Virus record (IMG/VR): IMGVR_UViG_2617270976_000011 | Coordinates: 1-9,855 of that record | Length of the DNA: 9,855 nt | From: a virus | Taxonomy: Duplodnaviria > Heunggongvirae > Uroviricota > Caudoviricetes | Reading direction: 5' to 3' (one strand) | Program-made: the position numbers and the translations under genes | Shown: piece after piece, positions 1 to 9,855 of the stretch | Position numbering within the stretch: the first letter of the stretch is position 1 | Layout of the letters: each line of letters begins with the position of its first letter | The notes under the pieces: model-generated | The model's input: the letters and a program-made list of their open reading frames with translations, nothing else | Database searches by the model: none | What the model was told of the DNA's origin: nothing

Positions 1-996
1 TTATGGACGCATTATGGACATTCCTGACACCGGGTTAAGAGTCACAGCATCTTGTAAGAAATCCGGTGCAAAGTGTGCGTAGGTCATAGTTTGCTGAATG
101 TTAGAATGACCCAGGATGCGCTGCAATGTGATTATGTTACCTCCATTAATTATAAAATGTGTGGCAAATGTATGCCTCAAAACATGTACTGCTTGTCCGT
201 CAGGTAAATCGGGTTTTACTTCCCTGAGAGCGTTACGCACTTTGTAGTAACTGGCATTAAAAAGCCTGCCTGAATTTTTGGTCTTGATCCTTTTAATCAG
301 GTCCTGCGAAACGGGAATTGTCCTGCGCTTTCCGTTTTTAGTTTTCATAAACGTAACCATCTGGTTAATGATGTGTTCAGCTTTCAAATTAGACACTTCA
401 CTCCAGCGTCCACCAGTAGAAAGGCAGACTAGAGTTGCATTTAACTCATCACCATCAAGCATGGATAACAGCCGCGTAATCTCTTCACTGGACAAAAAAG
501 CCATTTCTGTAACAGCTTCACGTAACCGCTTAACCTCACGGAACGGGTTGTGAGAGTGGTATTCACCGGCGTCAATTAACTTGGTGAACATCCCGCTCAT
601 TATTGCCAGATGCCGATTTACGCTGGCTGGTTTTAGACCATCGTTCATCATTACAACTCGATAATCAGTTATCGTTTTCTTTGTTAACTGGTCAGCTCTG
701 GACACTCCCATTTCTGCAAATTTGGCGATTATTGTCGTCAAACGCCCCCGTTCAATATTTCCACGCTCATGTGATTTTCCGTGATATATCCACCATCTGC
801 CTAACAACTCTGTAAGAGTTCGGCGGTCGGCTGGCTTCTCCAGCCACTCTTTGTTGTGGTAGTTAACCAGCACATGACGTTCGAATGCTTGAGCTTCACC
901 TTTAGTTTTAAATTTCCGCCTGATACGTTTTCCATCTGCACCCTGCGGTCTGACGTCCACTTCATAACGACCATCATCGAGCTTTTTAATAGACAT
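1..996 (-). CDS. int: Phage tyrosine integrase, P2 family, complete (331 aa)
   Basis: Full-length minus-strand ORF. The C-terminal catalytic region has HxxR (HVLRHTFATHF) and a conserved Tyr (MTYAHFAPDF). The N-terminus MSIKKLDDGRYEV matches my recollection of P2 Int (337 aa). A GGAGGG Shine-Dalgarno lies just upstream of the ATG at 994-996. Confidence 0.9.
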   Translation of the reverse strand: MSIKKLDDGRYEVDVRPQGADGKRIRRKFKTKGEAQAFERHVLVNYHNKEWLEKPADRRTLTELLGRWWIYHGKSHERGNIERGRLTTIIAKFAEMGVSRADQLTKKTITDYRVVMMNDGLKPASVNRHLAIMSGMFTKLIDAGEYHSHNPFREVKRLREAVTEMAFLSSEEITRLLSMLDGDELNATLVCLSTGGRWSEVSNLKAEHIINQMVTFMKTKNGKRRTIPVSQDLIKRIKTKNSGRLFNASYYKVRNALREVKPDLPDGQAVHVLRHTFATHFIINGGNIITLQRILGHSNIQQTMTYAHFAPDFLQDAVTLNPVSGMSIMRP

Positions 997-1089
997 AAAG
1001 CCCTCCGATGACGCTGTTTACTTCTACTACTTGAAAATTAATGCAATTTTCTTTCGTACATTTACTGCACACATATGCTGAATAAATCG

Positions 1090-1401
1090 TCAGCCAGTCT
1101 TTTGGTCTGAGTGGTGCAAGGTTGTTGAGTCTTGCCCAATGTGCGCGAGCGCCGGGGCTATTTGTCCGCCAGCGGGATCAGTTTCATCAAACATGAACCA
1201 GTCACGGTACTTGCGAAATCTTTCTGGCTTGAAAAATTTCATACCTGCGTCAAAAGACATCTTTACTTTTCCCTGCTCATATCCAGCATAGGTGTTGTAG
1301 TTAATTCCAGTTAATTCAGCAACTTGCTTCCTTGTCATTCTTTCTGATTCCCGAATAAGTGCGAGTTTCTCTGCTTGAGATGTGATTTGTGTATTTGACA
1401 T
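1090..1401 (-). CDS. C: P2 C-type immunity repressor (about 103 aa)
   Basis: The track ORF (1090-1449) contains an internal Met at 1399-1401 that begins MSNTQITSQ, and its C-terminus GQIAPALAHIGQDSTTLHHSDQKTG matches my recollection of P2 C (99 aa). It lies immediately upstream of int on the same strand, as in P2. The 16 extra N-terminal codons in the track ORF are probably not translated. Confidence 0.8.
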   Translation of the reverse strand: MSNTQITSQAEKLALIRESERMTRKQVAELTGINYNTYAGYEQGKVKMSFDAGMKFFKPERFRKYRDWFMFDETDPAGGQIAPALAHIGQDSTTLHHSDQKTG

Positions 1402-1505
1402 GAATTGTCGTATCTCGTAATTTATGTTGTATGCGACACACCAGAACAACGCAGAGCGGCTTCAAATAGCTCTGGTTGAATGGCACCAAAGTTGAGGATA
1501 TCAAA
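1402..1505. promoter_or_regulatory. Immunity/early switch intergenic region between divergent C and cox starts (expected Pc/Pe promoters and repressor operators)
   Basis: 104-bp AT-rich spacer between the divergent start codons. It contains imperfect direct repeats TGTCGTAT (1406-1413) and TGTTGTAT (1425-1432). P2 C repressor is known to bind direct repeats; the specific sites here are not verified. Confidence 0.35.
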
Positions 1506-2690
1506 ATGAGTATTGGATCAGAAATGAATAACGATGTTGGAGAAAAAGTATCTGATCTCACAAAAAGTAAAAAATGTGACATCAAACTTGCAGCCGCACC
1601 GTCGGATTTGCTCTCGAAAGAGGGTTTTGCTCTTTACATCGGTAAGACGCCTCGCGCTGTTGCTGAAATGGCGAAAGCAGGCAAGTTACCAGCCTTTTAT
1701 ATGACGGACCCATTAAAGCCGGGCGGTCATGCTGAGTTATGGATTAACCGGGGCGGTGCTGCGGGGTATATCGCGAAATACATTTCAAAAAACATCGACG
1801 GCTATGCACTGGATGGTCAGCTCGATAACGACACCGGCAGGCCGCTGAAAGACACTGCCGCGGCTGTTACCGCATGGGCGTCAACGTGGCGCATTCCGCA
1901 ATTTAAAACGGTTGGCCTGCCGACAATGGGGGCTTACCGTGAACTACGCAAATTACCTCGCGGCGTCAGCATTGCTGATGAGTTTGACGAACGCGTCGAG
2001 GCTGCACGCGCTGCCGCAGACAGTGGCGATTTTGCGCTGTATATCAGCGCGCAGGGTGGGGCAAATGTCCCGCGCGATTGTCAGACTGTCAGGGTCGCCC
2101 GTAGTCCGTCGGATGAAGTTAACGAGTACGAGGAAGAAGTCGAGAGAGTGGTCGGCATTTACGCGCCGCATCTCGGCGCGCGTCATATTCATATCACCAG
2201 AACGACGGACTGGCGCATTGTTCCGAAAGTGCCGGTCGTTGAGCCTTTGACTTTAAAAAGCGGCATCGCCGCGCCTCGGAGTCCTGTCAATAACTGTGGA
2301 AAGCTTGCCGACGGTGGCGATCCAGTTATGACACCTACGCCGTCTGAGCATGCCGCAGCGGTGCTAAATCTTGTCGATGATGGGGTTATTGCATGGGATG
2401 ACCCCGAAGTTGTGACGGTGCTCAGGAGTGCATTAAAACACGGCGCGCCGCAGCAAAATCGACAGCAAAGAAGCGATGAGCCATTAAAATCGAATCAGAT
2501 AGCACCATCAGGGCGAATGACAAAAGCCGAGAGGGCTCAGATTCCGCGCATCCGCTTCGAACTGGCGCAGCAGGGTATCACGCCGCAGCGGTGGGAACTT
2601 CAGGCGCTGGCTCGTGGCGGAATAGTGGTTTATGGCGAAAAAAGATTTGTATACCCGATAGCGGACGAGTGGGTGAAGCATGAAGGGTGA
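1506..2690 (+). CDS. In-frame deletion fusion: Cox-like HTH N-terminus (about 80 aa) joined to the C-terminal ~310 aa of rolling-circle replication initiator gpA; probably a non-functional remnant
   Basis: The N-terminal segment FALYIGKTPRAVAEMAKAGKLPAFYMTDPLKPGGHAELWINR resembles P2 Cox. It runs directly into GYIAKYISKNIDGY, the paired-tyrosine (Y-x-x-x-Y) motif of phiX174/P2 A-type initiators. Gene B and the N-terminal ~450 aa of A are absent. A GAGGA Shine-Dalgarno precedes the ATG at 1506; the track ORF starts earlier at 1476. Confidence 0.7.
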   Translation: MSIGSEMNNDVGEKVSDLTKSKKCDIKLAAAPSDLLSKEGFALYIGKTPRAVAEMAKAGKLPAFYMTDPLKPGGHAELWINRGGAAGYIAKYISKNIDGYALDGQLDNDTGRPLKDTAAAVTAWASTWRIPQFKTVGLPTMGAYRELRKLPRGVSIADEFDERVEAARAAADSGDFALYISAQGGANVPRDCQTVRVARSPSDEVNEYEEEVERVVGIYAPHLGARHIHITRTTDWRIVPKVPVVEPLTLKSGIAAPRSPVNNCGKLADGGDPVMTPTPSEHAAAVLNLVDDGVIAWDDPEVVTVLRSALKHGAPQQNRQQRSDEPLKSNQIAPSGRMTKAERAQIPRIRFELAQQGITPQRWELQALARGGIVVYGEKRFVYPIADEWVKHEG

Positions 2691-2753
2691 TTTATATCCA
2701 TCTAAATCATGATGTTATGATGGCCGTGTGAGTTCTTTTCTGATTGGGGCTGC

Positions 2754-2928
2754 GTTCGACGGCTTGAAATGTTGTAAATGCTCATAATCTGGTTTAAAGT
2801 GTTTTTATGCCAACGACTAGGAGCATCTCCAGTCATAAATGTTGGCCTCTACAGGCCTTTATATAGTGTTGCTCTTGTACTGCCTTCTCTTTCGAGAGAA
2901 GGTATGTACAAGAAGTAAAGCCTGCGAA
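2754..2928 (+). ncRNA. Candidate retron msr-msd non-coding RNA (boundaries approximate)
   Basis: Non-coding leader directly upstream of, and co-oriented with, the RT gene. Candidate a1 TTCGACGGCTT (2754-2764) is complementary to candidate a2 AAGCCTGCGAA (2918-2928) at 9 of 11 positions, with a G immediately 3' of a1. A strong hairpin at 2876-2910 sits just 5' of a2, where an msd stem would be. Not confirmed by folding or covariance. Confidence 0.3.
2876..2910 (+). repeat. Inverted-repeat hairpin: 8-bp perfect core CCTTCTCT/AGAGAAGG with a TTCG (UUCG) tetraloop, extendable to about 15 pairs with one G-T wobble and a 1-nt bulge
   Basis: Read directly: 2883-2890 CCTTCTCT, loop 2891-2894 TTCG, 2895-2902 AGAGAAGG; outer arms TGTAC (2876-2880) and GTACA (2906-2910). 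Confidence 0.8.
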
Positions 2929-3016
2929 GGGAGGGTGTCTGGGGTGAGGAAAGACTGAGAGTTAAAGCATTCATCTTAGAATCCATTCAACTCAAAAAAC
3001 AAAAGCTCAGCCAACG

Positions 3017-4006
3017 ATGAAACCCCTTAGTCTCGAAAAAGCCTTCAATATTGCATTCTTCGAAAAAGATTCCTTTCAAAACTTTCTTTCGTTTGAACCA
3101 TTTCAACAAACTAAATTTATAACCTTTGATGAAAGGTTAATTGCTGAGCCCACTTCTAAACTAAAAGAGTATCACAAATTCATAAATGAATTTGTTCTTT
3201 CATACTTGAAAGTAAATAAGGATGTTGTGTTTTCGTATAGAAAAGGAAGCAGCACTTATGATGCAGTAAAACTTCACGCCTGTAGTAAGATATTCTTCAA
3301 TACTGATATTAAAAGCTTTTTCCCATCGATAACTCGTGAATATGCACGATCAGTTTTAGTTGATAACTTATCGAACGTTCCCATTTCCGATTTAAATATA
3401 CACTTGGATAAAATTTTAGATTATATTATTATCGATAATTCGTTGCCTGTAGGGTTCCCGACATCACCAGCTTTCAGCAATGCATGTTTATATGACTTTG
3501 ATGTTGAGATGCAGCAATATTGTATTAACCATGAATATATATTCACACGCTATTCAGATGATATTATTATTTCCTCTGAAAATGATGAGGGCTTTGAGAA
3601 TATTCATTCTGTAGTAAGTGACCTGCTGGGTGAGTTTGGGAAGGGACATTTCAAACTAAACTCAGCAAAAACTAAATTGATTAAAAAAGGCAGTAAGATT
3701 AAGCTGCTGGGGATGGTTATTTTACCGTCTCAGATAGTCTCTGTTGATATTAAAATAAAAAGAAAGCTTGAGCATTTGATTCATTTTTATGTAACGGATA
3801 AAGATAAATTTATAGATTCTATAATAAAAGATCCTAAGGTTAAAACTAGCGGATTGAATGATAGTGAGATCTTGGAAAAGGGCGTTAATACAGTTTCTGG
3901 TCTTTTGAATCATATAAACACAATTGATAAGAGTTATCTCGATAAGCTAAAGAGAAAATACGGAAATACGATTGTCGATATGCTTTTTTACAAGAATGTA
4001 AATTAA
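3017..4006 (+). CDS. Reverse transcriptase, retron-type (329 aa)
   Basis: RT motifs are in canonical order: SSTYDAVKLHA (NAxxH-like box, residues 78-88), DIKSFFPSI (motif A, 97-105), LPVGFPTSPAFSN (QG-P-SP box, 143-155), YSDD catalytic box (179-182, nt 3551-3562), LLGMVI (230-235). Small size, no maturase or endonuclease domain, a non-coding structured leader upstream and an effector gene downstream all fit a retron. AT-rich coding sequence. Confidence 0.85.
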   Translation: MKPLSLEKAFNIAFFEKDSFQNFLSFEPFQQTKFITFDERLIAEPTSKLKEYHKFINEFVLSYLKVNKDVVFSYRKGSSTYDAVKLHACSKIFFNTDIKSFFPSITREYARSVLVDNLSNVPISDLNIHLDKILDYIIIDNSLPVGFPTSPAFSNACLYDFDVEMQQYCINHEYIFTRYSDDIIISSENDEGFENIHSVVSDLLGEFGKGHFKLNSAKTKLIKKGSKIKLLGMVILPSQIVSVDIKIKRKLEHLIHFYVTDKDKFIDSIIKDPKVKTSGLNDSEILEKGVNTVSGLLNHINTIDKSYLDKLKRKYGNTIVDMLFYKNVN

Positions 4007-4007
4007 A

Positions 4008-5360
4008 ATGAAAATAAATATTGAGATCTCGAAAATCCAGCATGTTGAACATATGTCATTTGCTATTGATCTTTCTGAAAATAAACTGACTTGCATTGTA
4101 GGAAAGAACGGTGCTGGAAAGACAACGCTAATCAAAGCAATTAAAAATTTACAATCAGCAGATACATTCATAAAGACATCTTCTAGATATATATTCAATC
4201 CTGACAGTAGTATAGTATATAATATTAATGATCAAGATATAGTATATGTCTATGATGAGAATTTGAAGGTAATAGATACTAAGCAAATAATTCCAGCAGA
4301 TATAAAATCCAATCTTTATGTCGAGTTGCCCATTCCTCATGGAATGAGGTTCAATAACTTCCCAACACTTAGTAAAATTGATACTGAACTTAGAAAAAGT
4401 ATTGCGTTTGAAAGCTATAGCGTTCCCGAGGATTTGATAAATATACTCAATGAGGTATATCAGTCTTCTTCTTACAATAATCTTAAAGCATTTTCTGTAA
4501 AAAATGAAATTTTCTATTTCAGATTGAATGAGAACGGAACATACATAAGGGAGGATTACTTTAGCTCGGGTGAGTATTTTATTTTGAATTTATTTAGAAT
4601 GATTGAGCTCAAAAGAAAATTCATTGTCATAGATGAGATAGATATATCACTAGACTCTTCGGCGCAAGTCCATCTTATAGCAGTGCTAAGGAAATATTGT
4701 CAGAGACACTCGGTGAATATTGTATTCACAACACATTCACTTGCTTTAATGCAAACGCTGAATGATGATGAATTGTACTATATGTGCGAAGGTGATGCTG
4801 GAACTACAATTACAAATCGATCATATAATTATATAAAAAGTACGCTTTTTGGATTTAAAGGATGGGATAAGTACATTCTTACTGAAGATGAAGTTCTGCA
4901 AAATTTCTTAGAATATATAATTAATGCTCCTGGGAATGATTACTTCTACGAATATAAAATAATATATGTTGGTGGAGGAACTAATGTCATTGATTTAATG
5001 CGTCGTAATGAGAGAGAGAGCTTTCTCACGACTCAACAGAATGTGATCTCAGTGTTAGACGGAGATCAATTAGGTCAAAGGCATGCTCGAGGTGAAAATA
5101 TTTTATGCATACCTTTCCAAAGCGTTGAGAAGGATTTCTATCAAGCATACGGCCAAGATGAATCGATCCCGAGAGTTACAACTAGAGGTAACGATAAACT
5201 TGATAAGCAAGTTTATCGAGGGGTAGTGAAAACCTATGACAACGGCTGGGATGAAACTAGGATTTTTGAATACCTTGAGAGGTTAAAGCCTGATGAATGT
5301 GAGGCTTTCAGGCAAAAAATTAGAGCATTTCTCCAAAGAAATATTTCGGCAGAGGGTTGA
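4008..5360 (+). CDS. OLD-family ABC-type ATPase with C-terminal TOPRIM-like nuclease domain (450 aa); probable retron effector
   Basis: Walker A GKNGAGKTT (residues 32-40, nt 4101-4127), ABC-signature-like FSSGE (185-189), Walker B FIVIDEID (205-212), H-loop TTHS (241-244). The C-terminal half has TOPRIM-like acidic residues: ILTEDEV (Glu ~293) and VLDGDQ (DxD, 351-353). The ATG lies 1 nt after the RT stop (TAA 4004-4006, ATG 4008-4010). Confidence 0.8.
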   Translation: MKINIEISKIQHVEHMSFAIDLSENKLTCIVGKNGAGKTTLIKAIKNLQSADTFIKTSSRYIFNPDSSIVYNINDQDIVYVYDENLKVIDTKQIIPADIKSNLYVELPIPHGMRFNNFPTLSKIDTELRKSIAFESYSVPEDLINILNEVYQSSSYNNLKAFSVKNEIFYFRLNENGTYIREDYFSSGEYFILNLFRMIELKRKFIVIDEIDISLDSSAQVHLIAVLRKYCQRHSVNIVFTTHSLALMQTLNDDELYYMCEGDAGTTITNRSYNYIKSTLFGFKGWDKYILTEDEVLQNFLEYIINAPGNDYFYEYKIIYVGGGTNVIDLMRRNERESFLTTQQNVISVLDGDQLGQRHARGENILCIPFQSVEKDFYQAYGQDESIPRVTTRGNDKLDKQVYRGVVKTYDNGWDETRIFEYLERLKPDECEAFRQKIRAFLQRNISAEG

Positions 5361-5502
5361 ATATAAGCTTCGGGATCTCATGCCTCTCTATCTGCATGAA
5401 ATTGCATTTGATAATTCCTATTTTTCTCGTGAACTGTGTCACGTTAGGCGCAGCTCAGGGCTCATAATGCATCTGCATTAAAACCGCCCCACGAAGCGGG
5501 CG

Positions 5503-5521
5503 GGCGAGGCGGGGAAAGCAC
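5503..5521. other. Candidate P2-type cos cohesive-end sequence GGCGAGGCGGGGAAAGCAC
   Basis: The 19-mer matches my recollection of the P2 19-nt cohesive end. It sits in a GC-rich non-coding stretch between the cargo cassette and head/tail remnants, which is where cos lies in a P2 prophage (between old and Q). Identification is from memory, not a search. Confidence 0.5.
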
Positions 5522-5663
5522 TGCGCGCTGGCGGTGGTGCTGATTTTATTTTTTCAGCGTCTGAGCGCGTCGTGAAGGCGTTTACTTGGCCTGCTGGGGC
5601 GTTGGTGTGTCTGCGGGATTTTTTGTGCGGTGATGAGCGTGTGAGGGCGTGATGACAGGGTAT

Positions 5664-5685
5664 AAAAAAGCCGCCCGCAGGCGGC
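5664..5685 (-). terminator. Intrinsic terminator-like hairpin for leftward transcription (GCCGCC-TGCG-GGCGGC followed by TTTTTT on the minus strand)
   Basis: Plus strand shows AAAAAA (5664-5669), GCCGCC (5670-5675), CGCA loop, GGCGGC (5680-5685). This lies immediately downstream of the minus-strand ORF stop at 5691-5693. Confidence 0.55.
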
Positions 5686-5690
5686 GATGT

Positions 5691-6209
5691 TCAGCCGTTG
5701 TCAGTGTCCAGTGAGTAGTTTTTAAAGCGGATGACCTCCTGACCGAGCCAGCCGTTTATCTCGCGGATCCTGTCCTGTAGCGGGATAAGCTCATTGCGGA
5801 CAAAGACCTTTGCCACTTTCTCAATATCACCCAGCGACCCGACGTTCTCCGGCTTGCCTCCCATCAACTGAAAGGGGATGCGGTGCGCGTCCAGCAGGTC
5901 AGCGGCGCTGGCTTTTTTGATATTAAAAAAATCGTCCTTCGTTGCGACTTCACTGAGCGGGATAATTTTAATGCCGTCGGCTTTCCCCTGCGGGGCATAG
6001 AGAAACAGATTTTTAAAGTTGTTGCGGCCTTTCGACTTGACCATGTTTTCGCGAATACGGGATGCGTGACCGTTCAGCTCGCGCAGTGATTTTTGTGTTT
6101 CCCGGATATCCCCCGACAGCGACCTGCTCGCTGTACGGATGGATTTAAACGGGCGGGATGCCTGGTCAACAGCCCTGAGCAATACCTGTAATTTTACATT
6201 GTTACTCAT
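5691..6209 (-). CDS. Chimeric ORF (172 aa): N-terminal ~60 aa consistent with the start of tape-measure gene T, fused to a ~110-aa portal-like (gpQ-like) C-terminal segment
   Basis: Its ATG (6207-6209) overlaps the stop of the upstream E' frame (TAA 6203-6205) as ATGAGTAA, the position expected for the start of T after E/E'. The C-terminal part (AHRIPFQLMGG ... NELIPLQDRIREINGWL) resembles a conserved C-terminal portal motif. Its own frame is closed by a TGA 18 codons upstream of the ATG. Confidence 0.45.
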   Translation of the reverse strand: MSNNVKLQVLLRAVDQASRPFKSIRTASRSLSGDIRETQKSLRELNGHASRIRENMVKSKGRNNFKNLFLYAPQGKADGIKIIPLSEVATKDDFFNIKKASAADLLDAHRIPFQLMGGKPENVGSLGDIEKVAKVFVRNELIPLQDRIREINGWLGQEVIRFKNYSLDTDNG

Positions 6210-6491
6210 TCGTGTTTCCGCTTCGCCGGAGCGCCTTTTCGCGCCATGTGATGAGTTCGGTCAGGCTCATGGGATACAGTTCTGATGGCGGCCAGTGAAA
6301 TATCACAGCCACATCCGCCATCAGGTCATCGACCGAGAGATTTTTCGGAAACGTCACTGCACCGAGTTCGGCGACAAAAAACCGACCACCTTACCGGCCA
6401 GCGCCACAAGGTCAGGCAGTTCCAGCGCGGCGACTTCCTGCTCGGTCAGAACAGGTAAAGCTGCTGATAGCGACCGGAGGCCGTGGATTTT
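6203..6491 (-). pseudogene. 5'-truncated remnant of tail assembly chaperone genes E and E+E' (programmed -1 frameshift pair)
   Basis: Minus-strand frame 0 reads ...LTEQEVAALELPDLVALAGKVVGFLSPNSVQ-stop, with no start codon and an in-frame stop at 6492-6494. The -1 frame continues from the slippery site as FFVAELGAVTFPKNLSVDDLMADVAVIFHWPPSELYPMSLTELITWREKALRRSGNTNE-stop. Seven codons after the slip in frame 0 and a 58-codon extension fit the 91-aa and 142-aa sizes I recall for P2 E and E+E'. Confidence 0.5.
6375..6381 (-). other. -1 programmed ribosomal frameshift slippery heptamer T_TTT_TTG
   Basis: Plus strand is CAAAAAA at 6375-6381, i.e. TTTTTTG on the minus strand, positioned in frame as X_XXY_YYZ seven codons before the frame-0 stop. 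I recall the same heptamer as the P2 E/E' frameshift site. Confidence 0.5.
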
Positions 6492-6526
6492 TCACCGCGA
6501 CGGTTAAACACCTTCGCCGGTCGACC

Positions 6527-9256
6527 ATGTGCGAACGGGTGGTCACTGTAGTCGGTGAAGATTTCCGGCTTTCCCAGCAGGATTTCAGCCGCTTTGTGCT
6601 GGATTTTCTGGTGTTCGGTAATGCGTTTCTGGAAAAGCGTTACAGCACCACCGGTAAGGTCATCAGACTGGAAACCTCACCGGCAAAATATACCCGCCGT
6701 GGTGTGGAGGAGGATGTTTACTGGTGGGTGCCGTCCTTCAACGAGCCGACAGCCTTCGCGCCCGGCTCCGTGTTTCACCTGCTGGAGCCGGATATTAATC
6801 AGGAGCTGTACGGCCTGCCGGAATATCTCAGCGCCCTTAACTCTGCCTGGCTGAATGAGTCAGCCACGCTGTTCCGCCGCAAGTATTACGAAAACGGCGC
6901 ACATGCCGGATACATCATGTACGTCACTGATGCCGTGCAGGATCGCAACGATATCGAAATGCTTGAGGGATTCCGCAAGACCAGTGCACAGCTTGCCGTG
7001 ACTGGTCATGCACTTGAAAAGGCTCGGCAGGAAGCCGAAGCCCTTGCCACACAGTTTAAAAACACCGAACGTCCGACCCGTGCTCAGGCGAAAGTGCTGG
7101 AATCCGCAAAGCGTGCGGCGGAGGACTTACAGGCGAAATATAACCGCCTGACGGATTCCGTTAAACGCCAGCAGCGGGAACTGGCCGCTGTGGGAATTAA
7201 TACCCGCAATCTTGCACATGATGAGCAGGGACTGAAAAACCGTATCAGTGAAACCACCGCACAGCTTAACCGTCAGCGTGATGCGCTGGCGCGTGTCAGT
7301 GCGCAACAGGCAAAACTTAACGCAGTCAAACAGCGTTATCAGGCCGGAAAGGAACTGGCCGGAAATATGGCCTCAGTAGGCGCTGCCGGTGTGGGGATTG
7401 CGGCGGCGGGAACGATGGCCGGAGTTAAATTGCTGATGCCCGGTTATGAGTTTGCGCAGAAAAACTCAGAATTGCAGGCCGTGCTCGGAGTGGCAAAAGA
7501 CTCCGCCGAAATGACCGCACTCCGCAAGCAGGCGCGCCAGCTCGGCGACAATACCGCAGCCTCGGCAGATGATGCAGCCGGTGCACAGATAATCATTGCG
7601 AAAGCGGGTGGAGATGCTGCGGCTATTCAGGCAGCAACGCCGGTCACACTGAATATGGCACTGGCAAACCAGCGGTCGATGGAAGAAAACGCGCAATTGT
7701 TGCTGGGGACTAAGGCATCCTTTCAACTGTCAAATGATGATGTCAGCCATGTGGGCGACGTGTTGTCGGCAACGATGAATAAGTCGGCGGCTGATTTTCA
7801 GGGACTCAGTGATGCACTGACTTACCTCGGCCCGGTTGCGAGGACGGCAGGTGTAAGTATTGAGCAGGCAGCGGCCATGACCGGTGTGCTGCATGACAAT
7901 AACATCAGGGGGTCAATGGCGGGTACGGGTAGCAGTGCCGTTGTCACCCGATTACAGGCACCGACTGGAAAAGCATGGGATGCACTCAAAGAGCTTGGCG
8001 TTAAAACCTCGGACAAAAAGGGAAATATGCGTCCGTTGTTCACCATTCTGAAAGAGATTCAGGCCAGCTTTGATAAGCATAAGCTGGGAACGTCTCAGAA
8101 GGGGGAATACCTTAAAACCATTTTTGGTGAGGAAGCCCTGAAATCAGCGAACGTTTTACTGGCAGCGGCAGCAAGCGGAAAACTGGATACGCTGACCGCC
8201 ACGCTGAAAGCCTCGGACGGTAAAACGGAAGAGCTGGTTAAAATCATGCAGGATAACCTCGGCGGTGACTTTAAGGAGTTTCAGTCCGCTTATGAGGCGG
8301 TGGGGACTGACCTGTTTGACCAGCAGGAAGGCGCACTGCGTAAGCTCACTCAGACGGCCACAAAGTATGTGTTAAAACTCGACGGCTGGATCCAGAAAAA
8401 CAAATCACTGGCGTCAACCATCGGCCTCATTGTCGGTGGCGCGCTGGCGCTTATTGGCATCATCGGTGCCATTGGTCTTGTCGCCTGGCCGGTTATCACC
8501 GGCATCAATGCCATTATCGCGGCAGCAGGCGCAATGGGGGCAATCTTCACGACGGTTAGCAGTGCTGTTATGACGGCCATCGGGGCGATTAGCTGGCCGG
8601 TTGTGGCCGTGGTGGCCGCCATTGTCGCCGGGGCGTTGCTTATCCGTAAATACTGGGAGCCTGTCAGCGCATTCTTTGGCGGTGTGGTGGAAGGGCTGAA
8701 AGCGGCATTTGCGCCGGTGGGGGAACTGTTCACGCCACTGAAGCCGGTGTTTGACTGGCTGGGTGAAAAGTTACAGGCCGTGTGGCAGTGGTTTAAAAAC
8801 CTGATTGCCCCGGTCAAAGCCACCCAGGACACCCTGAACCGTTGCCGTGACACGGGCGTTATGTTCGGGCAGGCACTGGCTGACGCGCTGATGCTGCCGC
8901 TTAATGCGTTCAACAAACTGCGCAGCGGTATTGACTGGGTACTGGAAAAACTCGGTGTTATCAACAAAGAGTCAGACACACTTGACCAGACCGCCGCAAG
9001 GACTCATGCCGCCACGTATGGCACCGGTGGTTATATTCCGGCGACCAGCTCTTATGCTGGCTATCAGGCTTATCAGCCGGTCACGGCACCGGCTGGCCGC
9101 TCTTATGTGGACCAGAGTAAAAACGAATATCACATCAACCTGACGGGCGGTACTGCGCCGGGGACACAGCTCGACCGCCAGTTACAGGATGCGCTCGAAA
9201 AATACGAGCGGGATAAACGTGCGCGCGCCCGTGCCAGCATGATGCATGACGGTTAA
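6527..9256 (+). CDS. Chimeric long ORF (909 aa): N-terminal ~150-aa portal-like segment fused in frame to ~745 aa of phage tail tape-measure protein (gpT-like)
   Basis: From about residue 160 onward the protein has a long coiled-coil region, a conserved tape-measure core (ASFQLSNDDVSHVGDVLSATMNKSAADFQGLSDALTYLGPVARTAGVSIEQAAAMTGVLHDNN) and Gly/Ala/Ile-rich hydrophobic segments. The first ~150 residues (e.g. FRRKYYENGAHAGYIMYVTDAVQDRNDIEMLEG) are unlike tape measure and look portal-like. No Shine-Dalgarno precedes the ATG, and the frame is open back to 6299 without a start. Confidence 0.75.
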   Translation: MCERVVTVVGEDFRLSQQDFSRFVLDFLVFGNAFLEKRYSTTGKVIRLETSPAKYTRRGVEEDVYWWVPSFNEPTAFAPGSVFHLLEPDINQELYGLPEYLSALNSAWLNESATLFRRKYYENGAHAGYIMYVTDAVQDRNDIEMLEGFRKTSAQLAVTGHALEKARQEAEALATQFKNTERPTRAQAKVLESAKRAAEDLQAKYNRLTDSVKRQQRELAAVGINTRNLAHDEQGLKNRISETTAQLNRQRDALARVSAQQAKLNAVKQRYQAGKELAGNMASVGAAGVGIAAAGTMAGVKLLMPGYEFAQKNSELQAVLGVAKDSAEMTALRKQARQLGDNTAASADDAAGAQIIIAKAGGDAAAIQAATPVTLNMALANQRSMEENAQLLLGTKASFQLSNDDVSHVGDVLSATMNKSAADFQGLSDALTYLGPVARTAGVSIEQAAAMTGVLHDNNIRGSMAGTGSSAVVTRLQAPTGKAWDALKELGVKTSDKKGNMRPLFTILKEIQASFDKHKLGTSQKGEYLKTIFGEEALKSANVLLAAAASGKLDTLTATLKASDGKTEELVKIMQDNLGGDFKEFQSAYEAVGTDLFDQQEGALRKLTQTATKYVLKLDGWIQKNKSLASTIGLIVGGALALIGIIGAIGLVAWPVITGINAIIAAAGAMGAIFTTVSSAVMTAIGAISWPVVAVVAAIVAGALLIRKYWEPVSAFFGGVVEGLKAAFAPVGELFTPLKPVFDWLGEKLQAVWQWFKNLIAPVKATQDTLNRCRDTGVMFGQALADALMLPLNAFNKLRSGIDWVLEKLGVINKESDTLDQTAARTHAATYGTGGYIPATSSYAGYQAYQPVTAPAGRSYVDQSKNEYHINLTGGTAPGTQLDRQLQDALEKYERDKRARARASMMHDG

Positions 9257-9270
9257 GGAGGTGACGAAAA

Positions 9271-9555
9271 ATGATGCTCGCGTTAGGTATGTTTGTTTTT
9301 ATGCGCCAGACGCTGCCACACCAGACCATGCAGCGTGAATCAGATTATCGCTGGCCGTCAAATTCCCGTACCGGTCGTGCAGATATTTACACGGAAACAC
9401 CGGTCAGAGTGTCAGGCTTTAAGCGCGTCATAGACGAGCAGGACTGGACAATCACTAAGGTGACACATTTTCTGAATAATAGCGGCTTCACGACGTCCTT
9501 AGAGCTTGAGGTCAGGCTTTCTGATGTGGAGTACGAAACAGAAGATTATGAGTGA
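9271..9555 (+). CDS. Truncated tail protein remnant (94 aa): gpU-like N-terminus, possibly fused to a gpD-like C-terminus
   Basis: A strong AAGGAGGTGA Shine-Dalgarno (9255-9264) precedes the ATG, 15 nt after the T stop, which is where U sits in the P2 FETUD operon. At 94 aa it is far shorter than U (about 159 aa) or D (about 387 aa), so an internal deletion is likely. The U/D fusion point is inferred, not demonstrated. Confidence 0.45.
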   Translation: MMLALGMFVFMRQTLPHQTMQRESDYRWPSNSRTGRADIYTETPVRVSGFKRVIDEQDWTITKVTHFLNNSGFTTSLELEVRLSDVEYETEDYE

Positions 9556-9636
9556 TGTATTTTGTTTATCTGTTTGTTTTATAAGGATAAATTAACTAAA
9601 ATGGCAACATCAACAAAACCGGAAGAGGTGCTCGCG

Positions 9637-9855
9637 ATGTTTCATTGTCCTTTATGCCAGCATGCCGCACATGCGCGTACAAGCCGCTATATCACTGACA
9701 CGACAAAAGAGCGTTATCACCAGTGTCAGAACGTGAATTGCAGCGCCACGTTCATAACTTATGAGTCGGTACAGCGATACATCGTGAAGCCGGGAGAAGT
9801 CCACGCCGTAAGGCCGCACCCGTTGCCGTCAGGGCAGCAAATTATGTGGATGTAA
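9637..9855 (+). CDS. ogr: Ogr late-gene transcriptional activator, C4 zinc-finger (72 aa)
   Basis: Sequence MFHCPLCQHAAHARTSRYITDTTKERYHQCQNVNCSATFITYESVQRYIVKPGEVHAVRPHPLPSGQQIMWM matches my recollection of P2 Ogr, including the CxxC...CxxxxC zinc-finger cysteines. The track ORF (from 9562) carries 25 extra N-terminal codons that are probably not translated; 9601 is an alternative start. Confidence 0.85.
   Translation: MFHCPLCQHAAHARTSRYITDTTKERYHQCQNVNCSATFITYESVQRYIVKPGEVHAVRPHPLPSGQQIMWM

Follow-up and report, generated by a model that had tools for sequence, protein, structure and literature searches.

A probable recently crippled P2-like prophage at pflA of Escherichia coli that retains a type I-B1 retron

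The window considered in the current analysis, a stretch of 9,855 nucleotides taken at its full length, quite probably spans from end to end a P2-like (Peduovirus) prophage that was crippled recently and belongs to the pflA-integrating group. It is an ordinary cryptic prophage that still has a retron anti-phage system. The intact state of its int, C and ogr genes is likely to need no selection, as recent breakage and the position of these genes suffice to account for it.

The flanks of the window have been recovered and contain pflA 31 bp past int on the same strand and pflB 318 bp past ogr. Since these host genes adjoin both ends, the window is not a piece of a larger intact prophage; to be such a piece was one of the findings that the sequence-only reading had named as able to overturn it, and the reading passes on this point. 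The same reading had remarked that the window stops at the terminal stop codons of int and ogr, which is correct, and had pointed to att repeats in the flanks, which are present. A 13-bp core, GTCAGTTATTGGT, occurs at both ends (positions 3372 and 13442 of L003), and the true attL and attR are 10,070 bp apart between E. coli pflA and pflB, giving an element of about 10 kb. The insertion point is in the first codons of pflA; the core comprises the G of the ATG and codons 2–5, and empty sites of other genomes stop at it. The attL and attR junctions are exactly the two attP halves of the viable phages vB_YpM_46, P2_4A7b and S164. The attB of phiD145/phiD160 has been placed at MG1655 coordinate 950293 (PMC3448106), which, after a genome-version shift of +777 by our arithmetic, corresponds to the first codons of pflA. 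The blocks of the element follow the P2 gene order (int-C-cox...A-hotspot-cos-Q...T-U-D-ogr), being collinear or inverted with respect to an intact P2-like prophage, and the identity to P2 proteins is 100% for Ogr, 91% for T, 85% for A, 53% for Int and 48% for C. The features are listed in Table 1.

Table 1. Features of the window, with positions counted from its first nucleotide; L005 is the intact prophage of about 31.7 kb at the same site
Feature	Position	Strand	Description	Basis
int	1..996	-	P2-type tyrosine integrase, 331 aa, intact	Pfam Int_N + Phage_integrase
C immunity repressor	1090..1401	-	103 aa, intact	Pfam HTH_3/HTH_31
C-cox intergenic switch region	1402..1505	.	Pe/Pc and operators lie here in P2	position by analogy with P2 annotation
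cox'::'A in-frame chimera	1506..2690	+	394 aa: Cox 1-80 + A 442-756	blastn, protein alignment, Pfam Phage_Cox + Phage_GPA tail
retron ncRNA (msr-msd), predicted	2728..2960	+		RNA fold
retron RT	3017..4006	+	329 aa, YSDD at 179	PADLOC RT_I-B, Pfam RVT_1
retron effector, OLD-like ATPase-Toprim	4008..5360	+	450 aa	PADLOC ATPase-Toprim_I-B, 596 bits, full length
cos	5503..5521		19-nt P2 cohesive-end sequence GGCGAGGCGGGGAAAGCAC, intact	exact match to P2 cosL/cosR
T'::'Q in-frame chimera	5691..6209	-	172 aa: tape-measure T 1-52 + portal Q 224-344	
inverted segment	6054..6449	-	T 5' end, 51-aa GpE-family ORF (6202-6357), last ~96 nt of E	blastn (L005 28400-28005 reversed), Pfam Phage_P2_GpE
K (endolysin) internal fragment	6443..6575	-	132 bp	blastn to L005 17131-17000
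chimeric ORF	6527..9256	+	909 aa: antisense-K leader, Q 93-224, T 52-815	Pfam PhageMin_Tail
portal Q residues 93-224	6567..6964	+	now on plus strand	
U'::'D in-frame chimera	9271..9555	+	94 aa; 1351 bp deleted	
ogr promoter region + ogr	9556..9855 (ogr 9637-9855)	+	72 aa, intact	Pfam Ogr_Delta

The int, C and ogr genes had been described from the sequence as full-length with good starts. Their full length is borne out and closer alignment reveals no inactivating change in any of them; the start of C, with its moderate Shine-Dalgarno context, is less good than claimed. Int is identical to the integrase of L005 in 329 of 331 residues and the R/K/HxxR/H/Y catalytic blocks are conserved in the alignment with P2 Int. 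G144 is the common allele; M283I is seen in the window alone, yet P2 Int also has I at this position. The gene has one lineage-specific change, which is nonsynonymous. C is identical to the repressor of the intact prophage over all 103 residues, with no substitutions, and the region 997-1747 has no mismatch to it. Ogr is identical to P2 Ogr in 72 of 72 residues; the 81 bp upstream are near-identical to the P2 ogr promoter region, with 10 mismatches over the 300 nt of 9556-9855. TTG-initiated ORFs of 119 aa for C and of 97 aa for ogr were considered and rejected.

The replication, head and tail genes are deleted, fused or inverted, as had been read, and this is confirmed by a segment by segment blastn map of the window against L005. 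Seven blocks and six junctions (1744, 6054, 6446, 6570, 6963 and 9372) are resolved, with five rearrangements: a cox-A deletion, a reciprocal Q/T inversion, two deletions within the inverted segment and a U-D deletion. The cox-A deletion (junction 1744-1747) covers 3192 bp comprising the rest of cox, orf78, B, orf80-83 and the 5' part of A. The inversion, with its left junction at 6054/6055 and its right junction at 6963/6964, is seen from the junction sequences to be reciprocal and base-conservative with a 2-bp AA/TT overlap, and the K fragment is the leftover between the two deletions of the inverted segment. The microhomologies at the deletions are TTAA (cox-A), CAG, GGCTT and an imperfect one of about 6 bp. 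About 21.6 kb would have been lost from an ancestor of about 31.7 kb with a type I-B1 retron in the A-cos variable region, in five events of illegitimate recombination at microhomologies of 2-7 bp, namely a 3.2-kb cox-A deletion, the Q-T inversion, deletions of 10.9 kb and 6.2 kb within the inversion and a 1.35-kb U-D deletion. The element is a clean and fully mapped case of the dismantling of a P2-like prophage by five short-microhomology events, a base-conservative inversion among them. The three independent gene fusions have all kept the reading frame, for which the chance is 1/27, and this speaks against a young remnant shaped without selection, the explanation we prefer.

Given an unusual structure that comes from a draft assembly (contig JNQT01000004.1), the inversion and the small K fragment might be short-read mis-joins, and the real prophage might be intact or derived by simpler deletion. 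This is very improbable. The NCBI assembly and the Logan assembly of an SRA run, which may share reads, are identical over 13.76 kb; the junctions share just 2-7 bp, with no repeat able to mislead an assembler; the 189-kb contig is continuous through both host flanks; and comparable rearranged elements are encoded in complete genomes, including that of PSJ-12 with its inversions.

Taking the rearrangements as real, the element is not a functional phage, in agreement with the sequence-only reading: Cox is truncated, A is without its first 441 residues and most modules are gone. The genes A, Q, K, E, T, U and D survive only as fragments, and by the map against the intact prophage the window has no gene for terminase, capsid, lysis, baseplate, sheath or tube. 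The element cannot carry out replication, virion assembly or lysis, and excision is probably lost as well because of the truncated Cox. None of the P2 late promoter regions (those of P/O, before V and before FI in the P2 annotation) is among the retained blocks, and Ogr is without any target promoter left in the element; no known promoter is found upstream of the 909-aa chimeric ORF. Judged from their sequences, C and the switch are probably still expressed and would confer immunity against phages of the same immunity type, and the retron probably still works as an abortive-infection system.

The defence cassette that had been called intact is so, and is identified as a type I-B1 retron made up of an ncRNA, an RT and an ATPase-Toprim effector. 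The predicted ncRNA has a long-range a1/a2 stem pairing ~2730-2750 with ~2938-2958, inside which lie a conserved msr hairpin (2809-2846) and an msd hairpin (2869-2918), with a fold z of -3.2. Its core is kept in relatives from Erwinia, Kluyvera, Photorhabdus, Pseudomonas, Alcaligenaceae and Shewanella, with compensatory changes in 12 of 29 consensus pairs, and it has no family match in Rfam. The RT matches the PADLOC RT_I-B model with 365 bits (E 6.5e-110) and retron RTs in the PDB at 1e-22 and weaker. The effector, for which the PDB holds no entry at E 1e-5 or better, has a Walker A motif (GKNGAGKT) at 32, a Walker B motif (FIVIDE) at 205 and DGD at 351. Its ATPase is identical to that of the intact prophage in 450 of 450 residues, and the sole difference of the RT from its counterpart is P273, the commoner allele, with 6 of 10 genomes. 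This cassette is rare, with 10 carriers among 5426 complete E. coli genomes, and is absent from all the phage records examined, those of viable pflA-integrating Peduoviruses; the element offers a natural copy of it that is immobilised.

The same ncRNA-RT-ATPase-Toprim architecture, of type I-B1, is known from Retron-Eco8 and type I-B (class 3 OLD nucleases) (PMC10568477). Eco8 acts through abortive infection, requires its RT, the branching G and Walker A, and is triggered through phage SSB (PMC10568477). The retron of the window is expected to share this mechanism. It occupies the A-to-cos/Q variable region that corresponds to the tin/old hotspot of P2, where P2-like phages are known to carry diverse defence systems (Rousset et al. 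2022, PMC9122126). That work appears to be without discussion of decayed prophages, because the words "cryptic", "remnant" and "degraded" are absent from its text; here the hotspot sits in a dead prophage.

The structure appears to be young and rare. The left 6 kb differ from the intact prophage by 5 substitutions (99.9% identity), and the right arm has 98.9% identity with an intact prophage located at a different site. No point-mutational decay is found anywhere in the element. Surely dead fragments are free of stops over 763 codons of T and 315 of A, and T' differs from the nearest intact T by 16 synonymous and 6 nonsynonymous changes (pN/pS 0.12). The exact structure is found in one NCBI assembly and one Logan assembly of an SRA run, identical in sequence and representing one strain, and a coverage of the window of 80% or above is reached by none of the 5426 complete genomes of E. 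coli. Inheritance of the decayed structure across diverged strains has not been found, the fusion protein being present on the two identical contigs only.

The sequence-only reading had suggested maintenance as a defence island, and this is not demonstrated: the structure is known from one strain, point-mutational decay is seen nowhere and survival of int, C and ogr is the expected outcome of random deletion. When, as a null model, the four observed deletion sizes are placed at random within the element, 61% of the simulations leave int, C, the switch and ogr all intact because they are small and located at the ends. The retron survives in 7%, and all of these together with the retron in 3.75%. 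Geometry alone favours terminal genes when deletions strike an element at random; here a deletion that reached an end would also need to terminate in the 31 bp before pflA or the roughly 320 bp before pflB, and the element is probably too young for point mutations, leaving int, C and ogr still intact. The dN/dS comparison that had been put forward gives no stronger purifying selection on int, C and ogr than in the dead T'. Intact ORFs and low dN/dS are uninformative here because the dead fragments are equally open, with the low pN/pS of T'. Caution is called for in general, as in very young remnants such signals say nothing on domestication when dead gene fragments display them too.

A domesticated defence island, in which selection keeps the retron and C, with int and ogr as part of the unit, while the morphogenesis genes decay, is nevertheless conceivable, and we consider it unlikely. 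The retron and its ncRNA match the intact-prophage copies except for the one RT residue, defence systems have a known reservoir in P2 hotspots (PMC9122126), and the survival of the retron, seen in so few simulations, is mildly unexpected and the sole hint of selection; some selection for the defence cargo or the left arm may have acted. All five other decayed pflA elements examined keep the hotspot cargo, int, C and ogr, so that A-cos cargo and C are kept in 6 of 6 with the window, but the sample is biased toward the same parts being kept, since similarity to the window was the means of finding 3 of the 5 comparators. Decay is not what prevails at pflA, where 15 of 17 elements in an unbiased sample are 29-36 kb. 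The restriction to one strain, the want of substitutions from which selection could be read, the expected survival of int, C and ogr, an Ogr without a target in cis and an Int without a functional Cox partner all weigh against domestication.

Other cryptic P2 remnants, proposed earlier as a comparison, bear out part of the pattern. PR-X of E. coli K-12 (ogrK + yegZ) resembles the window in an ogr identical to that of P2, with a D fragment beside it and an att-adjacent position. It differs in being 629 bp long, in lying at the P2 locI site by cyaR/trhP and in having lost int, C, hotspot and cos, whereas the element of the window is 10 kb, at pflA, with both ends and the cargo retained. Slettan et al. 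(1992) are reported to have found ogr functional in both K-12 and B. E24377A, NCTC9100, O157:H16 98-3133, EF7-18-58 and PSJ-12 harbour the five remnants with the same pflA site and int type as the window, and in all six the terminase gene P is lost or broken. NCTC9100 has an in-frame Cox::A fusion and PSJ-12 has inversions, both as in the window. These five differ from the window in cargo (AAA ATPase systems, an ABC-three-component system and another RT system), in size (12-26 kb), in some IS insertions and, except for shared breakpoints, in their junctions. The viable Peduoviruses S164, 11W, P2_4A7b and vB_YpM_46 have the int/att module in common with the window, the attP of viable pflA Peduoviruses having both the pflA leader ORF and a 13-bp core identical to that of the element, but they are complete at 30-33 kb.

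It is possible, and rather doubtful, that remnants at pflA cannot lose the int-proximal arm, as the phage end replaces the start codon of pflA and probably its transcription. It is likewise no more than a rather doubtful possibility that the phage took over the 5' end of the host gene, replacing both start codon and native promoter. The pflA gene would then be transcribed from a promoter within the 3' end of int or by read-through of the C-int operon, and pflA-site remnants would be forced to keep at least the attL end, possibly int and C. At attL the ATG of pflA is changed to AAG and is preceded by an in-frame phage leader of 20 codons, MSNLTNCNTTENTATAGATK, with its own ATG, which follows int directly on its downstream side; three viable phages have the same leader in their attP, the annotated pflA product of lysogens is 265 aa long, and no terminator is predicted on that strand from C to pflA. 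Among the 5426 complete genomes the two pflA junctions number 405 and 404, as against 812 int junctions and 1222 ogr junctions at P2 locI, K-12 being an example with int and C lost at locI; the regulatory region has been remarked to be missing from many cryptic P2-like elements (PMC3448106). What is demonstrably required, however, is only about 90 bp beside pflA, and a promoter may lie within it, in which case int and C would be dispensable; a weak promoter match (9/12) is seen at L003 3512-3485. The excess at locI may represent one old event inherited by many strains, and pflA-site elements are mostly just young and intact. If the dependence were true, pyruvate formate-lyase activation would depend on phage DNA, probably on transcription of the C-int operon, the int-C arm of any pflA remnant would be undeletable, and it would be explained why both ends are always kept at pflA while the int end is lost in one third at locI.

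Wider interest, if confirmed, would attach to this dependence and to breakpoints common to independent remnants. Independent remnants have been observed to have deletion breakpoints in common, to the nucleotide.

An ordinary cryptic P2-like prophage of very recent date, the element carries a rare type I-B1 retron. The start of pflA lies 31 bp past the int stop codon and the end of pflB 318 bp past ogr, both outside the window. A 13-bp repeat, GTCAGTTATTGGT, has been identified at positions 3372 and 13442 (spacing 10,070 bp) of L003, the source contig locus with host flanks (JNQT01000004.1), in which the window spans 3475-13329. On the coding strand this att core is made up of the G of the pflA ATG and pflA codons 2-5. 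Both junctions are the exact int-proximal and ogr-proximal attP halves of the viable phages vB_YpM_46, P2_4A7b and S164, and in empty-site genomes the similarity ends at the core when approached from each side. The core repeat, the attP halves and the empty-site ends show that attL and attR are genuine and that the element is only 10 kb long. The flanks, which the sequence-only reading had proposed to examine for core repeats and the insertion locus, carry the core at both ends, at pflA/pflB, and the window is not part of a larger intact prophage. The attB of phiD145 and phiD160 is placed at coordinate 950293 in an older MG1655 numbering (PMC3448106), which by our own arithmetic agrees with the pflA site after a 777-bp version shift (pflA start 951080). 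A literature search turned up no paper combining pflA with P2-like phages, the site appearing only as that coordinate in PMC3448106.

The six-frame ORF list alone reveals a P2-like layout, and each gene assignment is backed by Pfam and PADLOC. Comparison was made with L005, an apparently complete prophage of ~31.7 kb with the same site and the same retron in strain AHM21C2872I. C is identical to L005 C over 103/103 residues, Ogr to P2 Ogr over 72/72, and Int shares 329 of 331 residues with L005 Int with conserved catalytic blocks; G144 is the allele usually seen, and M283I conservatively introduces the residue that P2 Int has at this position. The three genes had been described as full-length with good start contexts. 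They are intact, with no inactivating changes on alignment, although C has only a moderate start context. The C and ogr ORFs of 103 and 72 aa are real, and the longer TTG ORFs first suggested for them are not. The cos site is intact at window 5503. In the P2 annotation, late-promoter regions lie between P and O, ahead of V and ahead of FI. All are missing from the retained blocks, and Ogr is therefore left with no target within the element. A satellite-like nature, suggested by int, cos, ogr and a size near that of P4, was considered but not favoured, as the element has no replication function, a truncated Cox and no genes for capsid size or helper exploitation. Excision is not expected of the element except with Cox provided by a helper.

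The PADLOC matches of the RT (365 bits, RT_I-B) and of the ATPase (596 bits over the full length, ATPase-Toprim_I-B) assign the cassette to the type I-B retrons with the effector downstream, an arrangement referred to as I-B1 (nomenclature summarised in PMC10568477). The defence cassette is intact, as had been noticed: the ATPase is the same as the L005 copy and the RT has a single residue difference, the window P273 being the allele in 6 of the 10 complete genomes carrying the cassette. The region 5' of the RT is predicted to fold as a retron-like ncRNA, the central hairpins of which are kept in relatives from Erwinia, Kluyvera, Photorhabdus, Pseudomonas, Alcaligenaceae and Shewanella, with compensatory changes at 12 of 29 consensus pairs. 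An Rfam search of the window matched no retron or other family, and the ncRNA was therefore defined by folding and comparison with relatives. In the msr region of the retron (window 2814-2836), a near-invariant 23-nt element, (A/G)CGAC(T/C)AGGAG(C/T)A(T/G)CTCC(A/G)GTCA, forms a bulged hairpin. Its conservation reaches from E. coli to Pseudomonas, Shewanella and an Alcaligenaceae MAG, and it falls under no Rfam family. A PDB sequence search with the retron effector gave nothing at 1e-5.

Alignment of the window with L005 by blastn gave seven blocks, a map that amounts to five rearrangement events (Table). The deletion, fusion and inversion of replication, head and tail genes put forward in the sequence-only reading are borne out by this map. 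The deletion junctions carry TTAA, CAG, GGCTT and imperfect ~6-bp microhomologies.

Table. Features of the remnant, its correspondence to the intact prophage L005 and breakpoints shared with other decayed elements
Feature	Window	Other coordinates	Remarks
attL end/pflA leader	just left of position 1	L003 3372-3474	other core L003 13442-13454
int and C-type repressor			six-frame ORFs, minus strand
Cox-like N-terminus joined to C-terminal replication-protein part			six-frame ORF
RT and ATPase pair			AT-rich, 30-35% GC
Chimeric portal and tape-measure ORFs; U/D chimera; ogr			six-frame ORFs
Block 1	1-1747	L005 1178-2924	99.9%
Block 2	1744-6055	L005 6117-10428	99.93%
Block 3	6054-6449	L005 28400-28005	inverted
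Block 4	6443-6575	L005 17131-17000	inverted
Block 5	6567-6964	L005 10824-10427	inverted
Block 6	6963-9375	L005 28399-30811	90.7%
Block 7	9369-9855	L005 32163-32649	97.5%
cox-A deletion			3192 bp
Reciprocal inversion, Q x T		L005 10427/10428 (Q), 28399/28400 (T)	
Two deletions within the inverted segment			10,873 bp and 6,175 bp
U-D deletion			1351 bp
In-frame chimera			Cox 1-80 + A 442-756
In-frame chimera			T 1-52 + Q 224-344
In-frame chimera			Q 93-224 + T 52-815
In-frame chimera			U' + 'D
Shared breakpoint, gene E	6446	L005 28005/28006	window, E24377A, PSJ-12
Shared breakpoint, gene P		L005 11379	NCTC9100, 98-3133
Shared breakpoint, gene Q	~6570	L005 ~10823	window, EF7-18-58

Three independent fusions of the window (1744, 6054/6963 and 9372) are all in frame, for which the chance is 1/27. 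The decayed element of NCTC9100 has its own in-frame Cox::A fusion of 593 aa (L006 5506-7287), its breakpoint lying 8 nt away from the cox breakpoint of the window. The Q x T inversion (window 6054/6055 and 6963/6964) is fully reciprocal, with zero bases lost or gained and a 2-bp AA/TT overlap, as expected of a serine invertase product. A Cin/Hin-like invertase is encoded by the parent phage type, and its own sites are centred on AA. Invertase pseudo-sites were scored with the phage's own half-sites against all AA-centred 26-mers and were rejected as unsupported: the Q site reached no more than the top 18%, and the T site fell in the bottom 1%. The pflA-site element of PSJ-12 (L010, NZ_AP027622.1 1258500-1284500) has a J::E deletion and two large internal inversions, spanning cox..A-hotspot-Q-P' and O..X', which indicates that inversions inside pflA-site prophages are recurrent.

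The remnant had been suggested to be kept as a defence island with repressor-mediated immunity. This reading is partly supported. The phage is dead and the defence and immunity functions are plausible, but selective maintenance is not shown, and four tests, namely age, the T' control, deletion geometry and distribution, do not call for it. The left 6 kb differs from L005 by 5 substitutions and the right arm shares 98.9% identity with an intact prophage integrated at a different site. The tape-measure fragment T', certainly non-functional, has 763 codons free of stops and, compared with its nearest intact relative, shows 16 synonymous and 6 nonsynonymous changes (pN/pS 0.12). Dead DNA thus carries the same apparent signature of selection as int, C and ogr, and this signature is inherited from the phage. 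The dN/dS of int, C and ogr proposed earlier is uninformative, with 0-1 lineage-specific changes against the T' control of 0.12. When the four observed deletion lengths were placed randomly inside a 31.5-kb element, int survived in 76% of simulations, C in 68%, ogr in 93% and all three with the switch in 61%; the retron, at 7%, is the sole component whose survival is mildly improbable. The element structure is limited to one strain. In the gene-position index the Q'::T' chimera (909 aa) occurs on 2 contigs only, from the NCBI draft GCA_000704325.1 (JNQT01000004.1) and the Logan assembly of SRR1186598, which are identical across 13.76 kb. Selection on int, C and ogr is not needed to explain their retention.

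Among 5426 complete genomes the attL junction is found in 405 and the attR junction in 404. In the 17 records with both junction coordinates readable, 15 elements are of 29-36 kb and two of 24-26 kb, which makes strongly decayed remnants a minority. The comparison with other cryptic P2 remnants, also proposed earlier, included E24377A, NCTC9100 and 98-3133, picked with bias by similarity to the window, and EF7-18-58 and PSJ-12, picked free of such bias. All five retain int, C, the cargo of the hotspot (the variable A-cos region that here holds the retron) and ogr, and in all five the terminase gene P is lost or broken. This retention is compatible with selection on the cargo, and also with deletion geometry and with a constraint at pflA.

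Mapping of the six decayed elements onto L005 revealed breakpoints common within 0-2 nt, with differing partners. Five coincident pairs were seen against ~0.04 by chance on a rough estimate. Common ancestry was considered for the 28005 breakpoint; the three elements that have it show right-arm divergence of up to 8.6%, and recent common descent is unlikely. From these alignments the shared breakpoints look like independent events. A potential hairpin (GGTGCtGCCG...CGGCACC) lies upstream of L005 28005, its end 5 nt away. Partial E matches are rare (~5/1581 genomes with a match).

Integration changes the pflA ATG to AAG at attL. The N-terminus is replaced by a phage-encoded, in-frame leader of 20 codons, MSNLTNCNTTENTATAGATK, which brings its own ATG and starts 31 bp past the int stop codon. 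Viable phages have this leader in their attP as well, and PflA is annotated as a 265-aa protein in lysogens. The native upstream region of pflA is left at attR, 10-31 kb distant. No terminator was predicted on the pflA strand from C to pflA, and the sole promoter-like match in that interval, in the int 3' end, is weak. Transcription of pflA from phage DNA is plausible, as we infer from this arrangement. In lysogens, ~7.5% of complete E. coli genomes, the translation of pflA, and probably its transcription as well, may thus rely on phage DNA.

At locI, the classical P2 site, our census of E. coli genomes identified the int-side junction in 812 genomes and the ogr-side junction in 1222, about one third of locI elements being one-ended remnants like K-12 PR-X. 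The pflA-site elements, unlike those remnants, keep both ends, which supports a site-specific constraint at pflA. However, the ogr-side excess at locI may stem from few events, the demonstrably needed stretch is only the ~90 bp adjoining pflA, and the elements at pflA are mostly young.

In several complete E. coli records, among them NZ_CP184048.1, NZ_CP076527.1 and NZ_OY754407.1, the A-block matches (from window 1744) start at record position 1325, equal to the offset within gene A of the window-1744 point. Such chromosomes have apparently been rotated to begin at prophage gene A and not at dnaA, with the prophage split over the record origin.

Follow-up and report, generated by a model that had tools for sequence, protein, structure and literature searches.

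The early region of a P2-like prophage remnant in E. coli 2-316-03_S4_C2 contains one open reading frame (ORF) that opens as the excision factor Cox and closes as the replication initiator gpA, raising the question of whether this hybrid is a native protein, an assembly artefact, a domesticated chimaera or the scar of a deletion. We analysed a window of 9,855 nucleotides, that is, the whole stretch of DNA, which corresponds to positions 8496-18350 of the 188-kb contig JNQT01000004.1, is flanked by pflA and pflB, and comprises the entire remnant (~9.9 kb left of ~31.5 kb). Comparison with intact relatives indicates that the ORF is very probably the scar of one illegitimate deletion at TTAA microhomology, which left an inactive hybrid in the course of ordinary prophage decay. 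The features on which this argument draws are collected in Table 1.

Table 1. Coordinates of features in the 9,855-nucleotide window.
Feature	Position	Strand	Details
Immunity repressor gene C	1090..1401	-	103 aa, intact; base-identical to C of AHM21C2872I, WP_000072552.1; Pfam HTH matches
Putative early promoter Pe	1395..1432	+	TTGACA 1395-1400; weak -10 TAATTT 1418-1423
Direct repeats TGTYGTAT (8 bp), candidate C operators	1406-1413 and 1425-1432		Flank the weak -10
Chimaeric cox'::'A ORF	1506..2690	+	394 aa plus stop; Shine-Dalgarno GAGGA 1494-1498
cox' part	1506..1747	+	Cox codons 1-81 of 118: N-terminal extension and winged-HTH to the wing strand; C-terminal helices gone
Deletion junction	1744..1747	.	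4-bp microhomology; cox codons 80-81 and A codons 442-443 both carry TTAA
'A part	1748..2690	+	gpA residues 444-756 plus stop; identical to the A 3' end of the intact relative
Rolling-circle motif III, YIAKY, kept	1767..1781	+	Fusion Y88/Y92 = gpA Y450/Y454
ori segment	2260..2300	+	Hairpin GCGGCATCGCCGC (2260-2272, picked up in scan), then GCGCCTCGGAGTCCTGTCAATAAC; nick position 2278 by P2 mapping
Structured intergenic region	2691..3016	+	Presumed retron ncRNA (msr-msd) and promoter, from folding
Retron type I-B reverse transcriptase (RT)	3017-4006	+	329 aa, full length; PADLOC RT_I-B, E = 6.5e-110
Retron ATPase-Toprim effector	4008-5360	+	450 aa, full length; ATPase-Toprim_I-B, E = 1.6e-179, 442 of 443 profile positions

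Origin of the cox-A junction

The program-listed version of the ORF runs from an upstream TTG (1476-2690, 404 aa). We place its start at the ATG at 1506, which follows a GAGGA sequence and is the start annotated for cox in intact relatives. In a Pfam search the product matched Phage_Cox (PF10743; E = 1.8e-19, 69.8 bits against a cut-off of 27.5, profile positions 2-59 of 87), directly followed by Phage_GPA (PF05840), for which just positions 302-321 of 321 aligned and the score, 21.9 bits, fell under the cut-off of 31.4. The first 81 residues are identical (81/81) to those of the stand-alone, 118-aa pro147-type Cox, WP_000022051.1, of which the C-terminal 37 residues are gone, while the last 313 are identical to the C-terminal end of a 756-aa gpA. 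The residue at the joint, encoded by a codon that spans the junction, is both N81 of Cox and N443 of gpA. The exact protein is deposited for this strain as KDY23374.1 under the name 'phage replication protein A', a label that amounts to database mis-annotation.

An earlier, sequence-only reading of the window had proposed an in-frame cox::A fusion and named the outcome that would overturn it, namely that the N-terminal segment is native to a long gpA-like protein. The alignments point the other way. Window positions 1000-1750 are 99.9% identical to the C-cox region of phage pro147, in which cox stands alone as a gene of 357 bp, with orf78, B, four small ORFs and then an A gene of 2.3 kb downstream of it; positions 1744-2672 match the 3' part of A in P2-like phages at 86-88% (86.3% DNA identity for P2 A 29358-30286, a stretch that overlaps the annotated 'nick site at ori'). 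A separate 118-aa cox is found in pro147, AHM21C2872I, E24377A, 98-3133 and 10 further loci, 1.7 kb upstream of an A gene encoding 723-770 aa, with orf78, B and orf80-83 in between, and in a search of 5.8 billion proteins none covered more than 80% of the fusion. The neighbouring C repressor is very common as an exact protein (11,597 index blocks), and sampling via this protein returned intact early operons in 10 of the 10 contexts shown. That the Cox-like segment is a native part of gpA is thus the least credible of the readings considered, and its probability is close to nil.

The junction was mapped against the prophage of E. coli AHM21C2872I, which is the best relative among 5,426 complete E. 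coli genomes, occupies the same pflA-pflB site and carries the same RT and ATPase cargo in a complete prophage. Two of its pieces, within a span of 9,251 bp, align with window positions 1-6055 at 99.9% identity. By base-by-base extension, the window agrees with the cox side as far as 1747 and with the A side starting at 1744, so that exactly 3,196 bp are missing. The segment lost comprises Cox residues 82-118, orf78, B, orf80-83 and gpA residues 1-442, together with a terminator-like hairpin that is annotated after B in P2 (equivalent hairpin at L006 2739-2754). The earlier reading had placed the junction at 1745-1760 and foreseen the loss of B and of about 450 residues of gpA (the count is 442), all of which agrees closely with this map; its estimate of a deletion of roughly 2 kb was too small, and orf78, orf80-83 and the Cox C terminus were also taken.

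The reading frame of A in the intact phage is shifted by +1 from that of cox; as 3,196 equals 3 x 1065 + 1, the deletion brings the two into a single frame. The best explanation is one 3,196-bp deletion in the early operon of a P2-like prophage with pro147-type immunity, integrated at the pflA start codon; that codon 81 of cox met codon 443 of A in frame was a matter of chance, with a probability of about 1 in 3. The fusion ORF carries 0 substitutions relative to the intact relative, with 5 differences over the 6,055 bp compared, and the event therefore looks recent; it was presumably neutral or mildly advantageous.

The junction is rare. It is absent from the 5,426 complete E. coli genomes, its 32-mer was found in none of the genome, metagenome and viral contig collections, and the exact fusion protein is confined to two assemblies, one from NCBI and one from Logan. 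Restriction to one strain, and the possibility that one isolate gave rise to both of these assemblies, would be compatible with a chimeric contig produced by sequencing or assembly. Such an artefact is nevertheless highly improbable, since all 9,855 bases are identical in two different assemblies (GCA_000704325.1 and a separate Logan assembly of SRR1186598), the contig extends for 188 kb with normal chromosomal flanks, the remaining junctions of the remnant are equally clean and analogous junctions are present in a finished NCTC genome. Moreover, the 4-bp overlap lies far below any assembler k-mer and is much too short for a mis-join, so that the fusion is a real genomic structure rather than chance or artefact.

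Residual Cox and gpA modules

We compared each half of the hybrid with its characterized counterpart in P2. In an alignment with the P2 Cox structure 4LHF, the winged-HTH of the fusion pairs with residues 8-57 and the Cox part ends right after the wing. Phage_Cox profile positions 60-87 are absent, and the fusion also lacks the equivalent of P2 Cox residues 58-91; where Cox would continue with residues 82-118, including the equivalent of helices alpha3-alpha4, the fusion continues with gpA sequence. P2 Cox is an excision directionality factor and Pc repressor whose two C-terminal helices build an oligomeric filament; its activity requires oligomerization and is destroyed by removal of the last 20 residues (PMC3936717). 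The product, if made, would on this side comprise the N-terminal extension of Cox plus its winged-HTH, but not the helices needed to oligomerize and function. As these helices are missing, the excision and Pc-repressor functions are predicted to be lost, and we infer that the fusion is inactive as an excision or switch factor.

On the gpA side, fusion residues 82-394 are collinear with residues 444-761 of the P2 protein (AF063097 A, 761 aa), an HUH rolling-circle initiator. Common to both are the YIAKY motif and the ori nick sequence GCGCCTCGGAGTCCTGTCAA within the coding region, and an alignment of 57 sequences shows G84, A86, Y88 and K91 to be invariant. In contrast, the fusion lacks the N-terminal 442 residues, with which motif I (FITLT) and motif II (HUH; H399-W-H401), both upstream of the break in intact gpA, were deleted, leaving one of the three catalytic motifs. 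The 'catalytic YIAKY region' of the earlier reading is thus correct for the tyrosines but not for a catalytic centre, of which the other two motifs are gone. In HUH endonucleases, motif II binds the catalytic metal and is required in addition to the motif III tyrosine (PMC5714925). With the HUH metal site deleted, nicking activity is presumably lost: any product would present the YxxxY tyrosine helix and the C-terminal third of gpA but neither motif I nor the metal site, and is predicted to be inactive as a replication initiator, without site-specific nicking or joining at ori.

A natural precedent for a shortened initiator is phiX174 A*, a rolling-circle initiator truncated at its N terminus by use of an internal start. 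Both proteins lack the initiator N terminus and both have the tyrosine motif, but A* keeps its HUH motif and is catalytically active, whereas the fusion has no HUH motif and arose by deletion.

Structure prediction and fold searching added nothing to this reading. The AlphaFold2 model of the fusion, based on the 57-sequence alignment, had a mean pLDDT of 51 and a pTM of 0.27, with no model obtained for the Cox part, and is too poor to tell whether the chimaera folds. The last ~110 residues of gpA alone were predicted with confidence as a folded unit (pLDDT 80-96). A Foldseek search of the PDB returned no match below E = 1 and shed no light on the C-terminal region of gpA, and a sequence search of the PDB gave P2 Cox 4LHF as the sole match, with no solved relative of gpA.

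Analogous fusions and clustered breakpoints in cox

Other prophages carry comparable scars. In the finished genome of NCTC9100, an in-frame fusion links Cox residues 1-78 to about residue 240 of gpA; the product, WP_126510772.1, has 593 aa and is annotated 'Cox family DNA-binding protein'. In P0130 an almost full-length Cox continues into gpA at about residue 170, and in P0120 the N terminus of a 186-type CII does so at about residue 385. As these fusions are independent, scars of this kind recur in decaying P2/186-like prophages. A protein search with Cox for more fusions yielded just P0179 and frameshift variants, fusions being hidden inside gpA clusters.

The NCTC9100 fusion is a striking parallel, as the att site, the C repressor and the in-frame type of early-operon deletion are all alike and its cox breakpoint lies 8 bp upstream of ours. 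It differs from the window in still having the HUH and tyrosine motifs, in showing no microhomology at the junction and in its downstream cargo, which is an ABC-three-component system instead of a retron. Its junction is likewise private. Because each of the two fusions retains sequence missing in the other, neither can be derived from the other. A third, independent deletion starts at almost the same place: in GCA_038399695.1 and four Logan contigs, Cox 1-80 runs out of frame into portal sequence in antisense orientation.

Alternatively, the chimaera could be a domesticated protein in which the Cox winged-HTH tethers the C-terminal region of gpA to Cox boxes or ori; there it would exclude incoming P2-like phages or P4 satellites, or act on them as a dominant negative, or else regulate the downstream retron. 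The open frame with a good ribosome-binding site, the position of the break exactly after the wing, a domain boundary, the independent in-frame fusion in NCTC9100 and the confidently predicted fold at the gpA C terminus would all suit such a function. However, the junction is private to one strain, the zero substitutions since the event leave no visible sign of selection on the product, and the out-of-frame deletion at the same cox spot indicates that an in-frame state is not required. In addition, the NCTC9100 fusion retains another part of gpA, P2 Cox is inactive without the C-terminal helices that the fusion lacks (see above), and PADLOC returned no match for the fusion itself. We consider a functional chimaera improbable, although the Cox winged-HTH might conceivably retain some function, and favour an inert deletion scar, a reading with which no observation conflicts.

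The left endpoints of the three deletions fall within 8 bp of one another (L006 coordinates: NCTC9100, 1916; GCA_038399695.1, 1923; window, 1921-1924), while the right endpoints lie 2.6, 7.5 and 3.2 kb away (4510, 9475 and 5117, respectively). Two of the three produce in-frame Cox-wHTH::gpA chimaeras, and all three junctions are private or rare. For these n = 3 deletions, which were ascertained through similarity to the window and to Cox, the chance of three endpoints within 8 bp is ~0.0015 if endpoints are uniform over cox and ~1e-5 over the 4.4-kb early operon. At exactly this spot there is an ATTAAT palindrome (L006 1920-1925).

One tentative interpretation, which we hold to be possible but doubtful, is that cox codons 78-81 (window 1739-1747, ATTAAT) form a breakage or recombination hot spot that seeds grounding deletions in a widespread family. 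If true, such a hot spot would imply either that a nuclease, a defence system or a phage enzyme makes a site-specific cut here and the left end is protected, or that selection favours retention of exactly the DNA-binding module of Cox. Confirmation of the cluster across thousands of lysogens would suggest that these prophages are inactivated by a specific mechanism.

Several candidate causes of the cluster were considered and rejected. A local DNA hairpin or cruciform gave a z-score of +0.51. As for an integrase pseudo-att site, the match of the hot spot to the att core ACCAATAACTGAC scores just 6, whereas 7 or more is reached at 192 overlapping positions elsewhere in the prophage, the true attR core included. 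Chi-dependent protection was discarded because the prophage has no Chi, and ATTAAT-specific cutting as a general cause because the other ten of the 11 ATTAAT sites are unused by other breakpoints. The mosaic homology boundary lies about 150 bp upstream (L006 ~1772), and the half-site resemblance of a serine-invertase quasi-site, judged by eye, puts the crossover 5-6 bp from the breakpoints.

The grounded remnant, its ori and its retron cargo

The deletion left the origin of replication in place. The P2 record (AF063097) annotates position 29892 as a rep_origin, 'nick site at ori'; the corresponding window position is 2278, and the 61 nt around the nick are identical to P2 at 58 positions and to the intact relative at all 61. 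The survival of an ori-like site within A, which the earlier reading had raised, is confirmed at the level of sequence; in the remnant the nick site may be a mere passenger inside coding sequence. P2 gpA is cis-acting, and the surviving ori beside the retron provides a natural test of whether the gpA of a related phage acts in trans on a chromosomal ori.

With B lost and the initiator and Cox functions presumably lost, the prophage would neither replicate nor excise and would be locked in the chromosome. This accords with the earlier claim that it is replication-defective, as both B and gpA motifs I and II are gone. Decay extends beyond the early operon. A reciprocal inversion links the portal gene Q and the tape-measure gene T, with 2-bp overlaps at 6054-6055 and 6963-6964; two internal deletions in the inverted segment leave just E' and a 133-bp fragment of the lysozyme gene; and a U-D deletion has a 7-bp overlap (9369-9375). 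Kept intact are int, C, the type I-B retron and ogr.

A cryptic P2 remnant of E. coli K-12 was reportedly described by Barreiro and Haggard-Ljungquist in 1992. The window shares with that remnant, and with other grounded P2-like prophages, the shrinkage by deletion to a few genes with ogr at attR (relatives carry an ogrK annotation), but differs in having int, C, the Pe/Pc switch, defence cargo and chimaeric in-frame ORFs at its junctions. The remnant shows a textbook grounding pattern resolved to the base, in which int, the repressor and the host-useful retron cargo stay while B is gone and neither an excision factor nor a functional initiator is predicted to remain. Taken alone, the fusion adds one more case of a familiar process and matters little.

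The immunity switch upstream of the fusion is preserved. Window positions 1001-1747, which include C and the divergent Pe/Pc region, do not differ at any base from the intact prophage. The TTGACA hexamer of Pe is perfect and overlaps the C start as in P2, and the geometry of the promoter and repeats, as read from the sequence, copies the annotated P2 layout of Pe, O1 and O2; a consensus promoter scan of the window called neither Pe nor Pc. Given this identity, Pe should be repressed by intact C in the resting cell.

A scan between the fusion stop and the RT gene gave no convincing terminator, and read-through from the fusion into the retron is possible. The intergenic region (326 nt) is strongly structured (minimum free energy -99.5 kcal/mol, z = -3.44, with 0 of 100 shuffles folding as well), as a retron ncRNA would be; an Rfam search of the entire window (E <= 1) gave just two chance matches and no retron msr family. 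The gpA-gpQ interval is a defence hotspot of P2-like phages (PMC9122126), and the retron cassette is located there. Across 3017..5360 the genes and their lengths are as in the intact relative, from which the cassette differs by three substitutions, one of them non-synonymous (RT P273 versus S).

Rearrangements of the late region

The portal gene Q and the tape-measure gene T of the remnant have undergone a reciprocal inversion, with 2-bp overlaps at 6054-6055 and 6963-6964, that yields two chimaeric ORFs (Table). Overlaps of 2 bp at the two joints would be expected from a serine invertase; a Cin/Hin-like recombinase is encoded (L006 24393-24986) by the intact relative, the complete prophage of E. 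coli AHM21C2872I. What is left within the inverted segment is a set of fragments (6054-6575), which implies two further deletions of ~10.9 kb and ~6.2 kb.

Downstream, a 1.35-kb deletion joined the gpU N-terminus to the gpD C-terminus in frame. This in-frame state is common to every junction ORF of the remnant (cox::A, T::Q, Q::T and U::D), roughly a 1-in-27 coincidence if three independent events are assumed. The parental phage was itself a mosaic with a late region unlike that of the AHM21C2872I prophage, since identity to that prophage is 99.9% across the int-to-Q segment (1-6055) versus just 90.7% across the tape-measure/U segment (6963-9375).

Features of the remnant and of the cox deletion endpoints (window coordinates unless a locus is named; L007, NCTC9100; L010, GCA_038399695.1)
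Feature	Position	Strand	Remarks
Left-end cluster	1739-1747; L007 3239/3240; L010 8237-8241		one prophage family, n=3 deletions
Hairpin GCGGC-ATC-GCCGC	2260-2272		perfect 5-bp stem; directly 5' of ori nick sequence
Type I-B retron	2691-5360		RT + ATPase-Toprim; 30-33% GC; in P2 gpA-gpQ defence hotspot
T(1-52)::Q(C-terminus) chimaeric ORF	5691-6209	-	172 aa; in frame; product of Q/T inversion
T 5' end + E/E'	6054-6449		remnant within inverted segment
Lysozyme gene piece	6443-6575		133 bp; remnant within inverted segment
Q(middle)::T(rest) chimaeric ORF	6527-9256	+	909 aa; in frame; product of Q/T inversion
U::D fusion ORF	9271-9555	+	94 aa; junction overlap 9369-9375

Deletion endpoints in cox

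The left ends of three independent deletions, in the window, NCTC9100 and GCA_038399695.1, all fall inside 8 bp at cox codons 78-81, the site of an ATTAAT palindrome; their right ends are all different. Assuming endpoints uniform over cox, such clustering has P ~0.0015. Two of the three deletions yield an in-frame Cox::gpA fusion.

Public data from other genomes also hold a 186-type CII::gpA fusion of 481 aa (P0120), a P2-type Cox::gpA fusion of 537 aa with an HUH-region deletion inside it (P0130) and a gpX::Cox fusion of 104 aa (P0201), as well as many truncated gpA ORFs on megabase contigs.

The ori hairpin and the retron cassette

The hairpin adjacent to ori is kept in P2, and its minus-strand score is terminator-like. 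Strong structure (z = -3.4) was found in the 326 nt upstream of the retron RT. This 326-nt region matched no Rfam family, so the type I-B retron ncRNA seems to be absent from Rfam. Comparison of the window's retron with that of the intact relative revealed a P versus S difference at RT residue 273.

Integration at pflA and decay of other copies

The start codon of pflA is overlapped by the att core, ACCAATAACTGAC; the stretches concerned, 8387-8464 and 18457-18479 of L004 (the locus with its flanking host DNA), lie just beyond the window. In the lysogen AAG stands where pflA originally had its ATG, and the ORF called for pflA begins in phage DNA, 19 codons upstream (MSNLTNCNTTENTATAGATK-SVIGRIH...). 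The prophage therefore supplies a new pflA 5' end and, presumably, a new pflA promoter.

At the same site, the remnant of E. coli O157:H16 98-3133 carries IS30 in place of orf78, directly after an intact cox (L023 2572-3723), together with a P-to-U deletion, while E24377A has IS21 within T and a Q-E deletion. These two patterns of decay show that the site harbours a series of copies that decayed independently.

Follow-up and report, generated by a model that had tools for sequence, protein, structure and literature searches.

A probable type I-B1 retron cassette at the gene A-to-cos cargo site of a decayed P2-like prophage of Escherichia coli

Composition of the cassette and its reverse transcriptase

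The stretch of DNA analysed here (the window, 9,855 nt, positions 1 to 9,855 of IMG/VR record IMGVR_UViG_2617270976_000011) carries a cassette in a decayed P2-like prophage of E. coli. The cargo span, 2691-5502, is bounded on the left by gene A, the 3' end of which is at 2690, and on the right by the cos site (5503-5521), and comprises an RNA element followed by the genes of a reverse transcriptase (RT) and of an effector protein. These features and their boundaries are as follows:

1476..2690, + strand: left boundary, context outside the system; chimeric ORF joining the Cox N-terminus to the C-terminal ~310 aa of replication protein A via a 3.2-kb deletion
2772..2800, + strand: predicted sigma-70 promoter of the ncRNA(-RT-effector) unit; -35 TTGTAA at 2772-2777, 17-nt spacer, -10 TAAAGT at 2795-2800
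2807..2807, + strand: predicted transcription start, the A of a conserved CAUG, 7 nt after the -10 hexamer, from promoter geometry
2809..2846, + strand: 5' RNA "handle"; stem P1 (GCCAAC 2809-2814 / GUUGGC 2841-2846) around hairpin P2, then AUAAAU
2847..2868, + strand: conserved linker CUCUAC-AG-GCCUUUAU-AUAGUG; a1-like strand CAGGCCUUU at 2852-2860; candidate branching G2866 and G2868
2852..2924, + strand: long msd-like hairpin; outer a1-like/a2-like helix CAGGC 2852-2856 / GCCUG 2920-2924
2925..3016, + strand: spacer or 5' UTR from the hairpin to the RT; purine-rich GGGAGGGUGUCUGGGGUGAGG at 2929-2949, possible partner UUCAUCUUAGAAUCC at 2970-2984, second GCCAAC at 3010-3015
3017..4006, + strand: retron RT, 329 aa; catalytic YSDD at residues 179-182 in "TRYSDDIIIS"
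4008..5360, + strand: effector, 450 aa; N-terminal ABC/SMC-type ATPase and C-terminal alpha/beta domain
5503..5521, + strand: right boundary, context; P2-type cos site, an exact match to the 19-nt cosR of P2, GGCGAGGCGGGGAAAGCAC

The two genes are separated by one base, the RT stop codon TAA occupying 4004-4006 and the effector ATG following at 4008. Both had been read from the letters in a preliminary description, as a 329-aa RT with an intact YSDD and a 450-aa ABC-ATPase protein 1 nt downstream of it, and both readings hold, including Walker A K38 of the latter.

Profile searches also confirmed the retron affiliation proposed there for the RT, its best matches being all retron RT models rather than group II intron, DGR or Abi/UG enzymes. 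The PADLOC model RT_I-B PDLC02937 covers residues 3-328 of 329 (E 6.5e-110), each of the top 25 PADLOC matches is a retron RT model, and the group II intron, Drt2 and Drt3 models reach only E values of 1e-10 to 1e-12. Matches to Pfam RVT_1 (E 8e-19) and to NCBIfam retron_St85_RT (177 bits) were also recorded, and the closest solved relatives are the retron RTs 22et, Ec78 and Ec83. Residues D97, Y179, D181, D182, K218 and G232 are invariant across the family. The "VTG" signature carried in motif 7 by most retron RTs (PMC8632793) is absent from this motif, which reads K-L-L-G-M in the window and [LI]LG throughout the family, G alone being invariant; the "VTG" of PDB 22et aligns with the "LLG" of the window RT. 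As the source says "most", its absence is not disqualifying for retron status. By its nearest characterised relatives, namely Ec78, Ec83 and the St85 family, the enzyme would belong to RT clade 1, together with the I-A and II-A1 RTs.

The effector in turn matches PADLOC ATPase-Toprim_I-B PDLC02914 over residues 1-443 (E 1.6e-179), and all the related loci that were examined, with RTs 40-100% identical, retain the order RT-then-effector. Mestre et al. (2020) describe type I-B1 as combining RT clade 1, ncRNA family IB1 and, downstream, an effector of cluster 22_2 ("class 3B OLD") with the motifs EDxxL and DxD; in the window these correspond to TEDEVL (T-E293-D-E-V-L, motif IV) and D351-G-D353 (motif V). 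A related locus found through RT homology (RT 45% identical) carries, verbatim, the ncRNA of Mestre-308, a retron of Atopomonas (Pseudomonas) hussainii labelled I-B1 in a retron census. Mestre-308 shares with the window the order ncRNA-RT-effector, an effector with an ABC ATPase and an EDxxL/DxD domain (RT 45%, effector 50% identity), and an RNA with the same handle, linker and hairpin layout: the hairpin GACUAGGAG-NNN-CUCCAGUC, the CUCUA linker, the GCCUUUAU element and a long hairpin, as expected for ncRNA family IB1. By contrast, the window belongs to an AT-rich enterobacterial P2-prophage lineage, only 92 nt of conserved spacer separate its hairpin from the RT gene, and the sequence of its long hairpin is unrelated. 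The predicted ncRNA of the second census I-B1 retron, Mestre-314, is unrelated.

Thus, gene order, the TEDEVL motif, the closeness to Ec78/Ec83/St85-type RTs and the Mestre-308 relative indicate subtype I-B1 rather than I-B2, and the cassette is probably a type I-B1 retron with a class 3B OLD-type effector, kept as intact cargo in the gene A-to-cos hotspot of a decayed P2-like E. coli prophage. In a literature search, no defence phenotype, trigger, structure or gel-visible msDNA was found reported for any I-B1 member. The subtype is known from bioinformatics alone, and the window cassette is an ordinary further member of it.

RNA element, promoter and branch point

A retron-type ncRNA, with an RT-recognition stem-loop (2809-2846) and a long msd hairpin (2852-2924), lies next to the RT gene. 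In the handle, P1 shows compensatory changes at 4/5 pairs, and P2, GACUAGGAG-CAU-CUCCAGUC at 2815-2834, is invariant in 17/17 loci found via the proteins, with RT identities of 40-100%. No Rfam family matches the RNA element. The handle is similar to a conserved part of the msr in the clade-1 retrons Ec83, St85 and Mestre-56, namely the hairpin together with CUAAUUUAUU. CUCUA, GCC and UUUA of the linker are invariant, or nearly so, across relatives. The long hairpin has the inner helices UUGCU 2869-2873 / AGUAA 2914-2918, CUUGUAC 2874-2880 / GUACAAG 2906-2912 and CCUUCUCU 2883-2890 / AGAGAAGG 2895-2902, with the loop UUCG. In the two inner helices 12/17 pairs have compensatory changes, and the sequence of the hairpin tip varies freely between relatives. 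Covariation of the outer helix is confined to the enterobacterial subfamily (AGGCCUU:AAGGCCU, AAGCCUU:AAGGUUU, AGGCCUU:AAGGUCU). The spacer at 2925-3016 is ~90-95% conserved in the closest subfamily and unalignable beyond it; RNAalifold pairs its segments 2929-2949 and 2970-2984, with one-sided changes only.

The preliminary description had placed a structured non-coding leader from 2691 onwards. Its structure is real, the leader folding better than shuffled sequences (z = -3.4; 0/100 shuffles as good) and the RNA core of 24 relatives having 94% of cells paired, vs 33-44% in slid controls (0/500 shuffles as good), with compensatory changes at 16/30 pairs; but the conserved element begins only at ~2807, and 2691-2771 is unconserved among relatives. 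The comparison of promoter and RNA covered about 80 loci. The element is linked to the RT and effector genes on the same strand at 103/123 sites, and on the opposite strand at no fewer than 9 more.

At the window, the promoter matches 8/12 consensus positions and was unlisted by a generic promoter scan. Among 79 distinct related loci, TTG stands at exactly -43 in 61% (and at -42 in a further 16%), and 71% have TAnnnT at -20; at other offsets the background for these motifs is 1-3%. In the opposite-strand loci, where RT and effector are inverted, the RT start codon lies 63-90 nt upstream of the hairpin (up to ~160 in two loci), leaving space for a promoter of the 2772-2800 type only. This supports a predicted transcript start near A2807.

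This promoter position and the divergent loci leave no room for a canonical 5' module of a1 and branching G, so that an upstream a1 is unlikely. The preliminary proposal of a type I-B retron made of RT, ncRNA and OLD-type effector holds for the two proteins, which match the PADLOC I-B models end to end, and for the covarying ncRNA, but a canonical flanking a1/a2 pair and a branching G were not identified with confidence. Pairing between the flanks of the RNA element gave no helix above shuffled controls (21.2 vs 20.7), in a test of such low power that 19, the score expected for the AU-rich 8-bp repeats a1/a2 of Ec83, falls under the null of ~21. Inside the transcript, a short a1-like/a2-like helix (2852-2860 / 2917-2924), which covaries within the subfamily only, flanks the hairpin with a G-containing junction loop, in the canonical geometry.

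As regards the branching guanosine itself, the census reports a "TTA-G" context, the equivalent position of which is a U in the window and in 20/85 family members; UUUAG or UCUAG occurs in 21/85 members, the window having UUUAU. Throughout the subfamily of the window the hairpin stem is immediately preceded by a G, and G2866 and G2868 are, by position, candidate branching guanosines. The G of the conserved CAUG was considered in this role and excluded, being 69% conserved and covarying as a base pair.

Two I-B1 retrons were assayed in the census, both with "RT-DNA production 0 by PAGE". For Mestre-308 one 116-nt product was sequenced; it runs through both hairpins and past every candidate branch G, beginning at the 3' foot of the long hairpin and reaching the first base of P1. 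The census constructs were built on predicted ncRNA ends and lacked the effector, and the predicted 5' end of Mestre-308 overlaps the promoter as read here; its PAGE failure may be a construct artefact.

Considering these observations, we advance, as a tentative and somewhat doubtful reading, that I-B1 "retrons", the E. coli cassette included, have a rearranged ncRNA. Transcription would start directly at the RT-recognition hairpin, and the a1/branch-point module would be located downstream of this hairpin, against the template hairpin with no msr between them, or be absent, cDNA priming and termination being then unlike those of all described retrons; in some lineages the RNA gene might even form a separate, divergently transcribed unit. 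Such a layout would account for the missing msDNA band in the two tested members. In functional terms, a permuted or reduced ncRNA of this kind could go with a non-canonical mechanism, possibly without a stable branched msDNA, in which cDNA is made at low level or during infection only, a behaviour shared with some defence-associated RTs, and in which the RNA-RT particle, not a constitutive msDNA, controls the effector. The absence of space upstream of the handle, the flank test, the two PAGE results and the Mestre-308 product, LLG in place of VTG and the U at the "TTA-G"-equivalent position all point in this direction. Against them stand the low power of the helix test, the canonical geometry of the subfamily helix, the possible failure of the census constructs and the RT itself, which is nested firmly among canonical clade-1 retron RTs; on balance we regard a non-canonical mechanism as possible but doubtful.

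Effector domains, prophage setting and related systems

The N-terminal part of the effector has all the features of OLD-family ABC ATPases, namely Walker A G32-T40 (GKNGAGKTT, K38), the signature S187-G-E189, Walker B D209-E210 and the H-loop H243. P2 Old, a class 1 OLD protein with an exclusion function, is likewise prophage-encoded between gene A and cos and has an ABC ATPase followed by an E...DxD domain. It differs in being 586 aa long, acting alone, being transcribed leftward and containing the Pfam OLD-like TOPRIM (PF20469), which is not found in the 450-aa window effector. The sequence similarity of the two is remote: BLASTP relates them at the P-loop (E 0.004), and a profile alignment of the full-length effector with the P2 Old family stays in register from Walker B to the start of the TOPRIM domain (prob 89%, E 2e-6), aligning ILTED with Old LVEGK and E293 with Old E398. 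The AlphaFold model of the effector (pLDDT 87) finds as its best full-length Foldseek match the T. scotoductus OLD nuclease 6p74 (E 8e-13).

Taken alone, the C-terminal 173 aa gave no Pfam TOPRIM match in any of the 36 family members (0/36), none in a profile search of PDB sequences and no significant one with Foldseek (pLDDT 83), the P2 Old family profile scoring only E 0.076. These results would suit an effector that is an ATPase with no nuclease domain, its C-terminus being a regulatory or RNA/RT-binding module and killing proceeding via another partner, ATP depletion or DNA clamping. We consider this improbable: E293 (within ILTEDEVL), D351 and D353 are unchanged in 36 effector sequences at 48-94% identity and are placed, in a predicted beta-alpha-beta-alpha-beta unit, where strands 1 and 3 end, the spacing from E to DxD is 58 aa vs 55 in P2 Old, and both the in-register alignment and the best full-length fold match lead to OLD nucleases. 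Of the OLD-type ABC-ATPase/TOPRIM protein initially described, the OLD-type ATPase stands, while the TOPRIM fold, suggested only by motifs, spacing and one in-register profile alignment, was not confirmed independently by the domain searches. Mestre et al. independently assigned the same domain as TOPRIM.

Both remarks of the preliminary description on the setting of the cassette, its AT-richness and its placement between the end of gene A and cos at the variable tin/old position of P2-like phages, proved correct. The G+C content is 0.28-0.40 over 3000-5250 vs 0.53-0.60 in the flanking phage genes, and homology to P2 gene A (86% identity of 1744-2672 with its 3' part) stops at 2690. The same slot is filled by orf91-tin-old in P2 itself, by other RTs or TIR proteins in other genomes, and is the cargo hotspot described by Rousset et al. 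(2022; PMC9122126), to which the cassette corresponds both in site, between gene A and cos/portal Q, and in the alternative cargos of relatives. The RT-effector pair is flanked by Phage_GPA and Phage_portal genes in loci of Enterobacter, Kosakonia, Dickeya, Yersinia, Erwinia and E. coli, and in the intact prophages of LR-45 and A15 the cassette lies between A and Q. It is present at ≥98% identity in 10/5426 complete E. coli genomes, on two P2-like backbones and at two attachment sites, which fits mobile cargo.

The host prophage no longer has cox-B-A(5'), D or most of its structural genes, and an inversion fuses portal and tape-measure fragments. In its chimeric ORF, Pfam Phage_Cox covers residues 36-92 and is joined to the C-terminus of Phage_GPA, and at the deletion junction the window (1744-1750) jumps from position 4864 to 8054 of the intact LR-45 prophage. 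This decay, in an arrangement absent from all complete E. coli genomes of the collection, could mean that the cassette has become an inert relic, neither expressed nor functional any more, within a dead prophage, and expression in the source strain is not assured. Nevertheless, both ORFs are full length and encode proteins 100% identical to those of intact prophages, no change is seen in the promoter or the RNA core, and decay halts at the borders of the cassette, with gene A kept up to 2690 and cos intact at 5503. Cargo kept in a decaying prophage would usually be a sign of host benefit, and we judge a relic to be unlikely.

Among related systems, the type I-A retrons Ec78/Eco7 and Ec83/Eco4 encode an RT, a PtuA ATPase and a separate PtuB HNH nuclease, whereas in the window a TOPRIM-like domain is fused to the ATPase; their ncRNA opens with a1 (GCUCUUUA) and a branching G upstream of the hairpin, while transcription in the window appears to begin at the hairpin. 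Retron-Eco8 (type I-B2, class 3A OLD), also tripartite with an ABC-ATPase/TOPRIM effector, is the sole OLD-type retron whose mechanism is known: phage SSB binds the msDNA of a tetrameric assembly, and DNA is then degraded (PMC13402713). The resemblance to Eco8 suggested in the preliminary description, and with it a tetrameric RT-msDNA-OLD complex activated by phage SSB on msDNA to degrade DNA, is highly improbable, type I-B2 membership being refuted by gene order (effector upstream of ncRNA-RT in Eco8), motif (EGxxE in Eco8 vs EDxxL), RT distance (the clade 3 Eco8 RT matches at E 4e-8, behind Ec78, Ec83, Ec86 and Ec67, and the second PADLOC RT_I-B model scores 115 bits vs 365 for the first) and effector mismatch (no sequence match to the Eco8 OLD protein, whose deposited chain of 738 aa is ~290 aa longer).

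Proposed mechanism and significance

For the type I-B1 cassette, a working mechanism can be drawn from two kinds of analogue: type I-A retrons, whose RTs are of the same clade and whose ATPase is related, and Retron-Eco8, whose effector is built alike. It follows PMC13402713 for Eco8 and the papers on Ec78/Eco7. The sigma-70 promoter at 2772-2800 would start an RNA at ~A2807 that opens with the conserved hairpin 2809-2846, putatively bound by the RT, followed by the linker and the long variable hairpin 2852-2924, and that probably continues as mRNA for the RT (3017-4006) and the ATPase/TOPRIM-like effector (4008-5360). The RT would reverse-copy the long hairpin into DNA, and the resulting RT-RNA-DNA particle would keep the effector inactive in a complex. 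A cue from the phage, by binding, modifying or degrading the DNA or RNA part, might then free an ATP-dependent nuclease, which would destroy nucleic acid and abort the infection, so protecting the lysogen population and the prophage.

As an E. coli-native I-B1 member in a P2 prophage, the cassette offers the most convenient experimental entry to the subtype, with its own host and promoter and the usual panel of coliphages at hand. The comparative map provides targets for constructs and point mutants, namely the promoter, the predicted 2807 start, the handle, the linker, the covarying hairpin and the candidate branch Gs, and suggests a reason why earlier constructs on predicted ncRNA ends may have failed. 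Should the RNA layout prove canonical, the cassette would simply add a retron to a prophage hotspot already known for defence systems; if it is truly non-canonical, the definition of a retron would widen, with relevance to retron-based DNA-production tools.

Retron type and prophage setting

The protein-coding genes of the cassette, together with two chimeric ORFs of the surrounding prophage, are the following.

3017-4006, plus strand: RT ORF of 329 aa, containing 'TRYSDDIIIS'
4008-5360, plus strand: effector ORF of 450 aa, 1 base after the RT stop codon, with the Walker A motif GKNGAGKTT near its start
5691-6209, minus strand: tape-measure::portal chimeric ORF created by inversion
6527-9256, plus strand: tape-measure::portal chimeric ORF created by inversion

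RT and effector genes display a G+C content of 0.28-0.40, compared with 0.53-0.60 in the adjoining phage genes. They are flanked on the left by an ORF ending at 2690, in which a Cox domain is joined to the C-terminal part of replication protein A, and on the right by an exact match to the 19-nt cos of phage P2 (5503-5521), phage P2 itself carrying orf91, tin and old in the corresponding interval. With the ORFs, the G+C content and both flanks confirmed, the preliminary description was factually correct in all that it observed here, namely two ORFs with an intact YSDD and a 1-nt gap, of low G+C, between the end of A and cos.

Upon comparison with PADLOC models, the RT matched RT_I-B (PDLC02937) over residues 3-328 with an E value of 6.5e-110, the other strong matches being retron RT models throughout and those for group II introns, Drt2 and Drt3 reaching only 1e-10 to 1e-12. 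The best matches of this enzyme are thus retron models, and not those of group II intron, DGR or Abi/UG reverse transcriptases. Among solved structures, its nearest sequences are 22et, 'Retron' by name (E 3e-22), Ec78 (1e-19) and Ec83 (2e-16), followed by Ec86 and Ec67 (2e-11 to 3e-11) and by Eco8 (4e-8).

Two subtypes of type I-B were separated by Mestre et al. (2020): I-B1, with RT clade 1, effector cluster 22_2 and TOPRIM motifs EDxxL and DxD, and I-B2, with RT clade 3, cluster 159_1 and motifs EGxxE and DxD. A later review describes the former as 'class 3B OLD', with the effector downstream, and the latter as 'class 3A OLD', with the effector upstream and Retron-Eco8 as its representative. 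In the cassette, the effector lies downstream of the RT, its motif reads T-E-D-E-V-L and the RT falls alongside clade-1 RTs; moreover, a relative found via the RT in Atopomonas hussainii (L034, 45% RT identity) contains verbatim the ncRNA of Mestre-308, labelled I-B1 in the published retron census. On these grounds, the cassette is a real, intact and correctly located type I-B1 retron. The retron and type I-B readings of the preliminary description consequently stand, while its proposed likeness to Retron-Eco8 fails on gene order, motif and RT.

I-B1 is a known, purely bioinformatic subtype, of which the cassette is a further member and not an Eco8 relative. The table of Mestre et al. (2020) lists no described retron under it, and literature searches on I-B1, class 3B, the RefSeq proteins and the RNA motif returned bioinformatic mentions and the census only, with no paper on an I-B1 phenotype or structure. 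One passage in the section 'Retrons' of PMC8632793 looks like a slip, and could mislead searches for I-B1 experiments.

The cassette is present at 98-99.9% identity in 10 of 5426 complete E. coli genomes, chromosomal in every case and annotated just as 'reverse transcriptase family protein' and 'AAA family ATPase', and is without match in the phage GenBank collection. In the intact P2-like prophages of strains LR-45 and A15 it sits between gene A and the portal gene, on unlike backbones integrated at unlike sites (pflA and yegR). This slot is also filled by remoter RT-effector pairs in Enterobacter, Kosakonia, Dickeya, Yersinia and metagenomic contigs; in Photorhabdus, Pseudomonas, Methylomonas and Shewanella, by contrast, the pair is found free-standing. 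Relative to LR-45, the prophage of the window shows a 3.2-kb deletion fusing cox to the 3' part of A, the loss of most of D and of nearly all head and tail genes, and an inversion joining tape-measure and portal fragments into the two chimeric ORFs, which a 132-bp lysis-region fragment separates. Junctions lie near 1744-1750, 6053/6054, 6443-6449, 6567-6574, 6963 and 9369-9375, and the arrangement is absent from the complete E. coli genomes of the collection. The cassette and its borders are untouched by these events.

Some carriers exhibit additional small genes between effector and portal gene, coding for a DUF2188 protein in Enterobacter (L011/L012, 5130-5354) and for an Ogr/Delta-family protein in Dickeya (L017, 5334-5654), so that the A-to-portal hotspot can hold a retron plus further cargo. 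In Photorhabdus luminescens DSM 3368 (L004, 3952-5250), the effector homologue is split into four tblastn segments in differing frames and is therefore probably a pseudogene; the effector is intact in three sister Photorhabdus species. Within the window, a G+C-rich hairpin (5484-5503, CCGCCC-N8-GGGCGG) conserved with phage P2 adjoins cos and is followed on the minus strand by a T-run, being terminator-like for leftward transcription; the plus strand between the effector gene and cos shows no terminator-like site. An ORF of 62 aa (5293-5481, plus strand), doubtful as a gene, begins within the 3' part of the effector gene and heads towards cos.

The effector and its C-terminal domain

The effector matched the PADLOC model ATPase-Toprim_I-B (PDLC02914) over residues 1-443 (E 1.6e-179). 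By sequence, solved structures provided no close relative, only generic ABC ATPases at E 1e-5 or worse, with the Eco8 OLD protein not among them. Across 36 members sharing 48-94% identity, G32, K38, T39, T40, S187-G-E189, D209-E210, H243, E293 and D351-G-D353 are invariant. The AlphaFold model (pLDDT 87) presents, behind an ABC/SMC-type head, a beta-alpha-beta-alpha-beta unit whose strand 1 is followed by E293 and whose strand 3 is followed by D351xD353. Its top Foldseek match is the Thermus scotoductus OLD nuclease (E 8e-13), ahead of retron I-A PtuA ATPases, SMC heads, GajA and Septu PtuA.

When taken alone, the C-terminal 173 residues gave a Pfam TOPRIM match in no member, no sequence match in a PDB profile search, no significant Foldseek match, and a non-significant E of 0.076 against the family profile of Old, the OLD protein of phage P2 (hhalign). 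The full-length profile, on the other hand, aligned with the Old family from Walker B to the H-loop and then continued in register into the start of the Old TOPRIM, putting ILTED(E293) on LVEG(E398) with a probability of 89% and E 2e-6; the spacing from E to DxD is 58 residues in the effector and 55 in Old. The C-terminal domain is thus likely a TOPRIM. The proposed ABC-ATPase is borne out, and comparison with OLD families agrees with the expected kinship both in the top Foldseek match and in the Old profile; the TOPRIM assignment is supported by motifs, spacing and profile alignment, and not by the isolated-domain tests.

Promoter and architecture of the RNA

Upstream of the RT gene, the following features are distinguished.

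2772-2777 (TTGTAA) and 2795-2800 (TAAAGT), plus strand: predicted sigma-70 promoter, 17-nt spacer, conserved in position
2809-2814 (GCCAAC) with 2841-2846 (GUUGGC), plus strand: stem P1, compensatory changes in 4 of 5 pairs
2815-2834, plus strand: invariant hairpin P2, enclosed by P1
2847-2862, plus strand: single-stranded conserved linker CUCUAC...GCCUUUAU
2869-2918, extendable to 2852-2924, plus strand: long hairpin, its stem covarying and its tip varying freely

The 20-nt hairpin motif GACUAGGAG-NNN-CUCCAGUC precedes the RT in all 17 loci found via the protein. Scanning viral and metagenomic contigs for it yielded 156 sites, and a same-strand RT homologue lies downstream in 103 of the 123 with enough downstream sequence. 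In at least 9 of the other 20, RT and effector are encoded upstream by the opposite strand, and the sites left look like chance matches. Across 24 distinct aligned sequences, 94% of the cells form pairs, compared with 33-44% when partners are slid, and 16 of 30 pairs show compensatory changes, values that none of 500 shuffles reaches. At E <= 1, the leader matches no retron or other relevant family of Rfam 15. Hairpin P2 and the A/U-rich tract after it are similar to the msr hairpin conserved in the clade-1 retrons Ec83, St85 and Mestre-56.

Among 79 distinct loci, TTG occurs at exactly -43 from the hairpin motif in 61% (a further 16% at -42) and TAnnnT at -20 in 71%, against a background of 1-3% at other offsets, and these elements are the only conserved features upstream of P1. 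The window promoter matches 8 of 12 positions, and for that reason was not listed by a generic scan with a threshold of 9. In divergent loci, the RT start codon lies on the other strand mostly 63-90 nt upstream of the motif (up to ~160 in two), which leaves room for a promoter of this type and little else. Considering the conserved promoter position and this spacing, we infer from sequence comparison that transcription sets in at the foot of P1; a conserved CAU after the -10 fits a predicted start at A2807. The leader had previously been drawn from 2691, and 2691-2771 is instead an unconserved spacer among relatives.

The divergent loci (L025, L048, L050, L059, L070, L087, L126, L128 and L153, from metagenome and viral contigs), whose ncRNA gene is transcribed away from the RT-effector operon, form a subgroup that shares 35-44% RT and 40-50% effector identity with the window proteins; their linker is CUCUAGGCCGUCUGAUCUAC, and UCUAC...GUAGA flanks the long hairpin. 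In the window, the 8-nt GCCAACGA is present twice, in the P1 5' strand (2809-2816) and overlapping the RT start codon (3010-3017). Both copies are possible partners of GUUGGC 2841-2846, and for close relatives RNAalifold picked the distal one. A structural switch linked to translation of the RT is thereby hinted at, the repeat being limited to the closest subfamily. Several relatives, and not the window, carry short tandem repeats in the spacer between long hairpin and RT gene (CAAATAGG x4, CTACAG x4 and CCCCGCT ~15x; L016 ~2380-2415, L033 ~4500-4525 and L026 downstream of the hairpin).

Proposed priming layout, published experiments and probable working

Described retrons present the transcript order a1, branching G, msr hairpins, msd hairpin and a2. 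Given the predicted start, nothing precedes the msr-like hairpin in the window RNA. Helices joining the upstream 150 nt to the sequence beyond the long hairpin scored 21.2, versus 20.7 in shuffled controls, in a test blind to an 8-bp AU-rich pair as in Ec83 (which would score 19), and RNAduplex between the flanks gave z-scores near 0.

Individual candidates were also discarded. The a1/a2 pair 2721-2734 / 3004-3013 from a single-sequence fold draws on sequence upstream of the predicted RNA start, forms only with a 4-nt bulge and is mismatched in most close relatives (window, GCUCAGCC; others, GCCCAGCC); pairing of pyrimidine-rich 2733-2741 with purine-rich 2926-2937 likewise involves sequence upstream of the start and is of low complexity. 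The upstream 'CTTG', as branching-G context, is the promoter -35 region, and a branch point in the conserved CAUG was rejected because its G is 69% conserved and covaries as the first P1 pair. As a1, conserved CCUCUA shows no enrichment of a downstream complement (11.4 vs 11.5 in shuffles), and neither does the 7-mer before UUUA family-wide (12.2 vs 11.9), this latter holding in some subfamilies only, that of the window included.

The GCCUUUAU element resembles the 'a1 + TTA-G' of clade-1 retrons (GCUCUUUA-G); 21 of 85 family members have UUUAG or UCUAG at this point, and the window has UUUAU. In the subfamily of the window, CAGGCCUU (2852-2859) and AAAGCCUG (2917-2924), the latter immediately following the hairpin, form a covarying helix, and in the junction loop UAUAUAGUG G2868 is invariant and G2866 nearly so. 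These features suggest a retron-like layout with the RT handle 5' of a1 and almost nothing between branch G and template, which appears the most economical reading, if not cleanly general to all subfamilies. If true, it predicts a ~50-nt cDNA complementary to 2869-2919.

In the census, two I-B1 retrons were expressed in E. coli as RT plus predicted ncRNA, the effector being left out, and both are recorded as 'RT-DNA production 0 by PAGE'. No RT-DNA was sequenced for Mestre-314. For Mestre-308, a 116-nt product was sequenced, which starts opposite the A-run at the long hairpin's 3' foot and ends opposite the first P1 base. Its start fits the proposed junction; its end does not, since the product traverses every candidate branch G and the handle. 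In L034 (~2190-2210), the census ncRNA begins 7 nt upstream of the predicted start, its 5' TGCATGC lying between the -10 hexamer TATACT and CAUG, i.e., in the promoter discriminator as read here, and it ends 31 nt after the long hairpin; on account of both boundaries, construct and native RNA may not match. For other non-producing clades, the census authors considered a possibly non-canonical ncRNA. A non-canonical I-B1 RNA, starting at the RT handle and with its a1/branch module either displaced downstream of it or absent, would accord with the empty region ahead of that handle, and is rather less likely than not. The comparative evidence suggests an I-B1 RNA that starts at the RT handle with no obvious canonical a1/branch module.

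In Retron-Eco8, RT, msDNA-RNA and OLD effector form an autoinhibited tetramer, and phage SSB binding to the msDNA leads to DNA degradation and abortive infection (PMC13402713). In type I-A retrons, the PtuAB ATPase-nuclease is reportedly restrained by RT-msDNA until infection. By analogy with both systems, the RT-RNA(-cDNA) particle of the cassette probably sequesters the ATPase-nuclease, which a phage cue on the nucleic-acid part would free. Of this, the sequences themselves show the three parts, their conserved linkage, the conserved catalytic residues, and carriage at a prophage site on record as a hotspot of anti-phage systems (PMC9122126).

As cargo of the P2 hotspot, the cassette will hardly surprise a specialist. 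Its secondary value resides in the comparative evidence on where I-B1 RNA may start and on its apparently missing canonical a1/branch module, and its main one in giving access, with E. coli as the native host, to a retron subtype that is still uncharacterised.

Follow-up and report, generated by a model that had tools for sequence, protein, structure and literature searches.

The window analysed here, the whole stretch of 9,855 nt, is a decayed 9.9-kb remnant of a P2-like prophage, and the AT-rich island between its gene A and its cos site raises the question of what this segment encodes and how it came to lie there. We consider it very likely that the island is cargo of the cos-adjacent slot of P2-like prophages, namely a complete type I-B1 retron, predicted to be an anti-phage system and spread by homologous recombination. 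It is an ordinary, catalogued feature that is already known. The gpA-gpQ slot next to cos is a published hotspot of variable anti-phage cargo in P2-like phages (Odegrip 2006; Rousset et al. 2022), and the exact protein pair of the window, WP_024248662 and WP_024248661, is listed for the P2 gpA-gpQ hotspot in Table S5A of Rousset et al. 2022.

The initial annotation described an AT-rich island at 2691-5502 between GC-balanced flanks. The low GC content was borne out in 300-nt windows, with values of 0.28-0.40 over ~2850-5400 vs. 0.51-0.60 on both sides, and the segments are composed as follows:

1744-2690: part of gene A, 55.9% GC
2691-3016: intergenic sequence and ncRNA, 41.7% GC
3017-4006: reverse transcriptase (RT) gene, 31.8% GC, GC3 0.31
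4008-5360: ATPase gene, 33.8% GC, GC3 0.30
2691-5391: whole island, 34.1% GC
5503-9855: right flank, 54.3% GC

The sliding-window discontinuity is matched by codon usage, the GC3 of 0.30-0.31 in the two island genes standing against 0.55-0.67 in the backbone genes (A 0.55, T 0.59, Q fragment 0.67). Maximum-likelihood two-breakpoint segmentation of 1500-9300 placed the shifts at 2949 and 5425 with a logLR of 157.7, compared with a maximum of 27.3 in 200 block-shuffles. The GC dip of the island is confirmed as genuine and far beyond chance. Its limits had been given correctly to ~100-250 nt: the sharp drop begins only at ~2950, past the ncRNA, and on the right the P2 backbone is back already at 5392-5474, ahead of cos (5503-5521). 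The flanks are indeed GC-balanced in A and to the right, but int and C (1-1449) are GC-poor, with 43-44%. Counterparts in P2 were found on both sides as claimed (1744-2672 corresponds to P2 A at 29358-30286, and 5474-6055 to the P2 right end, cos and Q), and neither flanking direct repeats nor a recombinase were detected in the island by repeat search, PADLOC and Pfam. Low GC is not peculiar to retron cargo; orf91-tin-old of P2 itself has 35% GC, and AT-rich cargo was seen in this slot in all prophages examined, among them P2.

With regard to position, the island stands where P2 has orf91-tin-old, between gene A and cos, and shows no similarity to the P2 segment that it replaces (30287-33545). 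Of 5426 complete E. coli genomes, ~2150 have the flanks and 10 have the cassette. The carriers of the cassette are intact prophages at two different att sites, all ten of which hold it at the same place between A and the portal gene, and five unrelated cargoes occupy this slot in other P2-like prophages. The island thereby shows the features of the gpA-gpQ hotspot, adjoining cos in the interval from replication gene A to portal gene Q, with exchangeable cargo. Among 80 related loci of Gamma- and Betaproteobacteria, RT and ATPase-Toprim genes are adjacent in the order ncRNA-RT-effector in 77. Together with the lack of P2 similarity, the rarity of the cassette relative to its flanks, the unrelated cargoes and the published hotspot tables, this adjacency supports the earlier view that RT and ATPase were acquired horizontally as a unit, here at the position of orf91, tin and old. 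The unit itself has to be drawn wider, as it is in fact tripartite and comprises promoter plus ncRNA, RT and effector. Relatives from other genera do lie in non-P2 contexts, with no consistently linked mobility gene. The remnant prophage has lost replication, lysis and virion genes and retains an intact cassette of predicted defence function. This decay is recent, because the remnant is near-identical to intact prophages, and selection for the retained cassette can therefore not be inferred from it.

The two junctions of the island are defined by the following features:

~2250-2305: conserved ori core; the P2 nick site maps to 2278
2284-2690, plus strand: 3' end of gene A, cassette-linked allele (from identity to prophages with other cargo)
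5361-5391, plus strand: cargo tail after the ATPase stop codon, the final stretch without similarity to other-cargo prophages
5392-5502: cos-proximal backbone of the P2 right end, aligned with six other-cargo prophages and P2
5392-5407: conserved backbone motif CTGCATGAAATTGCAT
5466-5487: conserved backbone motif AATGCATCTGCATTAAAACCGC, set off from CTGCATGAAATTGCAT by a variable spacer
5503-5521: cos, 19-nt cohesive-end sequence GGCGAGGCGGGGAAAGCAC, identical to P2 at 1-19 and 33575-33593

On the left, A of the window is 93-100% identical to that of P2-like prophages with other cargo over 1804-2283, and 63-85% identical from ~2306 to the stop codon. At >=93% identity its 3' allele occurs solely in the 10 retron-carrying genomes, the next best match reaching 76.5%. 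Judged by these identities, the last ~400 bp of A are co-inherited with the cassette, in a block that starts inside A at ~2306-2400, just after ori. The GC limit at 2691 is right to ~100-250 nt, but the A stop codon, where the initial annotation had set the left bound, is not where this block begins. The idea that the left junction is always one and the same, at the ori nick, was rejected, as the crossovers vary by partner (~2306, 2389, ~2400), and simple homologous recombination is the preferred reading of such spread crossover points. The end-points of megablast alignments over 1612 genomes were uninformative as a survey of breakpoints, since the alignments pass through the 70%-identical part. 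On the right, similarity restarts at 5393, 5447, 5466/7 or 5474 according to the partner prophage; the backbone motifs are back ~110 bp ahead of cos, which puts the right end of the cargo at ~5391.

Two protein-coding genes make up most of the island:

3017-4006, plus strand: retron reverse transcriptase of 329 aa (PADLOC, Pfam, PDB matches, motifs)
4008-5360, plus strand: ABC-ATPase/Toprim effector of 450 aa, OLD family, Class 3B (PADLOC, Pfam, motifs, fold)

A catalogued E. coli protein matches the RT with 100% identity. The affiliation of the RT with the retron RT lineage follows from PADLOC and PDB matches: RT_I-B was hit with 6.5e-110 over residues 3-328 of 329, the 24 PADLOC models ranking next after it are retron RTs without exception, no DRT or Abi model is among the best PADLOC matches, and of the 16 PDB sequence matches only the weakest, a Cas6-RT-Cas1 fusion, is not a retron RT. 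Type I-A retron RTs (Ec78/Ec83) are the best of these PDB matches (E 1e-19 to 3e-22), and Pfam assigns RVT_1 (8e-19). The catalytic Y179-S-D-D182 is present and conserved in the family (75 relatives checked). N155-A-C-L-Y replaces the NAXXH motif and V-S294-G295 the VTG motif; both replacements are also found in the family consensus.

The effector matches the PADLOC model ATPase-Toprim_I-B over residues 1-443 (1.6e-179) and contains AAA_21 and AAA_15 according to Pfam, which did not detect the Toprim domain; its assignment as a putative Toprim protein is based on the PADLOC model, conserved motifs and a fold match. The motifs comprise Walker A at G32-T39 (GKNGAGKT), SSGE at 186-189, Walker B at D209-E210 (VIDEID) and H243, as well as the Toprim motifs E293-D-E-V-L297 and D351-G-D353, and 54-64 relatives show no variation in any of the catalytic motifs. 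The AF2 model of the protein (mean pLDDT 85.9) has its best PDB fold matches in Thermus OLD 6p74 (3e-13), GajA and the PtuA of retron I-A. Direct homology to P2 Old was rejected, the similarity being weak and confined to the P-loop (E 0.004).

Upstream of the RT gene, the GC-richer part of the island contains a structured RNA:

2772-2800, plus strand: promoter-like site, putatively serving the ncRNA (-35 TTGTAA at 2772-2777, 17-nt spacer, -10 TAAAGT at 2795-2800)
2807-2924, plus strand: retron ncRNA core (nhmmer, fold, covariation)
2809-2846: hairpin P1, outer stem GCCAAC/GUUGGC, inner stem GACU-A-GGAG/CUCC-AGUC
2847-2868: conserved linker (CUCUAC..GCCUUUA)
2869-2918: long variable hairpin P3, the presumed msd template
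2852-2856 and 2920-2924: 5-bp helix flanking P3 (CAGGC/GCCUG)

In 60 of the 80 loci, nhmmer located the element ahead of the RT gene and in the same orientation. Nine of the 13 base pairs of P1 show compensatory changes, and P3 is variable in sequence, yet always a hairpin of 40-75 nt across the family. The ncRNA folds with -48.8 kcal/mol (z = -6.4), and none of 200 shuffles folded as well. The cassette thus has the adjacent structured ncRNA expected of a retron, with a conserved hairpin and a long variable hairpin in an msr-msd-like layout, and this RNA belongs to the same family as the tested ncRNA of the I-B1 retron Mestre-308. A scan of the whole window against Rfam at E<=1 yielded nothing but two chance matches, neither to a retron RNA family. 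The promoter-like site is kept in Erwinia and Kluyvera relatives, and a -35/-10 pair scoring >=8/12 within 50 nt upstream of P1 was present at 46 of 61 loci vs. 4 of 122 control windows, the distance from the -10 end to P1 being 4-8 nt in 40 of those 46. Positional conservation was used here in place of a generic promoter scan, in which sites were no commoner than in shuffles and the conserved site fell below threshold. Two other candidate elements were dismissed. The local hairpin GGCCU-CUAC-AGGCC (2844-2857), considered as a stem of the msr or as a terminator, lacks conservation among relatives and shares sequence with P1; the direct repeat GCCAACGA (2809 and 3010) is not conserved in the Erwinia and Kluyvera relatives and is regarded as chance.

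For the canonical a1/a2 stem, true partners paired no better than mismatched partners in three tests, which compared the 70 nt upstream of P1 with the 70 nt downstream of P3 (p = 0.26), the linker with the downstream 70 nt (p = 0.57), and the linker with the first 14 nt past P3 (p = 0.67). Copies of CUCC(A/G) downstream of P3 were considered as an a2 partner of GGAG (23 observed vs. 9.8 expected) and rejected, because three loci account for the excess, including one that is a (CTCCAG)n microsatellite. No branching G could be assigned in the window ncRNA, where the 5-bp CAGGC/GCCUG helix is the only one that flanks P3. The position of the promoter places the 5' end of the RNA at P1. In the published assays, Mestre-308 scored 0 by PAGE, but sequencing gave a 116-nt cDNA covering P1 to P3, and Mestre-314 gave no RT-DNA from an ncRNA construct without P1. 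The Mestre-308 cDNA, the only sequenced example, has its start at the A-run immediately 3' of the long hairpin and extends across the linker and the whole of P1 as far as the P1 base. We tentatively raise the possibility, which we hold to be rather doubtful, that type I-B1 retrons including that of the window have a non-canonical ncRNA architecture, with a transcript that starts at P1 and no terminal a1/a2 stem. If so, priming and termination would differ from the classical scheme of branched msDNA, and the conserved P1 sequence would be copied into the DNA product. Such a P1-copying cDNA might explain why the I-B1 type was scored as a non-producer in PAGE assays.

The same observations can be read in another way, according to which the RT/ATPase pair is a different RT-based defence of the Abi- or DRT-like kind that makes no msDNA, and the upstream RNA a mere leader or regulatory element. 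The two I-B1 systems without an RT-DNA band on PAGE (one from the construct lacking P1), the a1/a2 stem without statistical support, the NACLY and VSG motifs of the RT and the Rfam result would all fit this reading. We nevertheless judge it improbable, as the best PADLOC and PDB matches are all retron RTs, with no DRT or Abi model among the best in PADLOC, the conserved recognition hairpin is followed by a long, hypervariable and covarying hairpin, a cDNA of exactly this RNA has been sequenced for Mestre-308, and Mestre et al. place the family in clade 1 with Ec78, Ec83 and Ec73.

Two further readings concern the origin of the island rather than its nature. That it is a self-mobile retroelement inserted downstream of A, either a group II intron or a retron integrating by means of its own RT, might be suggested by the encoded RT and the sharply delimited composition. 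We regard this as extremely unlikely: Pfam found no maturase, endonuclease or integrase domain in the 329-aa RT, Rfam no group II intron RNA in the window, and the island has neither terminal repeats nor a target-site duplication. Its boundaries moreover fall where backbone homology is lost, as do those of unrelated cargoes, and the linked A allele points to exchange by recombination within A. Hardly any weight falls on the reading that low GC arose by local mutation or selection on ancestral P2 genes. The AT-richness of all cargo at the slot, that of P2 included, could suggest such a position effect, but the island has no sequence similarity to orf91, tin or old apart from the P-loop match to Old, and relatives in Pseudomonas, Burkholderia, Photorhabdus and others differ in composition from their own flanks (given as 'AT-poor') in 71 of 73 loci outside the P2 context.

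Returning to the cassette as retron cargo of the cos-adjacent slot, we posit that it would be expressed rightward as a single operon, consisting of the ncRNA from its own promoter-like site, the clade-1 retron RT and the OLD-family ABC-ATPase/Toprim nuclease. By analogy to Eco8 (I-B2) and Ec78/Ec83 (I-A), the RT may copy part of the ncRNA into DNA, and the complex of RT, RNA and DNA may keep the ATPase-nuclease inactive until it is disturbed by a phage product. The freed Toprim nuclease would then cut nucleic acid and stop growth of the infected cell, and this abortive infection would shield the kin of the lysogen from other phages (for the Eco8 and Ec78 mechanisms, see PMC12887533, PMC13402713, PMC12819146). 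An anti-phage function of the window cassette is thus suggested by types I-A and I-B2; the searchable literature yielded no assay of a defence phenotype for type I-B1.

The cassette does not encode its own mobility and may be exchanged among P2-like phages through homologous recombination in the closest stretches of conserved backbone, with gene A through ori as the left arm and the cos-proximal motifs, cos and Q as the right arm. As the crossover would lie in this left arm, the diverged ~400 bp at the 3' end of A would hitch-hike. We infer this route solely from the mosaic boundaries. A weaker second reading is that the exchange of cargo is promoted by two breaks that the phage itself makes on either side of the co-inherited block, namely the nick at ori (2278) and the cut at cos (5503). 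The block with the A 3' end, starting just after ori, bears on how hotspot cargo is exchanged. Beyond its correct annotation the island adds little, being a textbook case of the P2-like cos-adjacent defence hotspot, though as a compact natural E. coli copy of type I-B1 with defined promoter, ncRNA and gene boundaries it is a convenient test object for the subtype.

Type I-B1 is defined by an RT of clade 1 and an ATPase plus Toprim effector with EDxxL and DxD motifs (PMC7736814, PMC10568477); in Class 3B the OLD gene lies downstream of ncRNA and RT, and in I-B2/Class 3A upstream (PMC10568477). Mestre et al. 2020 placed the family in RT clade 1 alongside Ec78, Ec83 and Ec73. The window effector has the N-terminal ABC ATPase and both Toprim motifs, and its gene follows ncRNA and RT. 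From these sequence features, the cassette is a type I-B1 retron (Class 3B OLD) and not Retron-Eco8. Its nearest counterparts, Mestre-308 of Atopomonas/Pseudomonas hussainii and Mestre-314 of B. pseudomallei, share full-length PADLOC I-B matches, gene order, the EDxxL/DxD motifs and an ncRNA family of the form ATGYCAGYGACTAGGAGYATCTCCAGTC ... long hairpin ... AGTAA. The A. hussainii proteins are 45% (RT) and 50% (effector) identical to those of the window. The relatives sampled mostly lie in other contexts, whereas the window copy is in a P2-like prophage; otherwise nothing substantial sets them apart.

Retron-Eco8 (type I-B2, Class 3A OLD) likewise combines a retron RT with an OLD-family ATPase/Toprim effector, and is probably the best mechanistic model for the window cassette by analogy; its holocomplex cleaves dsDNA, with phage SSB as the trigger (PMC12887533, PMC13402713). 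The window cassette differs from it in RT, effector, order and motif: the OLD gene of Eco8 is upstream of ncRNA and RT, its RT belongs to clade 3 and not clade 1 and matches with only 4e-8, its effector was undetected by sequence against that of the window at E<=0.001, and its Toprim motif is EGxxE instead of EDxxL (EDEVL). Retrons Ec78/Ec83 (type I-A, Septu-like PtuAB) have the closest solved RTs, also of clade 1, and an ABC ATPase of the same fold as the window effector (Foldseek 2e-11), but their nuclease is a separate HNH protein, while the window has a fused Toprim. The 8-nt terminal inverted repeats and four stem-loops of type I-A ncRNA were not found in the window. Another retron with a Toprim effector in a P2-like E. 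coli prophage is Ec67 of retronphage phiR67. It belongs to type I-C; its RT is fused to Toprim, it has no ATPase, and the RT matches that of the window with only 2.6e-11. By position, the closest parallel is the old/tin locus of P2, where AT-rich, exchangeable anti-phage cargo of the same kind occupies the same place. P2 carries old plus tin where the window carries a retron, and P2 Old is an ABC-ATPase/Toprim protein too, but distantly related to the window effector.

Between the stop codon of gene A and the cos region, the P2-type phage sequence is interrupted by an AT-rich cassette encoding a retron reverse transcriptase (RT) and an ATPase-Toprim protein. The initial annotation had judged this compositional island by eye, and sliding GC, segment GC, GC3 and a breakpoint model all agree on it. 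GC lies at 0.28-0.40 from about 2850 to 5400 and at 0.51-0.60 on both sides, and codon usage is discontinuous as well, with GC3 of 0.30-0.31 in both island genes versus 0.55-0.67 in the phage genes A, Q (portal) and T. Under a maximum-likelihood model with two breakpoints, the shifts fall at 2949 and 5425 (logLR 157.7; the highest value among 200 block-shuffles was 27.3). The 326 nt following the A stop are intermediate in GC (41.7%) because a structured RNA is encoded there. The expected P2 counterparts were found on either side by blastn against P2 (NC_001895), and the island therefore replaces P2 orf91-tin-old (30287-33545), to which it showed no blastn similarity.

Features of the island and its flanks (window positions)
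1744-2672: gene A, corresponding to P2 29358-30286 (blastn)
1744-2690: part of A, GC 55.9%
2691-5391: island, GC 34.1%
2772-2800: promoter-like -35/-10 pair (TTGTAA, 17 nt, TAAAGT), ending six bases before the RNA
2809-2846: P1, 5' hairpin of the RNA
after P1: conserved linker, CUCUAC..GCCUUUA
2869-2918: P3, long hairpin of the RNA
3017-4006, + strand: first ORF, retron RT, 329 aa, GC 31.8%
4008-5360, + strand: second ORF, ATPase-Toprim, 450 aa, GC 33.8%
5392-5407: TGCAT-type motif, CTGCATGAAATTGCAT
5466-5487: TGCAT-type motif, AATGCATCTGCATTAAAACCGC
5474-5521: P2 right end with cosR (blastn)
5503-5521: 19-nt cohesive end
5503-6055: cosL and 3' part of Q (blastn)
right flank of the island: GC 54.3%

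Low GC is a trait common to the cargoes examined at this slot and not peculiar to the retron cassette. P2 orf91-tin-old has a GC of 35.1%, and in five other P2-like prophages compared at the same slot, the cargoes reach 32-42% beside A genes of 53-56%. These unrelated cargoes are an ABC-three-component system, ASCH + Dcm + HEPN + DUF262, DUF3850 + DUF2971, a single AAA ATPase, and three hypothetical proteins. GC was likewise below that of the cassette's own flanks in 71 of 73 I-B1 loci, with a mean deficit of 14 points. The integrase and repressor genes (1-1449) are also GC-poor (43-44%); they match P2 at only 66-70% identity over short stretches, vary among retron-bearing prophages of the two att sites, and form a separate exchangeable integration/immunity module.

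Acquisition of RT and ATPase as a unit, proposed in the initial annotation, is supported by synteny and distribution. An ATPase-Toprim homologue follows the RT in 77 of 80 related loci, the remaining three being contigs that end too early. The cassette was found in ten of the 5426 complete E. coli genomes, each time between A and the portal gene, while its flanks are present in about 2150; the carriers hold intact P2-like prophages at two attachment sites with differing integrases. Beyond E. coli, most I-B1 cassettes lie outside P2 contexts. Relatives do occupy unrelated positions; their neighbours outside E. coli are mixed (a two-component system, an enolase-family gene, a resolvase, an IS3 transposase), and none is a consistently linked mobility gene. 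The earlier observation is correct and its interpretation essentially right. Both locus and cassette have already been described. The slot is the gpA-gpQ hotspot adjacent to cos, with 1,650 arrangements in 18,150 loci (Rousset et al., 2022), whose Table S5A contains the entry 'RVT_1 + AAA_21, WP_024248662 + WP_024248661', the RefSeq identifiers of the strain A30 RT and the strain AHM21C2872I ATPase, two cassette carriers.

No flanking repeats, whether direct (as initially noted) or inverted, were found around the island. On the left, composition shifts past the A stop, but the mosaic boundary falls within A. Compared with the window, prophages carrying other cargo show 93-100% identity at 1804-2283 and 63-85% from about 2306 to the A stop, with O157 TR01 identical as far as 2389; the divergent retron-bearing prophage of strain A15 shows 67-87% identity up to about 2400 and 92-100% beyond that point. 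Position 2278 corresponds to the P2 ori nick and belongs to a core (2250-2310 region) shared by all the P2-like A genes in the comparison; allelic divergence starts about 28 nt downstream of the nick. Only the ten retron carriers have the 3' allele of A (2290-2700) at an identity of at least 93% (next best 76.5%), so the final ~130 codons of A are co-inherited with the retron as a single block. On the right, about 5391 marks the end of the cargo proper, 31 nt past the ATPase stop; the point at which similarity to prophages with other cargo returns varies with the partner (5393, 5447, 5466/7 or 5474). The two TGCAT-type motifs lie ~35-110 nt to the left of cos with a spacer of variable sequence between them; they occur in all prophages examined whatever their cargo, P2 included, and may represent packaging/terminase-binding or promoter elements. 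In the simplest reading, cargo would be exchanged through homologous recombination, using the closest stretch of well-conserved backbone on each side; it is suggestive that ori and cos bracket the co-inherited block, but the crossover points are spread.

Further variable sites were observed in retron-bearing phages. At 9514-11617 of locus L095 (GCA_054732435.1), two extra genes (360 aa, weak DUF8426 match; 229 aa) between cos and the portal gene constitute a second variable slot on the opposite side of cos. In E. coli A30 (locus L002, 24397-26299), a Pycsar effector and its cyclase lie between the S-like gene and V, where P2 has orf30, and form a second defence slot within the same phage.

The window as a whole represents a decayed P2-like prophage of 9.9 kb, located between pflA and pflB in assembly GCA_000704325.1. 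Its rearrangements (junctions at 1744-1750, 6054/6055, 6443-6449, 6567-6574, 6963/6964 and 9369-9375; overlaps of 2-8 nt) are an in-frame cox::A fusion, a U::D fusion, leftover E' and endolysin K fragments, and a reciprocal Q (P2 550/551)/T (P2 20004/20005) inversion yielding chimeric ORFs at 5691-6209(-) and 6527-9256(+). None of the complete E. coli genomes showed this layout. Both the retron cassette and cos have remained intact. What survives of the DNA (1-6055) matches an intact prophage at 99.8-99.9% identity, so the decay is recent.

The remaining interest lies in the RNA architecture of I-B1, an uncharacterised feature. Conservation of the non-coding element upstream of the RT exceeds that of the proteins: the RTs of E. 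coli and Photorhabdus share 57% identity, yet about 110 nt of upstream DNA align nearly gap-free. With an nhmmer profile, 60 of 80 related loci of Gamma- and Betaproteobacteria were found to carry the element ahead of the RT and in the RT's own orientation. P1 shows compensatory changes in 9 of 13 pairs (e.g., GCCAAC/GUUGGC versus GCUAGC/GUUAGC), while P3, the presumed msd template, keeps its pairing with sequence and length free to vary. For the 119-nt RNA of the window, the folding energy is -48.8 kcal/mol (z = -6.4). Comparable -35/-10 pairs precede the RNA at a fixed position in 46 of 61 loci versus 4 of 122 control windows, so that the transcript most likely begins at P1. Neither a canonical a1/a2 closing stem nor an assignable branching G was found; three pairing tests with mismatched-partner controls gave negative results. 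In the retron census, the RT-DNA score on PAGE was 0 for both I-B1 retrons, the Mestre-314 RNA being used there without P1; the Mestre-308 'ncRNA', which is the same RNA as the window element, gave a 116-nt sequenced cDNA that extends from the A-run 3' of P3 as far back as the P1 base. From protein matches and RNA family, retron membership is solid in these two respects.

Within the clade of E. coli, Erwinia and Kluyvera, the spacer between hairpin and RT (2925-2965) is rich in purines (GAAGGGAGGGUGUCUGGGGUGAGGAAAG) and can pair with the 5' strand of P3, which is rich in pyrimidines; most other I-B1 loci have a pyrimidine-rich spacer instead (CUCC-type tracts). In Pseudomonas azerbaijanoccidentalis (locus L020, ~3700-3800), a (CTCCAG)n microsatellite, whose repeat unit is the P1 3' strand, lies between hairpin and RT gene.

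The cassette is complete and uninterrupted, with intact catalytic motifs, conserved ncRNA and a single base between its two ORFs. The PADLOC model RT_I-B (6.5e-110) covers the RT from end to end, and Pfam RVT_1 matches it too; the RT has NACLY and VSG at sites where retron RTs typically show NAXXH and VTG. The effector matches PADLOC ATPase-Toprim_I-B over residues 1-443 (1.6e-179). Its Walker A, SSGE signature, Walker B and H-loop histidine, together with the Toprim EDEVL glutamate and DGD dyad, are invariant among 54-64 relatives. The nearest folds to its AlphaFold model (mean pLDDT 85.9) are Thermus scotoductus OLD (6p74, 3e-13), Gabija GajA and PtuA of type I-A retrons.

By analogy with Retron-Eco8 and Ec78/Ec83, we posit that the RT would reverse-transcribe part of the ncRNA and that the resulting nucleoprotein would keep the OLD-like ATPase-nuclease inactive. 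The nuclease may then be released or activated by a phage factor, which for Eco8 is SSB, and nucleic-acid cleavage would abort infection. No defence assay on any I-B1 retron was found in the searchable literature.

The nearest solved relatives of the RT are those of type I-A retrons (Ec78, Ec83), while the Retron-Eco8 RT is distant (4e-8). Subtype I-B1 combines a clade-1 RT with an ABC-ATPase/Toprim protein carrying EDxxL and DxD (Mestre et al.), and a review of OLD proteins places OLD downstream of the RT in I-B1 (Class 3B) and upstream in I-B2 (Retron-Eco8). The features of Retron-Eco8/I-B2 are not those of the window cassette, which has every protein feature of I-B1.

Follow-up and report, generated by a model that had tools for sequence, protein, structure and literature searches.

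A predicted non-coding RNA gene of a type I-B1 retron in a P2-like Escherichia coli prophage

The cassette and its setting

The window (the whole 9,855-nucleotide stretch of DNA that was analysed) is E. coli DNA, and its segment 2650–5400 was matched in 10 of 5426 complete E. coli genomes at 98–99.9% identity. The host element is a degraded P2-like E. coli prophage, which is heavily deleted in the window. The genes and features discussed below are the following.

1–996, minus strand: integrase ORF (ORF/domain annotation)
1476–2690: ORF in which a Cox domain is joined to the C-terminal end of replication protein A
2755–2765, plus strand: TTCGACGGCTT, the 5' arm of a duplex proposed earlier; rejected here as a part of the RNA, and located upstream of the conserved −35 element
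2772–2777, plus strand: predicted −35 element TTGTAA of the RNA promoter (TTG at a fixed distance from the 20-mer)
2795–2800, plus strand: predicted −10 element TAAAGT, 17 nt after the −35 (TAnnnT at a fixed distance)
2809–2846, plus strand: 5' stem-loop with outer stem GCCAAC/GTTGGC, 2809–2814 / 2841–2846 (folding and covariation)
2815–2834, plus strand: near-invariant 20-mer GACTAGGAGCATCTCCAGTC (GACTAGGAGYATCTCCAGTC), an inner hairpin with a bulged A (sequence conservation)
2847–2852, plus strand: conserved single-stranded linker CUCUAC (conservation in alignment A7)
2852–2856, plus strand: 5' strand of helix P_x, CAGGC, which closes the extended hairpin and pairs with 2920–2924
2869–2918, plus strand: putative msd-type long hairpin with base UUGCU/AGUAA and a variable top (folding and covariation)
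2920–2924, plus strand: 3' strand of helix P_x, GCCUG (covariation and a natural variant)
3017–4006, plus strand: retron reverse transcriptase (RT), 329 aa, with YSDD at residue 179 (PADLOC RT_I-B, 6.5e-110; Pfam RVT_1)
4008–5360, plus strand: ATPase-Toprim (class 3B OLD-like) effector, 450 aa (PADLOC ATPase-Toprim_I-B, 1.6e-179, full length)
5691–6209: portal gene reduced to a 172-aa fragment
6527–9256: tape-measure-like ORF, 909 aa, which starts with apparently unrelated sequence

The prophage is a remnant that carries the retron cassette in intact form. A low-GC island with two ORFs separates the phage parts (about 30–40% G+C vs. about 55% around it). The same cassette is found in an intact P2-like prophage of E. 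coli LR-45, between the replication endonuclease gene A and the portal gene, and annotation of an RNA gene is absent at that position. The site is the P2 old/tin hotspot, where P2 carries old and tin and where other anti-phage systems have been found (PMC10568477). The position is common to both, but the cargo here is a retron and not a class 1 OLD gene. A search of a phage collection for the cassette gave zero matches.

The PADLOC RT_I-B match spans the full length of the RT ORF. The effector carries a Walker A motif (GKNGAGKT at residue 32) and the Toprim motifs EDEVL at residue 293 and DGD at residue 351. Subtype I-B1 is defined by EDxxL (motif IV) and DxD (motif V) in an effector that lies downstream of the RT (Mestre et al. 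2020, PMC7736814), and the motifs observed here agree with Table 1 of that work. The same arrangement is named class 3B OLD in PMC10568477. From its sequence, we assign the locus to the type I-B1 retrons, a reverse-transcriptase phage-defence system type. It has the general marks of a retron, namely a YxDD RT and an adjacent structured non-coding RNA (ncRNA) with a conserved putative recognition hairpin and a long, stable msd stem-loop. The marks of type I-B1 are the effector motifs and an IB1-type ncRNA, whose 20-mer, linker, and hairpin base are common with those of the retron Mestre-308. At RT residues 230–234 the protein has LLG, vs. the retron hallmark VTG in the RTs of Ec78, Ec83, and Ec86; the L-G of this LLG is invariant across 38 I-B1 RTs.

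Two further elements were observed between the RNA and the RT. A second promoter-like site (CTGAGA, 16 nt, TAGAAT; window 2955–2982) precedes the RT start by about 35 nt. Photorhabdus and other relatives have GATAAT, GTTAAT, or GATTAT aligned with its TAGAAT. The RT may have a promoter of its own at this site. The segment 2936–2985 holds a G-U-rich hairpin (UCUGGGGUGAG / UUCAUCUUAGA; z −2.2), of which the stems are invariant and the loop varies in the closest relatives.

A structured RNA upstream of the reverse transcriptase

An earlier note on this DNA proposed a retron msr–msd RNA upstream of the RT, and the proposal is borne out in kind. The hairpin that it described at 2876–2910 is present (TGTACTGCCTTCTCTTTCGAGAGAAGGTATGTACA), as are its 8-bp core (CCTTCTCT/AGAGAAGG, 2883–2890 / 2895–2902) and TTCG loop. 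The helix does extend beyond the core, as had been claimed, but to 22 bp (2869–2918) rather than about 15 pairs, with the hairpin described earlier inside it. Folded as RNA, the full hairpin has a ΔG of −27.9 kcal mol−1 (z −7.7), and 0 of 200 shuffled sequences was as stable. The reverse complement folded as DNA has a ΔG of −13.5 kcal mol−1 (z −7.0). The base UUGCU/AGUAA agrees with the family consensus UUAC...GUAA; in a 25-sequence alignment UU(A/G)C...GUAA is invariant and the top is variable. Aligned homologues show compensatory changes, with 99% of cells paired and seven double-changed pairs in 14 relatives. On this evidence the hairpin is read as the msd-type (template-type) stem-loop of a type I-B1 retron ncRNA.

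The 5' stem-loop contains, in addition to its outer stem, an inner hairpin and a 6-nt asymmetric loop on the 3' side, and folds with a ΔG of −15.7 kcal mol−1 (z −4.1). In an alignment of 70 sequences 95.6% of its cells are paired, with 75 double-change cells vs. 21.8 expected; controls in which the stem was slid gave 19–42% paired. The inner hairpin is formed by the 20-mer. In 57 of 81 sequences (the window and 80 loci) it was found with at most two mismatches on the RT strand, ahead of the RT; the remaining loci carry it on the opposite strand. The few changes in it are compensatory. The 20-mer is likely to be the RT recognition element, by analogy with SL2 of Retron-Eco7. The linker that follows is unpaired, with C64, C66, T67, and A68 conserved at 92–100% (alignment A7).

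Helix P_x closes the extended hairpin, and the internal loop after its 5' strand holds a conserved UUUAU (2858–2862). In 14 close relatives P_x is paired in 81% of cells, some of which have A-U or G-U in place of G-C, and one P_x pair becomes G-U through the natural variant C2921T.

The leader has other pairing options. A scanner flagged a terminator-like hairpin, GGCCU-CUAC-AGGCC, at 2844–2857 (GGCCTCTACAGGCC then TTTATATAGT). It overlaps the 3' strand of the outer stem, competes with that covarying helix, and is not conserved beyond the closest clade, and it was rejected; it could be an alternative conformer. There are two copies of the hexamer GCCAAC, one forming the 5' strand of the outer stem (2809–2814) and the other at 3009–3014, 3 nt before the RT start codon. 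GUUGGC (2841–2846) could pair with either copy, and the minimum-free-energy fold of the whole leader takes the distal one. This second copy is conserved in the closest relatives only.

Promoter elements became visible when loci were aligned on the 20-mer. Of 58 loci, 53 carry a TTG at −42 to −45 relative to the 20-mer, and in alignment A4 it hardly varies. TAnnnT starts at −20 to −22 in 51 of the 58, with a 17-nt spacer in 44, and T29, A30, and T34 of the −10 region are invariant or nearly so in A4. In all, about 50 of the 58 loci, from Gamma- and Betaproteobacteria, have the −35 and −10 at a fixed distance. CAT(G/A) is conserved just before the outer stem; upstream of the promoter, conservation was absent between clades and was seen only within the closest clade. 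A single-sequence promoter scan of the window misses both elements because the window hexamers are individually weak and score only 8/12. From this comparative evidence we infer a sigma-70 promoter. Since it lies at a fixed distance across loci, the RNA most likely starts near A2807, and the corrected span of the RNA would be about 2807–2926. A reading of the upstream conserved TTG as an a2 plus G was rejected in favor of the −35 box.

We extended the comparison to the family. An RT search returned 334 homologues, of which 80 genome loci (36–88% RT identity) were fetched; 31 viral and metagenomic loci and the native Mestre-308 locus were added. RNAalifold predicts the 5' stem-loop and the hairpin only, with compensatory changes in 14 of 26 pairs. 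A covariance model, R1, was built from 25 sequences with the window among the seeds. It gave exactly one match per source in 67 of 67 sources searched, at 38–120 bits. The window, itself a seed, scored 120 bits (2805–2926), and non-seed loci scored up to 105 bits. In the resulting alignment of 66 sequences 95.1% of cells are paired, with 316 double-change cells vs. 93 in shuffles and 33–45% paired in slid controls; this alignment was fitted to R1 and is hence somewhat biased towards the proposed structure.

The R1 match lies on the strand opposite the RT in 18 loci, mostly from Betaproteobacteria, in which the RNA is transcribed divergently, 55–175 nt from the RT start.

About 2700–2945, minus strand: inverted ncRNA in loci L018, L026, L035, L037, L042, L047, L055, L056, L062, L064, L067, L069, L072, L075, L077, L079, and L080
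1071–1179, minus strand: inverted ncRNA in locus L029

Because it is found on the opposite strand in these loci, the retron RNA appears to be its own transcription unit. Therefore, no segment of the RT leader or of the ORF is universal to the RNA. The inverted loci keep TAnnnT about 7 nt before CATG, often with TTGACA farther up, and the promoter assignment is supported because the −10 and −35 travel with the inverted RNA. The hairpin base in this subgroup is CUAC...GUAG. Short tandem repeats were observed directly 3' of the ncRNA hairpin, before the RT, in two loci: CTCAGCA in L030 (about 2660–2740) and CCAGCT in L019 (about 2730–2810).

Taken together, we consider it highly probable that the feature is the ncRNA gene of a type I-B1 retron, with its own promoter, a 5' stem-loop, a linker, and a long hairpin extended by P_x.

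The cDNA and its priming

Functional studies of a I-B1 retron were not found in a literature search, nor was a member with demonstrated phage defence or abundant msDNA. The retron census cloned two I-B1 retrons, Mestre-308 and Mestre-314 (PMC10849725). Mestre-308 gave 0 RT-DNA by PAGE, yet a 116-nt RT-DNA by sequencing (PMC10849725, supplement 3). Its native locus (L112) has the same 20-mer, linker, UUAC...GUAA hairpin base, and architecture as the window. The cDNA is antisense, with its start at the last A of GUAAAAAA (3' base of the hairpin) and its end at GUCAGC (5' base of the outer stem). This latter end is 2 nt from the start predicted by the −10 box of the native locus itself. The true start of the cDNA may lie a few nucleotides further 3', because ExoVII removes the first 4 nt of the DNA in canonical clade-1 retrons (PMC12673091); a canonical clade-1 example in the census shows the same ExoVII offset (PMC10849725). 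Transfer of the Mestre-308 boundaries would give a cDNA of the window that is the reverse complement of 2809–2919, about 111 nt, with a predicted fold of −24.6 kcal mol−1 (z −6.6). Since the gel band is absent, the Mestre-308 cDNA could be a minor product formed in a heterologous host. It covers the invariant 5' hairpin, which is a misfit with the Eco7/Eco1 termination model, where the recognition hairpin stays RNA (PMC12673091).

The ncRNA cloned for Mestre-314 has its 5' end downstream of the 5' stem-loop and its 3' end within the RT ORF, and RT-DNA was absent (PMC10849725, supplement 3). The construct has no invariant 20-mer (compare L012, L013, and L017), which may explain the absence of RT-DNA. 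The 9-bp a1/a2 given for Mestre-314, CGGCUCUGC with GCAGAGCUG inside the RT ORF, recurs in L012, L013, and L017, where covariation is absent, and was rejected; it is not general because some of the ncRNAs are inverted.

Several searches were made for an a1/a2 helix or a branching G. Ungapped stems of at least 6 bp in the window and 58 loci gave no recurrent a1/a2 with an arm upstream of the stem-loop. Terminal inverted repeats that enclose both msr and msd were not seen as a consistent family-wide pair. When the complementarity of the 5' part with everything downstream was compared with shuffles, only the hairpin strands were enriched, together with a weak signal over the loop of the 20-mer (z about 2). 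The duplex energy of the linker segment with the 45 nt after the hairpin has a mean z of 0.09, and a permuted a2...a1 hairpin downstream of the msd has a mean z of 0. No unpaired G conserved at 90% or more is present in the 66-sequence structural alignment; the candidate branch positions vary between G, U, A, and C.

Short helices specific to single clades do occur, each with its 5' strand located after the 5' stem-loop and before the hairpin. These are P_x in the enterobacterial loci, the CGGCUCUGC/GCAGAGCUG pair in the Burkholderia type, and CCUCUA-G / G-UAGAG(G) in the inverted subgroup, which could give an a1:a2 of 5–6 bp with two opposing G. They would fit a permuted order in which the stem-loop is followed by a1, msd, and a2. 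On this reading the RNA is a canonical retron with the recognition stem-loop placed 5' of a1, and in the window CAGGC(C)UUUA (2852–2861) would pair as a1 with UAAAGCCUG (2916–2924) as a2. The conserved G2915 of AGUAA would be the opposing G, and an msDNA of about 50–55 nt would be copied from 2862–2914. The pairing and compensatory changes of P_x in the close clade, its natural G-U variant, and the inverted-subgroup helix argue for it, as does the resemblance of the UUA...G-UAA junction to the canonical a1-bG / oG-a2 junction (PMC10849725). However, at the would-be branch position the window has U, and close relatives have G, U, or A. P_x was not found at a fixed place family-wide (mean z 0). 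The RT-DNA of Mestre-308 also contains sequence complementary to GUAAAAAA and to the would-be a1. We regard this reading as rather improbable.

Less probable still is an RNA that serves the RT-effector complex in a structural or regulatory role and is not normally reverse transcribed, or a hairpin that acts in the RT leader as a terminator or attenuator. In keeping with an RNA that is not a template, gel-visible RT-DNA was seen in 0 of 2 tested I-B1 retrons, a branching G was not found, and the RT has LLG vs. VTG elsewhere. However, the YSDD active site is intact, and the cDNA sequenced for Mestre-308 is strand-specific with structure-defined ends. A U-run after the hairpin is absent, which speaks against a terminator, and the divergent RNAs of the 18 inverted loci speak against a leader element.

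The weakest reading is that of the earlier note, a canonical msr–msd at 2754–2928 with TTCGACGGCTT/AAGCCTGCGAA as a1/a2, a priming G after the 5' arm, and an msDNA of about 50 nt, and we consider it very improbable. The 3' arm AAGCCTGCGAA lies at 2918–2928 as described, but the 5' arm is at 2755–2765 and not 2754–2764, so that the G that follows is 2766 rather than 2765. The two arms are indeed complementary at 9 of 11 positions, and the closest relatives keep the innermost three pairs (CTT/AAG). However, the match is at chance level: the 317-nt leader contains 3 arm pairs of this quality vs. 4.0 ± 2.8 in dinucleotide shuffles. In alignment A3, with the 14 closest relatives, 53% of the cells of the 11-bp duplex are paired vs. 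47% when shuffled and 50% and 45.5% when slid by one column, whereas the structure proposed here is 96.8% paired on the same alignment vs. about 40% when slid. Outside the closest clade the arm region is unconserved. The 5' arm falls outside the RNA because the conserved promoter places the start site 42–52 nt downstream of it, and the left boundary and the priming-G assignment were wrong. Moreover, RNA and promoter form a self-contained unit that is inverted in 18 loci. The msDNA estimate is unsupported; the sole homologue with data is Mestre-308, with its much longer product. The covariance-model check that had been suggested gave no retron family: none of the 4227 families of Rfam release 15 reached its gathering score in the window, and relaxing the cutoff to an E of 10 brought up only chance matches to microRNAs and potC.

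Mechanism, related systems, and meaning

In the mechanism that we favor for a type I-B1 retron RNA gene, the sigma-70 promoter (2772–2777, 2795–2800) would make the RNA from about A2807. By analogy with Retron-Eco7 and Eco1, the RT would bind the invariant 5' hairpin and copy the long hairpin into single-stranded DNA. This DNA, together with the RT, would hold the ATPase-Toprim nuclease inactive until perturbation by a phage.

Mestre-308, from Atopomonas (Pseudomonas) hussainii, shares with the window the RT_I-B profile and the gene order ncRNA, RT, and ATPase-Toprim with EDxxL and DxD. The RT identity is about 45% (P0033), the sequence of the hairpin top differs, and the window member resides in a P2-like prophage. 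The closest RTs with solved structures are those of the type I-A retrons Retron-Eco7 (Ec78; E 1e-19) and Retron-Eco4 (Ec83; E 2e-16). In retrons of this kind a conserved msr stem-loop, together with a linker, is what the RT recognizes, and an ATPase-nuclease effector is sequestered by the DNA hairpin of the msd (PMC12673091). An a1:a2 stem is plainly present in Eco7, along with a branching and an opposing G, and its SL1 and SL2 are placed after the branch point and before the msd. In the present RNA, by contrast, the conserved stem-loop comes first, at the very 5' end, and neither such a stem nor such a G was found. The effector also differs, being a single ATPase-Toprim protein rather than PtuA plus PtuB. 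Retron-Eco8 (type I-B2) has an OLD-family ATPase-Toprim effector as well, and its msDNA senses phage SSB (PMC13402713). However, its RT is distant (E 4e-8) and belongs to RT clade 3, against clade 1 here, and its Toprim motif IV is EGxxE vs. EDxxL. The window effector has no PDB sequence match at 1e-5, so that close homology to that of Eco8 was not seen.

The locus is thus an uncharacterized new member of a bioinformatically known subtype, with an RNA that looks non-canonical. In the literature searched, I-B1 members are without a defined msDNA, priming site, or demonstrated defence phenotype. Corrected and testable RNA boundaries are now given for an E. coli type I-B1 retron, and the family promoter, the invariant 20-mer, and the strand-flipped loci indicate the required content of a functional clone. 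More tentatively, and with appreciable doubt, we suggest that I-B1 RNAs are autonomous genes that can stand in either orientation, with the recognition hairpin at their extreme 5' end and without a terminal a1/a2 or a conserved branching G, and that their cDNA is primed unlike that of characterized retrons. Priming could then involve a permuted layout whose a1:a2 is short and internal, or a priming nucleotide other than G or a priming group other than 2'-OH. If priming does differ, this would explain why a canonical msDNA band is absent in I-B1 members, and a priming chemistry different from that of canonical retrons would be relevant both to retron biology and to retron-based DNA-writing tools.

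Follow-up and report, generated by a model that had tools for sequence, protein, structure and literature searches.

Introduction

In the classification of Mestre et al. 2020 (PMC7736814), effectors of type I-B1 retrons carry EDxxL as motif IV and DxD as motif V (Table 1), and a review assigns these effectors to the class 3B OLD nucleases (PMC10568477). The ATPases of type I-A retrons (cluster 22_1) and the I-B1 effectors (cluster 22_2) were placed in one sequence cluster (PMC7736814). A table of the same study lists type I-B1 without a described or experimentally tested representative, and no later experimental or structural characterization of any I-B1 retron was found in the literature accessible to our search.

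Retron-Eco8 (type I-B2, class 3A OLD) acts by abortive infection, in which an autoinhibited nuclease is freed when phage SSB binds the msDNA (PMC12887533, PMC13402713). According to a 2026 preprint, P2 Old is a tRNase that ssDNA hairpins activate. The P2 reference genome (AF063097) has the gene order A, orf91, tin, old and cosR. Rousset et al. 2022 (PMC9122126), citing Odegrip et al. 2006, describe a defense hotspot between gpA and gpQ of P2-like prophages, next to cos, with swapped cargo that includes retrons.

Here we describe a window of 9,855 nucleotides (positions 1 to 9,855 of the IMG/VR virus record IMGVR_UViG_2617270976_000011), on which an earlier note had been made from the sequence alone. 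Its region of 2.7-5.4 kb is best explained by a type I-B1 retron carried as cargo of a P2-like prophage and encoding an effector that belongs, as a remote branch, to the OLD superfamily, a reading that we consider likely.

Results

A low-GC retron cassette in the gpA-cos slot of a P2-like prophage

The region between 2.7 and 5.4 kb of the window very probably represents a complete type I-B1 retron, consisting of an RNA (2791-2921), a reverse transcriptase (RT) gene (3017-4006) and an effector gene (4008-5360). It combines a clade-1 RT upstream of the effector, an effector with EDxxL and DxD motifs and a structured ncRNA beside the RT. The retron is a low-GC cargo in the variable slot, which has the 3′ end of gpA (stop codon at 2690) on its left and cos on its right; a GC content of 28-37% in the cassette compared to 50-57% in the flanks makes it a GC trough.

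The left boundary of the slot is formed by an in-frame cox::A′ fusion ORF (1476-2690, plus strand), which matches Pfam Phage_Cox and the last 20 positions of Phage_GPA and whose 3′ part corresponds to the terminal portion of replication gene A. The right boundary is cos, the 19-nt cohesive-end sequence GGCGAGGCGGGGAAAGCAC (5503-5521, plus strand), which is identical to P2 cosR (L004 6576-6594); right of the cassette, P2 homology picks up again at approx. 5474. Beyond cos lies a 3′ fragment of portal gene Q (5691-6055, minus strand), recognized by Pfam Phage_portal on the ORF 5691-6209 and colinear with an intact prophage (L001) up to position 9456; in related genomes, its annotation is phage portal protein. 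Colinearity with this prophage extends over window positions 1744-6055 (L001 5145-9456), with approx. 3.2 kb absent at the junction. None of 5426 complete E. coli genomes carries the rearrangement junctions of the window contiguously. Gene order in AF063097 and the identity of cos to cosR bear out the placement of the locus between A and cos, where P2 carries old.

The identical cassette arrangement with intact gpA and portal gene Q on either side was found in 10 E. coli genomes, and prophages of Kluyvera, Kosakonia, Dickeya and Paraburkholderia also carry the cassette flanked by an intact gpA and the portal gene. The flanks alone, without the cassette, are present in approx. 2150 genomes. Conserved flanks with variable content characterize this slot as P2-like gpA-gpQ hotspot cargo, and the proposal of a defense hotspot with swapped cargo agrees with PMC9122126. 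The exact effector protein, WP_024248661, is contained in Table S5A of that paper under the label 'RVT_1 + AAA_21'. The system is catalogued there, and the accessible part of the paper's text contains no discussion or test of it. When the literature was searched for the protein accessions, main texts gave no mention and this supplementary table was the sole find.

The earlier note had assumed that Old normally occupies the slot and that a related nuclease scaffold was reused there. The first assumption does not hold, as old is present in 17 of the 5426 complete E. coli genomes compared to 10 with this retron and is thus itself rare in the slot. The second would imply that the retron effector descended from a resident old gene or replaced old by homology at the locus. 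Both are ABC-ATPase/TOPRIM proteins found in one slot, which speaks for such an origin. However, old and tin of P2 lie on the strand opposite to A with their own promoter near cos, whereas the retron is located on the strand of A. Pairwise similarity between the two proteins is not detectable. Moreover, gpA and gpQ both flank the retron in only four of 80 species-level loci, with one further locus carrying a gpA remnant; at least 74 of the 80 species have I-B1 loci without flanking gpA and gpQ, some of which adjoin, for example, cas3/cse1. The opposite strand of old and tin and the small share of gpA/gpQ-flanked loci argue against local reuse of a scaffold. Derivation of the effector from old at this site is contradicted by strand, similarity, locus distribution and the rarity of Old, and has virtually no chance of being correct.

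Obligatory linkage of RT, effector and a structured RNA

The RT gene (3017-4006, plus strand) encodes a type I-B1 retron RT of 329 aa belonging to clade 1 (Pfam RVT_1, 8.2e-19; PADLOC RT_I-B, 6.5e-110). It also matches the NCBIfam model retron_St85_RT with 3.2e-52, which is under the cut-off of that model. The nearest solved RTs are those of type I-A retrons, likewise from clade 1, with E values of 1e-19 to 3e-22, while the Eco8 RT reached only 4e-8. A single nucleotide separates the RT ORF from the ATG of the effector, and an RT homolog was found directly upstream of the effector in all 79 loci with upstream sequence.

Upstream of the RT, positions 2791-2921 (plus strand) comprise the msr-msd ncRNA, in which msr stem-loops are followed by a long msd hairpin. 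The region scored 148.8 bits with a covariance model (R1) built from seven loci. In 79 of 84 sources, the model gave one match per locus, adjoining the RT. Paired cells amounted to 90.2% as compared to 32-43% in slid controls, and 37 of 42 pairs displayed changes on both sides, with a covariation score of 0.555 versus 0.05-0.09. The core of the RNA (2807-2855) retained 77-100% DNA identity across loci whose RTs share only 35-45% identity. No convincing conserved pair of a1/a2 inverted repeats around the ncRNA was found by eye or by repeat search, and the branching G was not located; the ends of the ncRNA given here are therefore provisional. An Rfam scan of the window revealed no retron family and only two chance-level matches. 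The linkage between RT, effector and ncRNA is obligatory, and the 79 loci together with the covarying ncRNA corroborate the coupling to a reverse transcriptase that had been read from this single locus.

In a subset of loci, including a betaproteobacterial one (L085), the ncRNA is located on the strand opposite to the RT.

A compact ABC-type ATPase followed by a predicted TOPRIM domain

The effector ORF (4008-5360, plus strand) starts with an ATG at 4008 and ends with the stop codon at 5358-5360. PADLOC, AF2 and Foldseek divide the 450-aa protein into an ABC-type ATPase (residues ~1-267) and a TOPRIM and helical C-terminal region (~268-450). The PADLOC model ATPase-Toprim_I-B matched residues 1-443 of its 443 positions (E 1.6e-179), and Pfam reported AAA_21 (3.4e-16) and AAA_15 (7.7e-12). 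More than 1100 effector homologs were found, and conservation of residues was scored over 43 diverse homologs with 47-94% identity.

The N-terminal ABC-type ATPase displays Walker A, signature motif, Walker B and H-loop. In Walker A, GKNGAGKTT (residues 32-40; 4101-4127, plus strand), G32, N34, G37, K38, T39 and T40 are invariant, and in Walker B with the D-loop, FIVIDEID (residues 205-212; 4620-4643, plus strand), D209, E210 and D212. S187-G188-E189 and H243 are invariant across the 43 homologs as well. The PADLOC models ranked after the effector's own were HEC-04, AriA, AbiLi, mad3 and PtuA, each of which outranked GajA. A phmmer search of the PDB with the effector returned ABC-transporter ATPases only and no OLD, GajA or Eco8 effector. 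The family profile gave weak PDB matches, confined to the ATPase and of similar strength, to PtuA, TsOLD and AriA (Ec83 PtuA, 4.6e-6; TsOLD, 3.1e-5). By these sequence comparisons, the ATPase lies at roughly equal distance from AriA and PtuA on the one hand and from GajA and OLD on the other.

TOPRIM motif IV, E293-D-E-V-L297 (4884-4898, plus strand; within ILTEDEVL), corresponds to the EDxxL signature of type I-B1; E293 is invariant, while 90% or more of the homologs retain D294 and L297. Both aspartates of motif V, D351-G-D353 (DxD; 5058-5066, plus strand), are invariant in the 43 homologs. Furthermore, E374 is invariant and K375 is kept in at least 90%. The ATPase and TOPRIM motifs named in the earlier note are thus present at the residues given for them, well beyond what chance would produce.

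The AF2 model of the effector had a mean pLDDT of 85.8. In this model, E293 directly follows predicted strand 288-292 and the DxD motif directly follows predicted strand 346-350, which corresponds to the glutamate after β1 and the DxD after β3 of a TOPRIM fold. Between the ATPase lobes, where dimerization inserts are positioned, only short helices spanning approx. 40 residues (113-151) are predicted. Foldseek with the full-length model identified TsOLD (6p74, 1.6e-12) and GajA as top matches; PtuA chains were among the top hits and SMC heads were found. Structure prediction and comparison, which had been suggested as a check, therefore returned a TOPRIM topology and OLD-type structures. With the isolated C-terminal model, no PDB match was obtained at E ≤ 0.001. 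A Pfam scan of C-terminal fragments of 29 effector-family members (E ≤ 10) detected the family OLD-like_TOPRIM (PF20469) in none of them and produced stray matches only, to Toprim_2 in two and to DUF4435 in one.

The second glutamate of motif IV is gone; this, the missing Pfam TOPRIM match and the insignificant Foldseek result for the isolated domain would fit a degenerate, non-catalytic TOPRIM-like module that serves binding or regulation, toxicity being caused by the ATPase or a host partner. Such a module would not be expected to keep E293, D351, D353 and E374 invariant down to 47% identity, with D294 and K375 nearly so, nor to present these residues in the predicted fold at the positions that are canonically catalytic, and we regard it as very improbable. 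Pfam ATPase matches, the full-length PADLOC match and the modeled TOPRIM topology support a compact single-chain protein combining an ABC ATPase with a TOPRIM-type nuclease domain, whose nuclease activity is predicted.

The effector as a probable remote relative of P2 Old

P2 Old (class 1 OLD) shares with the effector the gpA-cos slot, which it occupies in the P2 reference genome, and the order of an ABC ATPase (Pfam AAA_15 and AAA_21 in both) and a TOPRIM domain. The spacing between glutamate and DxD is similar (55 aa in P2 Old, 58 aa in the effector). In contrast, P2 Old is longer (586 versus 450 aa), and the distance between Walker A and Walker B is approx. 262 residues as compared to approx. 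171 in the effector, which is about 90 shorter. P2 Old works alone and is encoded on the opposite strand, whereas the effector is always paired with RT and ncRNA.

No pairwise similarity between the effector and P2 Old was detected. When the effector family profile was aligned to the single P2 Old sequence by hhalign, a probability of 50.7% was obtained for the Walker B region only, its counterpart in P2 Old being residues 291-338. With the Old family profile as partner, the probability was 88.7% (E 2.6e-6, columns 203-334). This alignment runs unbroken from Walker B into β1-α1-β2 of the TOPRIM domain, sets E293 on E398 of P2 Old (LLVEGKTE) and ends before the DxD motif. The C-terminal profile alone aligned to the Old family profile in the same register at an insignificant E value of 0.098, and to the single P2 Old sequence not at all. 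Pfam OLD-like_TOPRIM was found in none of the 120 effector homologs listed as compared to 119 of the 120 Old homologs listed, the exception being a 335-aa fragment; P2 Old itself matches PF20469 with 1.2e-17. In motif IV, E398, G399, T401 and E402 are invariant in the Old family, whereas the effector family has E293-D294-x-x-L297; the effector thus displays neither a PF20469 match nor EGxxE with the second glutamate. P2 Old matches the PADLOC I-B2 model (5e-20), and the I-B1 model is not among its best 25.

Several of these results would also be compatible with convergence or domain shuffling, by which an ATPase of the PtuA/AriA lineage acquired a TOPRIM domain separately. Membership in the same family as P2 Old would then be an architectural resemblance only. 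The RT has its nearest counterparts in type I-A retrons, I-A ATPases and I-B1 effectors share a sequence cluster (Mestre et al. 2020), the PADLOC runners-up precede GajA, and Ec83 PtuA ranks before TsOLD in the PDB profile search; the preference of P2 Old for the I-B2 model and the deviating TOPRIM features of the effector, EDxxL instead of EGxxE and the absent PF20469 match, point in the same direction. Nevertheless, published ATPase and TOPRIM trees set I-B1 closer to OLD classes 1 and 2 than to PtuA, and the hhalign alignment with the Old family passes continuously from the ATPase into the TOPRIM domain. We consider separate acquisition unlikely and describe the effector as a distant, compact relative of P2 Old that branches off remotely within the OLD superfamily. 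The claim that both belong to the same OLD family stands at the level of architecture and superfamily; at closer range it fails, as pairwise similarity and OLD-like_TOPRIM are absent and the profile alignment stops before DxD.

Discussion

The blind reading of the window arrived at a coherent and true picture, namely that the P2 defense hotspot harbors a retron whose effector is of OLD type. The observation is correct but not new: retron type I-B1, OLD class 3B and the gpA-gpQ hotspot of P2 have all been published. The finding adds little, since every element including the protein accession is in the literature.

By analogy with other systems, a mechanism can be outlined that has about an even chance of applying to this I-B1 retron. 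The RT would use the msd portion of the RNA as template for msDNA, and the RT-msDNA complex would hold the effector and keep its nuclease off by autoinhibition. A phage product might then disturb the msDNA or the complex, as phage SSB does in Retron-Eco8. The nucleic acid cut at the TOPRIM site would be DNA, following the example of Eco8, or tRNA, following that of P2 Old, PARIS and retron-Septu. Growth arrest of the infected cell by abortive infection would finally shield the lysogen and its prophage from competing phages.

A more far-reaching reading, to which we assign a low probability, regards the I-B1 effector as a minimal OLD gated by RT and msDNA. With no large dimerization insert in the predicted structure and with EDxxL instead of EGxxE, oligomerization and gating would be provided wholly by the RT-msDNA scaffold. 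The msDNA hairpin might act as a resident ligand on a P2 Old-type surface for sensing ssDNA hairpins, an idea prompted by the preprint, in which ssDNA hairpins switch on the tRNase P2 Old. OLD nucleases would then generally be ssDNA-hairpin sensors, and the occupant of the P2 slot would switch between Old as a stand-alone sensor and the retron as a pre-loaded one. The loci with an opposite-strand ncRNA would represent an additional, new layout of retron expression.

Comparison with known retron systems

With type I-A retrons (Ec78/Eco7 and Ec83, with PtuA ATPase and PtuB HNH), the locus shares the closest solved RTs, and PtuA is among the top Foldseek hits of its effector. The nuclease of type I-A is a separate HNH protein, whereas the I-B1 effector carries a fused TOPRIM domain. 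Retron-Eco8 has in common with the locus an RT, an msDNA, which is predicted here, and a single-chain ATPase-TOPRIM effector with the E...DxD arrangement. However, its RT belongs to another clade than the I-B1 RT, with limited similarity (E 4e-8), and its OLD protein is far larger and contains a four-helix dimerization domain as well as an expanded TOPRIM, whose catalytic residues extend to K693. Motif IV of Eco8 OLD reads EGxxE with a required second glutamate, which is a leucine in the I-B1 effector (EDxxL). The Eco8 effector chain is absent among the sequence and structure matches listed for the effector. Because of the other RT clade and the much larger OLD, the 4:4:4 assembly and the SSB trigger of Eco8 may not transfer to this system. 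Compared to the type I-B1 retrons of Mestre et al. 2020 (PMC7736814), the locus is a member without detectable difference. Its compact 450-aa effector, encoded by a P2-like prophage of E. coli, would be a convenient model to set against Retron-Eco8 and P2 Old, and such a comparison could separate OLD regulation that resides in the protein from regulation that resides in the msDNA.

Effector and reverse transcriptase genes of a type I-B1 retron

The effector gene claimed in the earlier note is real. The ORF 4008–5360 (+) starts with an ATG at 4008, stops at 5358–5360 and encodes 450 aa, and every motif quoted in that note lies at exactly the residue given: Walker A (GKNGAGKTT) at 32–40, Walker B (FIVIDEID) at 205–212, E293 within ILTEDEVL, and D351-G-D353. 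The reverse transcriptase (RT) ORF (3017–4006; Pfam RVT_1, 8.2e-19) ends 1 base ahead of the effector ATG. A Pfam scan of the effector matched the ATPase part only (AAA_21, 3.4e-16; AAA_15, 7.7e-12) and reported no TOPRIM family. The PADLOC model ATPase-Toprim_I-B aligned with residues 1–443 (443-position profile, 1.6e-179), and RT_I-B matched the RT (6.5e-110). Type I-B1 retrons are defined by a clade-1 RT and a single ABC ATPase/TOPRIM protein with EDxxL as motif IV and DxD as motif V, and type I-B2 (Retron-Eco8) by EGxxE as motif IV; the I-B1 entry stands without any described retron (Mestre et al. 2020, PMC7736814). E293-D-E-V-L297 and the DGD of the window protein constitute the I-B1 signature. 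Such proteins are named class 3B OLD in a review of OLD nucleases (PMC10568477).

The effector family is large: of the candidates that were scored, 1173 proteins reached E ≤ 1e-3. Alignment of 43 members with 47–94% identity to the window protein revealed invariance of the Walker A residues, S187-G188-E189, D209-E210, H243, E293, D351, D353 and E374, while D294, L297 and K375 were kept in at least 90%.

Linkage to the RT and a conserved RNA

Coupling of the effector to an RT was borne out in 80 loci taken from one-genome-per-species collections: an RT homologue ended just ahead of the effector in all 79 loci with upstream sequence. The 326-bp spacer 5′ of the RT holds a block that is better conserved than the proteins. 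Seven loci served to build a covariance model, which in 79 of 84 sources matched once per locus, beside the RT. In the model alignment, which was fitted to the model so that pairing counts lean toward structure, 90.2% of cells paired compared with 32–43% when partners were slid, 37 of 42 pairs changed on both sides, and the covariation score was 0.555 (0.05–0.09 when slid). The block at 2791–2921 is the msr-msd RNA; its a1/a2 repeats and branching G could not be defined.

The msr core at 2807–2855 (ATGCCAACGACTAGGAGCATCTCCAGTCATAAATGTTGGCC...) showed 77–100% DNA identity at loci of Pseudomonas, Burkholderiales and Methylococcales where the RT was just 35–45% identical, and helix 4 of the model was near-invariant in 78 sequences. 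Conservation of both elements suggests a sequence-specific protein contact. At 10 of 79 loci, mostly from Betaproteobacteria, the msr-msd model matched the strand opposite the RT and effector (L085, 4833–4962 (-); also L047, L070, L084, L057, L080, L052, L058, L044 and L066). The L085 RNA scored 58.9 bits on the minus strand versus 6.1 bits on the plus strand. In this sub-clade of I-B1 retrons, transcription of the ncRNA would thus diverge from that of the RT.

The C-terminal part is predicted to be a TOPRIM domain

The AlphaFold2 model of the whole effector had a mean pLDDT of 85.8. Its C-terminal part runs through strand 288–292, E293, a helix, strand 316–320, a helix, strand 346–350, DGD, strand 365–367 and helix 373–383, which in this predicted structure is the canonical TOPRIM layout. 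In a Foldseek search of the PDB with the whole model, the OLD nuclease of Thermus scotoductus came out on top (6p74, E 1.6e-12), ahead of Gabija GajA, with PtuA chains of type I-A retrons and SMC heads further down. The isolated C-terminal domain retrieved nothing significant from the PDB (best E 0.055, AriB third). The provisional TOPRIM assignment is thus supported, on predicted structures, by the fold and by catalytic residues that are invariant and lie where they are expected. In these predictions, neither a non-TOPRIM C-terminus nor a grouping with non-OLD ABC ATPases was found.

Distance from P2 Old

P2 Old (AF063097, 586 aa) matches AAA_15, AAA_21 and OLD-like_TOPRIM (PF20469, 1.2e-17). 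Among the matches listed, PF20469 was present in 119 of 120 Old homologues, the exception being a 335-aa fragment, and in 0 of 120 I-B1 homologues; 29 isolated I-B1 C-terminal fragments gave no PF20469 match even at E ≤ 10. Compared with the single Old sequence, the I-B1 family profile aligned in the Walker B region only (probability 50.7%). Against the Old family profile it aligned over columns 203–334 (probability 88.7%, E 2.6e-6), from Walker B through the first beta-alpha-beta of TOPRIM, setting ILTEDEVL on LLVEGKTE and thereby E293 on E398. E398, G399, T401 and E402 are invariant in the Old family, whereas I-B1 proteins carry a leucine at the second-glutamate position of motif IV; the equivalent glutamate of Eco8 is needed for defence (PMC13402713, PMC12887533). 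The Walker A–Walker B distance is about 90 residues shorter than in Old, and the effector model shows only short helices (113–151) in place of the four-helix dimerisation domain of Eco8 OLD. In PADLOC, P2 Old matched the I-B2 model (5e-20), with I-B1 absent from its best 25 matches, and the best non-self matches of the window protein were HEC-04, AriA, AbiLi, mad3 and PtuA, all above GajA.

Membership of the same OLD family as P2 Old, as the earlier note had it, holds for the architecture and the published superfamily assignment; its closeness was overstated, given the missing PF20469, the different motif IV and the partial profile match. The C-terminal profile alone did not match the Old family significantly (E 0.098), with the register unchanged, and the I-B1 ATPase and TOPRIM domains may have been joined by shuffling. 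I-B1 effectors are an outlying, compact branch of the OLD superfamily.

The P2 slot and its occupants

The gene order in P2 is A, orf91, tin(-), old(-), cosR. Homology between window and P2 extends through the end of A and returns about 30 nt ahead of cos, whose 19 nt (5503–5521) are identical to P2 cos. The cassette between them forms a GC trough (28–37%; flanks 50–57%). This confirms the slot shared with P2 old, in a published defence hotspot: the gpA-gpQ region has 1,650 gene arrangements with retrons among the cargo (Rousset et al. 2022, PMC9122126). Table S5A of that study enters WP_024248661, the accession annotated on the window protein in E. coli, as 'RVT_1 + AAA_21'. A 62-aa ORF (5293–5481, +), which overlaps the effector 3′ end and ends just short of cos, is unlikely to be a gene. 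On the minus strand, a terminator-like hairpin (5484–5503) directly adjoins cos.

Of 5426 complete E. coli genomes, 10 carry this cassette with an intact gpA on one side and the portal gene on the other, an arrangement also seen in P2/186-like prophages from Kluyvera, Kosakonia, Dickeya and Paraburkholderia. Most family members sit elsewhere, such as the Photorhabdus retron beside cas3/cse1; gpA and Q flank only 4 of 80 loci, and one more has a gpA remnant. That Old 'normally' occupies the slot goes too far: the reference phage carries it there, but only 17 of the 5426 genomes have old. Nor was reuse of a local scaffold upheld, as old lies on the strand opposite the retron, which argues against local descent of the retron effector from old.

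State of the prophage

In ORF 1476–2690, Cox (Pfam Phage_Cox) is fused in frame to the C-terminal portion of the A replication protein, the junction lying near 1744–1747. An intact prophage that carries this retron too, L001, has about 3.2 kb more at this point, reaching from orf78/B to halfway through A; the window prophage has lost this stretch and cannot replicate. The late region (5691–9555) is scrambled. ORF 5691–6209 (-) joins a tape-measure-like N-terminus to a portal C-terminus, and ORF 6527–9256 (+) joins an inverted portal segment (6567–6964, L001 9852–9455 reversed) to the tape measure. ORF 9271–9555 has a GpU N-terminal match (residues 6–38, first 33 of 120 Pfam positions); its remainder had no Pfam match and may be D-derived. 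The arrangement fits a Q–T inversion followed by loss of head, lysis and most tail genes, with the retron intact. The junctions (1500–2000 and 5950–7050) had a contiguous match in 0 of 5426 complete E. coli genomes and therefore stem from a genome outside this set or from an assembly artefact. E24377A carries a differing portal/gpE/tape-measure remnant.

Comparison with known systems

Overall, the earlier interpretation was essentially right, apart from the closeness to Old and Old as normal occupant; a retron with an OLD-type effector in the P2 hotspot is a fully published picture. The literature searched contained no experimental study of I-B1 retrons, and the residual interest lies there. 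Judged by its analogy to Retron-Eco8, the effector is most likely kept in an autoinhibited state by the RT-msDNA complex until the msDNA is disturbed by a phage factor; the freed TOPRIM nuclease would then act and the infected cell would be sacrificed. Phage SSB is the trigger of Retron-Eco8 and DNA its substrate (PMC13402713, PMC12887533), while a 2026 preprint gives tRNA as substrate of P2 Old, PARIS and retron-Septu. The RT studied here is nearest to type I-A RTs and the effector is without the large inserts of Eco8, so that details of assembly may differ from those of Eco8.

Follow-up and report, generated by a model that had tools for sequence, protein, structure and literature searches.

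A P2-type cos site beside a type I-B retron in a defective prophage remnant between Escherichia coli pflA and pflB

In P2-type phages, the gpA-gpQ locus beside cos is a defence hotspot with retrons among its contents, and 1,650 gene arrangements have been described in 18,150 loci (Rousset et al. 2022, PMC9122126). In P2 itself (NC_001895), orf91, tin, and old fill the slot that separates gene A from cos, and the cos sequence is annotated at both genome ends, as 'cosL; left cohesive end' (1-19) and 'cosR; right cohesive end' (33575-33593). The corresponding annotation of 186 (NC_001317) reads 'top strand cut at 5' end and bottom strand cut at 3' end'. In its statement on cos, which cites Ziermann & Calendar 1990, PMC9594776 gives a 55-bp site as the sole homology between P2 and P4. 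Defective P2-like elements, in which mobility and structural genes are deleted or pseudogenised, keep intact defence genes near-identical to those of an intact element, and whether such elements still swap defences has been left open (PMC13586616, NAR 2026).

Here we analyse a 9,855-nucleotide stretch of viral DNA (the window). The reading in which we place high confidence is that it holds a P2-type cos site with a retron at the right end of the phage map, located in a defective remnant that would be unable to use cos by itself. Sequence identity, position, homology on both flanks, cargo identity, and loss of packaging genes are directly observed and carry this reading.

The 19-mer GGCGAGGCGGGGAAAGCAC lies at 5503-5521 on the + strand in a single copy, and no second copy is present elsewhere in the window when up to two mismatches are allowed. 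It is identical to the annotated cosL and cosR of P2, as a preliminary description of this DNA had proposed, and to the first 19 nt of P4 (NC_001609); the 186 counterpart, GGCGTGGCGGGGAAAGCAT, differs at two positions. The 19-mer is embedded in a 55-bp core common to P2 and P4 (5474-5528), which reads TGCATTAAAACCGCCCCACGAAGCGGGCGG, GCGAGGCGGGGAAAGCAC, and TGCGCGC in succession: 29 bp preceding the cut, the 19-nt overhang itself, and 7 bp following it. The core block begins with TGCATTAAAA 29 bp left of the cut and runs to GCGCGC, 7 bp past the overhang, and its length agrees with the '55 bp long cos site' given in the cos statement of PMC9594776.

Aligned with three E. coli prophages and with the joined genome ends of P2, P4, and 186, the window shows a core match of 53/55 to P2, 52/55 to P4, and 48/55 to 186, and of 55/55 to the prophages of both E. 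coli AHM21C2872I and E. coli NCTC9100. Both differences from P2 are substitutions in the loop of a dyad (5491-5492), at positions that also distinguish P2 from P4, and the 29-bp right-end segment is common to P2 and the window. The core architecture is likewise alike in 186 and P4. In 186, a terminator and the portal gene also lie to the right of cos, and P4 has nothing beyond the core in common with the window. The first base of LR595873 and LR595887, and of their RefSeq copies NC_049387 and NC_049390, aligns to window position 5503, and 2157 of 5426 complete E. coli genomes contain a match to window 5440-5700.

The window thus presents the 19-mer, the 55-bp core, and the position between a gene-A-downstream accessory locus and the terminator and portal 3' end by which a P2-family cos is recognised. 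Its sequence confirms 5474-5528 as an intact P2-type cos site at which cleavage is predicted. From the P2 and 186 annotations, the top-strand nick is predicted at 5502^5503 and the bottom-strand nick at 5521^5522.

The homology extends well to the right of the core. Comparison of window 5300-6300 with the P2 ends joined as a circular junction reveals a match that begins 29 bp left of the 19-mer and covers 5474-6055 at 95% identity (552/582, over the tested part). Together with the 186 core match given above, this is the comparison with the P2 and 186 genome ends that the preliminary description had proposed as a check. On the whole-P2 map, window 5474-5521 corresponds to P2 33546-33593, the right end, and window 5503-6055 (553 bp) corresponds to P2 1-551 at 95% identity, encompassing cos, a spacer, the terminator tQ, and the 3' part of Q. 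The segment is GC-rich (59.5% at 5500-5699 versus 30-35% in the cargo to the left), with T-runs at 5545-5556 and 5620-5626 and dyads at 5484-5489/5498-5503, 5519-5529/5564-5574, 5523-5528, and 5670-5675/5680-5685, in keeping with the GC-rich stretch with T-runs and dyads noted in the preliminary description.

The 135-bp spacer between cos and tQ (5529-5663) shows blastn homology to P2 27-159, the non-coding left end of P2; it is partly conserved in 186 and absent from P4. The leftward terminator previously noted at 5664-5685 proves to be P2 tQ, the intrinsic terminator of the leftward P-Q late operon: it lies on the - strand and aligns base for base with P2 160-181, annotated as 'tQ; putative rho-independent terminator for P operon'. 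Its stem (minus strand 5685-5670) comprises six G-C pairs and a loop of four, followed by TTTTTT, and folds at -14.4 kcal/mol (z = -2.1). Beyond tQ lies Q', the 3' part of the portal gene (5691-6055, - strand; ~121 C-terminal codons), which is recognised by the 95% blastn match to P2 1-551 and by a weak Pfam Phage_portal match, with the Q stop codon at 5691. The succession of spacer, tQ, and Q stop is that of the P2 left end.

Two further structures lie around the cut. The dyad CCGCCC-N8-GGGCGG (5484-5503) abuts the top-strand cut and, on the minus strand, is followed by TTTT in a terminator-like arrangement. It is conserved in P2 and P4 and not cleanly in 186. We considered it as a structured element or terminator but assign it no role, as its fold is no better than that of shuffled sequences (z = -0.5) and it is not clean in 186. 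A + strand hairpin with a T-rich tail (5525-5540), a possible terminator of the rightward retron operon, is weak, with three G-C pairs, and is also present in P2, where no rightward cargo precedes it.

On the left side of cos, P2-type homology gives way at 5465-5474, according to the relative used for comparison, to a low-GC cargo island without P2 homology (about 2673-5473, + strand), with a GC content of 28-43% versus ~55% in its flanks. On the far side of this island, gene A homology reaches 2672 and the gene stops at 2690; this 3' part of the replication gene (A', 1744-2690, + strand) forms the conserved left border of the hotspot. With P2 homology starting again at 5465-5474, the cargo has a defined right boundary, which the preliminary description had regarded as undefined should the cos match prove wrong. 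These data support cos as the feature that fixes the right border of the cargo, at 5465-5473.

The island carries a type I-B retron, composed of a reverse transcriptase (RT; 3017-4006, + strand; PADLOC RT_I-B, 6.5e-110) and an ATPase-Toprim effector (4008-5360, + strand; PADLOC ATPase-Toprim_I-B, 1.6e-179). Upstream of the RT, an msd-like hairpin (2873-2913, within a wider region of about 2700-3016) forms a long, interrupted stem, TCTTGTAC..CCTTCTCT-TTCG-AGAGAAGG..GTACAAGA, and its placement is that expected for a retron msd. An Rfam scan of the whole window at gathering thresholds returned no match, placing the retron ncRNA outside the curated families. In PDB sequence searches, the effector matched nothing below 1e-5 and the RT had a sole match, a distant solved 'Retron' RT (2.9e-22); these searches rule out identity with the structurally solved Retron-Eco8. 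An INPHARED search with the cargo matched only ~64 bp at the cos-core end of the query and returned no sequenced phage with the retron.

Bounded by gene A and cos, the type I-B retron is supported as the occupant of the P2 old/tin slot, at the right end of the P2-type map, where the preliminary description had placed it on the condition that the cos match was correct. It lies within ~2.9 kb of the cut and is transcribed towards cos, whereas P2 old and tin are transcribed away from it. The cargo has the properties of the P2 gpA-gpQ hotspot: it is variable, compositionally distinct, and a recognised defence system. Two other remnants at pflA/pflB hold different cargos, with ABC-three-component genes in the hotspot slot of NCTC9100 and a PDC-M29-like ATPase pair as the hotspot cargo of E. 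coli E24377A. Cargo between genes A and Q, beside cos and variable in content, is the arrangement described in PMC9122126, from which the window shows no substantive difference; it is one more instance of an already known, cos-proximal defence hotspot.

The phage around this hotspot is, unlike P2, defective, a context absent from the preliminary description. The window is found base for base in the draft assembly GCA_000704325.1 and in the Logan assembly of SRR1186598. Both assemblies place it immediately between pflA and pflB, with chromosomal flanks 99-99.9% identical to E. coli, so the whole element measures ~9.9 kb and no packaging genes lie outside it. It spans int to ogr, with an intact int ORF and with int and C divergent from P2 (66-70% identity). 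On the whole-P2 map, P2 948-7122 and 7255-19609 have no matching segment in the window; hence it lacks the 5' portion of Q, both terminase genes (P for the large and M for the small subunit), O, N, L, R, S, the majority of the lysis genes, and the genes for baseplate, fibre, sheath, and tube. Of the genes that remain, Q, U, D, cox, and A occur in truncated or fused form. A functional (inducible) P2-like prophage would encode the terminase subunits, portal, capsid, and scaffold together with complete tail and lysis modules; the window lacks this set and is a 9.9-kb defective, rearranged P2-type remnant between E. coli pflA and pflB.

At the left of the element, an ORF at 1506-2690 (+ strand) fuses Cox(1-80) in frame to the last 315 codons of A, with a TTAA microhomology at the junction (1744-1747). 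The truncated A retains the P2 ori nick region, as window 2248-2305 is identical to P2 29862-29919 (58/58), which contains the P2 nick at 29892. An independent in-frame cox::A fusion is present in NCTC9100 (4006-5787); its cox breakpoint is 8 bp from that of the window, and its A breakpoint lies 607 bp further upstream.

To the right of cos, a 911-bp block (6054-6964) forms an inversion when compared with the P2 order and with the collinear E24377A remnant. Its parts correspond to P2 20005-19610 (E' and the 5' part of T), 7254-7123 (a K fragment), and 947-550 (internal Q). The reading frame is maintained across the two inversion junctions, which are present in two assemblies and create two chimeric ORFs: a 172-aa T(1-~52)::Q(C-terminal ~121 aa) chimera (5691-6209, - strand) and a 909-aa chimera of internal Q and T(52-end) (6527-9256, + strand). 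The inverted block is followed by T from P2 20004 onward, by the beginning of U abutting the end of D, and by ogr. At this deletion junction (9369-9375), the U start (P2 to 22416) meets the D 3' end (P2 from 23768), and a 94-aa U' ORF is found at 9271-9555. The Q'/T' inversion junction was not found in an exact-match scan of genome contigs with one genome per species, and the window junctions were not found in complete RefSeq E. coli genomes. The window resembles the defective P2-like elements of PMC13586616 in its deleted or pseudogenised mobility and structural genes and its near-identical defence genes, and differs from them in an architecture of its own: the cox::A' fusion, the 911-bp inversion with two T/Q chimeras, and the U'/D' junction.

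Candidate attL/attR cores, AATGCGACCAATAACTGAC and AATGTCACCAATAACTGAC, are identical at 17 of 19 positions (8387-8405 and 18457-18475 of the GCA_000704325.1 locus) and flank the window at P2-like distances from int and ogr. The left candidate lies inside the annotated 5' end of pflA, which suggests that the phage supplies a replacement pflA start.

An intact relative is present in E. coli AHM21C2872I, which carries a full-length prophage of ~31.5 kb at the pflA/pflB site, running from int to ogrK with all P2 modules annotated. This prophage shares the retron and cos of the window and is 99.9% identical over window 1-6055; the defence genes differ by 3 mismatches in 4312 bp, with equal ORF lengths. 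Beyond 6055, identity drops to 90-98%, and the two Q pieces diverge unequally from the intact prophage (at most one mismatch in 553 bp versus 10 in 398 bp). This unequal divergence, together with the identity drop, indicates a mosaic of two P2-type lineages, which meet at the inversion junction or close to it.

In an intact P2-type phage, the terminase, composed of small (gpM) and large (gpP) subunits, would recognise the core on replicated circular DNA and introduce the staggered nicks at 5502^5503 and 5521^5522, producing 19-nt 5' cohesive ends. In the virion DNA, base 5503 would form the left end, with tQ and the portal gene Q next to it, and the DNA to the left of this base would become the right end, carrying the type I-B retron instead of P2 old and tin. 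The 'phage genome ends' of the preliminary description hold in this sense for intact relatives such as the AHM21C2872I prophage, but not for the remnant, which is devoid of terminase, capsid, and an intact portal. As no terminase is encoded by the remnant, its cos would not function in cis. Most likely, this cos is a young relic, usable only through a co-resident or superinfecting P2-type helper. Because the surrounding prophage is dead, the retron is effectively a chromosomal defence gene of its host strain. The gain is one of annotation: the right border of the cargo, the placement of the retron in a known cos-proximal hotspot, and the recognition of the element as a dead prophage. The understanding of P2 packaging and of the defence hotspot is unchanged.

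Of the other readings, the one that survives best is an element still served by a helper, in which the terminase and capsids of a P2-type phage would package the remnant or adjacent DNA, or the A' and cos/Q' arms would recombine the retron into incoming phages. The intact cos core and int ORF, the candidate att cores on both sides, and the fully conserved ori nick region are consistent with such use, as are the different cargos found in one slot in remnants with near-identical chromosomal flanks. Precedents exist in the packaging of plasmids bearing the P4 cos in P2 lysogens upon P4 infection (PMC2231350) and in the transduction of cos-bearing cosmids by P2 (PMC9594776), and the defence swapping left open in PMC13586616 would be of this kind. 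If true, the defective prophage would be a retron 'hitcher' that still exports or swaps its defence cassette via P2-type phage.

We nevertheless consider this unlikely. With Cox truncated and fused and A lacking its N-terminal part, excision and replication would require functions in trans. The P2 A protein acts mainly in cis, and P2 terminase prefers circular monomeric substrates, which together argue against efficient helper packaging of a chromosomal, replication-defective remnant. The length of 9.9 kb is far from the 33.6 kb of the P2 genome, and no capsid-size factor is encoded. The abrupt drop at 6055, from 99.9% to 90-98% identity, does record past recombination, but it does not imply ongoing mobility. 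Nor does the element show conservation beyond that of a recently deleted prophage: given the 99.9% identity of the cos side to an intact prophage, a recent deletion derivative would be expected to have a perfect core in any case, and the core is no evidence of selection or current use.

Far less probable is a cos belonging to an active, inducible P2-type prophage and used in cis to generate virion ends. The element has a perfect core, int, C, the ori nick region, and a candidate att core on each side, as such a prophage would, but the int-ogr window is directly flanked by pflA and pflB and has no genes for terminase, capsid, scaffold, lysis, baseplate, fibre, sheath, or tube, and its Q, U, D, cox, and A occur in truncated or fused form. 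A cos derived from a P4-like satellite rather than a P2-like phage is more improbable still. The 55-bp core is common to P4 (52/55), which likewise has a defence hotspot beside its cos (PMC9122126); similarity to P4 is nonetheless limited to the core, the genes of the window are P2-type, both flanks are P2-type (the gene A 3' end on the left; the 135-bp spacer, tQ, and Q on the right), and psu, sid, delta, and alpha, which together with a P4-type int would identify such a satellite, are absent from the window. A chance occurrence of the 19-mer in GC-rich DNA has a negligible probability, as none of 200 dinucleotide-preserving shuffles contained a match to GGCGAGGCGGGGAAAGCAC with up to two mismatches allowed and the surrounding 580 bp are 95% identical to P2.

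The relation of cargo to cos takes a different form in the E24377A remnant at pflA/pflB (9337-11350). There, the cos core is a P4-like CACCGCGCG variant, and P2 homology stops right after it. A 2-kb cargo occupies the position to the right of cos, between cos and Q', and encodes a 433-aa ATPase matching PDC-M29A and AriA together with a 145-aa PDC-M29B-like protein. Cargo of the gpA-gpQ hotspot may therefore lie on either side of the cut.

Follow-up and report, generated by a model that had tools for sequence, protein, structure and literature searches.

Reciprocal inversion of portal and tape-measure genes in a defective P2-family prophage of Escherichia coli

How does a tape-measure gene come to be divided between the two strands of a phage genome, with each part running in frame into a stretch of the portal gene? 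This question is raised by a 9,855-bp piece of caudoviral DNA (hereinafter the window), for which a first-pass annotation made from the sequence alone had postulated an inverted segment, broken in the leftward portal gene Q at one end and in the tape-measure gene T at the other, giving two reciprocal in-frame chimeric ORFs. A block map against an intact relative and an in-silico reversal of the segment both agree with that proposal. Taking the evidence together, we consider it highly probable that the window is a defective P2-family prophage of one E. coli lineage, shaped by one homology-free reciprocal Q/T inversion and four microhomology deletions, with the chimeras as by-products of its decay.

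Block structure of the prophage remnant

The window corresponds to a whole prophage, with int at one end and ogr at the other, integrated between the pflA and pflB genes of E. coli 2-316-03_S4_C2. It belongs to the P2 family (Peduovirus-like), with collinear int, C, cox, A, cos, Q, E/E′, T, U, D and ogr blocks and blastx matches for every listed P2-like protein; the blocks are 90–100% identical to those of the L001 prophage and of Peduovirus P24B2. As the reference for block coordinates we used L001, an intact relative prophage with the same retron, against which BLAST resolves the window into the blocks 1744–6055 (+), 6054–6449 (−), 6443–6574 (−), 6567–6964 (−), 6963–9375 (+) and 9369–9855 (+). 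Dot-plots against L001 and the isolated phage P24B2 gave identical block structures. Relative to the intact relative, positions 6054–6964 are inverted; what survives in this segment is limited to the 5′ end of T, E′, the 3′ end of E, 132 bp of K and Q codons 93–224 (Table 1). The P2 cos 19-mer, located immediately upstream of the portal 3′ end, separates the cargo hotspot from the portal gene and marks the left boundary of the morphogenetic arm in its native layout.

Table 1. Features of the rearranged region, in window coordinates
Feature	Position	Strand	Evidence or L001 equivalent
P2 cos 19-mer GGCGAGGCGGGGAAAGCAC	5503..5521	+	Exact match; 0/200 shuffles matched
Portal gene Q 3′ part, codons 224–344 + stop, native orientation	5691..6055	−	L001 10564–10928 collinear, 100%
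Chimeric ORF T(1–52)::Q(224–344), 172 aa	5691..6209	−	Protein comparison with L001 Q and T; KDY23377.1
Left inversion junction, AA 2-bp overlap of parental Q and inverted T	6054..6055		BLAST block ends; side-by-side parental sequences
Tape-measure gene T 5′ end, codons 1–52, inverted	6054..6209	−	L001 28900–28745 minus-strand match
E′ frame (6202–6357, 51 aa, 100% identical) and gene E 3′ end (codons 59–91), inverted	6202..6449	−	
Lysozyme gene K 132-bp fragment, codons 43–86, inverted	6443..6574	−	L001 17631–17500 minus strand, 97%; blastx
E–K deletion junction, 7-bp overlap, one mismatch to L001, 3 bp exact	6443..6449		L001 17632–28504 equivalent gone
K–Q deletion junction, 8-bp overlap, one mismatch to L001, 5 bp exact	6567..6574		L001 11325–17499 equivalent gone
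Portal gene Q middle, codons 93–224, inverted, now reading on +	6567..6964	+	L001 11324–10927 minus strand, 97.5%
Chimeric ORF antisense K (14 aa)::Q(93–224)::T(52–815), 909 aa	6527..9256	+	Protein comparison, blastx; KDY23379.1
Right inversion junction, TT 2-bp overlap, exact reciprocal of left	6963..6964		BLAST blocks; in-silico reversal
Tape-measure gene T, codon 52 to stop, native orientation	6963..9256	+	98.0% to P24B2 T, 90% to L001 T
Two further deletion-junction overlaps	1744–1750 and 9369–9375		cox–A and U–D deletions outside inverted segment

Four deletions (cox–A, E–K, K–Q and U–D) account for the loss of about 21.5 kb overall, about 17 kb of it through the E–K and K–Q deletions inside the inverted segment; the missing stretches include the equivalents of L001 3428–6616 and 31312–32662. 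Among the genes gone are P, O, N, M and L along with those for lysis, baseplate, fibre, sheath and tube, and the prophage, in which essential morphogenetic genes are absent, is defective. The first-pass annotation had envisaged the loss of most of the intervening head genes: the deletion is real, but it extended to genes for lysis, baseplate, tail fibre, sheath and tube, and it spared a fragment of K. The prophage has been pared down to its genes for integration and immunity plus a retron defence cassette that is still intact; it is ordinary prophage wreckage and no new system. The retained retron is intact and of type I-B; an Rfam scan for its ncRNA gave nothing at the gathering threshold.

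Junctions and chimeric reading frames

Both inversion junctions trace back to one pair of parental dinucleotides, AA at 10927–10928 in Q and TT at 28899–28900 in T, and hence zero bases were lost or gained. Reversing positions 6056–6962 in silico restores a T ORF of 815 codons whose only stop is the terminal one, plus a continuous Q 93–344 frame. End-to-end alignments were obtained in 1,608 genomes for the rebuilt Q stretch of 761 bp (best identity 99.2%) and in 1,571 for the rebuilt E–T stretch of 794 bp (best identity 99.4%), these roughly 1,600 genomes being E. coli prophages. Since identity to P24B2 is 98.7% over the 5′ part of T and 98.0% over its 3′ part, a single T allele can explain both halves. 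A conservative reciprocal inversion joins Q codon 224 to T codon 52. The junctions had earlier been sought near 6012–6030 and 6980–6995, at AAG-containing microhomology, with the tape-measure body beginning at about 6990; they are in fact at 6054/6055 and 6963/6964, some 20–40 bp away, the shared bases are AA/TT with no such microhomology, and T on the plus strand begins at 6963.

Both chimeric ORFs occupy the positions originally assigned to them, and the overlap of the T start with the E′ stop, ATGAGTAA, is present at 6202–6209 on the minus strand. Aligned with the L001 proteins, each ORF splits cleanly: in the 172-aa product residues 1–52 correspond to T 1–52 (96%) and residues 52–172 to Q 224–344 (99%), while in the 909-aa product residues 15–146 correspond to Q 93–224 (100%) and residues 146–909 to T 52–815 (92%). 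The fused segments thus do match gpT and gpQ, and the portal assignment of both, at first made from motifs, is borne out by the Q 224–344 and Q 93–224 matches. The description of the plus-strand ORF as portal-like from its start holds for residues 15–146 but not for the first 14 codons, which, with the ATG at 6527, are antisense K.

Because Q and T face each other and were broken at the same position within a codon, a coincidence with a chance of 1 in 3, both inversion products read in frame together. Selection as a reading of the in-frame fusions was set aside: in-frame joins make up three of the four same-strand cases, a mild excess over expectation that is not significant (P ~0.11), and the frames of the two inversion products depend on each other. 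From the loss of promoters, we infer that the chimeras are probably silent by-products of decay and not working genes: no sigma-70-like promoter was found within 5400–7100, and none of the L001 intervals that contain the late promoter regions (P/O, V and F) has a counterpart in the block map of the window. Among about 15 billion proteins, the 172-aa chimera forms a singleton 90%-identity cluster without relatives. For annotation, this means that the deposited "phage portal family protein" (172 aa) and tape-measure protein (909 aa) would be fusion pseudogenes of a dead prophage.

Mechanism of the inversion and the deletions

We propose that the inversion arose through a single illegitimate break-and-rejoin between Q codon 224 and T codon 52, which would place it in the short-homology-independent class. 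In topoisomerase/gyrase-type illegitimate recombination, breakage and rejoining are enzyme-linked and the junctions have 0–3 bp of homology; work from the Ikeda laboratory reportedly attributes the short-homology-independent class to breakage and rejoining of this type. Both the short overlap (2 bp) and the conservative exchange appear to fit that class better than end resection followed by annealing. By our own calculation, about 16% of blunt joins would have an overlap of 2 bp by chance, and so the overlap says little by itself on the enzymology. No inverted repeats pair or flank the two junctions.

The deletions, by comparison, may have formed through slipped or microhomology-mediated joining: their overlaps span 7–8 bp with one mismatch to L001 (3–6 bp exact), and one copy is kept at the junction. 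The microhomology-dependent, RecA-independent illegitimate recombination of E. coli has been likened to MMEJ (PMC11372144); the four deletions resemble its products in that their two ends share 3–8 bp, of which a single copy remains, whereas the inversion differs in sharing 2 bp and in being conservative. More generally, prophage 'grounding' usually proceeds by deletions and inversions, which also yield new ORFs (PMC6379469). As for the order of events, an 18-kb inversion followed by the deletions gives the same product as the deletions followed by a 0.9-kb inversion, such that the inversion-first sequence initially proposed is one of two equally possible orders. The locus thus offers, within 10 kb, a natural example of a base-perfect homology-free inversion beside four microhomology deletions.

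The arrangement is carried by three assemblies, all in a single orientation: a 188-kb NCBI contig and a Logan assembly are 100% identical to the window over all 9,855 bases, and a third assembly, ERR14760663, matches it except for one SNP, the nonsynonymous N813D, which is the sole polymorphism seen. Across 5,426 complete E. coli genomes no place covered 80% of any query, the queries being the whole window, a 1.4-kb junction-spanning stretch and a 281-bp stretch over the two internal deletion junctions. The arrangement is absent from all phage records, and the exact junction k-mers were found in none of the species-representative genomes, metagenome contigs or viral contigs. Thus, against the possibility raised at the outset that related intact phages have this arrangement natively, no searched phage or genome does so.

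Hin/Gin/Cin-type serine invertases normally invert a tail-fibre segment by a strictly conservative reaction with a 2-bp stagger cut, and their segments are bounded at both ends by imperfectly palindromic crossover sites of about 26 bp in inverted orientation. The perfectly conservative Q/T exchange, with its AA/TT 2-bp crossover, is akin to inversion by the Hin/Gin/Cin/Pin family. Moreover, L001, the closest intact relative, encodes an invertase of this family (25893–26486) inside the segment that would have flipped, and its natural crossover sites (23887–23912 and 25812–25837) have TT/AA core dinucleotides as at the Q/T junctions. Off-target recombination at quasi-sites by the phage's own invertase is nevertheless improbable. 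Neither breakpoint is a natural crossover site, and their 26-bp surroundings score 9/22 (Q) and 3/22 (T) against the crossover consensus, as compared to a background mean of 6.7 and 20–21 for the natural sites; a pseudo-site of the invertase was rejected as the leading mechanism on account of this lack of resemblance. Further, the window has neither flanking 26-bp sites nor a serine invertase gene, and the enzyme is known from L001 only, the matching region of the window being deleted and the tail region mosaic (T is 90% identical to that of L001). That both chimeras are in frame and that the 2.7-kb ORF is still open could be read as marks of a programmed invertible switch or of a domesticated gene pair under selection, which we regard as barely conceivable. 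Against this reading stand the missing inverted repeats, the one orientation in the three assemblies, and the fact that the sole remaining recombinase is the prophage integrase, which would require a longer identical overlap, as well as the singleton status of the 172-aa chimera, the nonsynonymous nature of the only polymorphism and the failure to find a promoter. Moreover, the in-frame fusion of both products is automatic once the breaks share codon phase.

All three carrying assemblies are apparently short-read and no complete (long-read) genome has the arrangement, as might be the case were it a chimeric contig assembled from a strain with one or more normal P2-like prophages. Such an artefact is extremely improbable: the structure is identical in three assemblies from at least two distinct samples, with a private SNP in one, the contigs reach 188 kb with normal pflA/pflB flanks, and assemblers working on k-mer graphs would have needed spanning reads to produce junctions with an overlap of only 2 bp. 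An intermolecular origin through illegitimate joins between two P2-like genomes, one of them the resident prophage and the other a different phage or prophage, would be in line with the sharply different nearest relatives of the blocks: L001 for the left arm, strain 90-9281 for the Q middle (99.7%), WP7-S18-ESBL-09 for T5′/E (100%) and P24B2 for T3′ (98%). However, two independent joins would need to have used identical Q and T dinucleotides for the reciprocity to be perfect, and P2-like phages are routinely mosaic. Further, homologous exchange after the rearrangement could reach no further than a junction, and therefore block-wise histories are expected anyway. We accordingly deem an intermolecular origin very unlikely and favor the single reciprocal inversion.

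Block histories and related remnants

The left arm is 99.9–100% identical to L001 up to the breakpoint, with 0 mismatches in the 1,385 bp immediately left of it (4671–6055), as against 10 mismatches in the 398 bp of the Q middle. The abrupt shift in identity to the relatives at the breakpoints means that the histories of the blocks are in part separate, and later homologous exchange has to be added to a simple picture of one ancestor and one event. From gene A across the retron and cos to the 3′ end of the portal gene, the remnant shows no difference from the intact prophages of AHM21C2872I and Z1322HEC0001, which also carry the retron. The identity breaks off at the Q breakpoint, a boundary that informative sites at −16 and +35 place to about 50 bp, and beyond it the divergence rises to 2.5%. 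According to De Paepe et al. (2014, PMC3945230), temperate phages acquire defective-prophage DNA by homologous recombination, and the near-identity tract over the retron-bearing left arm, ending where homology ends, resembles the exchange described there. A tract end at the inversion breakpoint is as expected for exchange between the remnant and a live relative, because homology ends there. On the basis of these identity patterns we tentatively raise the possibility, which we hold to be doubtful, that the rearranged remnant exchanged DNA with live P2-like phages in either direction, with the inversion junction bounding the tract. If so, a functional phage would have rescued a type I-B retron arm from a dead prophage, or the reverse, and an intact portal gene would bear a datable recombination scar. 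The block-wise identity pattern would at most constitute a small testable case of exchange between defective prophages and live phages.

Partial matches in E24377A and PE15 were considered as further carriers and rejected, as they display plain Q-to-E/FII deletions in native orientation. The P2-like remnant of E24377A is of the same family, resides at the same pflA–pflB site and likewise keeps the int–C end, the cargo hotspot and the T–U–D–ogr end. Both remnants have, like the window, lost morphogenetic genes; however, theirs is a history of plain deletions with Q and T native (and in E24377A also an IS21 insertion), to which the window adds the reciprocal Q/T inversion.

Gene content and collinear blocks of the remnant

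The window is a P2-family prophage, whose gene content we derived from a six-frame ORF list and from blastx comparison with an intact relative's proteins (see table). It is 100% identical over 9,855/9,855 bases to JNQT01000004.1 (E. coli 2-316-03_S4_C2, GCA_000704325.1), where it takes up the entire space separating pflA from pflB. By blastn against L001, an intact prophage of E. coli AHM21C2872I with the same retron at the same chromosomal site, it resolves into seven collinear blocks, and the isolated Peduovirus P24B2 gives an identical block map. The 97-aa ORF with a TTG start (9562–9855, +) over-extends ogr, the 72-aa Ogr being matched by its residues 26–97 only, at 100%.

Genes of the remnant and its blocks relative to the intact prophage L001
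Feature	Window	Strand	L001	Basis
Integrase	1–996	-		six-frame ORF list, blastx
Repressor C	1093–1401	-		six-frame ORF list, blastx
Cox::A fusion	1476–2690	+		six-frame ORF list, blastx
Reverse transcriptase	3017–4006	+		six-frame ORF list, blastx
ATPase-Toprim protein	4008–5360	+		six-frame ORF list, blastx
P2 cos 19-mer	5503–5521			exact match
Portal, E/E', lysozyme and tape-measure pieces	between cos and U::D fusion
U::D fusion	9271–9555	+		six-frame ORF list, blastx
ogr	9637–9852	+		six-frame ORF list, blastx
Block: int, C, cox 5'	1–1750	+	1678–3427	blastn
Block: A 3' part, retron, cos, Q 3' end	1744–6055	+	6617–10928	blastn
Block: T codons 1–52, E', E 3' end	6054–6449	-	28900–28505	blastn
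Block: lysozyme K codons 43–86	6443–6574	-	17631–17500	blastn
Block: Q codons 93–224	6567–6964	-	11324–10927	blastn
Block: T from codon 52, U 5'	6963–9375	+	28899–31311	blastn
Block: D 3' end, ogr	9369–9855	+	32663–33149	blastn

Inversion and deletions

The two ORFs that the first-pass annotation had described as chimeras of the portal gene Q and the tape-measure gene T are real, since the block maps on L001 and P24B2, the protein comparisons and the overlap of the E' stop with the T start (ATGAGTAA, located on the minus strand at 6202–6209) all agree. Both split cleanly at the protein level: the 172-aa ORF (5691–6209, -) comprises T 1–52 followed by Q 224–344, and the 909-aa ORF (6527–9256, +) opens with 14 antisense K residues and continues with Q 93–224 and T 52–815. 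At the left junction the Q block stops at L001 10928 and the inverted T block begins at 28900, while at the right one the inverted Q block stops at 10927 and the T block begins at 28899; the inversion is thus exactly reciprocal and conservative. Reversing 6056–6962 in silico restores an 815-codon T gene with a single terminal stop and a Q 93–344 frame without interruption, which together with the reciprocal junctions upholds the proposed inversion in substance. The junctions, however, belong at 6054/6055 and 6963/6964, and instead of the suggested AAG microhomology they share only AA (6054–6055) and its complement TT (6963–6964).

The loss of intervening genes is likewise borne out, but it was not confined to head genes as had been proposed. 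Two deletions lie inside the inverted segment, equivalent to L001 11325–17499 and 17632–28504, which between them contain the 5' end of Q, genes P, O, N, M, L, X and Y, portions of K, the remaining lysis genes, R, S, V, W, J, I, H and G, the fibre/invertase region, FI and FII, and the 5' portion of E. Outside it, a 3.2-kb deletion from the cox 3' end to A codon 441 (L001 3428–6616; junction 1744–1750) also removed B and small early genes and created the in-frame Cox(1–~85)::A(442–756) ORF, and one of 1.35 kb from U codon ~36 to D codon 326 (L001 31312–32662; junction 9369–9375) created the in-frame U(1–~35)::D(327–387) ORF. All four deletion junctions display a BLAST overlap of 7–8 bp, of which 3–6 bp are exact when counted with L001 as a stand-in for the parent. 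Such overlaps are what RecA-independent deletion at microhomologies, which has been likened to MMEJ (PMC11372144), usually leaves behind. Nor need the inversion have preceded the deletions, as first envisaged: an 18-kb inversion followed by deletions and deletions followed by a 0.9-kb inversion yield the same end product.

The reading frame is kept in the Cox::A and U::D fusions and in the two inversion products, the last two together because their breaks share codon phase (chance 1 in 3), while K::E is out of frame; three of four same-strand fusions in frame is not significant (P about 0.11). The block map lacks every intergenic region in which a P2 late promoter (P/O, V, F) would lie, and a sigma-70 scan found no promoter-like site in 5400–7100. 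Being without relatives or a promoter, and with one nonsynonymous polymorphism, both chimeras are best read as fusion pseudogenes, and their names in the deposited records, "phage portal family protein" and "tape measure protein", are misleading.

Origin of the inversion and proposed exchange with related phages

The junctions are not paired by any inverted repeat, which excludes homologous or programmed inversion. L001, the closest intact relative, harbors a Hin/Gin/Cin-type invertase with an invertible tail-fibre segment (23887–26486); the 26-bp crossover sites are TTCTCGCATACCTTGGTTTGGGAGAA and TTCTCCCAAACCAACGTTTATGAAAA. Off-target action of this serine invertase on sites in Q and T would be attractive in that the enzyme is encoded inside the segment (25893–26486), AA/TT forms the core of its natural crossover sites, and enzymes of this kind cut with a 2-bp stagger and recombine in a strictly conservative manner. 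When compared with the consensus of the 26-bp sites, however, the Q site scores 9/22 and the T site 3/22, as compared to 20–21 for natural sites and a background mean of 6.7; we hence do not favor this explanation and regard it as very improbable. The prophage tyrosine integrase is also an unlikely agent because it would require an identical overlap longer than 2 bp. By elimination, we propose that the inversion arose in one illegitimate, short-homology-independent break-and-rejoin event, of the type attributed in E. coli to topoisomerase/gyrase-type enzymes.

Sequence identity to relatives shifts at the breakpoints. Both AHM21C2872I and Z1322HEC0001 carry intact prophages with the retron, and these show no mismatches from 4671 to the Q breakpoint (6055) but 10 in the 398 bp of Q codons 93–224, beginning at +35. 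In strain 90-9281 the pattern is reversed, with one mismatch in that stretch and five in the 3' part of Q (the closest to the breakpoint at -70), and in WP7-S18-ESBL-09 the T5'/E stretch (394 bp) is identical, divergence beginning at +32. Since two independent joins hitting identical dinucleotides are very unlikely, this pattern suggests homologous exchange with related live phages after the rearrangement, in tracts bounded by the junction. It is in line with the published recombination of temperate phages with defective prophages (PMC3945230). The T gene (6963–9256) is itself mosaic: its first 300 bp past the junction are 98–99% identical to all relatives, and the whole T body is 98% identical to P24B2 and only 90% to L001, WP7-S18 and the PE15 remnant.

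Distribution of the arrangement and its retron cargo

The rebuilt Q (761 bp) and E-E'-T (794 bp) stretches align end-to-end in a single piece in 1,608 and 1,571 complete E. coli genomes, with best identities of 99.2% and 99.4%, respectively. Among the 5,426 complete genomes, no locus covers at least 80% of the window or of a 1.4-kb query over all junctions; the same holds for a 281-bp query over the two internal deletion junctions, with which no intermediates were found. No phage record spans the junctions, and exact junction k-mers are absent from species-representative genomes, metagenome contigs and viral contigs. As the rebuilt stretches are widespread and the junctions unmatched in genomes, phage records and contigs, this gene order is a derived one, confined to a single lineage, and no known phage has it natively. 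The 172-aa chimera forms a singleton cluster at 90% identity among about 15 billion proteins.

An assembly artefact is ruled out by the presence of the structure in three assemblies, one with its own SNP: the Logan assembly of SRR1186598 is 100% identical to the window, and the third, ERR14760663, matches 5205–9260 with 8963 A>G (N813D in the 909-aa ORF) as the sole difference. Moreover, contigs of up to 188 kb hold the structure with ordinary chromosomal flanks, and k-mer overlap cannot make junctions with 2 shared bp.

The window thus adds one more case, real but ordinary, of a "grounded" prophage reshaped through deletions and an inversion (PMC6379469). Two other P2-like remnants decayed by independent routes through plain deletions, as opposed to deletions plus inversion: that of E24377A shares the pflA-pflB site and carries a Q-to-E deletion as well as an IS21 element inserted in T, and that of PE15, at yegQ, a P-to-FII deletion. 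The cargo of the A-cos hotspot differs in each. In the window this position holds the main intact cargo, a type I-B retron cassette (3017–5360, +), whose RT (329 aa) matches PADLOC RT_I-B (E=6.5e-110) and whose effector (450 aa) matches ATPase-Toprim_I-B over its full length (E=1.6e-179). An Rfam scan returned no msr/msd at the gathering threshold; the unannotated retron ncRNA presumably lies in 2690–3016.

Follow-up and report, generated by a model that had tools for sequence, protein, structure and literature searches.

In phage lambda (G/GT) and in tailed phages more generally, two tail-assembly chaperones are made from one start codon by means of a -1 slip near the end of a short ORF, and the genes for the pair have the tail tube gene on one side and the tape-measure gene on the other (Xu, Hendrix and Duda, 2004, as cited in PMC3091744). 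For phage P2, the same source describes a -1 shift at TTTTTTG which gives an E protein of 91 aa and an E+E' protein of 142 aa, crediting the frameshift to Christie et al. (2002), and, in citing Xu et al. (2004), it lists P2 itself as being without downstream secondary structure. In an intact P2-type phage, ribosomes on E reach T TTT TTG and a minority of them slip back one base, so that the 142-residue gpE+E' is made instead of the 91-residue gpE, with the E' stop overlapping the T start. The E. coli dnaX signal (A AAA AAG) is likewise a homopolymeric heptamer of the form X XXY YYZ ending in G, and it is accompanied by a downstream hairpin and by an upstream Shine-Dalgarno-like element. The spacing between this element and the dnaX heptamer is about 10 nt. 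E/E' is not known to share sequence similarity with lambda G/GT.

The stretch of DNA analyzed here (9,855 nt, hereafter the window) is a whole decayed P2-like prophage, reaching from int to ogr and lying between pflA and pflB of E. coli. Within this prophage we examined a -1 frameshift signal and the E/E' sequence around it, which we consider very probably to be a non-functional relic of the P2 tail-assembly-chaperone recoding cassette in a deleted and partly inverted P2-like E. coli prophage. The frameshift cassette itself is already known from phage P2 and nothing in the feature is new; its most fitting place is among the pseudogene fragments, as a piece of a known recoding gene in a known kind of decaying prophage. 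The coordinates of the cassette, the gene fragments, the fusions, and the junctions are collected in Table 1.

Table 1. Features of the prophage remnant, in window coordinates, with the matching P2 positions or other basis
Feature	Window	Strand	P2 position or basis
int and C, distant homologues (67-70% identity)	1..1168		blastn vs P2
Cox::A in-frame fusion, 394 aa from ATG 1506	1506..2690	+	ends at natural stop
Gene A, 3' part	1744..2672		29358..30286
Retron reverse transcriptase	3017..4006	+	PADLOC RT_I-B, E = 6.5e-110
Retron ATPase-Toprim protein	4008..5360	+	PADLOC ATPase-Toprim_I-B, E = 1.6e-179
cos and 3' end of Q	5474..6055		cosR, then 1..551
T'::'Q fusion ORF, 172 aa	5691..6209	-	ends at natural Q stop
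E/E'/T block, reversed	6054..6449		20005..19610
Inversion junction J1	6054..6055		Q nt 551 + reverse-complemented T nt 20005; AA dinucleotide common to both
E' extension, -1 frame, 57 sense codons + TAA 6204..6202	6202..6375	-	translation, PF06528
Gene E 3' remnant, codons 61-91 + TGA 6356..6354, no start codon	6354..6449	-	blastn vs 19610..19705
Slippery site of the P2-type E gene, T TTT TTG	6375..6381	-	19678..19684
Endolysin gene K internal fragment, 132 nt, reversed, out of frame with E	6443..6574	-	7254..7123
'Q::T fusion ORF, 909 aa	6527..9256	+	ends at natural T stop
Portal gene Q internal fragment, reversed, codons ~93-224, 98.2% identity	6567..6964	+	947..550
Inversion junction J4, reciprocal of J1	6963..6964		Q nt 550 + T nt 20004; TT dinucleotide common to both
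Rest of T and start of U	6963..9375		20004..22416
U'::'D in-frame fusion, 94 aa	9271..9555	+	ends at natural stop
End of D and ogr	9369..9855		23768..24254

The slippery heptamer and its match to P2 gene E

Direct reading and translation place TTTTTTG in frame on the minus strand, where the E frame reads through it as GGT TTT TTG (context GGT CGG TTT TTT GTC), just as a preliminary description of this DNA had placed it. Past the heptamer, frame 0 reads TCG CCG AAC TCG GTG CAG TGA, where the stop comes seventh, after six sense codons. The -1 frame runs from GTC (6375) through 57 sense codons (58 with the stop) to a TAA within ATGAGTAA, which also holds the ATG (6209..6207) of the next ORF (172 codons); both the distance to the frame-0 stop and the 58-codon -1 frame ending in a stop that overlaps an ATG agree with that earlier reading.

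The heptamer taken alone is not significant, as TTTTTTG occurs 7 times in the window compared to 4.1 +/- 2.0 times expected in shuffles, and a chance heptamer was rejected only through the match of the surrounding 396 nt to P2. In blastn against the P2 record (NC_001895), the 396-nt block is the reverse complement of P2 19610..20005, with 393 of 396 positions identical (99.2%) and the three differences located at window 6307, 6135, and 6124. This block starts within gene E at codon 61 and continues through the whole of E' into the tape-measure gene T, of which it includes 52 codons from the 5' end. Conversion of the P2 annotation (E, 19430..19705; E+E', a joined CDS, 19430..19857; T from 19850) to window coordinates within the block (window = 26059 - P2) led to the same heptamer, stops, and ATG, and the -1 frameshift site annotated at P2 nt 19685 corresponds to window 6374.

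Both reading frames align to P2 E and E' with 100% amino-acid identity. The 82-residue frameshift product is identical to residues 61-142 of P2 gpE+E' (82/82), and the translation of the E remnant, LTEQEVAALELPDLVALAGKVVGFLSPNSVQ followed by the stop, is identical to residues 61-91 of P2 gpE; the frameshift product, through its E' part, matches Pfam PF06528 (Phage_P2_GpE, E = 4e-22). The tail-chaperone frameshift arrangement that the preliminary description had seen in the two frames, and had proposed to check by alignment with E and E+E' of P2, is therefore borne out, with neither frame failing to align. The span assigned to the E/E' remnant (6203-6491) stood only in part: the sequence is E-derived at 6449 and below, but 6450..6491 belongs to the endolysin gene K fragment. 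The end coordinate of 6491 is explained by the K fragment, because it stays open in the E frame as far as the stop at 6494..6492.

The cassette and its P2 counterpart are alike in the heptamer, its phasing, the distance to the 0-frame stop, the E' frame, and the way in which the E' stop overlaps the T start, and the part that remains has 99.2% DNA identity and 100% protein identity to P2. In contrast to P2, the window is without E codons 1-60, the E start codon, FI, FII, and pF, its T gene is cut after codon 52, and the orientation of the block is opposite to that of the remaining prophage. The general position of a chaperone pair between the tail tube and tape-measure genes described for tailed phages (PMC3091744) is likewise only half retained, the tube gene being deleted. 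On this comparison, the feature descends from the P2 E/E+E' cassette and, with regard to the signal alone, should work like it.

A downstream stimulatory RNA structure, which had been suggested as a further check, was not found by folding. Segments of 85, 45, and 60 nt downstream of the heptamer formed folds no more stable than those of dinucleotide-shuffled sequences (z = -0.67, -0.21, and +0.59, respectively), and no Rfam family was found in the window; the lack of a downstream fold agrees with the literature statement for P2 and differs from dnaX. Just 5' of the heptamer, an 8-pair, GU-rich hairpin (6402..6381, minus strand) is of marginal stability relative to shuffles (-10.5 kcal/mol, z = -2.06); it lies within coding sequence, and a scan flagged it as terminator-like. 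This hairpin holds a Shine-Dalgarno-like AAGGTGG, which lies only 4 nt upstream of the heptamer, closer than the upstream element of dnaX. Material for covariation analysis of the hairpin was sought in 80 viral loci, 79 of which are 99-100% identical in protein and so offer no variation to use.

The preliminary description called the signal preserved, and the heptamer is indeed letter-perfect. TTTTTTG is present in all 80 viral loci encoding full-length E+E' (80/80), with an identical 30-nt context in 74 of these. The window block differs from the 80 viral contigs at 3-10 positions in 396 nt, which is the normal range among such full-length copies, and it is in this respect that preservation in the sense of selection did not hold. 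With approximately 3 differences in 396 nt, a 7-nt site would be hit with a chance of about 5% and would escape in about 95% of cases; because the differences are so few, an intact heptamer is simply the null expectation. We infer that intactness reflects the youth of the fragment rather than its maintenance, consistent with neutral retention. That the block has instead been kept by selection, for example as a domesticated element, is very improbable. Its amino-acid sequence is unchanged relative to P2, and a second, independent remnant in E. coli E24377A keeps the same block, heptamer, and E' ORF, as selection would have it; but this degree of intactness is expected at the observed divergence, which full-length copies also show among themselves, the upstream two thirds of E has been deleted, and the neighboring and clearly dead K and Q fragments, at 97-98% identity, have diverged to a comparable extent.

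Truncation and expression of the cassette

Of the chaperone region, only E codons 61-91 (its 3' third), the whole of E', and T codons 1-52 survive. The previously noted absence of the E 5' end and start codon is confirmed, as codons 1-60 (P2 19430..19609) are absent, the E-derived DNA ends at 6449 (codon 61), and no usable start is present. The E frame is open only from 6491, after the K-derived stop, and no ATG was found in the frame from this position on. Of the GTG and TTG codons in this frame, the earliest is a GTG located 9 codons before the slippery TTT, and a peptide begun there would be 17 residues long. That the neighboring K fragment might supply a start codon was considered and rejected, since K is out of frame with E and, when read in the E frame, contributes 14 open codons after the stop at 6494..6492.

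The surroundings of the gene are equally incomplete. The window does not hold a complete 91-codon E with its own start, nor does the remnant occupy a place between FII and a full-length T inside the Ogr-activated F operon: FI and FII are absent, and T is split after codon 52 by the inversion. The late promoters given in the P2 record (pF, pV, and pO/pP) all lie in deleted segments when the P2 map is compared by blastn. A promoter consensus scan of 5600..7200 yielded 1 match compared to 0.8 expected, approximately 750 nt upstream. The cassette thus appears to keep its signal and nothing that would bring ribosomes to the heptamer in frame. With no start codon, no E ribosome-binding site, no late promoter, FI and FII missing, and T split, frameshifting cannot yield a chaperone here, and the cassette is probably not expressed. 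Minus-strand read-through transcription from upstream may be possible, and pflB, beyond ogr, points that way in one assembly.

A different kind of expression can be imagined for the last 51 codons of E', which begin with a GTG at 6357 and are annotated by gene callers as a 'GpE family phage tail protein'. This 51-aa ORF is identical to WP_000143830.1 in E. coli AHM21C2872I and E24377A, is also called as a gene in one of the three assemblies sharing the arrangement, carries the whole PF06528 domain, and ends in a stop overlapping the ATG of the 172-aa T'::'Q ORF; it might be made alone, perhaps coupled to T'::'Q, leaving the remnant partly expressed. We regard this as highly unlikely. The same 51-codon ORF is called as a gene in complete prophages too, where frameshifting is known to reach it, and in intact P2 it is expressed as a frameshift extension of E (PMC3091744). 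Furthermore, the vicinity has no promoter-like site, none of the Ogr-dependent late promoters has survived, and the partners of such a protein (full-length T, tube, and sheath) are absent or split. Christie and co-workers are also said to have reported, in 2002, that the E' ORF of P2 has no initiation site.

As the relic demonstrates, dead DNA can contain a perfect recoding signal, and annotation pipelines should therefore leave the 51-codon 'GpE family' ORF uncalled at this locus and annotate no frameshift gene. Beyond annotation, the importance of the feature is small. On the opposite strand, a GTG-initiated ORF of 70 codons (6295..6507, +) runs antisense over the E remnant and spans the junction of K with E; it is a gene call in the NCBI assembly, has no Pfam match, and is probably spurious.

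The inversion and its junctions

The use of the frameshift block as an internal marker of orientation, proposed in the preliminary description as the feature that reveals an inversion, is well founded. Window 6054..6964 is flipped relative both to P2 and to the colinear E24377A remnant, and junctions J1 and J4 are exactly reciprocal. Read as an orientation marker, the block proves that the portal and tape-measure genes of this decaying P2-like prophage were split by an inversion. The inverted segment corresponds to P2 ~551..20004 and, through internal deletion, has lost most of its content; the 396-nt block was turned together with the K and Q remnants. Within the inverted part, K is joined with E at junction J2 (6447..6449), where a CTG/CAG microhomology is found.

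The inversion split T and Q into two reciprocal in-frame fusions because the two genes are encoded on opposite strands and both breaks fell at the same codon phase. T'::'Q consists of the first 52 codons of T (6209..6054) in frame with the last ~120 codons of Q, and has a weak Phage_portal match at residues 78-155. 'Q::T consists of 14 codons antisense to the K fragment, followed by Q codons 93-224 and T codons 53-815, and matches PhageMin_Tail (E = 2e-44). In-frame fusion as a sign of selection was considered and rejected, given that 3 of the 4 same-strand gene-gene junctions are in frame (p ~ 0.11), a number compatible with chance.

A scan of 5,426 complete E. coli genomes found neither J1 nor J2, and the GTDB species representatives, scanned for J2 alone, did not have that junction either. 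Such rarity might be taken to mean that the inverted arrangement is an assembly artefact and that the remnant is not really truncated or inverted, but this is extremely unlikely, considering that the exact 172-aa T'::'Q protein was found on three contigs, one of them an NCBI contig (GCA_000704325.1, 189 kb) and two from Logan assemblies of different runs (SRR1186598 and ERR14760663). The window is 100% identical over its 9,855 nt to GCA_000704325.1 and SRR1186598, both of which have all five rearrangement junctions; the ERR14760663 contig, which has J1-J4 and ends before J5, is 99.98% identical, with 1 nt difference in the 4,056 nt that it holds. The exact reciprocity of the two inversion junctions likewise speaks against an artefact. 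The flank of the remnant is 100% identical to E. coli chromosomes. The arrangement is rare but real.

The prophage remnant and its relatives

The remnant is recognizable as P2-like (Peduovirus) by int, C, cox, A, cos, Q, T, U, D, and ogr, and its colinearity with P2 is broken only by the 6054..6964 inversion. Full-length ORFs have been kept by the prophage for the type I-B retron genes, the integrase, the repressor homologue, and ogr.

A related remnant in E24377A (NC_009801.1, 1000694..1016866) occupies the same site between pflB and pflA. Its E gene is truncated at P2 19611 compared to 19610-19613 in the window, PGAP marks it as a pseudogene missing the N-terminus, and the heptamer and E' ORF are intact in both remnants. 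Whereas the window is inverted and includes a K fragment, E24377A is colinear, with E joined directly to Q nt 753 and no K fragment. In addition, an IS21-family element is inserted in T of E24377A, both U and D have remained intact, and other cargo is present at the tin/old position.

The E breakpoints of the two remnants (window 6447..6449, and 9395/9396 of the stretch fetched for E24377A) coincide within 0-2 nt with different partners, and this coincidence may reflect a hotspot or shared history. The E24377A breakpoint junction is a singleton among the 5,426 complete genomes. A non-random origin of the rearrangements has its basis in these two remnants, with their different partners, both ending at P2 19610-19613; in this scenario E codon 61 would be a recurrent breakpoint and the exactly reciprocal inversion, with its 2-bp AA/TT overlap, would have been made by a site-specific enzyme acting on pseudo-sites, a candidate being the Cin-like serine invertase found in related prophages. 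We think it improbable. An origin by serine invertase was disfavored, as the flanks, examined by eye, are unlike hix/gix/cix sites. If the non-random scenario were true, P2-like phages would have a recombination hotspot at the frameshift region of E.

In AHM21C2872I, the same site is occupied by what appears to be a complete P2-like prophage; the stretch fetched covers int through T and ends inside T. Window 1..6055 differs from this prophage by 6 mismatches, and as the exact parent of the remnant AHM21C2872I was rejected for all but the left arm, since identity is 97-98% to the right of the breakpoint and 89% in T. The step in identity falls at the inversion breakpoint, with 0 of 553 nt mismatched in Q at 5503..6055 compared to 10 of 398 at 6567..6964, and the first mismatch to the right of the breakpoint lies 36 nt from the junction. 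This pattern suggests that the left arm may have been exchanged by homologous recombination after the inversion, the replacement being unable to pass the inversion. Between its tail fibre and tail sheath genes, the AHM21C2872I prophage has a gene annotated as a 'recombinase family protein' (44216..44809 of the fetched stretch).

Another P2-like prophage, in E. coli YJR_complete (NZ_CM146016.1 1..12222), has a truncated tail sheath gene adjoining an inverted endolysin gene, and the scrambled region also has a truncated terminase gene and a portal gene. The window is therefore not alone among P2-like prophages in having inversions and deletions. As an intermediate on the way to the window arrangement, the YJR_complete prophage was rejected, its rearrangement being a different one.

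Finally, the window contains a type I-B retron of two full-length ORFs (3017..5360, +) at the position of the P2 tin/old cargo. No msr/msd RNA of the retron was found at the Rfam gathering score in the window. Both retron ORFs are still full length although most of the phage structural genes have been deleted.
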